Shown piece by piece: positions 1 through 64,000 of a DNA stretch of 64,000 bases. Both the position numbers and the translations under genes were made by a program. The notes under the pieces are model-generated. The model worked only from the letters and a program-made list of their open reading frames with translations, was not told the origin of the DNA and ran no database searches. The DNA is from Candidatus Heimdallarchaeota archaeon (GTDB lineage: Archaea; Asgardarchaeota; Heimdallarchaeia; JABLTI01), in the NCBI GenBank assembly GCA_018238155.1, contig JABCTZ010000032.1, positions 1 through 64,000 of the forward strand. Reading direction: 5' to 3'. Each line of letters begins with the position of its first letter. Position 1 is the first letter of the stretch.

Positions 1-2
1 AT

Positions 3-1088
3 CCTGCTGTTTCTGATGCTGATTTGGATTTTGATGATGACGGTTTAACAAATGTTGAAGAGGTAGATATTTACAACACCGACCTCAATATAGCTGATAC
101 AGATGGGGATGGGTATTCAGACGGGGCAGAAGTTGTTGCAGGAACTAATCCTCTTGACCCCAACGACTTTCCGATATTATTTCCAGTTTGGGTCTGGGGA
201 GTTATTGGTGGTGTAGGAGCACTTTTACTAACTACTTTTGTCATAATAGCTGTTAAAAAGAATCTCAAATCTAAGAAAAACATTGAAAGAAGGCAATTAA
301 AACAAGAAAAAAGTCTCTCTCAACGAGAAGAAGATATCATTACCCTTCGGCAAGAAACAACAGAAAGTGCTGATGTTGTTAAATCACATGTTGTTTCAAA
401 TGAAGTTTTTGATTCTACAGAGCAAGTAGAGTATTTAACTAATCTTTTAAAATTACAGTCACTCATAATAATTAGTAAAGATGGCATCCCACTTGTTCAC
501 ATGAATTTCTCTAAAGAAATTGATTCTACTCTGACTTCTGGCTTTTTAACTGCAATAATGAGTTTTAATCGAGAGCTACTTGGATCTGGACAATCTTCTC
601 GGAAAATCTTTAATCAAATGGGTCAAGATGATACTATTTTCTGGATATTTGGTAGTGATTTCATTACTTTGGCTCTCTTATTTGAAGACCAACCTCCTAA
701 TAAATTCAAGAAGTCAATGCGACTCTTTCTGAATGAATTTGAAAGAGTCTATCATGATACAATCAAAGACTTTTCAGGTCACATGAATGTTTTCGAAAAT
801 GCCCATGAATTACTTGAGAACCTCCTAAAGGTACATTATCTTTATCCTATGAAGATTAACAGAATGAGTGTTGATGATAAAATTTATGATGAAGTGTTCT
901 TGATCAGTCTTCTACGTAAACACACTGAAAACTTTGATGTAGAAATAACTTTAGATTTAAAACAATTAATTTTTGATTCCTTTAAAGAGTTAAAAACTTT
1001 GACTTACGATGAAATTTTGCAACAAATAATCTTCTTTGTTGAAGAGAAAGTTCTTCTTCCACAAACCATTCAATCACTTCCAATGTAA
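3..1088 (+). CDS. 5'-truncated single-pass membrane protein: Ca-binding TSP3-like repeats, TM helix, cytoplasmic longin/roadblock-like domain
   Basis: Frame is open from the window edge; DxDxDG repeats (DFDDDGLTN, DTDGDGYSDGAEV); TM segment VWVWGVIGGVGALLLTTFVIIAV followed by a Lys/Arg run; LIIISKDGIPL...TLTSGFLTAIMSF is a longin-like pattern. Confidence 0.65.
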   Translation, partial: PAVSDADLDFDDDGLTNVEEVDIYNTDLNIADTDGDGYSDGAEVVAGTNPLDPNDFPILFPVWVWGVIGGVGALLLTTFVIIAVKKNLKSKKNIERRQLKQEKSLSQREEDIITLRQETTESADVVKSHVVSNEVFDSTEQVEYLTNLLKLQSLIIISKDGIPLVHMNFSKEIDSTLTSGFLTAIMSFNRELLGSGQSSRKIFNQMGQDDTIFWIFGSDFITLALLFEDQPPNKFKKSMRLFLNEFERVYHDTIKDFSGHMNVFENAHELLENLLKVHYLYPMKINRMSVDDKIYDEVFLISLLRKHTENFDVEITLDLKQLIFDSFKELKTLTYDEILQQIIFFVEEKVLLPQTIQSLPM

Positions 1089-1199
1089 TTCACCCCGCTT
1101 TGATTGCAGTGTTAATTCTTTGATATTGTTTAGTTTGACTGATTTGTGCAAAAAACAAATATTGGATTTTGTTCAAATCAAAATTAATATTGAAGGAAA

Positions 1200-1416
1200 G
1201 TCAAAAAAAAAATCTCAAAATAACTGGAAAGATAAAGTAAAGGATTTAATCGAGAAATTAAAATCTACTGATTTAGAAACACTTCAACAAGCTGCTTGGG
1301 ATCTTTCAAAGCTAGGCGAAGACAAAATAGAAGAAGCAAAATTAGCTATTTCCACATTAATCGTTGCAATTAAAGATGAAGATTGGGCAGTGAGGAAGAT
1401 ATCTATTTTTTCTTAA
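1200..1416 (+). pseudogene. HEAT-repeat fragment with no credible start; stops within the second repeat
   Basis: DLIEKLKSTDLETLQQAAWDLSKLG...AISTLIVAIKDEDWAVRK then TAA; the upstream part of the ORF does not look protein-like; start coordinate approximate. Confidence 0.5.
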
Positions 1417-1471
1417 CAAACACATTTATTTTATTCAACAACTTTGTTAATGTAAAAATGAAGGAATAATA

Positions 1472-2503
1472 ATGAAAATATTAGTTATTGGTGGAAGCCG
1501 ATTTAGTGGAAAAATAGCTGTTGAATTATTATCTGAACAAGGACATGATGTCACTGTATTAAATCGTGGTAAAGCAGAGGGTGAAGTTGGAGTTCCTTTC
1601 TTGAAAAGCGAAAAATATTCTTATCCTACAAAAGTCAAAGTAATTCATGTAGATAGGACAAATTATGTTGAATTACAAGCCAAGTTAGATGGGAATGATT
1701 TTCAAGCAATTATTGATACCTGTGCGTATAATGAGAAAGACATTCAAATAATCATGGATTTAGCTTCAGATAAATTAGAGAATTATATTTTCACTAGTAC
1801 TGGTAGTGTGTATGATGAAGAAAATATCGAAATAATTCCTGTTGTTGAAGATGATCCATTTGGTTCTGAAGCGGATGATTGCTCCATTCAATATAGTCGT
1901 GACAAAAGAAGAGCAGAAAGTTTACTCAAAAAAGCATTTGCTGAAAATAATTTTCCTTTTACTGCAATTCGCCCAACCTATATTTATGGTCCTAACAATT
2001 ATATCTATCGTGAAGCTTATTTTTATGATAGAATTATGGATGGTAAACCCCTATACATGCCTGGTACAGGAGAATATGTTATTGATTTTGTTTTTGCTGA
2101 AGATGTGGCTAAATTGTTAATTGCTCCACTAGAAGTAAAAAAGGCAATAGGACAAGCATATAATGCTGCCGGACAAGGTGGAATCACACTTAACAATTAT
2201 AGTAAATTTCTATTCCGAATAATTGGTAAAGAAACAGAAATTATTCATTATGACTCCCAACCGGTAATAGATGCTGAGTTAAAACCCGAAAACAGAAATC
2301 AAATGTTTCCTTTCGAACATGATGCTCATTTTGTTCTGAGTAAAGAAAAAGCTGTTATTGATTTTGGTTATAAACCTAAGAAACTATTTGATGGTTTGAA
2401 AGAAACTTTCGAGTGGTATAAAGCACATCGGAACCCAGAGTGGAGAGGTGATTATGGTTTTGATGATAAAATTGTTGAGCTATTGAAAAAACAATCAAAT
2501 TAA
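1472..2503 (+). CDS. NAD-dependent epimerase/dehydratase (extended SDR)
   Basis: GGSRFSG Rossmann motif, FTSTGSVY, YSRDK (YxxxK), RPTYIYGP. Confidence 0.85.
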   Translation: MKILVIGGSRFSGKIAVELLSEQGHDVTVLNRGKAEGEVGVPFLKSEKYSYPTKVKVIHVDRTNYVELQAKLDGNDFQAIIDTCAYNEKDIQIIMDLASDKLENYIFTSTGSVYDEENIEIIPVVEDDPFGSEADDCSIQYSRDKRRAESLLKKAFAENNFPFTAIRPTYIYGPNNYIYREAYFYDRIMDGKPLYMPGTGEYVIDFVFAEDVAKLLIAPLEVKKAIGQAYNAAGQGGITLNNYSKFLFRIIGKETEIIHYDSQPVIDAELKPENRNQMFPFEHDAHFVLSKEKAVIDFGYKPKKLFDGLKETFEWYKAHRNPEWRGDYGFDDKIVELLKKQSN

Positions 2504-2576
2504 TAGCTTTTTTTCTTATTTTTAATCGAAAAATTGATTTCCTCTGAAACATAATCATATCATGTGGTTGATACAA

Positions 2577-3272
2577 ATGAGTGATGATGAGAAACTGACA
2601 GGAAGAAAGGAAGAGCTTATCGCTCATTACAAACAAAGTGGTTACTTACAAGCTGAAAACGTTATCAGAGCTTTTAGAGCAGTACCTCGAGAGAAATTTA
2701 TTGGTCCAAATCCAAAACAATTTGCTTATCATGATCGTCCATTGTCTATTTTTTCAAATCAAACAATTTCAGCACCTCATATGGTAGCAATGATGGTAAG
2801 CAAGAAATGCTTGGATTTCAATGTTGGTGAAGTGTGCTTGGAAATTGGCGGTGGTTCAGGTTATCATGCTGCGGTTATTGCAGAAATCATTGCTCCTACG
2901 GGTTCCGACAAAACAAAATGGGGTCATATTTATACTGTTGAGATAGTTGAGAAATTAGTTGATTTTGCTCGAGAGAATTTGAAAGAAGCGGGTTATTCAG
3001 ATAGAGTTACCGTTATTCATGGGGATGGTTCTTTAGGTTATCCTGAGAAAGCTCCTTACGATAAAATTACTGTTGCTGCTGCAGCACCAGAAATTCCTCA
3101 ACCTCTTATAGTTCAATTGAAACCCGGAGGTCGGTTGGTAATTCCTGTAGGTAAAAAAGGCTTTTATCAAGAACTAATTATTGCAAAGAAATTAAAGAAT
3201 GGCACTATTTCAAAAAGCTCTATGTGTGGTGTTGCTTTTGTACCTTTGATAGGAGAACATGGTTTCAGTTAA
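2577..3272 (+). CDS. pcm: Protein-L-isoaspartate O-methyltransferase
   Basis: VPREKF, QTISAPHM, LEIGGGSGYHAA, GDGSLG, APYDKI, QLKPGGRLVIPVG, FVPL; start placed at the second ATG. Confidence 0.93.
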   Translation: MSDDEKLTGRKEELIAHYKQSGYLQAENVIRAFRAVPREKFIGPNPKQFAYHDRPLSIFSNQTISAPHMVAMMVSKKCLDFNVGEVCLEIGGGSGYHAAVIAEIIAPTGSDKTKWGHIYTVEIVEKLVDFARENLKEAGYSDRVTVIHGDGSLGYPEKAPYDKITVAAAAPEIPQPLIVQLKPGGRLVIPVGKKGFYQELIIAKKLKNGTISKSSMCGVAFVPLIGEHGFS

Positions 3273-6200
3273 GGTTGGCCAAAAAACTCTGTTAAACTTC
3301 TTTGGTTGTTTTCCTCTTGAGTGAAATATTCATCAATTGACTCTTTAAACAGTCGCAATCTTTGCTTCAAATAATCTGATAAGGCATATTGTGTTATCAA
3401 ATTGTATGTAGTATCATAATATTTTGTTACTGTTTTTTTGTGAACAGTAAGAACTAATTTTCCACCATTTTCACAAGCATTACATCTACCTGATAAAGGC
3501 AATCGTCGAAACTTTGTATTGCATTTTATACACCGGAATGTTTGTGAGCCAAAAGCACGCAAGCAACCGATCATATCTGGGAAGAAATGTTTGTTTATGA
3601 CTCTTTCAGCAACATCCTCCATATTAACAGCTCGAATAAGTTTAGCTACTTTTAATTGTGCTTCAAGTTTTTCAGACATTTTTCCAAAGCGAGAATATGA
3701 AGTAGAAGGTGGTCCTATACCAATATCTGTTGTTTCATGAGTGTAATGAAAATTCTCATACTGGTCTGGTGTTTCTAAACGATTTGCAATTAAATCAATA
3801 ATCTTTGATATTTTCTTTGCATCAATAAATTTGTATGATTGCTCAAAGAATTCTAGTGGATATCTTGTAATACAATCTACTGCATGAGATTCATCATCAA
3901 CCTCGAGAGGATTTAATACTAATCCTAAAGTTAAGGGTGCATCCATTGAACCACCTCGAGTGATTGGTAGAAATTTCTTTGAGAAATCTAAAAATCCTTC
4001 AAGCATTAATATTACTGCATCCTCATCTCCATCGCATTGATGAGTTAAAATATATTCGTTTACTAATACTGAGTGGTATTTTTCTGCGTTTAATGAATAA
4101 ACAAAATCAGTTTTTGATTTGACTATTTCTACGCTCTCTACCTTAAGCAATCTGTTGTTCATGAATAATTTTTGAGGGATTGTATTTTTGGTTTCAATAA
4201 AACTATTGAGTAGCTGCTGTTTCCTTTCAGAGGTGAGACCAATTTTGGAAGTGAAAGTTAGTATGTTCTCTCCTCTAATTGTTAACTTGAATTCAGTGTC
4301 TGGGTCTCTTCTTTGGTTGGTGTAATCTGAGAAAATTCCAAAACGTAGAAGCAGTAAATCAAAATCATTCAATAGTTTCTTACTAATTGAAGAACAAGCT
4401 ATCGTTTTGCTTTTTTGATCTACTCCTCCGTTACCACTAAAATACGCACTAATTAAAAATTTGATTTTATCCTTTGGCATTTTTAGAAGGAAAGAAGGAA
4501 TCGTTTTATTAGAAGAACTTGTTTGAAGTTGTAAAATATCCTTAAAAAACCTATAAACCACTCGACAAGAAATTGTAATTCTATTCGAATCAATATTGGA
4601 TTCAAATTCATTTCCAAAAACATTTCTAATTGAGGTTAGTATATCCTCACGTAAATCATCTTCATATACAGCGAGATCTACTTGGTAGCTCAATTTTTCA
4701 TCTTTTTTATAGAATCCTTCAGCAAGATAATAACCTATTAATTTCATCAAACTTTCATTGTAAGGAATAAATCTATTTATGAAACCATGTTCGGTCTTAA
4801 ATCCTAAAGAACATTTTGGGACATTTTGTAAGGTTAAACCGCTTATTTCGAGCAATCTCTCCAGAATATCTAGAGGTATAGAATCTCTTTCTTCATAATA
4901 GTTACAAAGTGTTTCTTTGTCTATGTTAAGCTTTTCAGATAGTTCCGTTAATCCAAATTTATCTACTATATCTTGTACAAAGGAATCAATTCCTCTTATC
5001 ATCAAATTCTCTTTAATATCTTGAAAATCCTCTTTACTGAATTCTTCAAGTAAATCAATTTCTTGAATGTCTTCATCCACGAAATCGAGAATTGGTAGAA
5101 CGAAAGAATCTCCATTTCGTATCTCAGATGCTCTTTTTTCATTTATTTTTCCATCTTCATAAATTAATACGGGATGATCGGCTGTAGTTGTAAAAGATCT
5201 GTTACTAATCAAATCGAATTTTATTAAATGATTTGGGGTTGGAGTTTTGATTACATCAAGAATATTTGTTACCACAACTTTTCCCTTTAAGCTATCAAAA
5301 GAATGCACTTTGATATTTCTTTTTGGTTGTTTTTTAATTTTAACCATTTTTTCTTCTGTTTCATTTTCAAATTCCTTTTCATATAGTTCTTTGATTTTTA
5401 TTCGTTTTACTTCACTTTCGATATCCACTAGAACTTCAGTATCTCCTGGAAAACAGTTACGTCTTTTTGCAGCATGCCAATAAGGATGTGCAAGGTTTCC
5501 TTTTACATTGGTAAACCCAATAACTCTACCAGTAATTCCTGATGAAGTATGTGGTGCCAATCCTATTACTAAGTGTCCAATCATATCGGTTATTTTTATT
5601 GCGTTATAAAATCTAGGCATCCCATAAACCGATTCCAGCATGTCATCAACGTATTTTGCTACTCTAAAAAGAAAATTACCATTGTCAATGTTAAGAACGA
5701 CATCTTGTGTTTTTAACTCAATTATTTGATTTTCATCTTTTATTGGATCGCCATTTTTATCACTAACATACCCTAGCTCTAGTAATCTTTCTATTGTAAT
5801 ATTGATTTCTTTGGGTTTGAAATGCATTAAGGGTATATCTGTTGAATCAAATCGTATTGTTCCATCTTTATAGACATTCAAATCGTGTCGTGCTCTTAGA
5901 AATCCTTTCTCTAGAATTTCAGGTAGGCGCTCTTTGTTCATCAGTTTTTTAACGCCTTTTGTTCCTGAAGGTATTGACCCCCCAAGATTTTTCTTCACTC
6001 GAGTTATTTCAGCGCTTAGATCTAAGAAACGAGTTGAAAAGCAAGCAGTGCGTTTCCTGCAATTTCCGCAAAATTCCTCGTCTGTTTCTTTCCCACAACT
6101 TGGACAACTTCTTAACAACTTTGTTTGCACTTTACAACCCGGACAAGTAACTAAATGGGTTATTTTGTTACACATTGGACATTCTCGTTGTGTAATTGTA

Positions 6201-8179
6201 ACTTCAATTAGCTTCTTCTTTCCTGCCTCTAAAATATAACGAGCATTACCTTTTCCTTCCATTTCAACAGGAAACAATGAATGAATAGGAGGATTCATTT
6301 TTCGTTCTTTTGCTTTTTCTGGTCTCCCCATTCTCGCTCCTGAATAGATTGGTATCTTAAATTTTATTTCAAATGGAACAATATATTCGAAAGGGGGAGT
6401 TGCCGTTCTTTCGATAGTTTCCGGATTTATTTTTGCATTGTGAATTTGCATACAGTGATCAATAATTAAATTATGCTCATCAATAACAATGCAACCTTTT
6501 TTCACTTTATGAGGTAAACCTATTCTTTCAAATATACGTTTTGAATTGAATTCTTTCTTTAAAACCAAGGCATCTCTATTCTTGGTGATCGTTTCCACTG
6601 ATTTTTTATCTCTTATCCAATTTTTGAGGATATCTGCTCTAAGTTCGAAAAATTCATCAAAAGAGATATCGTGCCAGGCATAAGTGTAGAATGGATGAAG
6701 TGGAATCAATAATTCATAACTGAAATTCAATGCTTCTTCTTGCGTTGGTCTAGTTGTTATAGGATTTAGAAGAAATTGATTTAATCGTTCAATTGATACA
6801 TTACATTTTTTAGCTGCGATTGTAACATCATTGTTACATCTTGATTTTATTCTAGATTCTAGATGAAGGATCCACCATTCCTCAACATAACCCGAGGGAA
6901 TTAATGGATGATTGTTTTCAAGAAACTCTCCAAATCCAACGAGAAGATCTCCCAAAAACAGAATCTCTTGTACTTGCTTCTCATATTTGAGAGCTTTTTC
7001 ATAAGTATCTAACCGAATTACTTCACCGTTCTTCAATAAGACAGTTGGTCCATCGATAGAATCCACAGGCATTACTACGCTGCCTTTACCTGGACGTTCT
7101 GTTCTAATATGGGTTCCTGGAGCTAAAAATTCCAAAACGATTTGCATTGTTGCCGGATGAATACCTATACCTGCTAGTCCGGTATTCCGAGAATGACCAT
7201 ATCTTATTCTGAACCCACCTGGTTTCGATGGGTGTGAGAAAATTGGTCTGCCAGCGATTACATCTTTAATATATCCATACGATGGTTGTGTTTTGGACAT
7301 CGCATCATCTTTATCGTCAGAAGCCTTTGTTACCTTAAGTGATTTTAACCAATCCCATCCCTTTAAGCCAACAGTATTAACTGTTTTCAAAATCTTCATT
7401 GCTCTTCCAATTATTCCATCATTTAGAACGAGGCAAGCACCTCCTCTCAAGCTGTTTGTTTCAATTCTTGGGAGATCACGAAAAGCAGATACTTCATCAG
7501 GGTTTGTTTGTTCACCTGTTACTTCTACTGGTAAATTTTTCACTGCAAATTCAATTTGTTCTGCTGTTGATGGACTTTGCAAATGCATTACTCTATTATA
7601 GAGATCAATTTCTTCTACAAATCGTTTCATTTCTTTTCCAGTTGCTTTATACTTGGAAAGACCTAACTCTTTGCGAACATAATCTGTAATTAGCACTGTT
7701 AATGCTGCTTCCGTTCCACCTGCAGCTCTAATTGGTCCTGCGAAATAAATAGCTAAATATCTACTGTTGTCTTCATTGCGTTTTATTTTAACTTTAGCAA
7801 TTCCTTCAAGAGGTGCTGCTGTTACTCCTTCTGTTAAAATCGCTAGTGCAGCTCGTATTGCCATGTCAGCCTTTACTTCTTCTGGTTGATTTCCGTTGAA
7901 TCTTCCAGAAGCAATTTCTTGAGCAATTTTAAAAGCAACATTTTCTCTATCCATTGATTCTCCTAAACTGGTGATTCGTGCACCAATACCTTTGATACCC
8001 ATTAAACCTTCAACTTTTCCTGCAACATCCTTTGCTAAATGTATTTCAGGCTCAAGTTCAGGGTCTAAACCTTTCTTTCGAGCTTCTTTTGCAACTGCAT
8101 ATAAGCGATTTACTTCATCTTCCAAAGCTTGAAAGTAAGCTTTCATTTCATCAGTTGCAATTAATTCCAATTTACACAC
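3269..8179 (-). CDS. polC: DNA polymerase D large subunit DP2, intein-containing
   Basis: LTEGVTAAPLEGI, AGPIRAAGGT, GRPEKAKERKM, KDGTIRFD, GLAPHTS, HAAKRRN...CDGDED, RGGSMDAP, C-terminal CxxC zinc module. Confidence 0.98.
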   Translation of the reverse strand: MCKLELIATDEMKAYFQALEDEVNRLYAVAKEARKKGLDPELEPEIHLAKDVAGKVEGLMGIKGIGARITSLGESMDRENVAFKIAQEIASGRFNGNQPEEVKADMAIRAALAILTEGVTAAPLEGIAKVKIKRNEDNSRYLAIYFAGPIRAAGGTEAALTVLITDYVRKELGLSKYKATGKEMKRFVEEIDLYNRVMHLQSPSTAEQIEFAVKNLPVEVTGEQTNPDEVSAFRDLPRIETNSLRGGACLVLNDGIIGRAMKILKTVNTVGLKGWDWLKSLKVTKASDDKDDAMSKTQPSYGYIKDVIAGRPIFSHPSKPGGFRIRYGHSRNTGLAGIGIHPATMQIVLEFLAPGTHIRTERPGKGSVVMPVDSIDGPTVLLKNGEVIRLDTYEKALKYEKQVQEILFLGDLLVGFGEFLENNHPLIPSGYVEEWWILHLESRIKSRCNNDVTIAAKKCNVSIERLNQFLLNPITTRPTQEEALNFSYELLIPLHPFYTYAWHDISFDEFFELRADILKNWIRDKKSVETITKNRDALVLKKEFNSKRIFERIGLPHKVKKGCIVIDEHNLIIDHCMQIHNAKINPETIERTATPPFEYIVPFEIKFKIPIYSGARMGRPEKAKERKMNPPIHSLFPVEMEGKGNARYILEAGKKKLIEVTITQRECPMCNKITHLVTCPGCKVQTKLLRSCPSCGKETDEEFCGNCRKRTACFSTRFLDLSAEITRVKKNLGGSIPSGTKGVKKLMNKERLPEILEKGFLRARHDLNVYKDGTIRFDSTDIPLMHFKPKEINITIERLLELGYVSDKNGDPIKDENQIIELKTQDVVLNIDNGNFLFRVAKYVDDMLESVYGMPRFYNAIKITDMIGHLVIGLAPHTSSGITGRVIGFTNVKGNLAHPYWHAAKRRNCFPGDTEVLVDIESEVKRIKIKELYEKEFENETEEKMVKIKKQPKRNIKVHSFDSLKGKVVVTNILDVIKTPTPNHLIKFDLISNRSFTTTADHPVLIYEDGKINEKRASEIRNGDSFVLPILDFVDEDIQEIDLLEEFSKEDFQDIKENLMIRGIDSFVQDIVDKFGLTELSEKLNIDKETLCNYYEERDSIPLDILERLLEISGLTLQNVPKCSLGFKTEHGFINRFIPYNESLMKLIGYYLAEGFYKKDEKLSYQVDLAVYEDDLREDILTSIRNVFGNEFESNIDSNRITISCRVVYRFFKDILQLQTSSSNKTIPSFLLKMPKDKIKFLISAYFSGNGGVDQKSKTIACSSISKKLLNDFDLLLLRFGIFSDYTNQRRDPDTEFKLTIRGENILTFTSKIGLTSERKQQLLNSFIETKNTIPQKLFMNNRLLKVESVEIVKSKTDFVYSLNAEKYHSVLVNEYILTHQCDGDEDAVILMLEGFLDFSKKFLPITRGGSMDAPLTLGLVLNPLEVDDESHAVDCITRYPLEFFEQSYKFIDAKKISKIIDLIANRLETPDQYENFHYTHETTDIGIGPPSTSYSRFGKMSEKLEAQLKVAKLIRAVNMEDVAERVINKHFFPDMIGCLRAFGSQTFRCIKCNTKFRRLPLSGRCNACENGGKLVLTVHKKTVTKYYDTTYNLITQYALSDYLKQRLRLFKESIDEYFTQEENNQRSLTEFFGQP
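4037..5455 (-). mobile_element. Intein (473 aa) with LAGLIDADG endonuclease domain, inserted in the DP2 catalytic motif
   Basis: Splits RRN|CDGDED; begins CFPGDTEV, block B TTTADHPV, ends ILTHQ followed by Cys+1; LAGLIDADG helices LIGYYLAEG and LISAYFSGNG. Confidence 0.95.
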
Positions 8180-8291
8180 TCAACAATTTTTCGTTCAGAA
8201 TATATCCTATCACAATGGATAGGCATTTTGGATAGAGAGAGGTTGCTTTAATAATAATGGTACTATTTCCAACAGTACCATTGTATTATAA

Positions 8292-9875
8292 TTATTTCAC
8301 AAGAATTGCCGCTACTCCTTCGATTATTCCATTCGAAACTATAGATGGAATAAAGCCGAATAGTATTAGCGCCAACGCTAGTAGAATTCCAATAAATGTC
8401 GTTATTGAAATATCATTATTTACATCTGATATTCCTGTCGGAATTTTCTGTGATTTATTTAATATTATGGATTTTAGTACGAACATATTACATATTAGTA
8501 ATAATAAAACCACCACTCCAATTAGAATTCCAAATATTAGATAATCGGTTTTTAGGAGTGAATAAATGATCATAAACGTAGTCACTCCACCAAAAGTTGG
8601 AAATATACCTATATTTGACAATAAACTAACTGTGAAGATGAAACCTGAAATTGGTAGTTCTTTTCCTACACCTCTCAATTGGTTTAAATCGTAGCTTCCT
8701 CCATTAGCACTGGCAAATTTCTCTATACAAATGAAGCTTAGAAAAATTGTTGCAACAACATTTATCATATGCAAGTAACCATAACCAAGACAATCCTGTA
8801 ACAATTTTACTTCTGCTAGTCCCTCAATAATTACTAGTCCATTAAATGATAAAGTTGTCAACACAATTCCAATATTGACAAATGTTGTATAGACAATAAT
8901 TTTCATTAGATTGCTATCTTCTTTTTTGAGTAACTGTCCTATAATGAGGAGAATGCCCTCAAATGCTGTTACAAGCCCTATTCCTGCAATAATAATGGAG
9001 TAATTTGTGCCTGGAAATATTGTTGGATTAAAGATGTTATTTAGTATCCTAAAAATTGAGAATACTGCGGTTATACTTATGAAACCAGTTGTTATTATTT
9101 TCATTCCAGTACGGGCGCTTTGGATCGTTGAATTTGTCCAGATGTTTAGCAAAAATAGATTAGCAAAAATACCTAAACTAATGATTACTAAAGCAATAAT
9201 AAAATAGATTACTAAATTCAGATTTTGCAGTAAATCAGCATTAAATAATTTATTTTCAAGTATGTATGCAAAATTCAAGCTACCAAATATTCCATAAGTT
9301 AGAACAACTGCTAAGAGGAGGAGAGCGATTGCAAAACCAATTGTCATATAAGCTTTTACTCCACCTACTCGTAAGTCTTCCTTTTTTCTGTCGAAAGTAA
9401 TTAATAATATTAATGACAAACCAATAATAACCCAAGAAAGAAATAAAGTAAAGAAATCATACGTTAGTAATACTCCATTTATTCCAGAAATAAGCAAGAG
9501 GAAAAAGCTAACATAGATTGGTGCATTTTGTTGTCCTCTTATTTTCGAGGTTTCATAGATTAACACAAATATCAATATGATATTTAAGAATAGCAATAAC
9601 CAAGAAGATACGCCATCGCTTCTAAATTGCACTCCTGTTGGAGGAGCATATTCAACACCAAGTGATGTATCATATACACCATAGATAATTTTTGTTGTGC
9701 TTGCTTCTACTCGAGAAATAATTGCACCAAGAACAGCTACTATTACAATAATTCCTGCAACAGCAATTTCCCCGGAAAAACTCTTCAGCCATTTTCGTAA
9801 ACCGAAAATAATCATTCCAAGTAAGAAGGGTAATAATATTGGTATTAAGAGAATTATATTTACTGCAACCGCCAT
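8292..9875 (-). CDS. NuoM/MrpD-like antiporter-type membrane subunit (divergent)
   Basis: Many TM helices; GVLLTYDFFTLFLSW, YGIFGSLNF, LRGVGKELP, SNIGIFPTFGG, FGFIPS match the MrpD/NuoM scaffold. Confidence 0.8.
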   Translation of the reverse strand: MAVAVNIILLIPILLPFLLGMIIFGLRKWLKSFSGEIAVAGIIVIVAVLGAIISRVEASTTKIIYGVYDTSLGVEYAPPTGVQFRSDGVSSWLLLFLNIILIFVLIYETSKIRGQQNAPIYVSFFLLLISGINGVLLTYDFFTLFLSWVIIGLSLILLITFDRKKEDLRVGGVKAYMTIGFAIALLLLAVVLTYGIFGSLNFAYILENKLFNADLLQNLNLVIYFIIALVIISLGIFANLFLLNIWTNSTIQSARTGMKIITTGFISITAVFSIFRILNNIFNPTIFPGTNYSIIIAGIGLVTAFEGILLIIGQLLKKEDSNLMKIIVYTTFVNIGIVLTTLSFNGLVIIEGLAEVKLLQDCLGYGYLHMINVVATIFLSFICIEKFASANGGSYDLNQLRGVGKELPISGFIFTVSLLSNIGIFPTFGGVTTFMIIYSLLKTDYLIFGILIGVVVLLLLICNMFVLKSIILNKSQKIPTGISDVNNDISITTFIGILLALALILFGFIPSIVSNGIIEGVAAILVK

Positions 9876-11789
9876 TTAAATTCCTCCTCTAAATAGAATT
9901 GATACTAAGATGACGAAGAATAGAACCGCCCACAGTATGATTCCTGCAGGAGCTTTCAATCTTGTCCAAGTAAAATAGTTGCTTAGAAATTTGAATGGTT
10001 TCAAAATTAGATAATTATTGATTTTTTCTAAATATAGCCCCTGTTCTATTACTGATTTCACCATTTTTGTTCCTCTGAAGTTTCTTATTGGAGTAAAGAT
10101 TTTTCCGATTCCATCTCGGTAAGCGAAGAACGTCCCTGCAAGAACTAAGGGTACTATTACAAGCATTATCATTGATATAACCCAATTGCCGAAAATCGGA
10201 AAATCATACCCTAAATCTAGATTTTTATTTAAAAATAATTTGAAAAATCCCGGGGAAGAAGTACCAATAATGATCAATATGAATCCCGCAAAGCAAGACC
10301 ATAATAGAACTAAACCTTCTGAAATCATTGACAGGATATCTATTGGTCTAATTGTGTACTCTTCATTCACGCCACCAAATAATATTTTCATTAATGACTT
10401 TCCTACTGCAAAAACAAGTACTATTGTTGCAATCATTGCTAATATCATGAGAGCCATGCTTGATGGAACAAGGCTTGTTCGTAATGATTCAAAGATCATA
10501 TCACGACTAAAGTAAGTGCTAAATGGAAACATTCCAACATAGCTTAAAATGGCAATAAAACCGAATATTTGTAAGATTGGAAATTGCTTTCCCAATCCGC
10601 CTATTCTTGAAATTTGCTTTGTTCGTAATGATTTGATTACCATTCCAAAGATAATAGTTAATGCAATGCTAGCTGCAGATCCAAGAATAAGATGATAATA
10701 TGTTGCTAGATACCCTAATTCATTTGCTGCGCTTAATCCTAAAAATGTTAAACTCAATTGGAAGAGTGAAGTACCAGTCATTATTCTATTAATATTCTTT
10801 GATGAAAAAATCACCACTAAACAGGTGACCATCGTTGCTATCGCGGTCCACCCAATGATCATAAATGGTGCACTATTGAATAATTCAGTTTCAAAGTGCA
10901 CTTCTAACCCTTTGTTTGAAAACATAGGAAAGAAAGCGCATATGATATAGAGACCTATATTACCCAAAGTGACTGAAATAAGAAATGAAGAAATCGGTAG
11001 TGGTGTTTTTGCCAAATCAGAATCAATTTCTTCTCCGGACAAGGGCCAAAGAAGTAATGGAAATTGTGCTGACTTAATGAGCGCACCAAGCACTATGAAG
11101 ATTTCAATTAGCAATCTGGTATTAGTACTCGTACCGCCAATAATTGTGTTGGGCGGTCGCATCCATGCAATCATTAACCTTTCATAAGTCAAAGTGTCGT
11201 ATGCTTTTCCTATTAAACCAATTCCAATTATTAATAGAATATCTCCAATGAAGTTAAATATGAAAAATCTTATAGCTGCTTTTCCAACTTTTTTCCCTTC
11301 TTCTCCTGATTTATTACTCCAATGTGAAATTAGGAAGAACCCTCCTAAACTTGCGATTGCAAAACCTGAAAACATCCACAATAGGTTATTTGAAAAGATT
11401 GCAAAAAGCATTCCACCTTGTGTTATTAGAAAGAAAAACCAATATTTTGTTTGATTTCTATCCCCTGACAAGTAATTGATAGAATAAAGACCTAGGAAAG
11501 CACTTAGGGCATTTATTAAACAAGTAAATCCAACCGATAATTCATTAATATGTATCCCCAAGTAAATATTCGGTAACCAAAGGAAATATTGATTTTGATG
11601 TAAGTGCATTTGCCATATTAGTAGCAGAGAAATTATTGATGTTGGAATCAAAATAACAATTACCAGAATCCAAGATCTTGTTTTCCCTTCTGCAACATAC
11701 CTATCCTCTATTTGTGAAAGTCCTAATGCTAATATTGCTCCAATAAATGGTAGTAATATTGTTACCCAAGCAAGTGCAATACCATTCAT
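9876..11789 (-). CDS. NuoL/MrpA-like antiporter-type membrane subunit (divergent)
   Basis: YSINYL, SNNLLWMF, IGDIL, IKSAQFPL, PLPISS, IGGLGKQFP, FSRDMI match NuoL. Confidence 0.88.
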   Translation of the reverse strand: MNGIALAWVTILLPFIGAILALGLSQIEDRYVAEGKTRSWILVIVILIPTSIISLLLIWQMHLHQNQYFLWLPNIYLGIHINELSVGFTCLINALSAFLGLYSINYLSGDRNQTKYWFFFLITQGGMLFAIFSNNLLWMFSGFAIASLGGFFLISHWSNKSGEEGKKVGKAAIRFFIFNFIGDILLIIGIGLIGKAYDTLTYERLMIAWMRPPNTIIGGTSTNTRLLIEIFIVLGALIKSAQFPLLLWPLSGEEIDSDLAKTPLPISSFLISVTLGNIGLYIICAFFPMFSNKGLEVHFETELFNSAPFMIIGWTAIATMVTCLVVIFSSKNINRIMTGTSLFQLSLTFLGLSAANELGYLATYYHLILGSAASIALTIIFGMVIKSLRTKQISRIGGLGKQFPILQIFGFIAILSYVGMFPFSTYFSRDMIFESLRTSLVPSSMALMILAMIATIVLVFAVGKSLMKILFGGVNEEYTIRPIDILSMISEGLVLLWSCFAGFILIIIGTSSPGFFKLFLNKNLDLGYDFPIFGNWVISMIMLVIVPLVLAGTFFAYRDGIGKIFTPIRNFRGTKMVKSVIEQGLYLEKINNYLILKPFKFLSNYFTWTRLKAPAGIILWAVLFFVILVSILFRGGI

Positions 11790-11792
11790 TTT

Positions 11793-12173
11793 TCAAACTT
11801 CCTCCTCAGTTAGAGTATTAGCTTCTTTGGTCTTATTTCCTTCTTGAATACTGAAATCGAAATCAAGCAGAGTTGATCCTTCATTAACCTCTCTCAATTT
11901 CTTGTCTAGACCAATCCCGATTATAACAAAAATTGCGCTCACGATTATAATAAAAAATGATAGTGTTTGTGCAAGTGGGTCTGAAAAAGTAATACTTTGA
12001 TTATTTGCTGCGCCAAAGGATAACAACAATAAATTTACTGCCATTAAAAGAATAACAATACCAAATACTACCTTTAGGAATTTTTTTGCTGTAATCAAAG
12101 AATAGATTCCAATACAAAAAAGTATCATTACTGCTAATATGGTATATGGGAATGGTGTAGTCCAATCTAACAC
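11793..12173 (-). CDS. NuoK/MrpC-like small membrane subunit
   Basis: 3 TM; LFCIGIYSLI, AVNLLLLSFG, DPLAQ; position in operon. Confidence 0.82.
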   Translation of the reverse strand: MLDWTTPFPYTILAVMILFCIGIYSLITAKKFLKVVFGIVILLMAVNLLLLSFGAANNQSITFSDPLAQTLSFFIIIVSAIFVIIGIGLDKKLREVNEGSTLLDFDFSIQEGNKTKEANTLTEEEV

Positions 12174-12571
12174 TAATAATATCTCCTTTCTTGTTGAGTT
12201 TGTCTTTCAGGTTGTTTTATTACTTCAAAATTGACAAGATAATAGGAACCCATTATTGCTAAAGTGAGTATTATTAAGATTAGGAGTAAATCATATACTC
12301 TAAATGTCCAAAGATTTCTTCCTATTTCTTGCCCTAAAATTGAATAATTTACTTCTGTCTGATTTGGTCCTGAATAAAAGGAATCTTGATTTATCTCAAG
12401 AAAAACCAAGAAAAAGACCATTCCAAATAATCCTGCGGTGATAATACCTATGCCACGTACAAACCACTGATTTAATCGTTCTATTTTTGCTTCAGTCATT
12501 ATTTCTCTCTCCCAGCTTAAAATCTCCTCATATCTTTTTGTACTGTACGTTTGCTTCTCAGCTTGGACCAA
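12173..12571 (-). CDS. NuoJ C-terminal-like membrane subunit
   Basis: 2 TM; IGRNLWTFRVYDLLLILIIL resembles the NuoJ/FpoJ C-terminal half; directly upstream of the K-like gene. Confidence 0.55.
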   Translation of the reverse strand: MVQAEKQTYSTKRYEEILSWEREIMTEAKIERLNQWFVRGIGIITAGLFGMVFFLVFLEINQDSFYSGPNQTEVNYSILGQEIGRNLWTFRVYDLLLILIILTLAIMGSYYLVNFEVIKQPERQTQQERRYY

Positions 12572-12933
12572 TCAATAACAGAAAGACAAATGAAAATAAT
12601 CACCAAGATTGCTAAGATAAAAGGCCACAAATCAGCAAGAACTAAAACTTCAAACAGACCGTATAGTGGAAATGCAAGTAAAATAATAATCATTTCAAAC
12701 ACAAGTATGTAAACGGTGTATTGATATAATTTATTTAAATGTTCATCTGAAATCTTTGTTGTTATTTTTCGATATTCCTGTGGTTTTTCTTCTACACCTT
12801 CTAGTTTTTGTTTAATTACTTTTCCAGTTATTGAAATAATTATTGCTGTTATAATCATAGCAGCTGCAAAACCAAAGGCCAATGCAACAATAATCGGCAA
12901 ATCTTGCAATTGTAAAGACATTATTCTTCCCAC
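12517..12933 (-). CDS. NuoA-like membrane subunit (divergent)
   Basis: 3 TM; YQYTVYILVFEMIIILL aligns to the NuoA FDVE helix; first gene of the operon; the ATG at 12921 may be the real start. Confidence 0.6.
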   Translation of the reverse strand: MGRIMSLQLQDLPIIVALAFGFAAAMIITAIIISITGKVIKQKLEGVEEKPQEYRKITTKISDEHLNKLYQYTVYILVFEMIIILLAFPLYGLFEVLVLADLWPFILAILVIIFICLSVIDWSKLRSKRTVQKDMRRF

Positions 12934-13150
12934 TTGTTATTTCTCTATTATGCATTAGTCTACTCTATTTATTAGCTAATTGGTTCCTTTTGAAGTAAAA
13001 TTTGCTGTAAATTTATTCCTTATTACAAAAGCTTTGATTAGAAGTTAACATTTGTTAATATCTGGTTTGTATAAATGTAATGTTGTAATAAAAAAATAAG
13101 CTCTTTTGAAAAAAAAGAAATCAAAACATCAAATAGTCTGAGGAATCAAA

Positions 13151-13888
13151 CTATATTTGATGCATCCATAATAAACTACGATAAACGTTTACAATTCGTT
13201 TTTTGAGTTCTACTGAAGCTTTTGATTCATTCATCTTTTCTAAGCCTTTGAGAACTTTACGACAATAATCACATTCTTCTCCATTCTCAACTTTCTTACT
13301 ATCTATATCAAGAATTACTTCAGATTCATAGTAATCTTTGAGTGATTGAGAAATACCAATTATGTCATAATCTCTTGGATCAACGAATGTTTCAGCATAC
13401 CAACTGATGCGTAAATCTTTCTTATGAACAAATAATTTCATAGTAGCTATTGCAATCTCCATAAGAGCTAAATCACCGACAACAACAACTGTTTTACCTG
13501 TCATTATTGGTTTCATGACATATTCAAGATTATTACCAAAAGTTCTGAGCATTAATGTAATACTTGCTCTTGCTTCAGTTTTTGCTCCAGGAGAACCTGC
13601 TGCTGCTGCCGCTGTTGAACCTGCTTGTGGCGTTGCTGCTGCCGCAGCTCTTGCTGATGCTTCTTCTCTACTGCTTCTTGCAATAGTAGAGGAACGATGT
13701 TGCCTCAAAGCTAAATTCTTATCTAAAAGTAAGGTAATGACATGATCATCATGAAGGTATGATACTTGCCATAGTCCACCTACTTGCGTTTTTAAATCGT
13801 CTACATAAATTGGTATGAAAATATCCTTTCCACACCCTTTACAAGTGAGCGATATTTCTTTTAATGGTACCCTGGCAGATGACAACAA
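13151..13888 (-). CDS. Hypothetical protein: CxxC...HxxH putative Zn domain, Ala-rich linker, possible cDENN-like domain
   Basis: CKGC...HDDH...LDKNLALR; linker AAAAATPQAGSTAAAAAGSPG; IMTGKTVVVVGD alpha/beta segment. Confidence 0.55.
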   Translation of the reverse strand: MLSSARVPLKEISLTCKGCGKDIFIPIYVDDLKTQVGGLWQVSYLHDDHVITLLLDKNLALRQHRSSTIARSSREEASARAAAAATPQAGSTAAAAAGSPGAKTEARASITLMLRTFGNNLEYVMKPIMTGKTVVVVGDLALMEIAIATMKLFVHKKDLRISWYAETFVDPRDYDIIGISQSLKDYYESEVILDIDSKKVENGEECDYCRKVLKGLEKMNESKASVELKKRIVNVYRSLLWMHQI

Positions 13889-13980
13889 TTTGCAACTCCA
13901 ACTAATTTACTTTTTTATTATAATAGATTGTTTTTTATTATGATATAATAATACTTGCTTATATTATTTTAAAGTTTTAT

Positions 13981-14006
13981 TTCAAATTTATTTGAATAAA
14001 TTTGAA
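13981..14006. promoter_or_regulatory. Perfect inverted repeat (12-bp arms, 2-nt spacer), candidate operator
   Basis: TTCAAATTTATT-TG-AATAAATTTGAA in the intergenic region between divergent genes. Confidence 0.45.
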
Positions 14007-14230
14007 TAGACTATATTGGTATCTTTGATAGTTGAAAGATAATAATTTTTTCCTAATATCCAAGTATTATTTACTATCTCTTTCATAAAGATAAAGCTTC
14101 TTTTTACGGCAAAAAACCGTTTAAAATATATACCCAAAACCAAACGCTAAAAAATTACTATTACCAATAATCACATATTCACCCAAAAGATTTTAAAATA
14201 AGTTTACTCGCAAAAGAATAATGCAATTCC

Positions 14231-14335
14231 GCCGGATTAGCTCAGTGGTAGAGCTCTCGGCTGTTAGAGGTTAACATTAACAGTCGACCTGCAGAAACCG
14301 GGTGGCCGCAGGTTCAAATCCTGCATCCGGCGCCA
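14231..14335 (+). tRNA. tRNA-Asn(GTT) with a 30-nt intron at 37/38 (14267-14296) and encoded CCA
   Basis: Acceptor GCCGGAT/ATCCGGC, G73, CCA; D arm AGCTCAGTGGTAGAGC; anticodon GTT at 14263-14265; T arm GCAGGTTCAAATCCTGC; bulge-helix-bulge CTGT/GCAG; TATA-like TTTTAAAATA at 14191-14200. Confidence 0.97.
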
Positions 14336-14372
14336 TCTTTTTATTTTTTCTCTTTAAAAGAGCCTGATTAAA

Positions 14373-14630
14373 TTAAAAATCTTCATCAATTTCATGTAGG
14401 ATGTCTAGTGCGTCTTTTAATCGATTATTGATATAGAAACTTAATTCACCATAATCCTCATTCTTCTGCATTCTAGAAATGTCTATTGCTGCATTTTCTA
14501 ACTGTCTATGTGCTGTTAACATGATTTCTTCCCGTTCTTTTTCCTCCTCTATTGTAGAGAATTTTGGCCCAACAAATAATGAACCATTCCCTACTGCTTT
14601 TACGAAGAAGAAATTGAAATATTCTGTCAT
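14373..14630 (-). CDS. Small hypothetical protein
   Basis: ATG start, 85 aa, acidic helical composition; no recognised motif. Confidence 0.5.
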   Translation of the reverse strand: MTEYFNFFFVKAVGNGSLFVGPKFSTIEEEKEREEIMLTAHRQLENAAIDISRMQKNEDYGELSFYINNRLKDALDILHEIDEDF

Positions 14631-14767
14631 TAAGTCAACACCGAGATTTTTTTTACTTTTCTCCTCTATAAAAACTATCTTCTTGAATATTCATAAAGAG
14701 CGATAGTCTTAAAGAATCCGCTAAAACACACTTTATCTATCGAATTATATTTTGCGGTTTGATTTAG

Positions 14768-15820
14768 ATGGCAGTTGTAAATGATGAAAATACTATCCAT
14801 CACTCTAAAAGAGAAGAAGAGATTCTTGAACAATTGAAGCTTGTAGAAGGTTCTAACCTTTGGACAATCACTTTAAGACGAATGAGACAAGATCAATTAG
14901 GTCTGTTTGGTTTGGGGTTAGTGCTTGGTTTATTTGTGGTAGCTATTGTTGCTTTTACACTACAAATGTATGATTCTTGGTTTGGACTTGCTAACCCAAC
15001 TGCTGATCCATGGGATGTACATAATTACTTTATTGAAATATGGATTCCAGGAACAGAAAAATACTTGCGTTTAATTGCACATCCTAAGCATATCATCGCA
15101 GGTGATGAAGGGCTTGTACCATGTATACAATACCCATTTGGAACTGATTTACTTGGTCATGATATCTTCTCACGGATGGTTTTTGGTACACCATTGTCTT
15201 TAGCATTGGGTGTTACAGGACAGTTACTAACAAGTTTTCTTGGTGCTGTTATTGGCGCTGTTTCGGGTTATTATGGCGGATTATTTGATGAAGTAGTTCA
15301 AAGAGTGAATGAAGTTGTTATGGGTCTTCCTGATTTTATTCTGTTTATATTTGCTGTCGCTCTTTTTGGAGAGGTATCCACCTTATTTGATGGAGGTTAT
15401 TACATTGTTGTGTTAACTATCCTTTCATTACTTGGTTGGGGTGGTACAAGTTTAATTGTACGAAGTACTGTACTAAGCTTAAAAGCAAGAGACTTTGTTG
15501 AAGCAGAAAGAGCTCTTGGAGCAAAAGATAGCAGAATTATATTCAAACATATTCTACCTAATGCATTGTCTCCACTTATCATCATTACAACCCTTGGTAT
15601 TGCTGGTACTATAATGAGTATTACAGCACTAGCTTTCTTTGGTTTAGGCGATCCTACTGCTGTTTCATGGGGTGATGATTTGGCCGCATATCGAGATCAA
15701 TTACTAAGTTATTGGTGGATGCCTACATTCCCTGCCATGATGATTTTTATTACAATGCTTGGGTTCAATCTAATGGGTGATGCGTTACGTGATGCCCTGG
15801 ATCCAAAGCTGAAAAGTTAG
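14768..15820 (+). CDS. Peptide ABC transporter permease (OppC/DppC family), stand-alone
   Basis: FGTDLLGHDIFSR, GAVSGYYGG, EAA loop FVEAERALGA, HILPNAL, FNLMGDALRDALDP. Confidence 0.92.
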   Translation: MAVVNDENTIHHSKREEEILEQLKLVEGSNLWTITLRRMRQDQLGLFGLGLVLGLFVVAIVAFTLQMYDSWFGLANPTADPWDVHNYFIEIWIPGTEKYLRLIAHPKHIIAGDEGLVPCIQYPFGTDLLGHDIFSRMVFGTPLSLALGVTGQLLTSFLGAVIGAVSGYYGGLFDEVVQRVNEVVMGLPDFILFIFAVALFGEVSTLFDGGYYIVVLTILSLLGWGGTSLIVRSTVLSLKARDFVEAERALGAKDSRIIFKHILPNALSPLIIITTLGIAGTIMSITALAFFGLGDPTAVSWGDDLAAYRDQLLSYWWMPTFPAMMIFITMLGFNLMGDALRDALDPKLKS

Positions 15821-15890
15821 ATTTTTATTTATTGGATAGGAAAAAATCTATCCAAATTTTTCCTTTTTTTATCTTCTTTACTGATTACCT

Positions 15891-16664
15891 TTATGTGAGT
15901 TTCACTACTTTCTGTCCGTTGAGTAACTCCTCGACTTCGTTGATGGAAGTAGGCACAGCTGATATTTTATTGACTTTACTACAAAATTCAATATCTTTTT
16001 TAAATCCTAATTTAACTAATTTTTGCCCATGTTTTGTTTTCAATAATATTTGGAATAGCGATTGCTTTTCAAGCAATTTCTCAAAATGCTCTAGTTCAGC
16101 ATCAATTTCTTTTGACAAAGATAATCCTGCTTTCTTGAATTCTTGTGCTATAATTAATCCGCCAATTTGATCTTCAGTAATTTCATTAGTTATTATTGTC
16201 CCTTCACTGTATGCGGGAATTATCACTATTGGAAAACTGTTTGTAGATAATGATTTGCAAATTTCCATAACTTTAGTAACCACTGCTTGAGCATTGATTG
16301 GTGAACCAATAATAATCACTCTTGATCCAATAGCTTCAACTGCTCTTTTTGATCCTGTTGATGATGTAAATGCTGCGCAATTATTTGATATCTCTTCTTG
16401 GTTGTTCATTTCAACAGGACTATTTCCATAATCAAATCCATTGAGCATTTCACAACCTCGTTCACCCATTAATAAACTATCAAATTCTTCTGCTGCTAAA
16501 CGTGTGTCCTCAACTTCTAATGCAACATAAATTGTTGTTATTCCTTTACTCATTGCCACGGGTATCGTTGTACTTGCTCTGAGAGTATCAACAATGATTG
16601 CAATACCTCCTTTGCTAGCTGCTAATTTAGAACCTTCATAATTTCCAAGAAGAACAATCGTCAT
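15891..16664 (-). CDS. comB: 2-phosphosulfolactate phosphatase family protein
   Basis: VDTLRASTTI, GERG, GFDYGNSP, TSSTGS, ED motif, GFKKDIEFC. Confidence 0.85.
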   Translation of the reverse strand: MTIVLLGNYEGSKLAASKGGIAIIVDTLRASTTIPVAMSKGITTIYVALEVEDTRLAAEEFDSLLMGERGCEMLNGFDYGNSPVEMNNQEEISNNCAAFTSSTGSKRAVEAIGSRVIIIGSPINAQAVVTKVMEICKSLSTNSFPIVIIPAYSEGTIITNEITEDQIGGLIIAQEFKKAGLSLSKEIDAELEHFEKLLEKQSLFQILLKTKHGQKLVKLGFKKDIEFCSKVNKISAVPTSINEVEELLNGQKVVKLT

Positions 16665-16946
16665 TTCTTTTCACATCTCTACAAAAATAAGATAACCTTA
16701 CTTTTAAGTGTAGCTTTCAGCCATTTTCTGCAAAAATAATTCCTCTAAATAGAAATAATGAAAAAGGGTAAATTCTATACTATCATTAAATTAGTTAAAT
16801 GAGCATGATATTGAGCTGCCGAAGTGAAATAGTTTCTATTTCTAATCGGTGTTATTATAAATCTAAAACAAACAAAAGAATCCGCCAAAAACGAAGACTG
16901 ACAGTACTTATGTATTTGGGATCCTATTATTAGGAGGACTATTAAC

Positions 16947-18047
16947 TTGACCTCGAAAGACGATATTCGACAATTTTTATTAGACAAGAAAGAATCAGAG
17001 ATACTTGAATTACTAAAGAAAGATAAGACGAATGTTCAAAAATTTATAATGGACATTGCAAGAAAAGATTCAGAATGGAAGTTTCGTAGAGATGCCGTTA
17101 AAATTTTAGGCAAAGCAGAAATTTCAGAATCAATTGAACTATTAAAAGAAATATTATTGAAAGATCATCTTACAGTTTTGAGAAAAACTGCTGCAAAAGC
17201 ATTGGGTAACCTCGGTGATGAAAAAGGAATACCTCCTTTACTTTCAGCTTTGCAAACATCAAAAGATCCTGCAATAATTGCTGAAGTATCATGTGCCTTA
17301 GGAGCACTCAAAGCTACTGATGCAGTAATTATTTTGGTAAGCATGTTACAATTAAATCCTGATGGTGAAATTAGAGAGCATGCCGCAGAAGCATTGGGCT
17401 TAATTGGTGATACAAAAGGTATTGACATATTGCTTGAAGCTTTAAATAATGACAAAGAGGATTGGGTAAGAGGGCGTGCTGCAGAAGCTCTAGGTTTAAT
17501 TGGTGATACAAAGGTTGTTCCTGACTTAGTCAAAGCACTTGAAGATGACCAAGGAATCGGCGTCTCAGTTCGCGTTGCAACTGCTTTAGGTAGATTAAAA
17601 GATAAAAGCGCAATTGAACCCTTGAAAGTTTATTTAGAAAAGGGTCAAAAGGTTGAAACGCGTAGAGCAATTGTTTATGCTTTAGGAGAAATTGGTGATA
17701 AGAAAGCTGCTGGTATATTTCTTAATTTATTAGAAAATGATGAAGATGCAACAATACGTTATTGGGCTTGCATTTCTCTTGGATTTATGCAATACAAGCG
17801 AGCTGCAAAGGTAATTGAGAGAATTCTATTAGAAGATGAAAGTGTTCGAGTTAGGCGTACTGCTGCCCTCTCTCTTGGTCAATTAGAACTCAAAACGAAG
17901 AAAGCTATTAACACACTTCTTACTGCTTCGAAAGAAGATAAAGATGAAGAGGTTCGAGTTAAGGCAAAAGAAACTATTAAGAAACTAGCAAAAACACATG
18001 GGTACAAAAATCAAACTGAGATGTTAAAAGATTTGGGCATAAAATAA
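16947..18047 (+). CDS. HEAT (PBS lyase-like) repeat protein
   Basis: Repeated (V/I)RxxAAxALGxIGD units of about 32 aa. Confidence 0.9.
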   Translation: MTSKDDIRQFLLDKKESEILELLKKDKTNVQKFIMDIARKDSEWKFRRDAVKILGKAEISESIELLKEILLKDHLTVLRKTAAKALGNLGDEKGIPPLLSALQTSKDPAIIAEVSCALGALKATDAVIILVSMLQLNPDGEIREHAAEALGLIGDTKGIDILLEALNNDKEDWVRGRAAEALGLIGDTKVVPDLVKALEDDQGIGVSVRVATALGRLKDKSAIEPLKVYLEKGQKVETRRAIVYALGEIGDKKAAGIFLNLLENDEDATIRYWACISLGFMQYKRAAKVIERILLEDESVRVRRTAALSLGQLELKTKKAINTLLTASKEDKDEEVRVKAKETIKKLAKTHGYKNQTEMLKDLGIK

Positions 18048-18144
18048 TCATTTTCTTTATTTTATCTCATCTTTTTTTCTATTTTTTTGTTTTTCATTTC
18101 AAAATAGCAGAAATAGATAAAAATTAATTAATATTTAATGAATT

Positions 18145-19584
18145 ATGAATGTTCAAGAGCTATCCATAACTTCAGTTGGTATTGATGTTGGTACATCTAC
18201 TTCACACATGGTTTTTTCTCGTTTACAACTAGTAAAACAAATGAGCCGTTCATCTAAAAAATTTGAAATAATAAATCGTGAGATAATATACAAAGGAAAT
18301 ATTTTTCTAACTCCTTTAGTTGATAAAGAGACCATTGATTTTGAAAGATTATCGATAATTCTTAACGGTGAATTTAAAAAAGCCGGAATAAGAAAAGATG
18401 AAATTGATACTGGCGCAGTTATCGTTACAGGTGAAACCGCTAAAAAGAAAAATGCTGAAAAAATCGTTAGTATGTTAGCTGCAGAAGCGGGTAAATTTGT
18501 TGCTGCAACTGCCGGACCAAATTTCGAGTCAGTAATTGCTGCAATGGGATCAGGTGCAACAATCCGTGCGAAAGAACTTAAGAAAACTATTATGAATATT
18601 GATACTGGTGGGGGGACCTCAAACATTGCTGTTGTTTCACCTAATGGAGATATTATTGACACTGCATGCATTAACGTAGGTGGGAGATTATTAGTAACAA
18701 AAGGCTCTGAACTTGTATTAGAAAAATACGAAGATGCCGCCAAAATTGTTGCTGATAGTTTGGGAATAGAATTAGTGATCGGTAAATCAATTGCTCAAAA
18801 AGATAAAGAAAGTATCTCAAAAGGATTAGTTGAAGCTCTTGTTGAAGTTATCACAAAGAAAGAACACATTTCTGAAATAGCTATGAAACTAATGATGACT
18901 CCTCTTTTAACTTTTGATGGAAAGGTTGATTATTATTCCTATTCTGGTGGAGTAGCAGAATATGTGTTTGGAAAAACAGATGAATATTTTGATGATATTG
19001 GACAGGAAGTTGCCCGAGAAATTAAAAAACAACATAAAAAAGCTAAACTAAAATTACTCGAACCACTCGAGTTAATTCGTGCTACAGTTATTGGAGCGGG
19101 ACAATATTCATTACAAGTTAGTGGTGCAACTACTTTAGTAACAGAAGACAATGAATTTCCAATAAGAAATATTCCCGTTATTGTTCCTTATCTTCCCCAA
19201 GAAAATCCAACACCAGACCAAATCAAAGAAGCAATCGACGTTGCCTATAAAAGGATTGATATGAAAGAAGGAGAAGCTCCTGTTGCGCTATCATTCCATA
19301 AAACAATTGGATTATCTTATGAACGTCTAAAATCATTTGCTATGAGCATAGTAAGTGCTGTTCCAACAATTGTTAAGAATAAGCTACCATTAATTTTAGT
19401 GTTCTCGGATGATATTGGTAATAGTGTTGGTAATGTTATGAAACGCGAAACAGAGTTGAAAACCAATATTATTTCAATTGATGAGCTTAATTTACGGGAA
19501 GGAGATTACATAGATATTGGTGAGCCAATGGCAAACAAACAAGTTGTTCCAGTAGTAGTAAAGACGCTTATCTTTCAGAATTAA
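18145..19584 (+). CDS. eutA: Ethanolamine ammonia-lyase reactivating factor EutA family (ASKHA ATPase)
   Basis: VGIDVGTSTSHMVFS, GAVIVTGETAKKKNA, FVAATAGPNFES, DTGGGTSN, INVGGRL, IRATVIGAG, GDYIDIGEP, VPVVVKTLIF. Confidence 0.92.
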   Translation: MNVQELSITSVGIDVGTSTSHMVFSRLQLVKQMSRSSKKFEIINREIIYKGNIFLTPLVDKETIDFERLSIILNGEFKKAGIRKDEIDTGAVIVTGETAKKKNAEKIVSMLAAEAGKFVAATAGPNFESVIAAMGSGATIRAKELKKTIMNIDTGGGTSNIAVVSPNGDIIDTACINVGGRLLVTKGSELVLEKYEDAAKIVADSLGIELVIGKSIAQKDKESISKGLVEALVEVITKKEHISEIAMKLMMTPLLTFDGKVDYYSYSGGVAEYVFGKTDEYFDDIGQEVAREIKKQHKKAKLKLLEPLELIRATVIGAGQYSLQVSGATTLVTEDNEFPIRNIPVIVPYLPQENPTPDQIKEAIDVAYKRIDMKEGEAPVALSFHKTIGLSYERLKSFAMSIVSAVPTIVKNKLPLILVFSDDIGNSVGNVMKRETELKTNIISIDELNLREGDYIDIGEPMANKQVVPVVVKTLIFQN

Positions 19585-19842
19585 TCAAGCGTCAATATCT
19601 TTTTTCTAGAATCGTCAATAAATCAACCTTTAAATATAACCTTCTCCCGATGAATATGCGGAGAGATATTCCATAAAGAATTAAAACAAGAAATAGTTTA
19701 CTCTAATAGGAGTTTTTTAAAGAAAATTTTCTTTGACATTGCTGCACGAAAAAGAATATCAAAGGAAAATCAATGCAAGGTGAACCTCTCCAAAAAAGTA
19801 AATAGATTATTTAGAAAATTCTCCAAAATCGAGGGAAAAAAA

Positions 19843-20115
19843 ATGAAAGAAAATCTAATAAAACTCACACAAGATTTATCCAATGCCGGATATGTTATTA
19901 TTGGTCTAGAAGTCGAATCAACAGAACTTGTCCGATTTAAATTCCAAGGATTGGATGGCTTTGAATTAATTGTTGCTGAAAAATCAGCAAAAATAATTGA
20001 TGGAAAATGCCCTCCTAAAGTAATAAAGATGATTACCAAAATAGTTCGTTCTCGTTATAAAATAAAAGAAAACCTTGAACCTGATATCTTTAGAAATCTA
20101 TTAAATGCATCATAA
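19843..20115 (+). CDS. Small hypothetical protein
   Basis: ATG at 19843 preceded by SD-like GAGGG; 90 aa. Confidence 0.55.
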   Translation: MKENLIKLTQDLSNAGYVIIGLEVESTELVRFKFQGLDGFELIVAEKSAKIIDGKCPPKVIKMITKIVRSRYKIKENLEPDIFRNLLNAS

Positions 20116-20158
20116 AAAATGAAAAAGGAAACATAAAGGCAATAAAGAAAATGTGCCT

Positions 20159-20365
20159 TTAAGATCCTGCAATTCTTTTTATCTTGCAGCTTTCATCAGT
20201 ACAGCTATAACAAGAAGTTCCTTTATATTTTTGTGAACAATAAGTTACTGCGTTTCTAATTTTACACCAGTCAATGATACAATCTGTACAAAAAGTCACT
20301 TTTGGTGTTTTCACTGCTGATTTCTGTCTCACTAAGAATTTTTCTTGAGTATCTAAAACAGCCAA
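20159..20365 (-). CDS. Small Cys-rich protein (paralog 1, two CxxCx4C units)
   Basis: TTG start after SD GGTGA; FCTDCIIDWC...YCSQKYKG..CYSCTDESC; homologous to the adjacent ORF. Confidence 0.7.
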   Translation of the reverse strand: MAVLDTQEKFLVRQKSAVKTPKVTFCTDCIIDWCKIRNAVTYCSQKYKGTSCYSCTDESCKIKRIAGS

Positions 20366-20489
20366 TTTTTCACCAATCCTTTGATCTAATCTTCTTCTTA
20401 TCAATAAAGTGATGAAATGTCGCTTTTTAACTTGCTAATATCTTGAGAATATTGGCATAATACCCAAAAATGAGTATTAGATGCTAAAA

Positions 20490-20681
20490 TTAGTCTAATT
20501 TTAGTAGGCAAAGTTCATTCTCACATAAAAAACTACGAACACCACGATATTTTAAACTGCAATAAACGATTTTTTCTTTGTTCAAACACCATGAAAACAT
20601 ACAATCTGAACAATAGCCAATTTGTTCTTTAAGAATGGCTATTTTTTCTGTTAATACTTCGTCTTTTGATTCTGACGCCAA
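20490..20681 (-). CDS. Small Cys-rich protein (paralog 2)
   Basis: TTG start after GAGGA; YCSDCMFSWC...YCSLKYRG..SFLCENELC. Confidence 0.7.
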   Translation of the reverse strand: MASESKDEVLTEKIAILKEQIGYCSDCMFSWCLNKEKIVYCSLKYRGVRSFLCENELCLLKLD

Positions 20682-20787
20682 TTGTAAGTTTCAATCCTCT
20701 ATTGTTTACTTTACATTGTTACAGTTTTCTTCAACTTAATTATTACATTCGTATCTTTAGTAATTAAGACAACGAATATTAATTTGG

Positions 20788-21936
20788 CTATTTATCAGCA
20801 ACTGAAATTGGTTTCTTAATGAAATCATTGAAAGTTGTAGTTGTTTGTTTCCCTACGAATTCTTCAGGTAGCTTTCTGAATTCTTCTTGATGGTTCATTG
20901 ATAACTGCAAATAGTTTTCTAAATTTAATTCAAGAATTAATAAACCAAACATTAAAGCACTAACATTTTCTGATACATACAGATCACGGTGATTCCAAAG
21001 TTCATTTGTTCCTAAATTAATATCACAGATATTTTCAGCTCCAGGAAGTATTACATCAGCTGCTTCAACTACACCATCGTTTAGGGTCTTTTTACGATAA
21101 ATTGTTTTAGTAAACCATTGTTGTTTTGTCCCTCTAATTGTCATCCATCGAATAGTTCCTGGAGTAAGTGGATGAGAATTTAATTCTTCAATGAATTCAT
21201 TTTTCAGTGATTTTTTCTTATTGAACATTGCCTTGAATTTTCCAAAGACAGCTCGATTTCCGGCACTAATTTGGAGAAATTGCTTGCTTTGAGAGAAATT
21301 ATCCTTTCCATAAATTAATCGTAAAATATATTGAATAAATGGTGCTTGCAAACGGTCTATAATTTTGCATCCTTTATTTGGCGTAGCGATTAGTAAAATA
21401 TTTTTTATTCGTAAAGTTCCTGATTTTTCAGTAGGGAGGAGATTATTACCCTTCATTTTATCTTGAATGAATTTTCTAACAATTAACCCACCCATACTTG
21501 CTCCTATGAAATCTATCTCACCATTTTCTTGAAATTCCCAAGAGTCTCGGTTTGTATTAATACTTTTGAATAATTCTTCAGCTAACTCTGGAATGCTATG
21601 TTTAAAATTGCATCTGCCATCTTTTTTAGAATAGATATCAAAAAGATAGATTCTTTTGTACCCTAGAGGATTTGTTTTTGGATCAAATTTCAAAGCATCA
21701 ATGTAGTATAAATGATGTCCAATTCTAGGAGGATTATCAACTGAATATCCTGGAATGATAATTAGTGTTCTTTCGTTTCCTTTATGGGTGCGTTTTTTTA
21801 ATTTGAAAGCATTTAGATATCTTTTTGTAAGGATTTCTGAAGAATTCTGATTCACACAATTTGTTTCTCTTTTGATTGAAAAGATACTATCTAACACTTT
21901 ATTCATAGCAAAACCTGCTGAGGGCTCCTCAAGCAT
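20788..21936 (-). CDS. Alpha/beta-hydrolase (lipase/PGAP1-like)
   Basis: Nucleophile elbow GASMGG, IATPNKG, NDGVV acid, NHRDL His, oxyanion segment IIPGY. Confidence 0.8.
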   Translation of the reverse strand: MLEEPSAGFAMNKVLDSIFSIKRETNCVNQNSSEILTKRYLNAFKLKKRTHKGNERTLIIIPGYSVDNPPRIGHHLYYIDALKFDPKTNPLGYKRIYLFDIYSKKDGRCNFKHSIPELAEELFKSINTNRDSWEFQENGEIDFIGASMGGLIVRKFIQDKMKGNNLLPTEKSGTLRIKNILLIATPNKGCKIIDRLQAPFIQYILRLIYGKDNFSQSKQFLQISAGNRAVFGKFKAMFNKKKSLKNEFIEELNSHPLTPGTIRWMTIRGTKQQWFTKTIYRKKTLNDGVVEAADVILPGAENICDINLGTNELWNHRDLYVSENVSALMFGLLILELNLENYLQLSMNHQEEFRKLPEEFVGKQTTTTFNDFIKKPISVADK

Positions 21937-21985
21937 TCACTGGTGAAATTTTGCTTTTAAATGTCTAAAGGACGTATGAAAAACA

Positions 21986-22747
21986 TTACTTGATTATAGT
22001 GAAATCATTTTTCTCAAGAAATAGTTTCAATTTCTTTTTTGATTTCAGTTTTTGTGTTTTGAAAGTTTCTTGATATTCTGAACGGTTAATATACTTCATA
22101 ATTTTGAGCGTTCTTTCTTTGACTTCATCCTCAGTTGATACTGATTGATAAAAATAGATTTTCTTATTTTTTTCGTGGATAATAAAAATTAAATCACCGT
22201 TTAGTATTACCTTTTTTTCTTCAAATTCCACTGTTATTCCATTCTTTACTTTGAATACTCTTACCCTTGGTTTAATCTTTAGTTTAAAGACCAAATCTTC
22301 GTATATCAATTGTAATGTATTTAATTGCAGATTTTCTTCTGTTTTGAGATAGCTTTTTTGATAAAGATTCAACAATGATTCGATCATAGAGAAGACATTA
22401 GCAATAAGATGAAACATTTCTTTTTTAAAAATAATGAATAATGCACAAAAAAGTCCTTTCTCAATAATCTCTGGACTAGTGCTTGTAGTAGCTTCTACAT
22501 TGAAGATATAAATCAGTGCTTGATATTTTAAATTATATTGTACGGGTAGTGGACCAAATAATCCTTGAATTTTTTCTTCGCCTAATCCAACAGCAGTTAT
22601 TCCTTGAATAGCGGTGGCAAGTGCTTCCCTGTCATTTAAGGTACTAGCATTGATGCTTAATTGTGGTCCTGAATCATTTATCATAGCAAACAAAATACCG
22701 TTAAAAATAGAATCATCTAATTCTTGTTCCAGAGATTCAGCTGTCAT
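21986..22747 (-). CDS. Hypothetical protein: longin/uDENN-like N-domain plus possible gelsolin-like C-domain
   Basis: GILFAMINDSGPQ...GLFGPLPV; C-terminal RVFKV...LNGDLIFII...KIYFY. Confidence 0.5.
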   Translation of the reverse strand: MTAESLEQELDDSIFNGILFAMINDSGPQLSINASTLNDREALATAIQGITAVGLGEEKIQGLFGPLPVQYNLKYQALIYIFNVEATTSTSPEIIEKGLFCALFIIFKKEMFHLIANVFSMIESLLNLYQKSYLKTEENLQLNTLQLIYEDLVFKLKIKPRVRVFKVKNGITVEFEEKKVILNGDLIFIIHEKNKKIYFYQSVSTEDEVKERTLKIMKYINRSEYQETFKTQKLKSKKKLKLFLEKNDFTIIK

Positions 22748-22837
22748 TTTTGTTTACCACGTTTCAAATTAAGAACTCAATTATTATTGCATATTCTTTG
22801 AAATCAGTGATACCTCAAAAACCTTTCTAAAGTTGAA

Positions 22838-24442
22838 ATGCAATATTTTGATAACCAAATAACAAAAAAATTAATAGTTAGCTTTTGTTTAATGGAAAGA
22901 AGAATGAGAAGGCATCAATCAATGACCACTACTACAGAAGATAATAATTCAGAAGAAAAACCAATTCGAACTGTAACTACAGTCAATGATTTTTCAACTA
23001 AAAAACATAACAAATTCATATCAAATATTACTAATAGAAATTGGTCAGCATATAGTTTAGATTTTGCCGTTGTTTTGTTATTAGTAGTTTTGGGATTGTT
23101 TATTCGCATTCTCTTATCTTACACCTTTCGAGAGCAATATGGCTTTGGGACTGACTCAATAATTTGGAATAGATGGTTGCACTTTGATATCTATAATCCT
23201 GTAGCAAAACAATATATACCAATCCGCGGTTTTGCTGATTTCGGTTATTATTATCATTCTTGGATTGAAGGGTGGTATAATCGCACCTGGTATCCCTACC
23301 AATGGCATGATGAATCAACTGTATTAGATTACTATTCTTATCCACCTGTATTCATTTATTTCTTAGTATTTACTTGGCGTCCTGGAATGAGCAATTTGTG
23401 GATGGCTTTTCCAATGATTTTTGCTGATGCTGCCTGTGCTGGTGTTGTTTATCTAATATTAAAAGAATTATTCAAAGAAAAGAAAGGAAGAGCTATTGGA
23501 CTTGTTGGTGGAATTCTTATGGTGATTGCGCCAATAAATGTTATTTATGATGGTATCTACTGGCTAAATCCTGGTCCGGTTACGTTGGTAACAATGATTG
23601 CTTTTTATTTTGCTACAAAGAAGAAATGGTGGCAAGCATTCTTTTGGTTAGCAGTTGCTACTATGACAAAACAAAATGCCTTGTTTTTCACTTACCCAAT
23701 GTTTATGTTTATGCTTGGTGAAAAGCTTAAGAATAAAAAGATAAAAGATGCAATCGTCGAAAGTATAATGAATGCATTGTTGTTTGTAGGAGTGGGTCTC
23801 TTACTTTCCGTTCCTTGGATTTTTATTAGTCCTTACGAATATGTACGTCATATGCTTTTTCCAGGTAGACCCATAGAACTAAGGCTTACACCAATAAATC
23901 CTGTATCGAATGATTGCGTATCTTTTGCGAGATCTTTACAGGAATTAGGTTTTCCGAATTGGATTTTAGCTTTAGCTTCATTTGGAAATTATTCTATGCT
24001 TTGGATGATTCTCTCAGCAAGTATAATTGCAGTACTAATGATGTGGAGATCTTATACTGGAAAGATGGATGGTGTTGAATTTTATGAGTGGATAGCCATT
24101 TATATGATTTTTAGCCATATATTTATGCCTCGAGGTGTCTACAAATTCTATGTGGCATATTTTACTCCTGTAATTTTGATTGCCTTTCTTGGGTCATTAA
24201 CAAAACTTACTGAGAAAAAAGAATTTTTACCAATTGGTTTAGTTCTAGGAAGTGCGCTATTTTTGGGTTTCAATGTTTGGTTAATAGTAATACCCAGATT
24301 TCCTGTTCCTTTCTTACTATTCATGACTGCTGCAGTTATCGCATTAATATTGTGGTTAAGAGCTTATTTCCGAGATTTAGCAGTAAAGAAAGGAAATTTA
24401 CTCAGCACATCTTTCTATCTTGATAAGAAAATTGGTCAATAA
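22838..24442 (+). CDS. GT-C fold membrane glycosyltransferase (GT87/PIG-M-like)
   Basis: About 11 TM; first loop FADFGYYY, YSYPPVF, ATMTKQ; the true start may be the ATG at 22922. Confidence 0.7.
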   Translation: MQYFDNQITKKLIVSFCLMERRMRRHQSMTTTTEDNNSEEKPIRTVTTVNDFSTKKHNKFISNITNRNWSAYSLDFAVVLLLVVLGLFIRILLSYTFREQYGFGTDSIIWNRWLHFDIYNPVAKQYIPIRGFADFGYYYHSWIEGWYNRTWYPYQWHDESTVLDYYSYPPVFIYFLVFTWRPGMSNLWMAFPMIFADAACAGVVYLILKELFKEKKGRAIGLVGGILMVIAPINVIYDGIYWLNPGPVTLVTMIAFYFATKKKWWQAFFWLAVATMTKQNALFFTYPMFMFMLGEKLKNKKIKDAIVESIMNALLFVGVGLLLSVPWIFISPYEYVRHMLFPGRPIELRLTPINPVSNDCVSFARSLQELGFPNWILALASFGNYSMLWMILSASIIAVLMMWRSYTGKMDGVEFYEWIAIYMIFSHIFMPRGVYKFYVAYFTPVILIAFLGSLTKLTEKKEFLPIGLVLGSALFLGFNVWLIVIPRFPVPFLLFMTAAVIALILWLRAYFRDLAVKKGNLLSTSFYLDKKIGQ

Positions 24443-24554
24443 TAAAATAGGATGTACCTTTTGTAAAAGGTTTCATCTAATTTTCTTATAACTCATAAGT
24501 ACAATTTTTAACCTAAAAAACATCTAAATTTAAAGTGAAAAACTACCTTTAGAA

Positions 24555-24971
24555 TTGGAGAAATCAAACGTGTCAGAAAATACTTCAGATGAAGGAAAGC
24601 ATTTACTCGCTGTTTATGGCACATTAAAAGAAAATTTTCCAAATTATTTCTACTACTTAAATCCCCTTGTACCAATATTTCGAGGGATGGTGCAGATACC
24701 GTATGAAATGTATTCGAATGGAGGATTCCCTCTTCTCTTTTCTTCTGATAAGCAAAATAAAATCTATGTGGAAATATTTGAGGTAACCGATAGAATTATC
24801 AAAAAAATCGATAGATTAGAAGGTGTTCCCCATTTGTATTCACGAGCAACAATTTGGATAGACGAGATTAGTGTCAATGCATTTCTCTATGTAATAGAAA
24901 ATAGAGAACCCACGGGTGAATTAATTGAAGATGGAATTTTCAAAAGAAAAGATGATGACCAATTCATCTAA
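24555..24971 (+). CDS. Gamma-glutamylcyclotransferase (AIG2-like)
   Basis: AVYGTLK, IDRLEG, YSR. Confidence 0.85.
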   Translation: MEKSNVSENTSDEGKHLLAVYGTLKENFPNYFYYLNPLVPIFRGMVQIPYEMYSNGGFPLLFSSDKQNKIYVEIFEVTDRIIKKIDRLEGVPHLYSRATIWIDEISVNAFLYVIENREPTGELIEDGIFKRKDDDQFI

Positions 24972-24976
24972 AATAA

Positions 24977-26221
24977 CTATTTAGTAGTTTTTATCCAATC
25001 TAATAATGCAACAATGCCATGACTTTTTTCATAATCTAAAACTCTCTGAAAACCCCGACCGTATATATCCTCTCTCGAGAGAATCATTTCTGCTTGTCCT
25101 TGATAACCAAATCGCATAAGTACTTTATAGGATATCCATTCACAGAACCCTTCACGAATTTGTAAGGATTGGTTTAGCTCGGTTACATTTTCAGATTGCC
25201 ATGCGTGCCCCATTTCATGGCTAATTGTACCTAAAGACATTTGCAAAGGTAAATGAGATTGAATGAAAATATTCCTTTTTTCTCCTTTTCTTTTGAAGAG
25301 ACCGAGATTACGTCCTGCGGTAACTTCAGCTCCTGATTCTTTTATGCGACTGTCTAGTAATTTCTTTGAGATTAAGCGAAAATTAATAGCACTGTTAATT
25401 TTCAAACCTAAACCTAATAATCCCACTTCAGCTTTATCTACTAAAGATATCAATTGTTTTTCAGTAGTGATTGAGCTTCTTTGGCACTCTACACAAATTT
25501 TTCTTCCATCTGAAATTTGAACATATTGTAGTCCAACTGGACGACCACATGAGTCACAATGTGGAGCGAGTTTTTCACAGTGCTCACAATATATGCCTCT
25601 CTGGTATTTATAAGAAAAGTATCTACCAACAATTGGTAAACCACAAGAAGTGCATCGTTGAGCTTTTTCCTGACATGAATAGCATATCTTTTTATCGTGG
25701 ACCGTGAAAAGAAATTGGCTTGGCATTCCACATAAATTACATCTTTCATAAATTTTGTAACAATAATCACAAACAACTTCATTGTCAAACACCCAATACG
25801 TTCCTACTATAGGGTTGTTACAGACACTACACCGCGGAGCTTTTGTTAAACATTGTTTACAAAGAACTTTCCCACGAATTTTTGTATATTTAACAACGGG
25901 TTGCCCACACCGCTCGCATTTTAGATATTTGTTCATACAATCATCACAAGCAATAGTTTTGTCAACAAAACGAGTGTAGCTCCCGATGACTGCTTTTCCA
26001 CAGGTATCACACTTTGGGGATCTATTATAACAGATTATGCACAAACCATCAACTGATTCATCTGAACCACCAATTATTGGTTTCTTGCAGCTTGTACATT
26101 TTAAAAGAAATTTGAAACAGTCGTTACAAAAGGTTGATCCGTCAGAGAAATGAATGTATTTACCTGTGATAACTTCATTACACGCATCACATTTCACTTT
26201 AATTATTCCAACAGATACCAA
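24977..26221 (-). CDS. DA1-like zinc metallopeptidase with eight LIM-like zinc fingers
   Basis: Eight CxxC-x16-18-CxxC units; C-terminal SHEMGHAW...REGFCEW...IYGRGF like the DA1 peptidase domain. Confidence 0.85.
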   Translation of the reverse strand: MVSVGIIKVKCDACNEVITGKYIHFSDGSTFCNDCFKFLLKCTSCKKPIIGGSDESVDGLCIICYNRSPKCDTCGKAVIGSYTRFVDKTIACDDCMNKYLKCERCGQPVVKYTKIRGKVLCKQCLTKAPRCSVCNNPIVGTYWVFDNEVVCDYCYKIYERCNLCGMPSQFLFTVHDKKICYSCQEKAQRCTSCGLPIVGRYFSYKYQRGIYCEHCEKLAPHCDSCGRPVGLQYVQISDGRKICVECQRSSITTEKQLISLVDKAEVGLLGLGLKINSAINFRLISKKLLDSRIKESGAEVTAGRNLGLFKRKGEKRNIFIQSHLPLQMSLGTISHEMGHAWQSENVTELNQSLQIREGFCEWISYKVLMRFGYQGQAEMILSREDIYGRGFQRVLDYEKSHGIVALLDWIKTTK

Positions 26222-26334
26222 TGAGTTTCCTCCGGAAATTAGATTCCCAATTTAACAGAAAATAATCTGTACTAATAAATAACTCTTCAATTGAAAAAAA
26301 CTTTCTATTAAGGTAATATTTCAAGAGTCTTTCT

Positions 26335-26862
26335 TCATTTAATATATTTCAGTAATTCTTTGATAAATTCGTTAATTTTCTCACATTCACTTTGAAATTT
26401 GATTGGTATTAATTTGTCATAATTGGTGATGTAGGGAAGAATGACCATCTTAGGAAAAGATGCCGAACCCAATAATAAGATAACAGCTGCAACACCTAAA
26501 ATCAACCATTTAGACCAATGATCAATAAATATAATGCTAGCTATTGTTCCAAGAATAACAAGTATTGAACCGAATATTGTTGTACCAAACAATGAGCGAA
26601 TTACCCATTGCCTTTTTTTACGTATTTTGGTAAATGCTTCTTTTGCTCCTTGTGCTTCCCAAATTAAATCTATATCTTGAATGTTAAGTGAAATTGCTGC
26701 AATATAAGTATCAGTAATCTGAAGAGATGAAGTAATTGCCTCCTTGGCGTCATCTTTCGGCCAATTCTTTCTTCCAATGACAATAGAGAGATTATCAATA
26801 ATTTGAGTGATATTCTCTTTTATGCCTCGAGATAATTTCCTTTTGGTTCTTCTAGGGGACAT
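26335..26862 (-). CDS. Hypothetical membrane protein (2 TM)
   Basis: Two adjacent hydrophobic helices in a 175-aa ORF. Confidence 0.65.
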   Translation of the reverse strand: MSPRRTKRKLSRGIKENITQIIDNLSIVIGRKNWPKDDAKEAITSSLQITDTYIAAISLNIQDIDLIWEAQGAKEAFTKIRKKRQWVIRSLFGTTIFGSILVILGTIASIIFIDHWSKWLILGVAAVILLLGSASFPKMVILPYITNYDKLIPIKFQSECEKINEFIKELLKYIK

Positions 26863-27041
26863 GATCTTCTTCCTTGTAAATTGAATGAGTTAGATTAATT
26901 AATTAATTTAACTAAACTTCTCGGAGTGACCTACAAACAGAGCAAAATTGTATCAATCATACAAATTAATCTTCAAATACTATCTGATTTCACTGATAGG
27001 AGAATAAAAGACTGATCAGAGAAATAGACGAGAAAGCAAAA

Positions 27042-27605
27042 CTAACGTTTGCTATCTCTAACTCCATGGACAAAGGTTCCAATAAAAGCACCCAGACCAA
27101 AGGTAAAAACACAATAAAGACCAATAACGAGACTTGTAAGTGAAATTTGTCCAACGTTAATAAGAAATCCTCCTATACTGGCAGAAAATATTGCTTTTTC
27201 TATCACTCCAAATAAGAAGAAGATCAAAGTGAAGATCATTGCACTATAACTGGAATACCTGAATGAAACCAGAAAACTAAGTGTTTTATTTCTAAATGCA
27301 ATAACAAACCCTGCAGGCAGACCATATAAACCAATTATGAAATTCAATGCCCAGGGATTATCCATAACAATAGCTGCAAAGATGGATGTTATCGATGAAG
27401 AAATTGCTGTAATGATTGCAATAACAATAATCCAAGACCAAGGTGTTTTAATCTGTTTTCTTGCACCTGTTTGATATTCTTTGAACGCAACACTTTCCCT
27501 TAGATCAGTATTTTCTTCCATCAATTTTAGCATCCAACATGAATAAATATGAAGGATTATTTGTATTCTTGTATCACTTTCCAAATTGAAACATACGACA
27601 AACAA
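27042..27605 (-). CDS. Hypothetical membrane protein (4 TM)
   Basis: Four hydrophobic helices; real start is probably the internal MEENT. Confidence 0.65.
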   Translation of the reverse strand: MFVVCFNLESDTRIQIILHIYSCWMLKLMEENTDLRESVAFKEYQTGARKQIKTPWSWIIVIAIITAISSSITSIFAAIVMDNPWALNFIIGLYGLPAGFVIAFRNKTLSFLVSFRYSSYSAMIFTLIFFLFGVIEKAIFSASIGGFLINVGQISLTSLVIGLYCVFTFGLGAFIGTFVHGVRDSKR

Positions 27606-27743
27606 AAATATTTTTACTGTAAAAATTATACAAGTATATATACTCCTATTTCTAATATAGTAGTGACAGTCTAGCTTAGAAACTAAATCGCAAACTCTTT
27701 CAAAAAAGAAAGATTTTAATTAGAATAGGAAGAAAAACGATTA

Positions 27744-27829
27744 TTTTCCGCGATAATACGGAAAACCGACCTCTAATAGAAGAAAATTGGCGGATGTTTT
27801 TACTAGATAGAGTAAACTTTTTACTAGAC
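27744..27829. promoter_or_regulatory. Candidate operator cluster upstream of the wHTH gene
   Basis: Inverted repeat TTTTCCG-N8-CGGAAAA (27744-27765); direct repeat TTTTTACTAGA at 27797 and 27818 (21-bp period). Confidence 0.4.
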
Positions 27830-27889
27830 GTAGGGTAAGAATTTGTCAGTCTTCTTTTATATTAGAATACACGGTTTATTGTCTAGGAG

Positions 27890-28123
27890 ATGACTAATAA
27901 AATGCTGACTGTAGCCGAACAATTACCCCCTTCCGCAAGGGCCATTTACACTCTCTTATCTGAACAGGGACCTTTGACTTCAAAGGACTTAATTCTAAAA
28001 TGCGATCTCGCACCAAGAACTGTCAGATATGCCTTAAAACGTTTAACGAAAGAAGGCCTTGTTAAAAAGGCACCATACCTATTAGATATGCGCTCTTCAA
28101 AGTATTTTGTTGAAACTGGTTGA
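27890..28123 (+). CDS. Small winged-helix transcription regulator
   Basis: LPPSARAIY...GPLT...LAPRTVRYALKRL...GLV pattern of small archaeal wHTH proteins; SD GGAG. Confidence 0.85.
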   Translation: MTNKMLTVAEQLPPSARAIYTLLSEQGPLTSKDLILKCDLAPRTVRYALKRLTKEGLVKKAPYLLDMRSSKYFVETG

Positions 28124-28165
28124 ATTTTTCAACTAACGTAATAGTATAACTAAAGGTATAAATCA

Positions 28166-28230
28166 CCTCGTAAAGACTTACGGGGAAAACTCCTCTTTTT
28201 TCTTTTCTTCTTTCTCTCTCATTTTCTTAT
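28166..28230 (+). terminator. Hairpin followed by a T-rich tract downstream of the wHTH gene
   Basis: CCTCGTAA-AGAC-TTACGGGG then a pyrimidine tract. Confidence 0.45.
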
Positions 28231-28313
28231 TGTGTTTGGTTTTTTAGGATAAATTTTTGAATAGCGATTCTTTTTGATATTAAAGATATTCTGCAAACAC
28301 AGGTTGAACATTC

Positions 28314-29693
28314 ATGAAACTCTTTAGTACATCGGGTATTAGACGAAAAGTAACTAATTTATCTCCTGAGTTTATTTCAAAGGTCGGTATGGCAATTTCA
28401 ACAGCAATTTGTAATAATTCTGGTTCTGATATAATTCTTGCTCGAGATGCTCGTTTAACGGGAGCAATGGTTGAACATGCAATTAGCTCTGGAATAATCG
28501 CTGGTGGATGTAATGTAGAACGAAAGGGGATTATGCCAACTCCCGCTCTTGCTTACCATACTCATAAAACAAACGCCTGTGCAGGAATAATGCTTACTGC
28601 ATCACATAATCCTCCTGAATATAATGGTATCAAAGTTTTTGATAAAACCAGCATGGGACTCTCTCCTGAAGATGAAACAAAAATTGAGAAAGCTGTTGCT
28701 GAAAACAAACTAAAACAAGTTAATTGGGAAAATTTCGGCGAAGATAGAGAAGTATTTGGTTCAACTATTTATGAGGAAATGTTGTATGATGCAAGCTCGG
28801 ATATTAATTTCGAGAAGTTTGATACCGTAATCGCTGATCCCGGTGGAGGGGCGGGTTGTGAGTTAGTCGCACATGTATATGAAAAAATAGGGTTAAATTT
28901 GCTAACTATTAATGGTATTTTTGACGGTTATTTTAGTGCCCGACCATCTGAACCTGTGGGAAAAAACCTCACAGCATTGAAATCAAGTGTTCTTCATCAC
29001 AACGAAAAAGCAATAGGACTAGCTTTTGATGGAGACGCAGATAGATGTGTTGCTGTTGATGAAAAGGGTCGTTTTGTACCATTAGATGTGTTAATTTCTC
29101 TTTACGCTCGTTATGTAGTTGAACAAAATTCTGGAAAAGGATTAATCATAACTCATGTTGATGCTTCAATGTTAATAGATAAACTGGTTACAAATGTTGG
29201 CGGAAAAGTAAAACGAACCAAAGTTGGAGATGTTGCAATTGGAAATATGGTTGCAAATGAAAAGGCACTATTTGGTGGGGAGCCATGTGGCGCATGGATT
29301 CATCCAAAATATCATCTTTGTCCTGATGGTCCATTAACTGGATTGAAAATTCTAGAATGGATTTCAGAACGAGGTCCATTAAGCAAATTAGTTGATGAAA
29401 TTAATGATTATCCTGTTAAAAGAGTGAAAGTTCCTTGTGAAAATGAAATCAAACAAGCCCTCTTGACAATTCTTGATAAAAAATTATCTAGTAAAGATAA
29501 TTACAAAACCATTCTCAAAATCGATGGTTTACGAATTAATTTTGAAGATGATAGTTGGGTGCTAATTCGCCCAAGTGGAACAGAGCCCTATTTTAGAGTT
29601 ACTTCTCAAGCTATGTGTGAAAAGGAGTCCCAAGAAAGGCTAGATTTTTATGCAACTCTTGTGAAAAAAGAGATTGATGTATTGATGAAATAG
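28314..29693 (+). CDS. glmM: Phosphoglucosamine mutase / phosphohexomutase
   Basis: TASHNPPEYNG, FDGDADR, GGE, IRPSGTEP; adjacent to a glmU-like gene. Confidence 0.88.
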   Translation: MKLFSTSGIRRKVTNLSPEFISKVGMAISTAICNNSGSDIILARDARLTGAMVEHAISSGIIAGGCNVERKGIMPTPALAYHTHKTNACAGIMLTASHNPPEYNGIKVFDKTSMGLSPEDETKIEKAVAENKLKQVNWENFGEDREVFGSTIYEEMLYDASSDINFEKFDTVIADPGGGAGCELVAHVYEKIGLNLLTINGIFDGYFSARPSEPVGKNLTALKSSVLHHNEKAIGLAFDGDADRCVAVDEKGRFVPLDVLISLYARYVVEQNSGKGLIITHVDASMLIDKLVTNVGGKVKRTKVGDVAIGNMVANEKALFGGEPCGAWIHPKYHLCPDGPLTGLKILEWISERGPLSKLVDEINDYPVKRVKVPCENEIKQALLTILDKKLSSKDNYKTILKIDGLRINFEDDSWVLIRPSGTEPYFRVTSQAMCEKESQERLDFYATLVKKEIDVLMK

Positions 29694-29696
29694 TGA

Positions 29697-31004
29697 TTGA
29701 ATTTACAGTTAAAGGATTTGAAGCATATGGCACAAGAGATAATGGAAGAGAAAGAAATAAAATTGGTTATTTTTGTTTCACAAAAAAATAGAGAACAGTT
29801 ATTTCCATTAAGTGAGAACAATCCACCAGCGTTATTTCAAGTTGCGGGGAAAAAGATCATTGATTGGATATACAAACATGCTAAAAAAATCGGTGTAGAA
29901 GAAATTGCTATTATTGCAACTAAGATTGACACAGCACGATTCAGAGAAGCCTTAAATGATTATTTGCTCCCAAACGAACCCACCAATAAAATTGGTCCAT
30001 TTCATTTCTTTGAGTTGAATTCTAAGAATGGTTTATCACGAGAAATTTCTGCTAATTTAATAGAAGGATTCCTTTCAGAAGAATCTCTTTGGGTTGAAGG
30101 CAATGTGGTTTTCTCCAAGAAATTTTTTGAGAACTTTATGCGAAAAACCCAAGGTACAGAAAAACTAGCTCTTATAAAGGAAGGCAAAGAGGAAGATAAT
30201 AGTGCCAAAGAGTTCATGGGGATTGCTTATTTTGCTAAAAAATATCTTGATAGTAATTTATTAGGTGCCACTTGTGTAGCTGATATTTACCAAAGAGTAA
30301 GTACGAAAATTGCCAGCTTCTTTAATGCCATGCCGTATGAAATCGGAAAAACAGAATTCTGGAAAATTGATTATTTATGGAATTTATTGGATGCAAATCA
30401 AGTATTAATTACTACTATCAAGGAAAAAAATCATGGGACAATTGAAGATGGCGTAACAATTATCGGGAAAGTTTCAATTGAGAAGGGGACAAGAATAAGA
30501 TCTGGAAGTTATCTCGAGGGACCATTGTCAATTGGGAAGGATTGTGATATTGGACCTAATTGTTATCTTAGAAGTGGTGTTTCATTAGATAAAAACATAA
30601 GAATTGGTAATGCTTGTGAAATAAAAAATACCATCGTTTATGCGGGAACACATATTGGTCACCTTTCATATGTTGGTGATTCAATTATTGGTGCAAAATG
30701 TAACTTCGGTGCAGGAACAATTACTGGAAATCTTAGATTAGATAAAGATACTGTGAAAGCACAAATAGGCAAGGATGTTATTTCTACAGGACGGAGAAAG
30801 ATAGGTGTAATAATGGGTGATAATGTGAACACAGCCATTAATACTTATTTTATGCCTGGTATTATTGTTGGAAATAATTCTGCAATTGGAACCGGAGTGA
30901 TTCTTAATAGAAATCTTGAATCGGGTAAATTTGTTTATGTAGACCAACCAACAATTACTCAAGACTGGAAAGTAAAAACAAAGGGGAAAAAGAAGGACAA
31001 GTGA
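29697..31004 (+). CDS. glmU: GlmU-like protein: degenerate nucleotidyltransferase domain plus hexapeptide acetyltransferase domain
   Basis: Left-handed beta-helix IGPNCYLR, HLSYVGDSIIG, NFGAGTITGNLR, TGRRKIG; N-domain lacks GxGxR. Confidence 0.75.
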   Translation: MNLQLKDLKHMAQEIMEEKEIKLVIFVSQKNREQLFPLSENNPPALFQVAGKKIIDWIYKHAKKIGVEEIAIIATKIDTARFREALNDYLLPNEPTNKIGPFHFFELNSKNGLSREISANLIEGFLSEESLWVEGNVVFSKKFFENFMRKTQGTEKLALIKEGKEEDNSAKEFMGIAYFAKKYLDSNLLGATCVADIYQRVSTKIASFFNAMPYEIGKTEFWKIDYLWNLLDANQVLITTIKEKNHGTIEDGVTIIGKVSIEKGTRIRSGSYLEGPLSIGKDCDIGPNCYLRSGVSLDKNIRIGNACEIKNTIVYAGTHIGHLSYVGDSIIGAKCNFGAGTITGNLRLDKDTVKAQIGKDVISTGRRKIGVIMGDNVNTAINTYFMPGIIVGNNSAIGTGVILNRNLESGKFVYVDQPTITQDWKVKTKGKKKDK

Positions 31005-31011
31005 GTATGGT

Positions 31012-32562
31012 ATGAAGAACAAACTTGAAGCAAGAATAGAAGAAATTAATGCCATCAAGAAAGACCTTTCGAGCATTGATCTTAAAATTGCTTTTTGTTA
31101 CCCCAGTACCTATCGAGCTGGAATGGCTTCTCTAGGTTTGCAATTAATTTACCGTCTATGGAATTCATATGAAGGTGTTGCTTGTGAACGAGCATTTCTT
31201 CCAATAAAGAAAACTGTTGAACCTTATACTTTGGAATCTGATCGACCTCTGAGAGAAATGGATGTAGTAGCGTTTACAATGCAATATGAAGATGATTATT
31301 CTAACATTTTAAATATTTTAGAACGAGCAAACATTCCACTCGAGAGTAAAGATAGAGATGAACGCCACCCTTTAATTCTAGCCGGAGGACCCAGTGCACA
31401 ATCAAATCCAGTTCCAATGTCACCATTTATTGATGCTTTTATGATTGGTGATTTAGAACCTGTAAGTGATCAACTGATAAATGAAGGCTTACTAAAAAAT
31501 TATTCTAGAAAAGGTAGACTTGAAACCATCGACAGTTTTCCTTGGATTTGGGTTCCGGCACTTAATAAAGATAAAGAAGTTAGATTTTCTCCAAAAGGAG
31601 ATATAGACGACTATTTCTATCCTATTGAACAAATCATTCCACAAATAGAAATTGATGATCCCTATTATGGCGTTTTTGGCAAATCGTTTTTGTTAGAAGT
31701 TGTTCGAGGATGCAATCGAGGATGTTCTTTCTGTTTAACAAGCAAGATTACTCGTCCAAGAAGAGCACGCTCTCTCTCAAAGTTAATAGAGCTTTATCAG
31801 TTAGGTTCAGAGGCTTGTCAAGTAGATAAAATAATAACTATTGGATCAGGAATATCTGACTATAAACCATTGGTTGATCTTTTACAAAATATGCTATCTG
31901 ATGGTAAAAACTTCTCACTACCATCAATACGTGCTGATAAAATATCATTGGAGTTAGTACAAGCACTAGTGGAATCAAAACAACGAACAATTACTACTGC
32001 GCCTGAAGCTGGGACGGAAAGGTTACGAAATGAAATTTGTAAAGGAGTAACTGATGAAGAGATAATTCAAGCAACAAGTACTGCCTCTGAAGGAGGTCTC
32101 TCGAGAATAAAAGCTTACTTTATTCTTGGCTTACCTGGTGAAACTGAAGATGACATTGATGGAATTATTCGATTAGGAAAGGCAATGGCAAAAGAAGGGA
32201 AGAACATTAGAAAAATAAGATTTTCTTGTGGTTATCTGATACCTAAACCTCGAACACAATATCAAGATGAATCTATCCTATCCTTAAGTGAACTACAAGC
32301 AAAAGGAAAGTATTTGACAAAACAATTTTCAAAAATACCAAAAGTTGATTGCGAAATCTATAGTCCAAAGTGGTCTAGAATTCAAACAATACTATCTGTC
32401 AGTGGAGAAGAGATTTCACAACCTCTGAAACTTGCTGCAAAACTTGGAGGTGGGTTAGGAGATTGGCGTAGAGCTCTAAAAGAATTCGGATTAGACATAA
32501 ACAAATTAGTAGAAGAAAGAGAAAAAACAGAAACCCACCCCTGGGATTTTATTAAAATTTGA
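31012..32562 (+). CDS. B12-binding-domain radical SAM protein
   Basis: YPSTYRAGMASLG, ILAGGP, EVVRGCNRGCSFC, APEAGTERLR, GLPGET. Confidence 0.88.
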   Translation: MKNKLEARIEEINAIKKDLSSIDLKIAFCYPSTYRAGMASLGLQLIYRLWNSYEGVACERAFLPIKKTVEPYTLESDRPLREMDVVAFTMQYEDDYSNILNILERANIPLESKDRDERHPLILAGGPSAQSNPVPMSPFIDAFMIGDLEPVSDQLINEGLLKNYSRKGRLETIDSFPWIWVPALNKDKEVRFSPKGDIDDYFYPIEQIIPQIEIDDPYYGVFGKSFLLEVVRGCNRGCSFCLTSKITRPRRARSLSKLIELYQLGSEACQVDKIITIGSGISDYKPLVDLLQNMLSDGKNFSLPSIRADKISLELVQALVESKQRTITTAPEAGTERLRNEICKGVTDEEIIQATSTASEGGLSRIKAYFILGLPGETEDDIDGIIRLGKAMAKEGKNIRKIRFSCGYLIPKPRTQYQDESILSLSELQAKGKYLTKQFSKIPKVDCEIYSPKWSRIQTILSVSGEEISQPLKLAAKLGGGLGDWRRALKEFGLDINKLVEEREKTETHPWDFIKI

Positions 32563-32594
32563 CAAAATACTACTACTCTGATCCACTCAATATT

Positions 32595-32990
32595 TCAAGA
32601 GTAAAAACCAGGTTGCTTCTTCTCACCAAAGCTCCTCAAACCTTTCAAGTCTAATTGTTTAAGAAGTTTTTCAGAATCTTCTTCGGACAAATCTCCTTTC
32701 TTCTTTAGAAAATCGATTATCTCCTTCGCGTCTTCATTAGTTTCACAACGTCTAATAAAATCAATTACTGTGGGTTTATATCCAACAAATCGAAACGGAT
32801 CTGATAAAGGTTTTTTTTCCTCGATTTCCTCCTCTATTGTTTGTTCAATTTGTTGTGCTTCATCCTCATCTACATATTGAAGAGGAAGCATTTTATTTTT
32901 CTTTACTAGTTCTTTTTTGAGATGGGGAAACTCGTCTATGTCTTTATTCAAACCATTCACCATTACTTTATTATTGTCCTTCAGCGGCAT
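32595..32990 (-). CDS. DUF2095-family protein
   Basis: FPHL, PTVIDFIRRC, EIIDFL, GLRSFG, PGFY; overlaps the ychF 3' end. Confidence 0.75.
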   Translation of the reverse strand: MPLKDNNKVMVNGLNKDIDEFPHLKKELVKKNKMLPLQYVDEDEAQQIEQTIEEEIEEKKPLSDPFRFVGYKPTVIDFIRRCETNEDAKEIIDFLKKKGDLSEEDSEKLLKQLDLKGLRSFGEKKQPGFYS

Positions 32991-34176
32991 TTATTTTGAT
33001 AATATCGCCATCCTGTAATTCATATTTTTCACCCACTCTTCTTTGAGTTTTTACAATAATCGCATTGATAAATGAATTAGCTAAATCTTGGTGGATCATT
33101 CCAGCAAATTCTTTTGCTGTTGTTCCTCGAGGAACAAGGTACACATCTGGTAAAACGTTTCCATTGTGATCAGTGTATTTTTGTTGGTCTTCTACAGGAT
33201 AGACTGATATAACATCCATTATTTCAAAAACAGCTCTATTGATGAGATCTTGAACACCAGTAGAACCATATTTTTGAAGAATATTCGCTCTGAGTTTTTC
33301 AAGAGAAGCATTATCCTTATCAGATAATTTTTCTGGTTTGAGAATTGTGAAATCTTTGTCACCAGGAGTATAGGAAATAATTTCTTTTTCAGCATATTTT
33401 CTTAAGAAATATTCAGCTAGTGCTGAACTTGGTATTATATCTTTACCATATTTTTCTTTAAGACGAGTATAATTCTCATCAGCTCCTTCTATATCAATTT
33501 TATTCGCAGCAAATATCATTGGTTTTGCTTCTTCCCTAAGAATAGTTAGGAAATGTAGTAATTCTTCATCAGACCATTTAGTTGGAATTGCGATATTTAC
33601 TTTTGATTTTGTTAGTGCTTTTCTAATATGAGTTCTTTTTATTTGTAAGCCAGTAAGCTTTTCTGCAAGAAGTTTGTCTATAGGAATTTTTTCAGTTTCA
33701 GAGGTTCGACTAAGTCTCGTCCAATCTTTCTTGAGAACCTGTTCGAGCCACTTGACTATTTCAAAACTAAGAAAATCAATATCTTTTTCTGGATCATAAC
33801 TTCCACGTTCAATGTTATTGCCATCCTCATCTAACGACCCGGAGAAATCAATAACGTGAATTAAAATATCTGCTCTTCGTAAATCATCCAATAATTTGTT
33901 CCCTAAACCTCGTCCTTTCCAAGCATCGGGAACTAATCCCGCAACATCAAGTAACTGAACTGGAACTAATCGTACTCCATCTATACAAATAGAATTTTGT
34001 GGATTATCTTCTACATTCAATTCCTTGCAAACACAAGGTATCCTAACATATCCTGTACCGGGAATTGCTTCGATAGTAGTGAATGGATAATCTCCAATTT
34101 TTGATGAGGTTAAACAAGCTGCGTTTAGAAAAGTGCTTTTGCCACTAGAAGGTTTCCCAACGATTCCAATTAACAT
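32971..34176 (-). CDS. ychF: OBG-family ATPase/GTPase YchF (archaeal type) with TGS domain
   Basis: GKPSSGKST, YPFTTI, DVAGLVP, GRGLGN, NKID, IHQDL. Confidence 0.93.
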   Translation of the reverse strand: MLIGIVGKPSSGKSTFLNAACLTSSKIGDYPFTTIEAIPGTGYVRIPCVCKELNVEDNPQNSICIDGVRLVPVQLLDVAGLVPDAWKGRGLGNKLLDDLRRADILIHVIDFSGSLDEDGNNIERGSYDPEKDIDFLSFEIVKWLEQVLKKDWTRLSRTSETEKIPIDKLLAEKLTGLQIKRTHIRKALTKSKVNIAIPTKWSDEELLHFLTILREEAKPMIFAANKIDIEGADENYTRLKEKYGKDIIPSSALAEYFLRKYAEKEIISYTPGDKDFTILKPEKLSDKDNASLEKLRANILQKYGSTGVQDLINRAVFEIMDVISVYPVEDQQKYTDHNGNVLPDVYLVPRGTTAKEFAGMIHQDLANSFINAIIVKTQRRVGEKYELQDGDIIKINAAEGQ

Positions 34177-34262
34177 TTTAATGGTCTCCAGTTACTGACA
34201 TCTTAATTATTCGGGTTAAAGTTTCCTTTAATCGTTTTTATCATTTCTTAACAAAGTGTGGT

Positions 34263-34868
34263 TTATTCTGCATATAAATCATTAAGGTACTCATTTTGAA
34301 TTTGTACTACTTCTAAACTACTGTTAGCAGCAGCATATGCATCTAACAACTCTTTATTCAAACTTAAGAATGAATGACCCCATTTAAAACCGTCTAATAT
34401 TTTGAAAGCATCATTTTTGAAACCAACGATATAAATAGCTGCAGCAATCGCTTCAACAGTACTTAATTTACAAGGCTTACCATAATTCACAGGGTTTGCT
34501 GCAATAAGGTAGGGTAGTATTCTATTGACGAATTTCCAACGACCTTTCTGTTTCATTTTTCCATCCCTAGTTTCATCCAGTCCAAAAGTTTCCTCTGCAT
34601 GAACCCAAGAACAATCTAAACCAACGAGACCTTTGGCTTGCATAACAGGTAAATCTTCAATAGATAATGCTTTTGGGGCAAAAGGATTCAATAGTACACT
34701 GTTCATGGGAATTTTCCCTACACGATAGACTAAGGTAGCTTTTCCAAATTTATGCATGCGAACTGCTGTACATTTCTTAGGATCATCTTGTTTAGTCTTG
34801 TAAATATATACTGTAATATCACTTTCTAAGAGAAATCCTTTTTTGGATTGTGTTGCCATTACATTCAC
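34263..34868 (-). CDS. tsr3: 16S rRNA aminocarboxypropyltransferase Tsr3
   Basis: QDDPKKCT, DCSW, RILPYLIAANPVNYG, LSTVEA, FKWGHSFL. Confidence 0.93.
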   Translation of the reverse strand: MNVMATQSKKGFLLESDITVYIYKTKQDDPKKCTAVRMHKFGKATLVYRVGKIPMNSVLLNPFAPKALSIEDLPVMQAKGLVGLDCSWVHAEETFGLDETRDGKMKQKGRWKFVNRILPYLIAANPVNYGKPCKLSTVEAIAAAIYIVGFKNDAFKILDGFKWGHSFLSLNKELLDAYAAANSSLEVVQIQNEYLNDLYAE

Positions 34869-35032
34869 ACAACATTTAATTCACTAAGGTACTCTTCGAT
34901 ATAAAGATTTATTACTCAGTTGCTAATCTATTTTACTGTGAAACTACTGGATTAGATAAATATATAATGAAAAGCTAGAAGTTAAAATCTGTGAATATTA
35001 TAAAAAAATCTAAAACTAGGATGATATTAAAC

Positions 35033-35269
35033 ATGGTCAAAGCATATGTATTAATTAATGTTAAAGGTGGAACGGAGTACGAACTTTTTGAAGAATTGAT
35101 GAAAGTGACCGGTTTAGAAGAAATCTCATTAGTTTGGGGATTATTTGATTTAATTCTTAAAATTGAAGCTGATTCTGCAAAAGCACTTGATAGTCTAGTT
35201 ACAGAAGAAATTAGAAAATACAACAACATTTCAAGTACAATGACAATGCTAATTCGTGACGAGGATTAA
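35033..35269 (+). CDS. Stand-alone Lrp/AsnC ligand-binding (RAM) domain protein
   Basis: MVKAYVLINV...VWGLFDLILKIEA...IRK...STMTM; no HTH. Confidence 0.82.
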   Translation: MVKAYVLINVKGGTEYELFEELMKVTGLEEISLVWGLFDLILKIEADSAKALDSLVTEEIRKYNNISSTMTMLIRDED

Positions 35270-35335
35270 TTTTAAGTCTCGTAATTTATAAAGAAATATT
35301 TTTCAATTACATCAAAAAAATTTGTCAAAGGTGAA

Positions 35336-36091
35336 TTAGTATTCACCTGACGCTCGATTTCCACAAACACTACAAAATTCTGTATCAGGATCCAAGAAAG
35401 ATCCACAGTATTCACAAGGAGTTGGAGGTGTGTTTGCTCTTTGGTTTGTAGGTGTGTGATTTCTATCGATATATTCTTCCCTACTTGGACTTTCATTTGG
35501 CATGTAAATAGGACTGTCAAAATCTACGGGTTCATATGTAACTGTTGGAGTTGGTTCAGACTGTGGTCTACCTGGTCTTCTCCTCTGTGATGCGGGAGGA
35601 GGAGTATAATCAAGGCTATCTTCTTTTTTAAAGGGACTAATCAGACCTGCAAGTAATCCAATTACTGTTACTGTTGTTTGAATGACAAGAAAACCATATA
35701 ATGGATTGGGTTGTGTCAAAGTATCAACAGATAATAATGTCTTTTGTATCACTAGGTAATAGATCATTTCCGCGATAAAGAAAAATGAAACTGTAGTGGC
35801 TAATCCTAATCTCGCAGCGTGTTTTTTTCGGAAGAAGAAACTTGCTACGAAAGCAGCAATTACCCAAGGTAAAAATGCAAATAAAATTCTCAAAACCTGA
35901 GGAGCGACAAAAAATATTGTAATTGGTTCTAAAATTGTAGTCTCACATACTTGAAAAATGAGTTCTAAATTCCCTCCGAATAAATCGGAGAAAAAGTTTG
36001 ATACACCCATTGCCTGAAGTAATATATGAATGAAGAGATAGCTTGGTAATGCTATCCCTAGTGATGTTAAAAGACCTTTGAAGTAACCCAA
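35336..36091 (-). CDS. Membrane protein with Pro-rich linker and C-terminal zinc ribbon
   Basis: 4-5 TM, Pro-rich stretch, CEYCG...FCSVCG. Confidence 0.75.
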   Translation of the reverse strand: MGYFKGLLTSLGIALPSYLFIHILLQAMGVSNFFSDLFGGNLELIFQVCETTILEPITIFFVAPQVLRILFAFLPWVIAAFVASFFFRKKHAARLGLATTVSFFFIAEMIYYLVIQKTLLSVDTLTQPNPLYGFLVIQTTVTVIGLLAGLISPFKKEDSLDYTPPPASQRRRPGRPQSEPTPTVTYEPVDFDSPIYMPNESPSREEYIDRNHTPTNQRANTPPTPCEYCGSFLDPDTEFCSVCGNRASGEY

Positions 36092-36283
36092 GTTTTTTTG
36101 CTCCTACTCTTAATTCTAAATTATAGTATTTTATATACAATACTATATATGAGAAAAACTAATTAAAACCTTTGTAAATAGGCAGTTATGAAAAATGAAG
36201 AAAAGTAAAATAAAACCTTATCATCTAAAGATTAAATTAGAACAGAAGAATTACCTTTAAGTAATTTCTACAAGGTAAAATCA

Positions 36284-37213
36284 ATGGCGTATACAAAACA
36301 AGAAATTTTACAGTTATCAGAGCAAGAACTGAATTCCCTGATGAAAGAGGCTAGAGAGAGTAGCTGGCAAACTTTTGGTAAAGTTCTGAAGGTTCATTAT
36401 CTTGGAGAAAAATTCCCATCAATAAGTGTTACTGGAACTTATTGTGCTCAGAATTGCCTTCATTGTAATAAACACTATCTAAAAGCTATGAAAGCTATAA
36501 CTCACTCTGGAAAATTAGTGGGGTTTGCGAAAAAGCTAGCGAGCAAAGGTGGTACTGGGATGTTAATTAGTGGTGGATACGATGAAAAAAGTCAAGTACC
36601 TCTGGATGATTTTCTAAAGTCAATTACTACAATAAAAAAAGAGACAAATTTACAAATAAATATTCATACTGGATTAGTTGAAAAAGAACAAGCAAAAGTG
36701 CTATTTGAAATTGGTGTAGATGTTGTTTCATTTGATTTAATTACCGATACAGAAGTAATAAATGAGGTATTAAAGAATGGGAAAAAAGGGCAAGATTATA
36801 TTAGATCCTATAAATTTCTAGTAGATGCCGGATTAAAAGTTGTACCACACATATGTCTAGGATTATATTATGGTTCAGAGAAAGGCAATTTCGAAGCATT
36901 AGAAGTTGCATTAGAATTTAATCCAGAAATAATTGTTTTCCTTGGATTGATTCCTACAAAAGGAACTGGAATGGCAAAAGCCTCTGTTGTTCAACCTGAA
37001 ATAATGGCTAAAGCAATGACTTATGTGCGAATGAATAATCCTGCTATTGAGCAATCACTAGGATGTATGCGAGTTCGTATCCCACAATACGAGGAAATTG
37101 CTGTTCAATCTGGAATAAACAGAATTGCAATACCTAAAGCTAGAACGCTGGAATATGCAAAAAATAAATTTGGTTTAAAGGTAAAAAGAATTGATTCCTG
37201 TTGTGCTCTTTAG
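36284..37213 (+). CDS. Radical SAM protein (biotin-synthase-like family)
   Basis: CAQNCLHC, LISGG, NIHTG, VVPHI, LGCMR, C-terminal CC. Confidence 0.85.
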   Translation: MAYTKQEILQLSEQELNSLMKEARESSWQTFGKVLKVHYLGEKFPSISVTGTYCAQNCLHCNKHYLKAMKAITHSGKLVGFAKKLASKGGTGMLISGGYDEKSQVPLDDFLKSITTIKKETNLQINIHTGLVEKEQAKVLFEIGVDVVSFDLITDTEVINEVLKNGKKGQDYIRSYKFLVDAGLKVVPHICLGLYYGSEKGNFEALEVALEFNPEIIVFLGLIPTKGTGMAKASVVQPEIMAKAMTYVRMNNPAIEQSLGCMRVRIPQYEEIAVQSGINRIAIPKARTLEYAKNKFGLKVKRIDSCCAL

Positions 37214-37238
37214 CAACAGGTTTAATTTGAAGATTAAT

Positions 37239-38084
37239 TTAGTCCAAGCTTTCAATGGATTTTACAACTTGTTTGAGCTTATAATCTCTTTCGCTTACCA
37301 TGCGTTCTAAAGCCTCAATACGTGCATTCAACTGTTTCCTTGACAGAATTTGTTCCCCATTTTTTTCTTTTAAATGAACAAGTTGATCTTTTGCTTTCGA
37401 AAGAACTTCACGTAATTTTTCTATTTGTTCTTGACGATTATATAATTCAGTAGTCATTTCGCTAATTTGTTGTTGAAAATTCTTACTAATACCCGTTTGA
37501 ACATTCATAGCTTCAATTTCTCTCGATTTACATTGGTCACGTAGATCTTCAACTAATTTCTCTAAAACAGCGGTGCGCCTGTCACGATTTGACAGTTCAC
37601 TTTGTAGGTTTGATTGAGATATTTTGGAATCATCAAAATTCGTTCGGACAGATTCAGCCATCATTTTATAATTTTCAAATTCTTTATCTTTTCTCTCCAG
37701 TTCTTCTTTGAAGCTTTCAGCAACATCCATTTTTATTTTTTCAATCTCTGCATCTTTCTCTAATAGTATTCTTTGCATTTTTGTTTCAAAATCTTGTTTC
37801 AAAACATCAATAATTTCATTTTGATCATTAGAATCTGTTTCCCTCATCTCATGATTAGTAATGAACTTCCGCCATTCTGCAGCTGCAGATAACATATAAT
37901 CCCTTGAAAGTGGATGAACCAAGTTCCAATTCTCTCGAATGATTTGACCAAGAACGCGATGTTCATCATTTACACGTGTTTCATCATAGAGTGGTCTTTC
38001 TTCAATGTTATTTATTGGATTATAATCTGGGTATTCAGTCCAGAGAGTGGTATTTTTCTTTTTAGGAGATTGCCGTCTAAACAA
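37239..38084 (-). CDS. Long coiled-coil protein with a small N-terminal globular domain
   Basis: E/K/Q/L-rich heptads over about 190 aa. Confidence 0.75.
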   Translation of the reverse strand: MFRRQSPKKKNTTLWTEYPDYNPINNIEERPLYDETRVNDEHRVLGQIIRENWNLVHPLSRDYMLSAAAEWRKFITNHEMRETDSNDQNEIIDVLKQDFETKMQRILLEKDAEIEKIKMDVAESFKEELERKDKEFENYKMMAESVRTNFDDSKISQSNLQSELSNRDRRTAVLEKLVEDLRDQCKSREIEAMNVQTGISKNFQQQISEMTTELYNRQEQIEKLREVLSKAKDQLVHLKEKNGEQILSRKQLNARIEALERMVSERDYKLKQVVKSIESLD

Positions 38085-38319
38085 TTTTTACTACTCCGAT
38101 GTACAAACAAATTATTCTCTAAGATAATATATAAGAATAACCGTTTAATAAATCTTACAAAAGAGGACATATAATTTTAATGTTTTCCTTCTACAGAAGT
38201 TTATATTTGATGGCATTTGACATATTGCAAACACTTAATTGAGATAAATCCAATCTTTATTAACTCAATAGAATAATATTTTTGTAAATTCAAAAAAATA
38301 TCTGGAGCCCTGAAGAAAA

Positions 38320-39561
38320 TTGTCAGAAATAAAACGTGAATTTGTGTTCAAAATTGTTCTAATGGGTGAAGGTTCTGTAGGAAAGACAAGCATTCGATCC
38401 CAGTTTATGGGTGTTGGATTTAAGAGTGAATATATTAAGACCATCGGTGCTGATTTTGCATCAAAAGCAATAATTCTAGGTGAAAATAAAGTTCACTTCC
38501 AAATATGGGATCTTGCAGGTCAAGCAATGTACAAACATGTTCGCTCATCATTCTATAGTGGATGCAAATGTGGATTCCTTGTCTGTGACCTCACTTCACC
38601 TGAAACACTTGAAAAACTTGACCAATGGGTAGAAGAGGCAGTTGAGCATTCTGGGGGCTTTTTGAAGATTTTCATTATCCTTGGGAATAAACATGACCTT
38701 ACTGATAAAATTAAAGTGAAACAGGAAGATATTGACAAACTCCTCGGAAAGATTAAAAAATTGAAAGGTATCGAAGCTAAATATCTGCATACATCCGCTT
38801 TGACAGGGGAAAATATTGACGAAGCTTTTCATTTGATGGGAAAAATGTTTCTGGAAAAAGAAGGTTTCCCTCGTGATGGGGCTAGGGTTAAAGACGAAGG
38901 ATTAGAAGATGCGTCTCAACCATTTTTAGTAAAACCTATGCCTATGCCCCCAAAAATTGATACAGATGTCCCTCAAAAAGAACATATGAATCAGCTCATC
39001 TCAACATTGACTATGCTGAATGAGAAAATTAGTAGCTTGTCTGAAATCATGTCAGCGTTAGAAGAACGGATGTTAGTTGTTGAAACAAAGAAATTTCAGA
39101 TAGATAGTACAAATCAGGAAATCAATTCTTTGAAAGAGAAAATTGAATCTATTGACAAAGAAATGTTAACAGTAGTAGATTCATCAGAAGCTTATGCTGA
39201 ACCCGTAGATGGTGTTTCACCTGAGTTGGATTTGCTGATTCCTGTTCCTCCTATGAATGATTTCGTCCCAGAAAAAGAATCACCTGATAAAGCAAACTAT
39301 GAAATTATTGATAGATCAAAGCTTGATTCAATGCACATAATTGAAGAACACAATCACGAAGAAAGTATAACTGAAATTTTGAGTGAAACTGAGGATAAAC
39401 CGGAATCTATAGAAGATGAAGGGCAAAAACTTGAAGAAGCTAAATCGGAAGCAAAGACGACTAAGACGCGAAAAGGACATTGCCCGAAATGTGGAAGTAA
39501 ATTATCATTTATCAAACAATACAACCGTTGGTACTGCTATCGATGTAAAATATATGTTTGA
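38320..39561 (+). CDS. Rab-like small GTPase with coiled coil, acidic linker and C-terminal zinc ribbon
   Basis: G1 GEGSVGKT, TIGADF, QIWDLAGQ, GNKHD, TSA; C-terminal CPKC...WYCYRC. Confidence 0.92.
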   Translation: MSEIKREFVFKIVLMGEGSVGKTSIRSQFMGVGFKSEYIKTIGADFASKAIILGENKVHFQIWDLAGQAMYKHVRSSFYSGCKCGFLVCDLTSPETLEKLDQWVEEAVEHSGGFLKIFIILGNKHDLTDKIKVKQEDIDKLLGKIKKLKGIEAKYLHTSALTGENIDEAFHLMGKMFLEKEGFPRDGARVKDEGLEDASQPFLVKPMPMPPKIDTDVPQKEHMNQLISTLTMLNEKISSLSEIMSALEERMLVVETKKFQIDSTNQEINSLKEKIESIDKEMLTVVDSSEAYAEPVDGVSPELDLLIPVPPMNDFVPEKESPDKANYEIIDRSKLDSMHIIEEHNHEESITEILSETEDKPESIEDEGQKLEEAKSEAKTTKTRKGHCPKCGSKLSFIKQYNRWYCYRCKIYV

Positions 39562-39632
39562 TATCCATCCTTCTTTTTTTTTATTATAGAAAGCCTGTTT
39601 TTTTTTTAATTAATATCTGAGAAAAGGTTTAA

Positions 39633-40871
39633 TTGAATTTTCATAATTATTGTATGATTGTCATGAGAAAGATCAAAGTATCTATTGTAAAAGTAGAAAA
39701 TGAAGATGTGTGTAGTGCTGTCAAAAGATCCATCGAATTACTTGGGGGATTAGAACAATTTATTGACCATACAGATGATGTTTTACTCAAACCAAACCTA
39801 CTCTCAGCACATGAAAATGAAGAGATAAGAGCAAAGATAAGAACTGACCCCCGTGTTTTGGAAGCTTTGGCTGACATGTTGTTAAAATTGAACAAGAAAG
39901 TGCTAATTGGTGATACAAGTGGTGCCGGACAAACAGGCGGGACAAGAGCTGCAATTAAAAGAAGTGGATACCTGGAAATAGGGGAAAAAAGTGATAAAAT
40001 AGAGGTTCGAAGTTTAGAACAACATGGACCAATTAAGGTTGCTATAAATGGTAAGAAACTAAAAGAGGCAAATATTTCCAAGGAATTTTTAGAATCGGGA
40101 GCGGTAATCAATATTCCAAAAATGAAAACTCATGGTCTAACACTCTTTACAGGAGCCATTAAAAATTTATTTGGAACAATTTGTGGGGCAGATAAAACCA
40201 GGATACACTCTCTTGGAGCTACTTCTACCGGTTTTGCTCAATGTCTCGTTGATATTTATGCCTATGAGAAAAAGCAGATACGCCTAAATGTTATGGATGC
40301 AATAATAGCCTTGGAAGGAATGGGTCCTGGTGCGGGAGGACGTCCTGTTAAGATGAATCTTATTCTAGCAAGTGCAGATGCTGTAGCTTTAGATTCTGTG
40401 GCATTTAGATTAATGGGTTCAGAACCTAAGAAAGTGCCAACAATAAAATTTGCTGCAGAACAAGGTTTAGGTGTTATGGATATTGATAATATTGAAATTG
40501 TTGGTGAGAGAATTGAAGATCACAAAAGAAAATTCAAACTTCCAAGAAGTGCATTTATAGGAAGAATTCCTATTGGTAAGTTAATGAATGCAGCTATATT
40601 TGAAGTACCAAAATACATTGATGATTGTACAGGTTGCCGAAATTGTGAAAGAGCATGCCCAGAAAAAGTAATTACTATTACAAAAAACAAGAATGGTCTA
40701 TTTATTCCTAAAATTGACTATAATGGTTGTATCTCATGCTTCACATGTATTGAAATTTGCCCAGAAGCTTGCTATCAAACTAAAAATAAGAATGCAATGA
40801 AAACCACTCTCACAATTCTTGGTTTTGCAATAGTTTGTGCAATAATAACCTGCCTTGTCCTTTTACTCTAA
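39633..40871 (+). CDS. DUF362 protein with 2x[4Fe-4S] ferredoxin domain and C-terminal TM
   Basis: VLLKPNL, INIPKMKTH, GAIKNLFG, EGMGP, DAVALD; CTGCRNCERACP and CISCFTCIEICP; hydrophobic tail. Confidence 0.88.
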   Translation: MNFHNYCMIVMRKIKVSIVKVENEDVCSAVKRSIELLGGLEQFIDHTDDVLLKPNLLSAHENEEIRAKIRTDPRVLEALADMLLKLNKKVLIGDTSGAGQTGGTRAAIKRSGYLEIGEKSDKIEVRSLEQHGPIKVAINGKKLKEANISKEFLESGAVINIPKMKTHGLTLFTGAIKNLFGTICGADKTRIHSLGATSTGFAQCLVDIYAYEKKQIRLNVMDAIIALEGMGPGAGGRPVKMNLILASADAVALDSVAFRLMGSEPKKVPTIKFAAEQGLGVMDIDNIEIVGERIEDHKRKFKLPRSAFIGRIPIGKLMNAAIFEVPKYIDDCTGCRNCERACPEKVITITKNKNGLFIPKIDYNGCISCFTCIEICPEACYQTKNKNAMKTTLTILGFAIVCAIITCLVLLL

Positions 40872-41320
40872 TTTGGGAGAGTGTACGATGACTTGTATTA
40901 TGCTTCAATCATAAAAGTTCAAAGGATACATCATTAATTTTTGATCTAAAAGAAATAAAGTATCAGTAAGATTGGTGTCAAAAAACATTATCTTACAAAA
41001 ATTTCTATAAGAATGTAGAACAGATGATTACAGAAGGAGCTAAACTAATCATTCCAATATATCTGATAATACTTGATTTAAAAGAAGCAATGTTTTTTAA
41101 AAAAGGAACGGTTGATCATGCAACCTTTGATTCAAAGATTTGGTTAATGATTCATGCAATTGGTTTCAAATGATTGAAAGGGAAAATAATCTATAAGTCA
41201 ATATAAGCATCAGTTTGATTGATAGAATAAACTTCAATCATTTTCCTCTAAAATGGGGAGAATATATATGATTTATCTAATCAAATTTGATAAAACAACA
41301 AAGGTTTTTTAAAAATTGAA

Positions 41321-42202
41321 ATGAATAATCTCTCGATTGAAATGACTAAAATTACCGTAGAGATTTCTCCATTAGCATATGCTAAGATAATTGATTGGAC
41401 TGCAACAAATACTGAAAGAGAAATAGGTGGATATCTTATCGGCAAAATTATGAAAGAGAAACTTTTGATCACAGAAGCAGTTTTTGCAGTGGCAGAGTCA
41501 AATCCTACTTTTGTTTCATTCGACAACATGTTACAATTCAAAATAATTGAACGATTAGAAGAAAAAGGAAAAGGGGAAGTGATTTTGGGTTGGTTCCATA
41601 CACATCCAAATTTAAATGTGTTTATGTCTGGTACAGATGTCGCTACTCAACAGATCTACCAAGCGCTCTTACCCGAAGCTGTTGCAATGGTGAATGATGG
41701 GAACACTTTTGCTAGAACCCGTAATCAAAAGGATTACAAAGCTAAGTTCTTCCGTGTAAATACTGACAACAAATCATTTGAAGTGCCATTTAAAATAATG
41801 ACCGATCCAAATGAAATTATTGATTTGTTAACGAGTCATGTTCAAGATCATGAAAATCCTGAGAAAATAGCTGAAAATACCGCTATGCGAATGGCTTTAT
41901 CTGTGAATCAATCTTTAGAAACTCTTACAAATAAAACATTACTATCCAAAAAAGAATTTGTTGAAGCGGACAAAGTAAACAAGAAAAGCTTTACAAAAAC
42001 GCTTTCTGATCTTGAATCACTAAGTACTACTCTCAATGAGATGAACAAGATTGTAATTAACAAAGATGATTTCAATAAATTCCGTATGCGTTGGAAAGTT
42101 GAATTTAGCCAGCAAAGAATAATATTATTTGTTTCACTTGGTATTTCTCTTCTGAGTCTTTTGCTAGTCATTGTTGTTCTTATTCTTACTTCAATTAGAT
42201 AA
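41321..42202 (+). CDS. JAMM/MPN+ metallo-isopeptidase with C-terminal TM anchor
   Basis: EIGGYLIG; GWFHTHPNLNVFMSGTD (HxH-x7-S-x2-D); tail IILFVSLGISLLSLLLVIVVLILTSIR. Confidence 0.9.
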   Translation: MNNLSIEMTKITVEISPLAYAKIIDWTATNTEREIGGYLIGKIMKEKLLITEAVFAVAESNPTFVSFDNMLQFKIIERLEEKGKGEVILGWFHTHPNLNVFMSGTDVATQQIYQALLPEAVAMVNDGNTFARTRNQKDYKAKFFRVNTDNKSFEVPFKIMTDPNEIIDLLTSHVQDHENPEKIAENTAMRMALSVNQSLETLTNKTLLSKKEFVEADKVNKKSFTKTLSDLESLSTTLNEMNKIVINKDDFNKFRMRWKVEFSQQRIILFVSLGISLLSLLLVIVVLILTSIR

Positions 42203-42402
42203 TTTGTCTGAATTTCTTTATTTGTAGTTAAAAAAATAACGCAAATTTAGACATTTTATTCAAAAATTTCTATAGTATTTTATGGCTGTTCAAAACCTTC
42301 CCCAAATATGTTGTAAGCGTTCCTAATAATATTGCTTAAAGGGAAAGCTATTTGAAGGATAGTGAATGAAATGAATTTATTAGCTAAATGAGGGAATGAA
42401 CT

Positions 42403-43131
42403 TTGGGTACAACCAAAAAGAATGTAAGTGATTTTATTGAAGAGTTAGCAAATTGGGATGTAGCCACTAGAGAGGAAGCAGCTAAAAATCTTGGCGATGT
42501 TGGTGATGACACTGCAATTGATCCCCTGCTAACAGCTTTGAAAGGCGATGAATCCGAAGATGTTCGTGCTGCTGCTGCAAGTTCTTTGGCTAAATTAGCT
42601 GATGGAAGCGAAATTCCAAAAGAACTTGGTAAAGCTATTTTCAAAGAAAATTCACCCATTGTTCGAAGAGCAATTGCTCATGCTCTCGGGGATATTGGAA
42701 ACACTATGACTGTCAAATTAATGCTTCCCTTATTAGAAAATGAAGAGTCGCATTGGGTTCGCGAAGTAGTTATTGAAGCGTTTGGTAAAAACGGTTCGGA
42801 AGATTTTGGTGAAATTATTTTTGAGCATCTCAAAACAGATCCATCTGAAGAAGTTCGTGTTCAAGCAGCAATTTCCTTATTAAAGTGTAAATCGAGTTTT
42901 GATTTGGATAGCATTTTATGTTGTTTTCAAGAAGAAGAGTCAGATGAAGTTAAGAGTCATATCACAGAATTAATCGCCAAAAAACCAGATGAAAAATCTG
43001 TTGAGTTCTTAACTAATGCACTAGAAAATGATGAATTTAAGCTTACACAAGCTGCTGTTGCAGAAGCTCTCCACAAAATAGCTATTAAATTAGGATACAA
43101 AGATGAAAATGAAATGCTGGATTCCCTTTAA
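42403..43131 (+). CDS. HEAT repeat protein
   Basis: REEAAKNLG, VRAAAASSLA, VRRAIAHALG, VRVQAAISL. Confidence 0.88.
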   Translation: MGTTKKNVSDFIEELANWDVATREEAAKNLGDVGDDTAIDPLLTALKGDESEDVRAAAASSLAKLADGSEIPKELGKAIFKENSPIVRRAIAHALGDIGNTMTVKLMLPLLENEESHWVREVVIEAFGKNGSEDFGEIIFEHLKTDPSEEVRVQAAISLLKCKSSFDLDSILCCFQEEESDEVKSHITELIAKKPDEKSVEFLTNALENDEFKLTQAAVAEALHKIAIKLGYKDENEMLDSL

Positions 43132-43209
43132 ATCTAATCCATTTCTGTTTTATAAAAATAATTTATTAAGCATTAGCGTACTGTCTTGATTATGTTTCAT
43201 TTATTTTAG

Positions 43210-44316
43210 GTGTGCTCAATGGATAAGAAAAATGATAAACCGATTATCGAACAGCGAAAAGATGATCATCTTGAAATTTGCTGTAGTGATAAATATGATG
43301 TTGAAATGTCTATTAGTAATGGTTTTGAGGATATCCTTTTTGTCCCTCGCGCAATCCCTGAGATAGATTTTGATAAGATTAATATTGAAAGTAATTTCCT
43401 AGGACATCATTTCTCATCACCAATTTTTCTTTCATCAATGACGGGTGGAGTACAAGAAGCAAAGAGTATGAATGAAAAAATTGCTCGAATTGCTGAGAAG
43501 CTTCAAATTGGTATGGGTGTAGGAAGTCAACGTGCTGCGTTATTGGATCCTTCTTTAGCAGATACTTTTTCCATTGTGCGAGAAGTGGCTCCTACAGCAT
43601 TTATTGCTGCAAATATTGGAGCAGTACAGCTAAATTATAATGTCACAATCAAACAAGTCAAAAAAACAGTTGAAATGATACAAGCAGATGCACTCATTTT
43701 ACATCTTAATCCTTTACAAGAAGTAGTTCAACCTGAAGGCGATAGAAATTTCGAAAAGCTTTTACCTAAAATAGCTAAATTGAGCAAAGAGCTTAGTTGT
43801 CCATTAATTGCAAAAGAGGTTGGTTCTGGTATTGCAATTGAAGATGGCAATGCACTTATCGAGGCAGGTATTCAAGTAATTGATGTCGCCGGTGCCGGAG
43901 GGACGAGTTGGTCAAAAATAGAAGCAATTCGTGCTCAACAACAAATGAAGTTTACTAATCAAAAAATAGGCGAATTATTTGGAAATTGGGGTTTATCAAC
44001 TGCTGTTAGTACTTTAGAAATATCTAAGCTTTCAGAAAATGTGGAAATAATTTCCTCTGGTGGAATTAGAAATGGGTTAGAAGCTGCAAAAGCATTAGCT
44101 CTAAAAGCAAATTTAGTTGGTATGGCTTTACCAATTGCTCAAATATTGAAGGACGGAACCGAAATACAATTAATAGAAAGCATCACTCTTTTTATTCAAG
44201 AACTAAAGACTGCGATGTTCCTTGTAGGAGCAACAAACCTCAAAGATCTGAGATCTGTGCCTTTAGCAATTGTAGGGAAAACAGCTCAGTGGTTATCTGC
44301 CCGAGGTTTTGATTAA
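43210..44316 (+). CDS. fni: Type 2 isopentenyl-diphosphate isomerase
   Basis: RKDDH, SMTGG, GVGSQR, NIGA, HLNPLQE, KEVGSG, GAGGTSW, SGGIR. Confidence 0.96.
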   Translation: MCSMDKKNDKPIIEQRKDDHLEICCSDKYDVEMSISNGFEDILFVPRAIPEIDFDKINIESNFLGHHFSSPIFLSSMTGGVQEAKSMNEKIARIAEKLQIGMGVGSQRAALLDPSLADTFSIVREVAPTAFIAANIGAVQLNYNVTIKQVKKTVEMIQADALILHLNPLQEVVQPEGDRNFEKLLPKIAKLSKELSCPLIAKEVGSGIAIEDGNALIEAGIQVIDVAGAGGTSWSKIEAIRAQQQMKFTNQKIGELFGNWGLSTAVSTLEISKLSENVEIISSGGIRNGLEAAKALALKANLVGMALPIAQILKDGTEIQLIESITLFIQELKTAMFLVGATNLKDLRSVPLAIVGKTAQWLSARGFD

Positions 44317-44343
44317 AGGCAATTAAATTCGGAGTTTATACAA

Positions 44344-45183
44344 ATGAGCAATCTACCTGACGATGATTCCCCAATAAAAGAAAATTTAGAACCACTGATC
44401 ATCATTTTGAAAACAGATTCAGATTGGAATAAGCGTTTTGGTGCAGCTAGTAAGCTTTATCGTTTGGGTCAAGAGAAAGCAATAGACCCACTTATCCATT
44501 CTTTACAATATGATTCTAATACTGAAATAAGACGATTTTCTGCTGATTTACTTGGAAAATTAGCTGATCCCAGAGCTACCTGGGCATTAGTAGCATCCTT
44601 CAGACAGAGCCTTATTGATAAGGATACCACAATGACTCATCATACAAGTGAAGCATTATTACGCATTAAAGGTACTGATCTTCCTTCCATCTTAACAAGT
44701 ACTGTTGAAGACAAAGGAGAAGTATTTGAAGTTCGAATTAAATCACTTGAATTGTTAGGTAAACTTGGAGATAATATAAGCGTTCAATGGTTAATCGCTC
44801 TCATCAAAAATCCTGAAACTGATGGAAAAATACGTGGAAAGGCAATCCAAGAATTAACTTATACTGGTAACCTCGCCGGATTACAACTTATACTTGATCA
44901 GTTAGAATTAACAAAACGAAAAGATTTCCAGATTATCGTAATTCAAGCTTTAAGTAAAACTCCTTTCAAGAATAAGACCATTGCCATTAGAATTGGTGAA
45001 ATTTTGCTCGGAATATCTGAGCAAGAAGAAGCTAAGAAAAACAAAAAAGATCAAGATTTGTTAAATCTTATTGTTACAACACTTAAGAGTCTAGCCAAGA
45101 ATATTGATCTTTCATTCAAGGAATTTATGGATGAATTAATTATAGTAAGAAATAAAATGAAAGAACAAAAAAAGACAAATTGA
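44344..45183 (+). CDS. HEAT repeat protein
   Basis: RFGAASKL, AIDPLI, IRRFSADLLG, VRIKSLELLG. Confidence 0.8.
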   Translation: MSNLPDDDSPIKENLEPLIIILKTDSDWNKRFGAASKLYRLGQEKAIDPLIHSLQYDSNTEIRRFSADLLGKLADPRATWALVASFRQSLIDKDTTMTHHTSEALLRIKGTDLPSILTSTVEDKGEVFEVRIKSLELLGKLGDNISVQWLIALIKNPETDGKIRGKAIQELTYTGNLAGLQLILDQLELTKRKDFQIIVIQALSKTPFKNKTIAIRIGEILLGISEQEEAKKNKKDQDLLNLIVTTLKSLAKNIDLSFKEFMDELIIVRNKMKEQKKTN

Positions 45184-45245
45184 CAATTAATTAATTTTGA
45201 AGGAAAGATTTAAAATAGCCTTCTTCTTGTTTCCACTTAGAATTA

Positions 45246-45310
45246 CCTCGGCAATGACCAGCTAATTGATTTATCTATATCGATTAGCGATGAGGAAGCA
45301 CGAGGAGGAT
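45246..45310 (+). promoter_or_regulatory. Structured rpl7ae 5' leader with a k-turn-like internal loop overlapping the SD
   Basis: CCTCG/CGAGG outer stem; 10-bp inner stem GCTAATTGAT/ATCGATTAGC; internal loop AATGA...GATGA; TATA TTTAAAA at 45209-45215. Confidence 0.65.
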
Positions 45311-45317
45311 AATAATA

Positions 45318-45689
45318 ATGAGTAAACCATTTTATGTTAACGTAGATATTCCAGTAGAATTGAAGCAAGAAGCTCTAAAGATTCTCGAAAAAGCAAGAGA
45401 CACTGGTAAAACAAGAAAAGGTACCAATGAAACGACTAAAGCAATTGAAAGAAATCAAGCTAAATTCGTTTTGATTGCAGATGATGTACAACCACCCGAA
45501 ATTGTTGCACATTTACCACTTCTCTGTGAAGAAAAGAATATTCCATATGTCGTTTGTGGTTCTAAAAAAGACATTGGTAAAGCCCTAGGATTAGAAGTAC
45601 AATCTTCAAGTGCAGGCATCTTGAATCCTGGTAGTGCAAAAGAAGCTTTAGCAGCATTAGCAAAAAAACTTACTGCTTTAAAGAAATAA
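45318..45689 (+). CDS. rpl7ae: Ribosomal protein L7Ae
   Basis: KGTNETTKAIER, IADDVQPPEIVAHLPLLCEEK. Confidence 0.97.
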   Translation: MSKPFYVNVDIPVELKQEALKILEKARDTGKTRKGTNETTKAIERNQAKFVLIADDVQPPEIVAHLPLLCEEKNIPYVVCGSKKDIGKALGLEVQSSSAGILNPGSAKEALAALAKKLTALKK

Positions 45690-45719
45690 GATAACTAACT
45701 CAAAAGGCAAGTGAAAATT

Positions 45720-45971
45720 ATGAGTAGAAGAAGACAAGCTCCAAGAGACACTGGCACTGGACAAGATAGAGGATTTCCAGCTGAAATAGTTCAAGTTGTA
45801 GCTCGTACTGGTGTTACTGGTGAAGTTCTCCAATGCAAGGTTCGTGTATTAGAAGGACCAGACCGTATGAGAATTATGACACGTAACGTTAAAGGTCCTA
45901 TAAGAGTTGGTGATATTCTGATCCTTCGCGAAACTGAACGTGAAGCTCGCAGAATGAGAGGACGAAGATAA
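45720..45971 (+). CDS. rps28e: Ribosomal protein S28e
   Basis: [31 protein letters not shown]. Confidence 0.97.
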
Positions 45972-45987
45972 TCGGAGTAGATTTACT

Positions 45988-46206
45988 ATGAAAGAACAAA
46001 CATGTGCTTTTTGCGCTAAAATCATAGAATCTGGAACAGGAACAATGTATGTAAAAAACGATGGTTCTGCTCTCTGGTTCTGTTCTCGCAAATGCAGAGT
46101 ATCTATGATAGATTTCAAACGGAACCCACGAAAACTCAAGTGGACAGAAAGATACGAGCAGAAAATACTTACTGGTGGACGATCTCGAAGAAGAGGAAGG
46201 AGATAA
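45988..46206 (+). CDS. rpl24e: Ribosomal protein L24e
   Basis: CAFC, GTGTMYVKNDG, FCSRKC, RNPRKLKWT. Confidence 0.97.
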   Translation: MKEQTCAFCAKIIESGTGTMYVKNDGSALWFCSRKCRVSMIDFKRNPRKLKWTERYEQKILTGGRSRRRGRR

Positions 46207-46383
46207 TCTCCTTATTCTTTGTGTGAGATACACACCATTCTTTTCATTTTTATCTTTTTTAATCTAGTTTAACCATATTTTAGATGCCAAATTTCTTTTT
46301 GTTAATAACAACAAATTCTTAATATAATACGCCGAATACACAATTAGTTGAAAGAATCATCTATCTAATCTCAATCAATTAAG

Positions 46384-47016
46384 GTGTTAGAAGAAATGAA
46401 ATACCAAGCAGAACTAGAAAAAGCTCAAAATTTTGTCTCCGAAGGGAAACATCTGAAAGCAGCAAAAATCTTTGAAGAAGTCGGCACAAAAAGTCTAAGA
46501 GAAGGTGGAGATGCTGAGAAGAAATCTGCTCCCAAAATTATTGCTAAAAGTATTGCAAGATATATGCTTGCCGGAGAAATTTCCAAAGCTCAAGATTTAG
46601 CTTTTCAAGTAATTTTCATGAAGGAAAGCGACCCATTTCTTTCTCTCCAAATTGAAACAGCAATATCGACAAAAAAGGAATTGATTCGAGCTTTTATTGT
46701 TAAAAAAATTCCTAAAAAAATAACTGAAGATTATGAAGTTTTAACTCAAATCCCACAGAATAGAAAAGTGTTGAAAATTGCAAGTGAAGTTGTAATCAAG
46801 AATATGTGGGAATGGACAAACTTTAGTACTATAAAAAAGAAATATGATTTAATAGATCAGAAATATGCAAGTCCAAAAGAAATGATTAATTTTATCCTTG
46901 CAACAAAAACAGGCGTAACTCTGGTGGGTGCAGAAGCAGAAAGTGGTGAAAAATTATTAGTTTTATTTGCTGTGACATTCAATCAAGATCCAGTAGAAGT
47001 TATTGGCCCAAAATAA
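46384..47016 (+). CDS. Hypothetical protein with helical-repeat-like N-terminus
   Basis: 210-aa ORF with normal composition; no firm family. Confidence 0.65.
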   Translation: MLEEMKYQAELEKAQNFVSEGKHLKAAKIFEEVGTKSLREGGDAEKKSAPKIIAKSIARYMLAGEISKAQDLAFQVIFMKESDPFLSLQIETAISTKKELIRAFIVKKIPKKITEDYEVLTQIPQNRKVLKIASEVVIKNMWEWTNFSTIKKKYDLIDQKYASPKEMINFILATKTGVTLVGAEAESGEKLLVLFAVTFNQDPVEVIGPK

Positions 47017-47065
47017 GCTGAAAAGGTCGAGTTCTTTTCGCTTTGATTTTTTTTGAGAAAAAAGT

Positions 47066-47370
47066 GGCAAAACCCCAAACTCGAAATCTCAATTAAAGCC
47101 CCGCTGCCGCCGGTTACCTCCGCGCCGCACCCCTAGAGGCGTGCTTAACGAGGTTGACGGACGCTCGCTTCCGCGCCTAACCGAATTGACCTCTACGCTT
47201 TCTAACCTTTCCCTCCGGAGAAGGCTTCAACGATTAAACACCTTCCAGGACGTCGCTTCGACGGTTTCCGACGGGCGCTTGAATTAATATCAACACCTAA
47301 TTTGGGCATTTGGTCGGTTATAGAGCGTTTACCGTTATAGGGGAGCCCTAGACCCCCACCTAGTCTTGCC
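47066..47370 (-). ncRNA. ffs: Archaeal SRP (7S) RNA
   Basis: GC-rich 305 nt; ends pair (GGCAAGA/TTTTGCC); Alu-like 5' domain; helix 6 GGAG tetraloop; helix 8 TAGGCGC-GGAA-GCGAGC; TTTAAA box about 25 nt upstream. Confidence 0.93.
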
Positions 47371-47452
47371 AAGTATTTTTTTGCCTCTTTGCTTTAAAAA
47401 GAATTCTGTTTACTGTGAATTTATATTTGAAAGGGGAAATAATCTTTGCGTT

Positions 47453-48508
47453 CTATTTTGAATGATATGGTGAAGAAGCTGCTTTCTCTATCTCAAAATC
47501 AGTATTGAAAAGAATATCAATCATTTGACAACCTATACATATTACTCCAGTTGAAAGTTCACCACATTTTTCACATAATTGGAATTGCTTTTGCTTCGAG
47601 GGAATATTTTTTGATATAGCTTTCTCTCCACAAAGTCTACTGATTTTTTCCATTCCATTTCGAACACAATTTAATGATCCTGGATATTTGTCCTCAATTT
47701 CAATCAAGAAGTTACGGACATCTAAACGCATTGCTTCTACAGAGTAAGGACATTCTGTTGTGTGATAAGTAATTTCATTATAGAAAGCATATAATACAAC
47801 ATCTCTTTCTGCTACTGCTTGCAAAGGTTTGACCCTTGGAATGAGCAATTCATGAGTTTTTTCGGGTTTTAAGTCTCCACGAATAAGTTTGGAAGAATCT
47901 CCACGGAGAAGATTCAACATAATTGTTTGAGATACATCACTGAGATTATGACCTGTAGCTACTTTATCGCCATCTAGTTTTCTAGCTGCTAGATTAATTG
48001 CTTTTCTTCGAAATACTCCACAATATGAACATGGTCCATGTTGAATTTTTTTTGTTTTCCTTGTAGATGGTAATAGAGTTTGCAATTCTCTCGAGCGCTG
48101 AACAATGTCGTCTAATGAATAACCAAAAAGTTCTTTGAATGAAAATAAATGATACTCAATATCTAATTTTTTAGCATTCATTTCAGCTATTGGTAAACCA
48201 TCATCTCGATATCCATCAATTCCTTCATCAATACAAACAGCAATTAATTCTGAGGGATATTTTTTCTGGATGTGATTAAGAATATCTAATAGAACAGTGC
48301 TGTCCTTTCCACCAGATAGTCCAACAATAATTCTATCATTTCTTTCGAACATCTTCTTTTGTTTAATAGATTTTCTAACTGTAGAGAGAACCCATTTACT
48401 AAAACAATCTTTACAAAAATATCTACCATCTGTTTTTCTGTATGTTATCGCTAGTTTTGAACATGTATAACAAGTTGGCAGGTTTTTAGACATGGATACA
48501 TTCTCCAA
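47453..48508 (-). CDS. tRNA 2-thiolation protein (NcsA/TtuA/Ctu1 family)
   Basis: PP-loop SGGKDS, CSYCGVFRR, TGHN, CPY, N- and C-terminal zinc fingers. Confidence 0.92.
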   Translation of the reverse strand: MENVSMSKNLPTCYTCSKLAITYRKTDGRYFCKDCFSKWVLSTVRKSIKQKKMFERNDRIIVGLSGGKDSTVLLDILNHIQKKYPSELIAVCIDEGIDGYRDDGLPIAEMNAKKLDIEYHLFSFKELFGYSLDDIVQRSRELQTLLPSTRKTKKIQHGPCSYCGVFRRKAINLAARKLDGDKVATGHNLSDVSQTIMLNLLRGDSSKLIRGDLKPEKTHELLIPRVKPLQAVAERDVVLYAFYNEITYHTTECPYSVEAMRLDVRNFLIEIEDKYPGSLNCVRNGMEKISRLCGEKAISKNIPSKQKQFQLCEKCGELSTGVICIGCQMIDILFNTDFEIEKAASSPYHSK

Positions 48509-48537
48509 ATAGACAAAAATAACTGCCTATTTTTAAT

Positions 48538-49716
48538 TTAACCTATGGGTACAAAACCATAACGTACCAACGGTAAAATGAGATTTGCTAAGAATAGTAA
48601 AACTGCTAGAAATCTTAAGACGCTAATTATGATTAAAGCTACTTTTTGATTTTTCATGTAGTGTGAAAGAAATGATGTGAGCATTTTATCCCCATCAAGC
48701 ATGAATGGAATGGGTAGAGCATTAAATAATACTGAACCAAAGCTTACAACTAACATCCACATTGTTTGCTGAGCAAAGTGAAATGGGAAGAATTTTCCTG
48801 GGAAAATAAATTTAGGTTCTTGATACGTTAGAGTTTTAACGCCCAAGAATCCAATGGATTCATTTACAGTATTCGTTCCTAAATGAATATTAATCACTCC
48901 ATCTGAAGTATTAACAACGATTAAATCATTAGGTTGAGTTTTCATTATATAATTAGAGAAAGTCTCAACATTTGCCATGTGAGTAGTATTAATATCAAAC
49001 ATAACTGTTCCTTTTTTCAATCCCGCAGAACTTGCCGGCGAATCATCCACTACTTCGAATATCAAAACTCCATCAGGACCGTTGTAGAATGGTGCGAGAA
49101 TATTAGAAGAAAAGATCATCACAGGAATAACTAATAAACCTAAAATAACATTGGGAAACATACCTGCTGCAAAAGTTCTCATTTTTGTTAATGCAGATGC
49201 TTTCATCAATGATTCTTCATCTGGTTCTACAAATGCGCCAAAAAAGACTGCAAAGAAGAGAAGACCTGTCGATTTTAATTCTACTCCATCTGCATGACTT
49301 ACTACGCCATGTGCAAACTCGTGGGGAATCATTACTAAAATTAATGGAATGATGAGATAAAGAAAAGTTTTGAAAGAGATTGTAACACCTGGAATGATTA
49401 GACCAACTGTTGCTCCACCTGTATCCATAGCTGGATTTGGTAGAAAGAAATCAACCAGTGTGTAGAGAAACAACCCCATTGATGCGAACATTAATCCAAA
49501 ACCAACAAAGATAGAAATGTTACCAATTAAACGCCAAAATCGCGCATATTTCTTTGCTACTCTTTTGATAAAATTGTTAAATCGTTTTGTTCTCATTAAT
49601 AGAAATAAAGGACCAATTGTCCAATTGTATTTCTCATCCAATTTGAGATATCTAGCAACAATATAAACTATAAACCAAGCTACTGCTAAAATCAACAATG
49701 TATACCCGATTTTCAT
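48538..49716 (-). CDS. Site-2 protease (M50) with PDZ domain
   Basis: HEFAH, GAFVEP, AAG, DSPASSAGL, NALP...LDG. Confidence 0.93.
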   Translation of the reverse strand: MKIGYTLLILAVAWFIVYIVARYLKLDEKYNWTIGPLFLLMRTKRFNNFIKRVAKKYARFWRLIGNISIFVGFGLMFASMGLFLYTLVDFFLPNPAMDTGGATVGLIIPGVTISFKTFLYLIIPLILVMIPHEFAHGVVSHADGVELKSTGLLFFAVFFGAFVEPDEESLMKASALTKMRTFAAGMFPNVILGLLVIPVMIFSSNILAPFYNGPDGVLIFEVVDDSPASSAGLKKGTVMFDINTTHMANVETFSNYIMKTQPNDLIVVNTSDGVINIHLGTNTVNESIGFLGVKTLTYQEPKFIFPGKFFPFHFAQQTMWMLVVSFGSVLFNALPIPFMLDGDKMLTSFLSHYMKNQKVALIIISVLRFLAVLLFLANLILPLVRYGFVPIG

Positions 49717-49926
49717 AGTTTACAGTCTCACAATGAATTTTTCTAAGCAAAACATCTGAAGCTTGTCTTCTTTTAAAAAAGCTGCTATAACTTTCTAGGG
49801 AAATATATATTATCTCTCTTTGGATTTTATCGGCTAAGTGTTTATAATGAACAAGGTAAAATATTACTCGAGACAATATCAAAGAATGATCAAATATTAA
49901 GTAACAAATAATTGTAGGTTTGAATT

Positions 49927-50646
49927 ATGAAACGAAGAGGTTCTGGTGTGAAAACAACAGAAATTGCTGATATATCTGAAATATCTTACTCAATGAAACA
50001 TTGGAAGATACTCAAAGAAAAAAGAGATCTTGCTATCGATATTATGGAAAAATTAGCTACAAATAATATTCAAACACTCATTTACGGATCTATATGTCGT
50101 GGTGACGTTTCTGAAAAAAGTGACATTGATCTGTTCATTCCATTTCAAATTTCTTCATTCAAATTAGAATTAACTCTAGAACAAAAAAATCTTAATATTT
50201 TCGAAAAGAGAATTGTCCAAGCCACACCAAAACATCTAGTAAAAGCACATGTTTATTTGAGTGAACTTATTTGTATAACCTTTCCATTAACCTCAATGAG
50301 AGAGCGGGAATTTGATTTCATTCGTTTTGGTGGCACCTTAACTTTAGACGATCTTTTGGAAAATCGTAGAGTTCCCGGAGTGGATAAACGATTAATGTTG
50401 ATAGAACCAACCGAAATTGGTCATAAAGAATCTCCTATTATTGGATTGGAAGCCATAGTTGCAAAGAAAGTGGGAGTCAATGTTGAACTAATTAAAGAAC
50501 GAGTTAGAGTGTTAACAACTCGAGACAAAGTAGGTCGTACAGGTGTTTATCTTAATCATCCATTAGCTCCTGATGAAAACATTGAAGAAATTTTTAAACA
50601 AATTGTTGATTCTGACCCCATAGTAAGAAGAAGAGCAAAAATATAG
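49927..50646 (+). CDS. Archaeal Pol-beta-family nucleotidyltransferase
   Basis: YGSICRGDV...SDID, VQATP, RVPGVDKRL, GRTG. Confidence 0.85.
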   Translation: MKRRGSGVKTTEIADISEISYSMKHWKILKEKRDLAIDIMEKLATNNIQTLIYGSICRGDVSEKSDIDLFIPFQISSFKLELTLEQKNLNIFEKRIVQATPKHLVKAHVYLSELICITFPLTSMREREFDFIRFGGTLTLDDLLENRRVPGVDKRLMLIEPTEIGHKESPIIGLEAIVAKKVGVNVELIKERVRVLTTRDKVGRTGVYLNHPLAPDENIEEIFKQIVDSDPIVRRRAKI

Positions 50647-50674
50647 TTGATTAAATAGTAATGAAATAATTCAT

Positions 50675-51820
50675 GTGATTGTTATGAAAAAGAAAATTAG
50701 ACCATTACAAGGTGGTTCCTACATCAAAGGAACATTGCCAAAAGGTTGCAAACTTTGTAGAAGAGGTGCTCAGTTATTCTTTCTGATTTCAGGAAAATGC
50801 AGTGAAAATTGTTACTATTGTTCATTGACTAAAGATAAACGAGGTGGGGATATCATTTTAGCGAATGAACGTCCAATAACTAATTTTTCTGGAGTGATGT
50901 TAGAAAAAACAAATATGAATGCACTTGGTGCTGCAATTACAGGTGGAGACCCCTTAGAGACAATTGATCTTACTATAGAATACATAACTAATATGAAGAA
51001 GGAATTTGGGAAAAAATTCCATACTCATCTTTATACTTCCGGACGTTTTGCAACGGAAGAAAATCTACAAAAACTAAGTGATGCCGGTTTGGATGAAATA
51101 CGATTCCATCCTCAAAATAGAGAACAAGAAAAAAATATTGAGAAAGCGTTATTTCATAACTGGTCCATTGGTGCAGAAATACCCATTATTCCAAATAATA
51201 AAGAAAAAACATTAAAATTCATGGATTATCTCGAGAGTCTTGAATTTGTTAAATTCTGCAATTTTAATGAGCTAGAAGCTACTGAAGCGAATATTAAGAA
51301 TTTGACTAAAAGGGGTTTTATTCTAAAAACTGAAGATTCATCAGCAATTGAAGGAAGCGAAGCATTAGCTTTAGAGATTCTTGAAGAAACGGATTACAAT
51401 TTCACTCTACACTATTGTAGCTCTTTTTCAAAAGATGCTGTTCAATTTAGAAATCGCTTGCTGAGAACAGCTAAAGTTGTTAAGAAACCCTTTGAAGAAA
51501 TTCAAGATGGAATGCTAGTTAAAGCGGTAATAACTGCACCAAATTATACCATTCCAGAAGAAATAGTTGAAGCGTTAATTGAAGAGTATGAAATTGAACA
51601 AGAAATGATTTTCTTACGTCCTGATAAAAAGATTGAAACAAGCTGGTATATTGCAGATGTCTTGAGAGATGTTTTGTTTGACCGTTACGATTTGACGGAT
51701 ATCGATATTATTTATGAATATCCTACTTATGGTAGAACGATCATTGCAAAAGGATCCCTAAGGGAACTTTCGCTAGCAAAAGACGCAATGGAATCCTCAA
51801 AAAACAAAGAAAAGAAATAA
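50675..51820 (+). CDS. Radical SAM protein (uncharacterised archaeal family)
   Basis: LPKGCKLC, CSENCYYC, ITGGDP, HLYT, LDEIRFHP, HYCS. Confidence 0.87.
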   Translation: MIVMKKKIRPLQGGSYIKGTLPKGCKLCRRGAQLFFLISGKCSENCYYCSLTKDKRGGDIILANERPITNFSGVMLEKTNMNALGAAITGGDPLETIDLTIEYITNMKKEFGKKFHTHLYTSGRFATEENLQKLSDAGLDEIRFHPQNREQEKNIEKALFHNWSIGAEIPIIPNNKEKTLKFMDYLESLEFVKFCNFNELEATEANIKNLTKRGFILKTEDSSAIEGSEALALEILEETDYNFTLHYCSSFSKDAVQFRNRLLRTAKVVKKPFEEIQDGMLVKAVITAPNYTIPEEIVEALIEEYEIEQEMIFLRPDKKIETSWYIADVLRDVLFDRYDLTDIDIIYEYPTYGRTIIAKGSLRELSLAKDAMESSKNKEKK

Positions 51821-51862
51821 ACTATCTAATTTTTTATATATTGAGCGATATATGCTTAAACT

Positions 51863-52528
51863 ATGACCCGCCTAAATTACGATAAAGTATCATTCCCAAT
51901 TTGCCTAACATTAGGAACAATATTGATGGCAGGTATATTACTTTCAATCGATTTCCTATTTGCAGGAATTCAAGAATTATATCTCTCCAACATAAATCTC
52001 GATTACATCCCTGATAAACAATTAGCAACAATAGTGATTATTTCAAGTTCGATTGCTTTAGTTGTAGGTGCAGTTTTGTATCTCTTGAATGTCTGGCTAT
52101 TAATTCGGAAAAAGAAGATACATAAGCAACTTGTTGATGATCAAATTATCGATCAAGATGAAAGTGTTAATTTTAGAACACTTCAAGTAGAAATTTCTAG
52201 CTCGATAAAAATATTGAGAGATTTGTTTGGTTTTTTAGTAATTGTTGTTCTTTTATCTGGATTATTTAGCTTCTTTCGATTTATCTGGATGATTAGCAAA
52301 TACCGTCTTTATTCAGAACTTTTTATCCACTATTTTCTAAGTAACACTAGCTCGATAATTATAAGCATCTCATTATATATTGCAATTGGTTTGATGATGA
52401 CTTATTTGGTTATTACTTCTCTCCAAAAATACCAAAGATTACAAATTATAGCTGAAAATTATGATGTAGCAATGGACAAAGCATTAGGAAATTTCGGTAA
52501 ACTCATGAGTGAAGATTCTGAAAAATAA
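51863..52528 (+). CDS. Hypothetical membrane protein (4 TM)
   Basis: Two pairs of hydrophobic helices. Confidence 0.7.
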   Translation: MTRLNYDKVSFPICLTLGTILMAGILLSIDFLFAGIQELYLSNINLDYIPDKQLATIVIISSSIALVVGAVLYLLNVWLLIRKKKIHKQLVDDQIIDQDESVNFRTLQVEISSSIKILRDLFGFLVIVVLLSGLFSFFRFIWMISKYRLYSELFIHYFLSNTSSIIISISLYIAIGLMMTYLVITSLQKYQRLQIIAENYDVAMDKALGNFGKLMSEDSEK

Positions 52529-52612
52529 GAACGTTGAATGAGTATCTCAAGTGACTATTGAGCGAAAGAAAAGGTGAATGATAAATTAGTTCGTTAATGA
52601 GGATGATATCTC

Positions 52613-52939
52613 TTGAAGCGTAGAAGCGATGATTTGGATAAATGGATTGCTATTCTCTCTAAATTAGCTCAAAGTGAGGATGGTATTGCAGATGATAAAA
52701 AGTTAGGTCTATCATTCTATGCAATTCGTAGCTCTACTGTTGGTGATTATCACAAATTAATTGATATTTTAGAAGATATGGCTAAGAAAGAATTTATAGA
52801 AATTGTTGAAGATTTTAAGGATAAAAATAATGAAACCGAAGTGAAAGTAGTAAGATACAAGATAACGCTAAAAGGAATAAAGACCTTATTTGGAGTGTTA
52901 ATTCCTGCAAGAGATGCACTAAGGGGATTAGATTTCTAA
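52613..52939 (+). CDS. Winged-helix DNA-binding protein
   Basis: LEDMAKKEFIE...YKITLKG wing motif. Confidence 0.65.
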   Translation: MKRRSDDLDKWIAILSKLAQSEDGIADDKKLGLSFYAIRSSTVGDYHKLIDILEDMAKKEFIEIVEDFKDKNNETEVKVVRYKITLKGIKTLFGVLIPARDALRGLDF

Positions 52940-53136
52940 TTTTTTTTAAAAAATCTTCTTAAGAAAAATTTCCGATTTTTTTGGTGAAATTTTTCTTATT
53001 TCTATGAGATTTTGTGATAGCATAAATTATCGAAAGCTTTAATAATAAATAAAATCATTTCTCATTTGGTTGAGAATCCTATCTAACCTATAAGTAAAAC
53101 TAATTCTTGGCTACATGACAATAGCGTGGACTTAAA

Positions 53137-53586
53137 ATGTTTATTGAATTGATGAATAGCACAATAAAAGAAAGGGAAATTAGATTACGTACAATGTTTG
53201 AGAAAAAAGTAAGTAGCAGGGGTAGGAAAAGAAGTAAGAAAACAACTAGAGTACAAGAATTGATTTTAGATACACTTTATGTCACCAATCGATTAATGCG
53301 TTCTTCTGAGATTCGAATTTCAGTTGGAAGAAGAATAAAAGGACTTAGTAACTATCTGTTCTTTTCAGCTTTAAACGATTTGCACACAAAAGACATGATT
53401 CTAAAAAAGAAGAACTTGTTAAATATGAAATATACTTTTTACTCTCTTTCGATTACTGAAAGATGCCAACGAAGTGGATCCAGTTACCAATTTGTTCAAA
53501 TTAGTTGTAAAGAATTGATTTATCTATCCAGTATTCGTTCAGATATAGAAAGTAGTTTACTCTTATTTGGAAGATTCTTTTACTAA
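53137..53586 (+). CDS. Putative winged-helix protein
   Basis: LILDTL...MRSSEI...ALNDL...MILK...YTFYSL. Confidence 0.5.
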   Translation: MFIELMNSTIKEREIRLRTMFEKKVSSRGRKRSKKTTRVQELILDTLYVTNRLMRSSEIRISVGRRIKGLSNYLFFSALNDLHTKDMILKKKNLLNMKYTFYSLSITERCQRSGSSYQFVQISCKELIYLSSIRSDIESSLLLFGRFFY

Positions 53587-53609
53587 GCTTCCACCGTTCC
53601 TTTTTTAAA

Positions 53610-54644
53610 TTAGAACCTTCTTTGCTTTTTCGGATATGTTTGGAATGGTGTGTGAGGTTCAAAACTGATCCATTCTTCATTTTGATCTAAATGGGCTAAA
53701 GAATGGAGAATATCATAAGTTACCCATCGGGAAGCTTGTGGTTTTGGAGAATAATTCCAAATTCCGTGGTCAGTTTGTAACTCTTGAATAAATACAACTA
53801 AATTTCTAACTCGAGAGTCTTCTATAGAAGTGCCTAGTTGCCAACAGAATTTCAATATCAATGAAATATCATATCTAGCAAAATATGTGATAAAACCTGT
53901 TGCTTGCTCAAATCCGACAGTTCGGGCAACTTCAAAACCAAGTGTTAGTCGTTCTTTTGTGTCTCGTCCAAGTAATAAATCTAAAGCTCGTCTTGCTTCA
54001 TCACTTGAACAGTATTTCGGATGAAGAGCCAGACAACTTAGAGCGGCAGTGGTATTAGATCTGCATCCCCAACGTGAATGAGCTATTTTTCTATATCCTG
54101 CGACATATCCAAAATTTCCTTTTACATAACCTGTTGGCCAAGCACCATCGGGCATTCTTTGTTCTAATATCCATTGGTAGGCTTTTTCAGAGCGAGTATC
54201 AGTACTATATCCACACATAGCTAATGCTCTCAATGGCAATGCTGTTTGTATGGTCATATTTTCGTATCCTCCAATTTCGAGTTGTTTTTCCCTTGTTTGA
54301 GGTAATGGCCAAGAACCATCATCATTTTGGAGCGAGAAAAGGTATTCTGCACCTTTTGCTATTGCAGTATGTTCTTGGTTATATCCCAGATATCCGAGTC
54401 TTGCTAATGCTTGAGCAGTAGCTAATATTTTTGTGCTATGAGCACCTGAAACATAGTCACTTTTAGACCAATATCCATCCAGTGTTTGGAGAGCAAATAA
54501 GTCAGTAACAATAGAATCCTCTTCCCTCAAGAGGTTTAGTTCTTGTATTTCTTTGTCATTGGAATTTCTTTGTAATAGATTTCTAAGAACTAGATATCTC
54601 AAATTGGCAGATTTATCTATGAGAAGTAATGGCAACCAAGTCAT
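53610..54644 (-). CDS. Prenyltransferase/squalene-cyclase (QW) repeat alpha-barrel protein
   Basis: QTLDGYW, QNDDGSW, RMPDGAW, QTDHGIW; no DxDD; start overlaps the UvrA-like stop (ATGA). Confidence 0.75.
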   Translation of the reverse strand: MTWLPLLLIDKSANLRYLVLRNLLQRNSNDKEIQELNLLREEDSIVTDLFALQTLDGYWSKSDYVSGAHSTKILATAQALARLGYLGYNQEHTAIAKGAEYLFSLQNDDGSWPLPQTREKQLEIGGYENMTIQTALPLRALAMCGYSTDTRSEKAYQWILEQRMPDGAWPTGYVKGNFGYVAGYRKIAHSRWGCRSNTTAALSCLALHPKYCSSDEARRALDLLLGRDTKERLTLGFEVARTVGFEQATGFITYFARYDISLILKFCWQLGTSIEDSRVRNLVVFIQELQTDHGIWNYSPKPQASRWVTYDILHSLAHLDQNEEWISFEPHTPFQTYPKKQRRF

Positions 54645-57600
54645 TTCGAATCCTCCAATATTTGTTTAATAAATGGTGAAGTAGGAGTTGTTCTTTCAGC
54701 TATTGATTCGGGAGTTCCTTCTGCAATTATTTTCCCTCCTTGAGGACCTCCAATGGGTCCAAGCTCGACCAACCAATCACAAGCTGCAAGAAGCTCAGGA
54801 CAATGCTCAATAACCATTACAGTATTTCCGGCATCTACGAGACGATTTAGAACTTGTATTAGTAAATTGATATCTTCAAGATGTAATCCAACAGTGGGCT
54901 CATCTAAAATATATAATGCATTGATCGGTTTTTTCTTGTTTAACTCCCAAGCAATCTTCAACCTTTGTGATTCACCTCCTGAAAGAGTGTAACCAGGTTG
55001 ACGTAATACAATATAGCCCAAGCCAACATCCTTTACTATTTTCAATTTTCTCGAAATTGATTCTTCATCCTTGAAGAGATTGAATAATTGATCTATTGTA
55101 AGTTGATACATTTCAGGCAAAGAGTAACCTTTCACTTTAATATCCCAAATTTCTGCAGTATGTCCAGACCCTCTGCAAGTTTCGCATGTTTCTATAATTG
55201 AAGGAAGAAAATCCATTTTTATGTATGTCCTACCTCGACCACCACATACAGAACACTTCTGGGCAATTTTTTTACTATCTAATCCCAAAGCTTGGGCAAT
55301 TTCGGTTTCAGCAAAAATATCATAAAATGTCTTTGCCAAACCTAGGAATGTAAAAGGGTTAGTTATTTCTCTCCGAGTTTGATCTACCAAAACAACTCTC
55401 TTCGGTGTTCCAATAATTTCTTTATGTTTTCCGGGTTTAATGGGCTCATAAGCGACTGATGTTGTTTGCTTTTTGGGAACTAAAGCACGTCCTATAGTGT
55501 CGATCATAAGAGTGCTCTTTCCAGAACCTGAAACACCACAAACACCAACAAGTACTCCAAGTGGTAATTTTATTTCCTTTCCCTTGAGATTATTTTCTTC
55601 TGCACCTGTGATTTTCATCCAATCGTTTGGAACTCTCCTTGAGGTAGGATAATCAAATTTCCGTTTTCCTTGTAACCATTTCGCTGTAATCGTAGATTTT
55701 TGTAAAATCTCCTCTATTGACCCCTTAGCAACTATTTTTCCTCCTGCAACTCCTGGTCCGGGTCCAACATCAATTATGTATTCAGCAGCTCTTATAATAA
55801 CCGGATCATGTTCTACAATGATTACAGTGTTACCTTCATCTTTCAATTCTTTGAGTGCAACAAGTAAATTTGAAACTTCTGAAGGATGTAACCCCCTAGA
55901 AGGTTCATCAAGCAGAATTGTAAGTGAGGTTAATCCACTGCCCAATAAGCCAGCTAATTTTATCCTTTGAGCTTCTCCTGCAGACAAAGTACCATGAATT
56001 CGGTTTAGATTAATATATCCTAAACCAACTTGATTTAGAAACTTCAACCGTTTTTGAATTTTCAAAAGGCTAGCTGTACTGTACTTGGGAATATTTTCTG
56101 GAATGGCTATCTTAGATAGTATCTTTATAATTTCAGCTATCGATAAATCTGACAGTTCATGGATATTATAACCAGCAAGAGTCACGGCAAGGTACTGAGA
56201 TTTCAAATGACCACCCTTACATGTCAGGCAGATTTCAGTTTCGGTATATGTACCACCAACATCCCAATCTCGAATCCAACCATAAAAACCAGGATATTTC
56301 TGTTTAAAGTGATGGGTTCTGCCTTTTCTTCCAATAGATATTCCCTCTAAAGGTTCTGGATGTCCAAACAGAAAAGCATCTTGTGCCTTTTTCGACATCT
56401 CATTCCAAGGTGTTGTTTCAGGGTCAAAGTTGTATTTTTCTGCTAATGCTCGAAGAATATAATAACCTCCATTCAAGGGTTTACAGATATATCCAAATGG
56501 AAAAAACCCTGGAGAATACATAGCTCCATTACAAATTGGTTTCTCAGAATTTACAATTAATTTTTCTGGTCGTGGTTTTCTTAAACTTCCAATACCATTA
56601 CATGTCTCACATGCAGCTGCATAATTTTGTGAAGAGAAATGACGAACTTTCGCTTTTGCTTCTCTATTTCCACAAGCAGGGCAATACCATTCTTCTTTTC
56701 TTTCTAGTTGTGTTCCACATTCCGAACACTCTTTTTCTCCAATATTAGCATAAAGAATTGCTAATTGATGAGCTATACCAGTTTCATGGTTTACATTACT
56801 TCTTAAATTATAGCTTCTTTTTCGTGGTCCAATAGAAATCGTTACACCTAACCCTGTAACTGAATCAACAGGTACTTCTGGACCTTCCCTTACTCCTTGT
56901 CGTTCATAAAGTGAAAGAGTTTCCAGAAATCGTTTTCTTGCTTCATTCTCTAATATATCTGAAACTATACTTGATTTTCCAGATCCTGAAACACCAGTTA
57001 CAACTATAAGTGTATTTTTAGGGAAATTAACTGAGATATTCCGTAAGTTATGGATTCTTGCACCTTTAATTGATATACTAGATGAAGCAACATACTCTCT
57101 TTGTGAAGCAATTGTACTGGGATGTATCAATTTTTCAGAGTTAAGAAATTGACCTGTAAGTGACTTCTTATCATTTTGTAACTCTTTAGGCGAACCTGAG
57201 AAAACTAATTCTCCACCTAAATCGCCTGCTTTTGGTCCTAAATCAATCACCCAATCTGCAGCTCTAATTATATCTGAGTTGTGTTCTACAACTAGTATTG
57301 TAGCTCCAACAGCAACTAAACAATCTAACACATTTAGCAATCCAATGATATCCTTAGGATGGAGTCCTGTGGAAGGTTCATCGAGAATTATTATGCTATT
57401 TCTTAATGTTGCTTTTCCAAGATATTTAGCTAACTTTACTCTTTGTGCTTCTCCTCCCGAAAGTGTTGTTGACGGCTGTCCTAAAGGAAGATATCCTAGT
57501 CCAACATCTATCATTGCTTTTAAAATTCGTAAAGCATCTTGTTGGTATTTTTTCACTATATCCTTATCACTTTGGATTAAGGAATACGCTTTTGATACAG

Positions 57601-59503
57601 ATAAGGTATAAAATTCTGCTATTGATAATCTCTTACCGTTAAAGTTTACAGTGTTTTTTAGAACTTCATCAGAGAAACGTTCTCCACCACAAGATGAGCA
57701 TGTTATCCATTGAGACGGGAGATACTTCATTTTTACCTCTTTCGCTCCAATACCTTTACACATAGTACAAGCACCAGCAGGTCGATTAAAGGAAAAATGC
57801 GAAGATGTGAGAGGTGTTTTTGAAGCATATATGTCTCGTATTATATCTGATAATTTCGTATAAGTAGCGGGATTTGATCTCGGATTTCGTCCAATCGGGT
57901 TTTGATCAACAATTACAGGTTTTATTCTTGATCCTATGATCTTTTTGCATCCTCTCACTTCTTTTGAGAGCAAAGAGGCTACAAGAACATCAATAACAAA
58001 AGTGCTTTTCCCTGAACCCGAAACACCTGTAACAACTGTTAATCTATTTAATGGAATTGAGATATCTATATTCTTTAAGTTTCGTAAATTTGCTTCCTTG
58101 ATAGTTAGAAATTCTGCCTGAGAGTTTCTTTTGGTGTGCAATGTTACTTTTTTTCTCATGCTAAAATATTGACCCGTATAGGTTGATGATTTCCACAGAT
58201 CTTCAGTTGACCCATCAAATACTATTTCACCACCAGATGTTCCTGCATCAGGTCCAATGTCTATAGCTCTCTTTGCAATTGCCGCTGCAAATCTATCATG
58301 TTCTACAAAAATAACAGGTCCTTTTAATTTCTGAAATATCGGTAAGAAATTTGAAACATCTGCCATATGTTGACCAATTGTCGGTTCATCTAATACATAA
58401 AGCATATCTTCAAGCTTACTTGATATTGCGACTGCTAATCTTACTCTTTGAGATTCACCTCGAGATAATGTTGGTGAAGACCGATTTAGAGATAAATATC
58501 CTAGACCTACTTGTTGTAATGCTTCCAATCTCTTTGTTATTTCAAACAAAACTCTATCTGCTGTATGAGGTAAATCAACATTTTTGAGTAATTTTCTAAC
58601 CTCATCTACTGGCTTTATAAGCAGATTTGGTAAGTTTTTACCATTTAATAATACCGGAACTGCTAGAGGGTGTAATCCAGTTTCTTTACAAATATTGCAA
58701 CCACTTCCTTTACAATATGAACACTGTGAATGAAAATGTAGTGCTCTTAGTTCACCAAACCAATTTCCACAAACCACACAAATAGATTCTTGGGAGAGTG
58801 TCAATTTGATAATATCCGATTGAACTTCTACTGCATTTATGCCCAAAGAATTAACTTGCTGTAGAATTTCTCGAACCTTTTTTACAGAAGTGTTTTTATC
58901 AATAATACCAATTTTAAGTTTAACAGAATGCTTCTTTTTAGGATGTAGTTTTTCTCCACGATAAGGTTTACCATCAACAATGATATCCTCTTGTTTAAAA
59001 TTCTCTATTAGTAGTTCTAATAATGTTCGATGACTTCCTTTCACATCGATAAGCATAGGTGCAAAAATAATGAGATCATATTTCTTCTTTAATAATAGTA
59101 ATTTATCTATTATCTCATCTTCTTTTAACACCTGTAATGGTGCATCACATTTTGAACAATGACGTTCACCAAATGTGGCATATATCAGGCGTAAAAATGG
59201 GTGTATTCCTGATGCTGTTGCCAATGTAGAAAGAGGGTTTCTATTAAGCAGATTTTGCCCCACTGCAATAGTAGGACCTAATCCAGTAATGTTATCCACT
59301 TTTGCAGGAAATCCCTTGAGATTAGATGAGCGAGAAGAAAAAACATCCAAGAATCGTCGATTCGCTTCATGATATAATGTATCAAAGATGAGTGAGGTCT
59401 TCCCAGAGCCAGAAATTCCAGTAACAACCGTTATGCCGCTCTCAAAATCAATATTGACATTTTTTAGATTGTTTTCCTTCGCACCTTTAACACTAATTTT
59501 CAT
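54641..59503 (-). CDS. Tandem-duplicated UvrA-like ABC ATPase (four NBDs)
   Basis: Four Walker A motifs G(I/V)SGSGK(T/S); signatures LSRGE, LSGGE, LSAGE, LSGGE; four LDEP; NNLK motifs; CxxCxGxG zinc modules; start moved to the ATG at 59503. Confidence 0.92.
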   Translation of the reverse strand: MKISVKGAKENNLKNVNIDFESGITVVTGISGSGKTSLIFDTLYHEANRRFLDVFSSRSSNLKGFPAKVDNITGLGPTIAVGQNLLNRNPLSTLATASGIHPFLRLIYATFGERHCSKCDAPLQVLKEDEIIDKLLLLKKKYDLIIFAPMLIDVKGSHRTLLELLIENFKQEDIIVDGKPYRGEKLHPKKKHSVKLKIGIIDKNTSVKKVREILQQVNSLGINAVEVQSDIIKLTLSQESICVVCGNWFGELRALHFHSQCSYCKGSGCNICKETGLHPLAVPVLLNGKNLPNLLIKPVDEVRKLLKNVDLPHTADRVLFEITKRLEALQQVGLGYLSLNRSSPTLSRGESQRVRLAVAISSKLEDMLYVLDEPTIGQHMADVSNFLPIFQKLKGPVIFVEHDRFAAAIAKRAIDIGPDAGTSGGEIVFDGSTEDLWKSSTYTGQYFSMRKKVTLHTKRNSQAEFLTIKEANLRNLKNIDISIPLNRLTVVTGVSGSGKSTFVIDVLVASLLSKEVRGCKKIIGSRIKPVIVDQNPIGRNPRSNPATYTKLSDIIRDIYASKTPLTSSHFSFNRPAGACTMCKGIGAKEVKMKYLPSQWITCSSCGGERFSDEVLKNTVNFNGKRLSIAEFYTLSVSKAYSLIQSDKDIVKKYQQDALRILKAMIDVGLGYLPLGQPSTTLSGGEAQRVKLAKYLGKATLRNSIIILDEPSTGLHPKDIIGLLNVLDCLVAVGATILVVEHNSDIIRAADWVIDLGPKAGDLGGELVFSGSPKELQNDKKSLTGQFLNSEKLIHPSTIASQREYVASSSISIKGARIHNLRNISVNFPKNTLIVVTGVSGSGKSSIVSDILENEARKRFLETLSLYERQGVREGPEVPVDSVTGLGVTISIGPRKRSYNLRSNVNHETGIAHQLAILYANIGEKECSECGTQLERKEEWYCPACGNREAKAKVRHFSSQNYAAACETCNGIGSLRKPRPEKLIVNSEKPICNGAMYSPGFFPFGYICKPLNGGYYILRALAEKYNFDPETTPWNEMSKKAQDAFLFGHPEPLEGISIGRKGRTHHFKQKYPGFYGWIRDWDVGGTYTETEICLTCKGGHLKSQYLAVTLAGYNIHELSDLSIAEIIKILSKIAIPENIPKYSTASLLKIQKRLKFLNQVGLGYINLNRIHGTLSAGEAQRIKLAGLLGSGLTSLTILLDEPSRGLHPSEVSNLLVALKELKDEGNTVIIVEHDPVIIRAAEYIIDVGPGPGVAGGKIVAKGSIEEILQKSTITAKWLQGKRKFDYPTSRRVPNDWMKITGAEENNLKGKEIKLPLGVLVGVCGVSGSGKSTLMIDTIGRALVPKKQTTSVAYEPIKPGKHKEIIGTPKRVVLVDQTRREITNPFTFLGLAKTFYDIFAETEIAQALGLDSKKIAQKCSVCGGRGRTYIKMDFLPSIIETCETCRGSGHTAEIWDIKVKGYSLPEMYQLTIDQLFNLFKDEESISRKLKIVKDVGLGYIVLRQPGYTLSGGESQRLKIAWELNKKKPINALYILDEPTVGLHLEDINLLIQVLNRLVDAGNTVMVIEHCPELLAACDWLVELGPIGGPQGGKIIAEGTPESIAERTTPTSPFIKQILEDSK

Positions 59504-59842
59504 ACAAATCAACCAAATGATTAATTTCAAGAATTCTAATTATTCGAATGTATAATATGTCTTAGCTAATTCATTTTGAATAATCTTTTGTCTTCGTTTT
59601 GAAAACAATTCATTTTTTAGTAATTGTTTCAAATCTTTTTCACAAACGGAAGAAGTAAATTGTAACACACCGTGTCCTCTTTCCGTTCTATTGTTTTCTT
59701 AGATATAATTACAAACTGTATAAATAACATAGCTAAGAGATAACTGTAAGTATTGTTGAACCGCTAAAACAACTCAAAAAGAAAGAGATAAGAACACTAA
59801 AGTTCATTGTTTAGCTAGTAATCTGATAACAAGGTTGAATCA

Positions 59843-60520
59843 ATGAATAAAAGATATTATTCTGAAAAACTATCAGCAAATAATCTCAAAAGATGCTATG
59901 GGATTGCATCACCGAGAGTTCAACAATATCTAACAGCTGAAATAGATTTTGTTTTAACTTTCTTAAAACCTGATTCAATTGCTCTTGAGCTTGGATGTGG
60001 ATATGGACGTGTTTTGAAATATGTTGCTATGAATTCTCAAGAAGCATATGGAATAGATACTTCTGCAGAAAGCTTAGAGCTTGCAGAAGAGTATTTATCT
60101 GATAATAAGAACGTGAAACTTTTCAATATGAATGTTGCTGATCTTACTTTTGATGAGAATATGTTTGATATTGTATTTGCTTTACAAAATGGTCTTTCAG
60201 CTTTCAAAGTAAACCCAATACCTCTTATAAAAAAGTGCTTGGAAATAACAAAGAAAGGTGGTAAGGTTATTTTCAGTAGCTATTCTGAAAAGATATGGGA
60301 TGCAAGGTTGGATTGGTTCAAGAAGCAATCTCAAGAAGGATTAATAGGCGAGATTGACTTTGAAAAAACAAATGAAGGAACTATAATCTGTAAGGATGGT
60401 TTTAAAGCAACTACTTTCTCAAAAGATGACTTCTCAGATTTAAGTCTAGATCTGGACGTTGATTCTTATATTAAAGAGATAGACCAATCAAGCATTTTCT
60501 GGGTAATTTCTGTAGATTGA
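59843..60520 (+). CDS. Class I SAM-dependent methyltransferase
   Basis: LELGCGYGR, GIDTS, FDIV, KKGG. Confidence 0.88.
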   Translation: MNKRYYSEKLSANNLKRCYGIASPRVQQYLTAEIDFVLTFLKPDSIALELGCGYGRVLKYVAMNSQEAYGIDTSAESLELAEEYLSDNKNVKLFNMNVADLTFDENMFDIVFALQNGLSAFKVNPIPLIKKCLEITKKGGKVIFSSYSEKIWDARLDWFKKQSQEGLIGEIDFEKTNEGTIICKDGFKATTFSKDDFSDLSLDLDVDSYIKEIDQSSIFWVISVD

Positions 60521-60551
60521 AGAAATATTCAGTGATAAAAAAAGATATTCC

Positions 60552-60570
60552 TGGTCAGAGTATCTGACCA
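60552..60570. terminator. Hairpin between convergent genes
   Basis: TGGTCAGA-GTA-TCTGACCA. Confidence 0.5.
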
Positions 60571-60576
60571 ATAGAA

Positions 60577-62361
60577 TTATTTGACTAATTTTTCTAATTC
60601 ATCAACAAAATACTCAAAACGTTTCATACCTAGCTTCCAAAAGTCTGGGTCAGTAACATCTAATCCAACTAATTTACCAATTTCAATTGGGGAAAGGCTG
60701 CTTCCTGCTGAAAGGACTTTTTTAAATTTAGGCACAAAATCTTTTCCTTCCTCAATGTACTTTTGATAAAGCGCATAGACAAACATTTGAGCATAGACAT
60801 AAGGATAGTTATAAAATCTGAAGTTGGGCATATAATAATGACCTTTCATGGTCCATTCTGCTTCCATCTCATCTGACCATTCTATTGCATCACCATAGAT
60901 TCTATCTCGGTTCTTTGTCCAATATTTGCTAATTGTTTTGAAATCTAAGTACTCTCCACGTTTGATAGCATCATAAAGATCTTGTTCAAACCAGGCTCTT
61001 GCGGTTACTTGGAATGCTGCCATTCCTGCTCCATCAAGAACTTGACAGATAATTGCTTTTTTCTCATTGTCTGATTGAGCTTGACTCATCAATAAATCAG
61101 TCAATAATAACTCGCCAAAAATAGATGCTGTTTCAGCTACTACCATTGGTGTTCTACTATTAAGAATAGTCTGTGCAGGAATGAAATAATAATCATGTGT
61201 TGCGTGACCAAGCTCGTGTGCTAAAGTGTACACTCCACCTAGTGCATTATTGAAGCTTTGGAGTATAAATGCTGATTTTCCTTTATACCAGCTTGCACAA
61301 AAAGCACCATTTCTTTTTCCAAATCTTGGTGAAGCATCTATGTGTTTTTGTTTGAACATATCCTTAGTAGCAAATGCATATTCCTCGTCAAATTTACCAT
61401 ATGCCCCTATGACAAGTTCCTCTGCTTTCTTAAAATCGTACTTGATATCAGGTGCATCTGGCAAAGGTGCAGTAATATCGTAATTTGCTAATTTTGGCAG
61501 ACCTAACATTTTAGCTTTTAATTTCAAGTATCGTCTATATAAATGCGAATGCTCATCAATTGCCTTTAGTAGGTTGCTAATAACCTCTTGGGAAATATCG
61601 TTTGCTATTAAACTAGCATGCATTTCAGAATCATATTTTCTTTTTTTAGTTGTTGTTTCCCAATCATTGAAAATGTTCCTCATAGCTGATGAGAATATCT
61701 CTCCGTCATTTCTTAATAAACCATATATTGATTTATTAGCTAATTTTCGAGTTTCTCGATCTTTATGAGGGAGTAATGCATTTGCTTGTCCATAGGAAAG
61801 CTGCTTCATTTCTCCTTCAACTTTTACATCAAACATTCGAGTATTGAGCCATTTACTCTGAAGCTGTTGCCAACCATTAACACCGAATTGATCTTTTTCA
61901 ATTATTAATTGCTCCTCAATTTCTGAAAGCTGATGTGGAACACCACGAACAAGTTTTTCCATAAAATGTTTATAATTGCTAAGAATAGGATTTTCAATCA
62001 ATTCTTTTTTCTTAAAGACTAATTTTCCAACATCTAATATGAGGAAAGCAAGTTTCTTAGCATTTTGTGCTTGAATTTTACTCATTCTATCATTTAGTTG
62101 TTGAGTTTCCGGTAGAGTCATATTTGCTGCAAAAGATAAGCGAGCATACATTACGATATTCCCAGATTCAATACGATATTCCTCAAAAACTTGTAAAAGT
62201 TTGAGTAATCCTTTTGCTGATAAATTCTTAATTTTTCCTTGATATTTTGTTGCCAAGTTTGCAACCATTTCATTTATTTTGTCTATTGTTTTATCAATTG
62301 AAGGATCAGTTACACTTGGAAAAACACTAGACATATCCCATACAATGTCGTTTTTTGTCAT
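60577..62361 (-). CDS. pepF: M3B oligoendopeptidase F
   Basis: WDMS, GKRNGAFC, TLAHELGHATH, AETASIFGE, HYY...FYNYPY. Confidence 0.93.
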   Translation of the reverse strand: MTKNDIVWDMSSVFPSVTDPSIDKTIDKINEMVANLATKYQGKIKNLSAKGLLKLLQVFEEYRIESGNIVMYARLSFAANMTLPETQQLNDRMSKIQAQNAKKLAFLILDVGKLVFKKKELIENPILSNYKHFMEKLVRGVPHQLSEIEEQLIIEKDQFGVNGWQQLQSKWLNTRMFDVKVEGEMKQLSYGQANALLPHKDRETRKLANKSIYGLLRNDGEIFSSAMRNIFNDWETTTKKRKYDSEMHASLIANDISQEVISNLLKAIDEHSHLYRRYLKLKAKMLGLPKLANYDITAPLPDAPDIKYDFKKAEELVIGAYGKFDEEYAFATKDMFKQKHIDASPRFGKRNGAFCASWYKGKSAFILQSFNNALGGVYTLAHELGHATHDYYFIPAQTILNSRTPMVVAETASIFGELLLTDLLMSQAQSDNEKKAIICQVLDGAGMAAFQVTARAWFEQDLYDAIKRGEYLDFKTISKYWTKNRDRIYGDAIEWSDEMEAEWTMKGHYYMPNFRFYNYPYVYAQMFVYALYQKYIEEGKDFVPKFKKVLSAGSSLSPIEIGKLVGLDVTDPDFWKLGMKRFEYFVDELEKLVK

Positions 62362-62866
62362 TCAGTTCATCTACATATTTTTCATTTCTCTAATAACTTT
62401 CTCTGTTCTTTATTATCAATTATTCGCTTAAGATGTTGAATAGTTTTCTATTATTCTTGATAATTATTTGAGTGGAATTGGCGCGATACAAATAATATTC
62501 ATTTGGTTGGTAATCTAGAACTACGTCAAAGTCAAAGAATAAGCAATTTTTCATATGTGTATTATTCTTGAGTAAATACAAGATGTCCTTCTCTTCTATT
62601 TTAGTTCCACAGAGTTCTCTGTCTTTTCGCACATTCCATGCTGTAATCAAAAATATTATGCAAAAATTTAGTTATAATACTTGACAATGGATAGAATAGT
62701 GCCAAAAATCAAAGAAAAACTGAAAAATCCACGGAAGATTTTACTAGACATACCGAGTTTTTGAACTATATCTGTGTACTTTTTTTCTATAATGCTTTTA
62801 ATACATTCTGCAGTAGTATATTAGTAAGTATAATGAGATTAGATAACTTTTAGAGTTGACTATTAA

Positions 62867-64000
62867 ATGAATTTTAAAACTTTATTCAAAAACAAAAAAG
62901 CTGTGAGCAACGTCATCGGTGCAGTTATTATGATTGGTGTTACAATATCAGCAGTTTCTTTAGTTTATGGTATTCTAAGTTCAACCATGAGCTTCAACTC
63001 CAGCATTGTTCCAGCAGGAGCAATAAGTGCTGAAGATGTTGATCAAGACGGTTTAATTGATAGAATGACTGTGCCACTAATAAACAAAGGGTTGGCAAAT
63101 GCAGATATTAAAAGCGTTGTTGTAACTCAAGGTGATAATACCTATTTATGGTACACTTTAGACAGCAGTGTCCGAACAAGTACAATGGAAGAACTCAATA
63201 TTTATGCTTTAGGTGTTCTCCAACAAATACAACCAGTTCAAACTTTTAATATTGAAATTTTCTTTGAAGATAGTGTTTATACTTCTCCTGGCTATGTTAT
63301 AATTGATGCCTCAGAAGTTCCAGATGAAATCATCCCAATAATTGTTGAAGGAGAATCTGTTCCTTTTCCTGGTTTTAATACATTAGTTGAAAGAACACGT
63401 GAGGATGATGAATACGCTAAGAGAAGATTCCCATCAGAAACCGGATGCTCTCCAAACTTATGGTTCTTACTTGGTGAATTTGATGATAATAATAAGAGAC
63501 CAGACCTAAATACTGATTTCATTTCAGAATGTGGTAATGGTAATGAAGAAGAATATCTACCATATCTTTTAGATACTACAGAATTTACCGAAGGAAAGAT
63601 TGGAGCCCAAAGTAACAATAGAATTACACCATACAATGACTCTGGTGAGCACGCTGGATTAATTGCATTTAACAAGTATGGCAATTGGGACAAACAAGAC
63701 CAATTAAATTGGGGCAAATATGGTGTTGTCTATATGTGGACATACATCTATGTTCCTGGTGATGATGATATCACAGTTGGTTTAGGAGCTAATGGTGCAT
63801 CCGAATTCAAAGTTTGGCTAAATGGTGATTACACTCTATCTGGAACAAAGAAAAACAGATGGTATGTAGATAATGAAGTTACACTAAATGCTGGTTTGAA
63901 TCTAGTTATGATGAAGATCTCTGCGAAAGTAAACGCACATTTTGCAGGACAAATTGTCTTCTTCAACTCCGAAAACACCAATGCTGATTTGAGCACTCTC
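62867..64000 (+). CDS. 3'-truncated archaeal type IV pilin-like protein with a large C-terminal beta-rich (PA14/CBM-like) region; absent from the ORF track
   Basis: Manual translation, open for 378 codons to the edge: MNFKTLFKNKKA|VSNVIGAVIMIGVTISAVSLVY (class III signal peptide); DVDQDG loop; YMWTYIYVP...FKVWLNG...VTLNAGLNLVMMK. Confidence 0.85.
   Translation, partial: MNFKTLFKNKKAVSNVIGAVIMIGVTISAVSLVYGILSSTMSFNSSIVPAGAISAEDVDQDGLIDRMTVPLINKGLANADIKSVVVTQGDNTYLWYTLDSSVRTSTMEELNIYALGVLQQIQPVQTFNIEIFFEDSVYTSPGYVIIDASEVPDEIIPIIVEGESVPFPGFNTLVERTREDDEYAKRRFPSETGCSPNLWFLLGEFDDNNKRPDLNTDFISECGNGNEEEYLPYLLDTTEFTEGKIGAQSNNRITPYNDSGEHAGLIAFNKYGNWDKQDQLNWGKYGVVYMWTYIYVPGDDDITVGLGANGASEFKVWLNGDYTLSGTKKNRWYVDNEVTLNAGLNLVMMKISAKVNAHFAGQIVFFNSENTNADLSTL

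Follow-up and report, generated by a model that had tools for sequence, protein, structure and literature searches.

Functional antiporter-like subunits share a central hydrophilic axis built from a Glu in TM5, a Lys in TM7, and a Lys or Glu in TM12. The solved structures of Mrp complexes place part of the transport path in MrpD. In the cyanobacterial NDH-1 isoforms (such as NDH-1MS in CO2 uptake), only the distal D/F pair is duplicated; its charges are kept, and the isoforms share a redox-active core. The complex-I-like group-4 [NiFe]-hydrogenases of Heimdallarchaeia have a membrane arm akin to that of respiratory complex I (bioRxiv 10.1101/2024.07.04.601786). For Ehr complexes, the proposed role is to translocate charge through conserved antiporter-like subunits, driven by a redox reaction in the cytoplasm (PMC6349859).

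The locus that we compare with these systems lies in a 64,000-nucleotide stretch of a Heimdallarchaeia genome; "the window" means that whole stretch. Five co-directional open reading frames (ORFs) fill the 8292-12933 region of its minus strand, where neighbors abut or overlap, as the earlier note had described, and all five genes are real and intact in this genome (G000). We give their products, and those of the partner loci described below, primed letters.

A': 12517..12933, minus strand; probable ATG start at 12921, 134-138 aa, 3-TM, tentatively NuoA-like.
J': 12173..12571, minus strand; probable ATG start at 12499, 108 aa, 2-TM, like the C-terminal half of NuoJ (J2).
K': 11793..12173, minus strand; NuoK/MrpC-like 3-TM subunit, PF00420.
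L': 9876..11789, minus strand; NuoL/ND5-type antiporter-like subunit of 637 aa, with a C-terminal helix and a terminal TM.
M': 8292..9875, minus strand; MrpD/MbhH/NuoM-like antiporter-like subunit of 527 aa, its charged axis gone.
Promoter-like motif AACCAATTAG(C/A)TAATAAATA: 12966..12985, minus strand; ~45-55 nt upstream of the A' start.
9-bp hairpin AATGGTACT ... AGTACCATT: 8256..8282, minus strand; 10 nt past the M' stop codon, read from the sequence.

The upstream motif is kept in 7 of 8 orthologous loci whose coding regions are just ~35% identical, and we infer a promoter role for it. The hairpin is possibly the end of the A'-M' transcription unit.

The assignments of K', L' (NuoL-type), and M' (MrpD/MbhH-like) are secure. 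K' matches PF00420 at 46.8 bits (cut-off 26.1) and aligns with canonical K at 97.6% probability in hhalign; PF00361 (cut-off 21.5) matches L' at 89.5 bits and M' at 53.4 bits, and the N-terminal PF00662 matches L' at 25.1 bits (cut-off 24.5). The best NCBIfam match of L' is NuoL, at 159 bits against an equivalog cut-off of 556 and at 150 against 407.5 (NF005141, TIGR01974). Its AlphaFold2 (AF2) model has a pTM of 0.82, with low pLDDT in the C-terminal part, and TM-scores of 0.73-0.78 to NuoL/ND5 chains over ~650 columns; among structure matches, full-length NuoL/ND5 fits L' better than MrpA does. For M', the best NCBIfam match is MrpD (90 bits against a cut-off of 542), and the family profile finds its best PDB matches in MbhH (6CFW) and MrpD (6Z16, 7QRU). 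The M' family is small: just 8 representative clusters among 1.84 billion. As its nearest outgroup, L' has the NuoL encoded in a Hodarchaeales-labelled A-B-CD-H-I-J-J-K-L-M operon, and both proteins carry a 7-residue insertion after TM7; in a quick tree, M' groups with the M of the same operon.

The gene order A-J-K-L-M proposed in the earlier note stands for K, L, and M, and the labels J and A are tentative, given weak profile matches. J' scores 19 bits against PF00499, below the cut-off of 33.2 and over profile positions 69-146 only; five of its 8 orthologs, which are 109 aa long, match PF00499, and hhalign against the canonical J2 of its own family gives E 4.6e-4 at 33% probability. A' has no Pfam or NCBIfam match, PF00507 included; it aligns weakly with the NuoA profile in the TM2 region (hhalign E 7.9e-4, probability 25%), and unrelated small TM profiles reach E 0.046-0.41. 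A WPF motif and a basic C-terminal tail are invariant across A' orthologs. No ORF in the cluster, and no orphan elsewhere in the genome, corresponds to J1 (TM1-3, including Glu55). None of the five ORFs matches the profiles for MrpB, MrpE, MrpF, MrpG, or the C-terminal MbhD/MbhE domains of MrpA (PF13244, PF20501, PF04039, PF01899, PF04066, PF03334).

Residues were called by alignment to E. coli NuoL/M/N/K (NC_000913) and to the genome's own canonical paralogs, and those of M' were cross-checked by a family-profile alignment to MbhH (6CFW_H). All the substitutions in L', M', and K' that the earlier note had listed are present in this genome. Its wider claim, that the arm has lost most pumping residues, holds fully for M' alone: every one of the 13 family members has V/I/A/T in place of the TM5 Glu, F/L in place of the TM7 Lys, and an uncharged residue where the TM12 Lys/Glu would be. 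A family-specific and nearly invariant Glu in a predicted helix (E306, 12/13) might compensate for the missing axis charges. The claim does not extend to the ancestral L' and K', which keep key residues. In L' orthologs, K229 and D178 are retained throughout (28/28 each), D400 in 27/28, and a TM12 K/R399 in 25/28; H254, H338, and K342 are gone from all 28. The TM5 Glu, read as lost, is indeed Ala in this genome and is kept in 22 of the 28. The alignments thus indicate an ancestral L' with the TM5 Glu/TM7 Lys pair, D178, D400, and a basic TM12 residue, and a loss of the TM5 Glu solely in the sub-lineage of this genome. In most species, L' keeps enough residues for an active antiporter half.

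For NuoK, Glu36 in TM2 (E. coli numbering) is the criterion of a functional E-channel (PMC8357420). K' had been described as lacking both Glu residues, which is correct here; six of the 9 orthologs have Glu at position 36, whereas this genome and G086 have Val and G091 has Asn, which points to an ancestral Glu36 lost within the sub-lineage that holds this genome. Position 72 of K' is hydrophobic in this genome, and M' does lack a TM8 Lys, but neither is diagnostic, since Glu72 is missing from the canonical K of the lineage and a TM8 Lys from the genome's own canonical M and N. In A', the FEMI reported in place of FDVE does supply an acidic residue in this genome; its Glu is not conserved in orthologs, and only G000 and G086 have an acidic residue at the Asp79 position.

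The distribution of the cluster is narrow. Of the Asgard genomes searched, all 12 that belong to the GTDB family f1 (this one and its 11 relatives) have a member of the L' family, as against 0 of the 388 outside f1. The order up245 - A'J'K'L'M' - PolD is kept across orthologous loci, the cluster always adjoining PolD, and the five genes are intact wherever assembled in the 12 genomes. Every f1 genome has one canonical K and also K', except that a single K match was returned for G083 and G087. For the large cluster genes in unsaturated pairs, dN/dS is 0.11-0.23, similar before and after the extra residue losses; neighboring genes give 0.09-0.14. Cluster proteins are 27-56% identical across genomes versus 74-91% for housekeeping neighbors, while many invariant residues are left and lengths are conserved. 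The cluster is a fast-evolving but selected, lineage-specific paralog and, as the earlier note had held, not a case of simple decay.

A canonical A-B-C-D-H-I-J1-J2-K-L-M-N operon lies on another contig of the same genome (C15), and its NuoD keeps the NiFe cysteines (RxCGxC and DPCxxC). With a canonical copy alongside, the cluster is a repurposed paralog, in line with the repurposing that the earlier note had proposed; the particular roles offered there (neutral-solute transporter, scaffold, regulator) are conjectural. Beyond the cluster and this operon, the genome has no PF00361 genes and hence no canonical MrpA/D. Whole-genome Pfam scans for H, B, C, D, and N place none of these genes in the window, in agreement with the first description; divergent D', H', and C' genes are found elsewhere in the genome. 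A D'-H'-X locus lies on contig C3, and C' at a separate locus. H' and X occur in 12/12 f1 genomes; D' in 11/11 genomes of genus g1, with no occurrence in other Asgard families and a truncated ortholog in G083; and C' in 11/12 f1 genomes and nowhere else in the class. D' (P0275) lacks RxCGxC and DPCxxC, as well as equivalents of the quinone-site residues H224 and Y273 of E. coli NuoD. H' keeps many conserved NuoH charges, including residues of the TM1-2 loop.

The subunit sets of the three primed loci are complementary and do not overlap, and none of the genomes examined has these loci side by side; we found no motif shared upstream of A' and D'. All primed genes are 84-90% identical to those of the nearest species and 27-56% to the others; over the same genomes, canonical A, J1, and K are 69-97% and PolD 74-90% identical. 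The rate of evolution is two- to threefold higher in the primed genes than in the canonical ones. Primed and canonical subunits are just ~25-30% identical. At 57-91% identity, X changes more slowly and may have no connection with the primed assembly. No B', I', or N' counterparts were found: with PF01058, even when E values up to 10 are admitted, all matches fall in the canonical operon or in two clusters for cytosolic hydrogenases, and PF00361 reveals no orphan N. Such subunits may have diverged beyond recognition, or the primed assembly may borrow the canonical ones. The A'-M' module is probably not a stand-alone unit, as D', H', X, and C' share its narrow distribution and the primed ones also share its rate signature.

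On this evidence, we favor the reading that A'-M' is a selected membrane-arm paralog of a complex-I-like group-4 hydrogenase, most likely assembling with H', D', C', and perhaps X into a separate particle; we put its probability at roughly one half. Three other explanations have to be weighed against it.

The cluster could be a small stand-alone Mrp-like cation/proton antiporter or channel, with activity confined to L', a scaffold role for M', and D', H', and C' as unrelated relics or proteins of other function. Its own tight transcription unit, bounded by a conserved upstream motif and a hairpin, would suit such a system, as would the MrpD and MbhH affinities of M', the lack of any canonical MrpA/D in the genome, and the K229, D178, D400, K/R399, and mostly TM5 Glu that L' retains. 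We nevertheless consider it unlikely: MrpB/E/F/G and the MrpA C-terminal domain are missing from the cluster, M' lacks every axis residue although MrpD is part of the path in Mrp, L' is under purifying selection here even without its TM5 Glu, and it would have to be coincidence that D', H', and C' match the cluster in distribution and rate signature.

Somewhat less likely again is an alternative-subunit isoform, in which primed subunits swap into the C15-encoded hydrogenase complex and share its NuoB, NuoI, NuoN, and J1, making it differently coupled or uncoupled, by analogy with cyanobacterial NDH-1. In its favor, sharing would be needed for precisely the four subunits that have no primed copy (B, I, N, J1), canonical and primed sets co-occur in f1 genomes, and H' keeps many conserved NuoH charges. 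Against it, with neither NiFe ligands nor the quinone-site His/Tyr in D', a shared B/I chain of FeS clusters would reach no catalytic site. In addition, interfaces with unchanged B, I, N, and J1 would be hard to maintain at ~25-30% identity to the canonical subunits and at two to three times their rate of evolution. A slowly decaying, functionless duplicate, whose genes have survived whole by luck or because truncated membrane proteins are toxic and weakly selected against, would account for the very fast amino-acid divergence relative to neighbors and canonical paralogs, the stepwise loss of functional residues (more in the G000/G086 lineage), and the truncated D' of G083, but is highly improbable given five intact genes in 12 genomes that have diverged to 27-56% identity, a dN/dS far below 1 that does not shift with the extra losses, and the many invariant residues and conserved lengths.

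Under the favored reading of a separate membrane-arm particle, the A'-J'-K'-L'-M' arm would join the divergent H', D', and C' (perhaps X) encoded at the two other loci. Our data show the paralogy, the residue states, the distribution, the selection, and the existence of the partner loci; from these we infer both the physical assembly and the loss of pumping. Lacking FeS subunits and a NiFe or quinone site, the particle could not be a redox-driven pump; it would be a separate complex-I-like assembly, probably without redox activity. M' would act as an uncharged structural spacer, cutting the central hydrophilic axis that would otherwise connect L' with the H'/K' end. Ion movement, if any, would be restricted to L', whose ancestral TM5 Glu/TM7 Lys, D178, and TM12 K/R-D pair could offer a passive or secondary cation/proton path. 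In the sub-lineage of this genome, both the TM5 Glu of L' and Glu36 of K' are gone, yet purifying selection persists, so that what is conserved here is probably a structural role or one related to a ligand, and not canonical proton pumping. A bolder version, which we regard as possible but doubtful, is a complete "pseudo-complex I" maintained by this one family: a single selected particle of at least eight subunits (A', C', D', H', J', K', L', M', perhaps X), devoid of FeS clusters, a NiFe/quinone site, and a continuous proton axis, with a non-bioenergetic role. If true, it would be a pseudoenzyme version of an entire respiratory complex, and might serve, for example, as a membrane scaffold or in the handling of lipids or other ligands in the D'/H' cavity.

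Compared with the membrane arms of complex I and of the Heimdallarchaeia group-4 hydrogenases, the cluster has the same ..J-K-L-M gene order and draws on the same subunit families: NuoK, a NuoL-type subunit in which PF00662 is joined by a C-terminal helix and a terminal TM, and a second antiporter-like subunit. It differs from these arms in missing all NCBIfam equivalog cut-offs three- to six-fold, in the loss from M' of its TM5 Glu, its TM7 Lys, and its TM12 Lys/Glu, in an L' without H254, H338, and K342, and in a primed set that has no N or J1 and whose membrane genes lie apart from the H/D/C-like partners; in addition, no FeS subunits were found and D' lacks NiFe and quinone residues. With Mrp (MrpABCDEFG) and the MBH membrane module it shares one L/MrpA-type, one MrpD-type, and one NuoK/MrpC-like subunit, but not the MbhD/MbhE domains at the MrpA C-terminus or MrpB, E, F, and G, and its MrpD-like subunit has no transport-axis residue. 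As in Ehr complexes (PMC6349859), a group-4-hydrogenase-related large subunit without Ni/Fe ligands (D') occurs with antiporter-like subunits in the same genomes; here, however, no NuoB-type FeS subunit was found, the genes sit at three loci, and the antiporter-like subunits are degenerate. Like cyanobacterial NDH-1 with its NdhD/NdhF paralogs, these genomes add L/M-type subunits of specialized, non-standard function to a canonical set; in contrast to NDH-1, eight subunit types are duplicated here, and catalytic and pumping residues have both been lost.

Genome G000 (a 4.08-Mb, 33% GC, archaeal assembly whose proteins carry the label 'Candidatus Heimdallarchaeota archaeon' in public records) holds, in the first 64 kb of contig C41, a cluster of five divergent complex-I-like membrane-arm paralogs, here called A', J', K', L', and M'. 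The cluster and its neighbors are as follows.

8292-12933, minus strand: five head-to-tail open reading frames (ORFs), A'J'K'L'M', from ORF calling
3269-8179, minus strand: PolD large subunit DP2, with an intein that carries a LAGLIDADG domain
13151-13888, minus strand: 245-aa protein with CxxC motifs close to each end and a linker that is Ala-rich and GC-rich

Ortholog comparison places the probable starts of A' and J' at 12921 and 12499. The motif AACCAATTAG(C/A)TAATAAATA lies upstream of A' and is kept at 7 of 8 orthologous loci, and a 9-bp hairpin can be read after the stop codon of M'; with these signals at its two ends, the cluster looks like a single transcription unit. The order of the 245-aa gene, the five genes, and PolD is conserved across orthologous loci. 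PolD DP2 is intein-free in the Asgard genomes G090 and G082 (~1166 aa) and intein-bearing in others. The 245-aa protein, for which family searches returned no match, was considered as a peripheral subunit and rejected: it is 79-91% identical across the genomes of f1 (the GTDB family of G000), and in some genomes its gene directly adjoins the cluster on the upstream side, whereas in others it is ~3 kb from A'. We treat it as an unrelated neighbor.

An earlier note had read the five genes as nuoA-J-K-L-M in that order. K, L, and M are matched securely and A and J weakly, and thus the order is right for the first three and plausible for the other two. K' matches PF00420 at 46.8 bits (cut-off 26.1) and the lineage's canonical NuoK in hhalign (97.6%). 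L' matches PF00361 and PF00662, and its AF2 model (pTM 0.82) fits full-length NuoL/ND5 chains at TM 0.73-0.78 over ~650 columns, a superposition that takes in the C-terminal helix and the last TM, where model confidence is low. M' matches PF00361 at 53 bits, and among solved structures, MbhH and MrpD come closest to its family profile. J' has two TM helices and matches the C-terminal half of NuoJ below threshold. A' has three TM helices and aligns with a NuoA profile at E 8e-4 and a probability of 25% in hhalign; the background, set by unrelated small TM profiles, is E 0.05-0.4. An identity of A' with the N-terminal half of NuoJ was rejected: two orthologs match PF00499, but in its C-terminal part, and hhalign against J1 (that half as a separate gene) is at background. 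Every NCBIfam equivalog cut-off is missed widely.

A second, canonical copy was sought in the genome, and contig C15 carries it as a full operon, A-B-C-D-H-I-J1-J2-K-L-M-N (G000:C15:261000-271500; locus L008, ORFs 7021-17508), without E/F/G and with NuoJ split into two genes. Its NuoD keeps the NiFe-ligand motifs RVCGICSHIH and DPCFSCEDR, which makes the complex a complex-I-like group-4 [NiFe]-hydrogenase. Such hydrogenases are described from Heimdallarchaeia (bioRxiv 10.1101/2024.07.04.601786), in a study from which the degenerate set is absent. The NuoL encoded by a complex-I-like group-4 hydrogenase operon in a Hodarchaeales-labelled genome is the closest outgroup of L'; the two have in common a 7-residue insertion after TM7. 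In a quick ML tree, L' falls within the NuoL/MrpA clade and M' beside the M of the Hodarchaeales-labelled operon, placements that are tentative because both stems are ~2 substitutions per site long. A different nuo-type cluster lies on a short contig of Asgard genome G089 (C98:1-2600; L038, L062, L096), where the NuoJ-like gene (166 aa) is fused and the NuoK shares only 30% identity with the canonical K of f1; the cluster is either a third complex type or contamination.

Residue states were read from MAFFT alignments that included G000's own canonical paralogs, with E. coli NuoA/J/K/L/M/N from NC_000913 as references (key positions confirmed). The numbering of NuoD, J, K, and A residues was checked in PMC8357420, and the M' family profile against MbhH served as an independent check. 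Across the 13 members of the M' family, the TM5 Glu position is V/I/A/T, the TM7 Lys position is F/L, and the TM12 Lys/Glu position is uncharged; E306, a Glu specific to this family, is nearly invariant. In 28 L' orthologs (E. coli numbering), K229 and D178 are kept throughout, D400 in 27, K or R at K399 in 25, and H or Q at H334 in 27; H254, H338, and K342 are gone from all 28. The TM5 Glu of L' (E144) is kept in 22/28, with Ala in G000 and its closest relatives. Glu36 of K' is kept in 6/9 orthologs, with Val in G000 and G086 and Asn in G091. The residue list of the earlier note is correct for G000. Two of its entries, K Glu72 and the TM8 Lys, are not diagnostic since the canonical paralogs lack both. 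Its broader claim, a loss of pumping residues across subunits, holds in full for M' only; the losses of the L' TM5 Glu and K' Glu36 are recent and confined to a sub-lineage.

The set is narrowly distributed and evolves quickly. In a search of one genome per species, the L' family occurs in 12/12 f1 genomes (G000 and 11/11 others) and in 0/388 other Asgard genomes. Its orthologs, all ~638 aa, are 38-84% identical, and the family is isolated (next match 27% identity); M' accounts for just 8 representative clusters in a set of 1.84 billion. A single canonical NuoK is present in each f1 genome, and all bar G083 and G087, each of which returned a single K match, also have K'. Amino-acid identity of the five genes to G000 is 84-90% in the nearest species and 27-56% in the rest; in the same genomes, PolD is 74-90% and canonical A/J1/K 69-97% identical. 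The dN/dS of K', L', M', and A' (Nei-Gojobori, unsaturated pairs) is 0.11-0.23, with noisy values for short genes in the closest pair, and that of neighboring genes is 0.09-0.14. From these comparisons, the window genes evolve fast but are constrained. Together with the presence of the family throughout f1 and the conserved synteny, this constraint upholds the view of the earlier note that simple decay is not at work.

Further divergent Nuo-like genes lie at two other loci.

G000:C3:35749-38771 (L063:7747-10772), minus strand: D'-H'-X orphan cluster (D' and H' from Pfam scans)
C41:115022-115444, minus strand: C', orphan NuoC-like ORF of 140 aa (PF00329, 23.7 bits)
G000:C41:112261-115444 (L111:2261-5444), minus strand: span of C' and an 859-aa membrane protein (P0316)

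Whole-genome Pfam scanning revealed on C3 a second NuoD-like gene, D', and a second, highly divergent NuoH-like gene, H', which scores 55 bits where the canonical copy reaches 261. Neither the NiFe cysteines nor counterparts of NuoD H224 and Y273 are present in D'; H' retains many conserved NuoH charges. Like the window cluster, D'-H'-X is limited to f1: H' and X are in 12/12 genomes and D' in 11/11 genomes of G000's genus, the twelfth f1 genome having a contig break just upstream of H'. One subclade has a convergent 344-aa gene inserted between D' and H'. The D' ortholog of G083 (L073, G083:C128, 1477-2439) has 320 aa vs ~380, ~60 residues short with a flagged TAA, and reflects either a real truncation or a MAG assembly error. 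X (P0277/P0278) is a ~210-aa polytopic, 6-helix membrane protein with no Pfam family, only uncharacterised archaeal clusters as atlas relatives, and an AF2 model pLDDT of 62, which is too low for a fold search; it was rejected as an A, J1, J2, K, H, or L/M/N subunit, as hhalign against those profiles is at background. C' occurs in 11/12 f1 genomes, is absent from the rest of the class, and is followed by P0316 where downstream sequence exists (9/10 loci checked). P0316 has 5-6 TM helices, a poly-Lys run, and a C-terminal domain that is large and helical, and its N-terminus is extremely acidic; Pfam and atlas searches returned no relatives.

Profile scans of G000 that admitted E values up to 10 revealed no NuoB orphan, and genome scans no orphan N or J1. 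The other two NuoB-like matches were rejected as both lie within cytosolic hydrogenase clusters, the one at C41:102293 in an ordinary cluster with NiFe large, FAD/NAD, and 4Fe-4S subunits. G000 has two cytosolic [NiFe]-hydrogenase clusters (C41:100321-104379, L064:4321-8379; C39:94558-96933); that on C41 encodes 4Fe-4S, FAD/NAD(P)-binding, small, and large subunits, arranged as in a group-3 sulfhydrogenase-type enzyme. No regulatory motif common to the A' and D' upstream regions was seen.

The three loci encode complementary, non-overlapping sets of subunits, and D', H', and C' have the identity profile and dN/dS range of the window genes. Given this complementarity, one and the same narrow distribution, and a shared rate signature, it is likely, if unproven (probability about 0.5), that there is a second complex-I-like assembly, separate from the first and without FeS subunits or catalytic site, and that the window genes encode its membrane arm. 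In such an assembly, M' would break the hydrophilic axis, and a plausible ion site would be kept only in L', plus remnants in H' and K'; in G000's lineage the L' site, too, is eroded while selection persists. That A'-M' form a stand-alone Mrp-like transporter fits the proximity of M' to MrpD and leaves D', H', and C' aside; we consider it unlikely. Less likely still, the primed genes may supply alternative subunits to the canonical core, in the manner of the cyanobacterial NDH-1 isoforms. A functionless relic would accord with the lost Glu/Lys axis but is very improbable given the constraint on these genes.

Literature searches turned up no account of this set of paralogs, which has been long retained (to ~30% identity) while the Glu/Lys axis, metal site, and FeS subunits were lost. 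The set offers a natural test of which architectural parts serve needs other than redox-driven pumping, in Heimdallarchaeia, the archaea closest to eukaryotes, whose energy metabolism is actively debated. All its members are at present annotated as 'hypothetical' or generic 'proton-conducting transporter', and therefore metabolic reconstructions counting PF00361 or NuoD matches may over-count functional complexes. Complex I, MBH, Mrp, and their relatives are a textbook example of modular evolution in bioenergetics. M' may be a natural insulating antiporter-like subunit that could test long-range coupling models of the membrane arm; to our knowledge, the antiporter-like subunits of every described member of the complex I/MBH/Mrp type retain the Glu/Lys axis.
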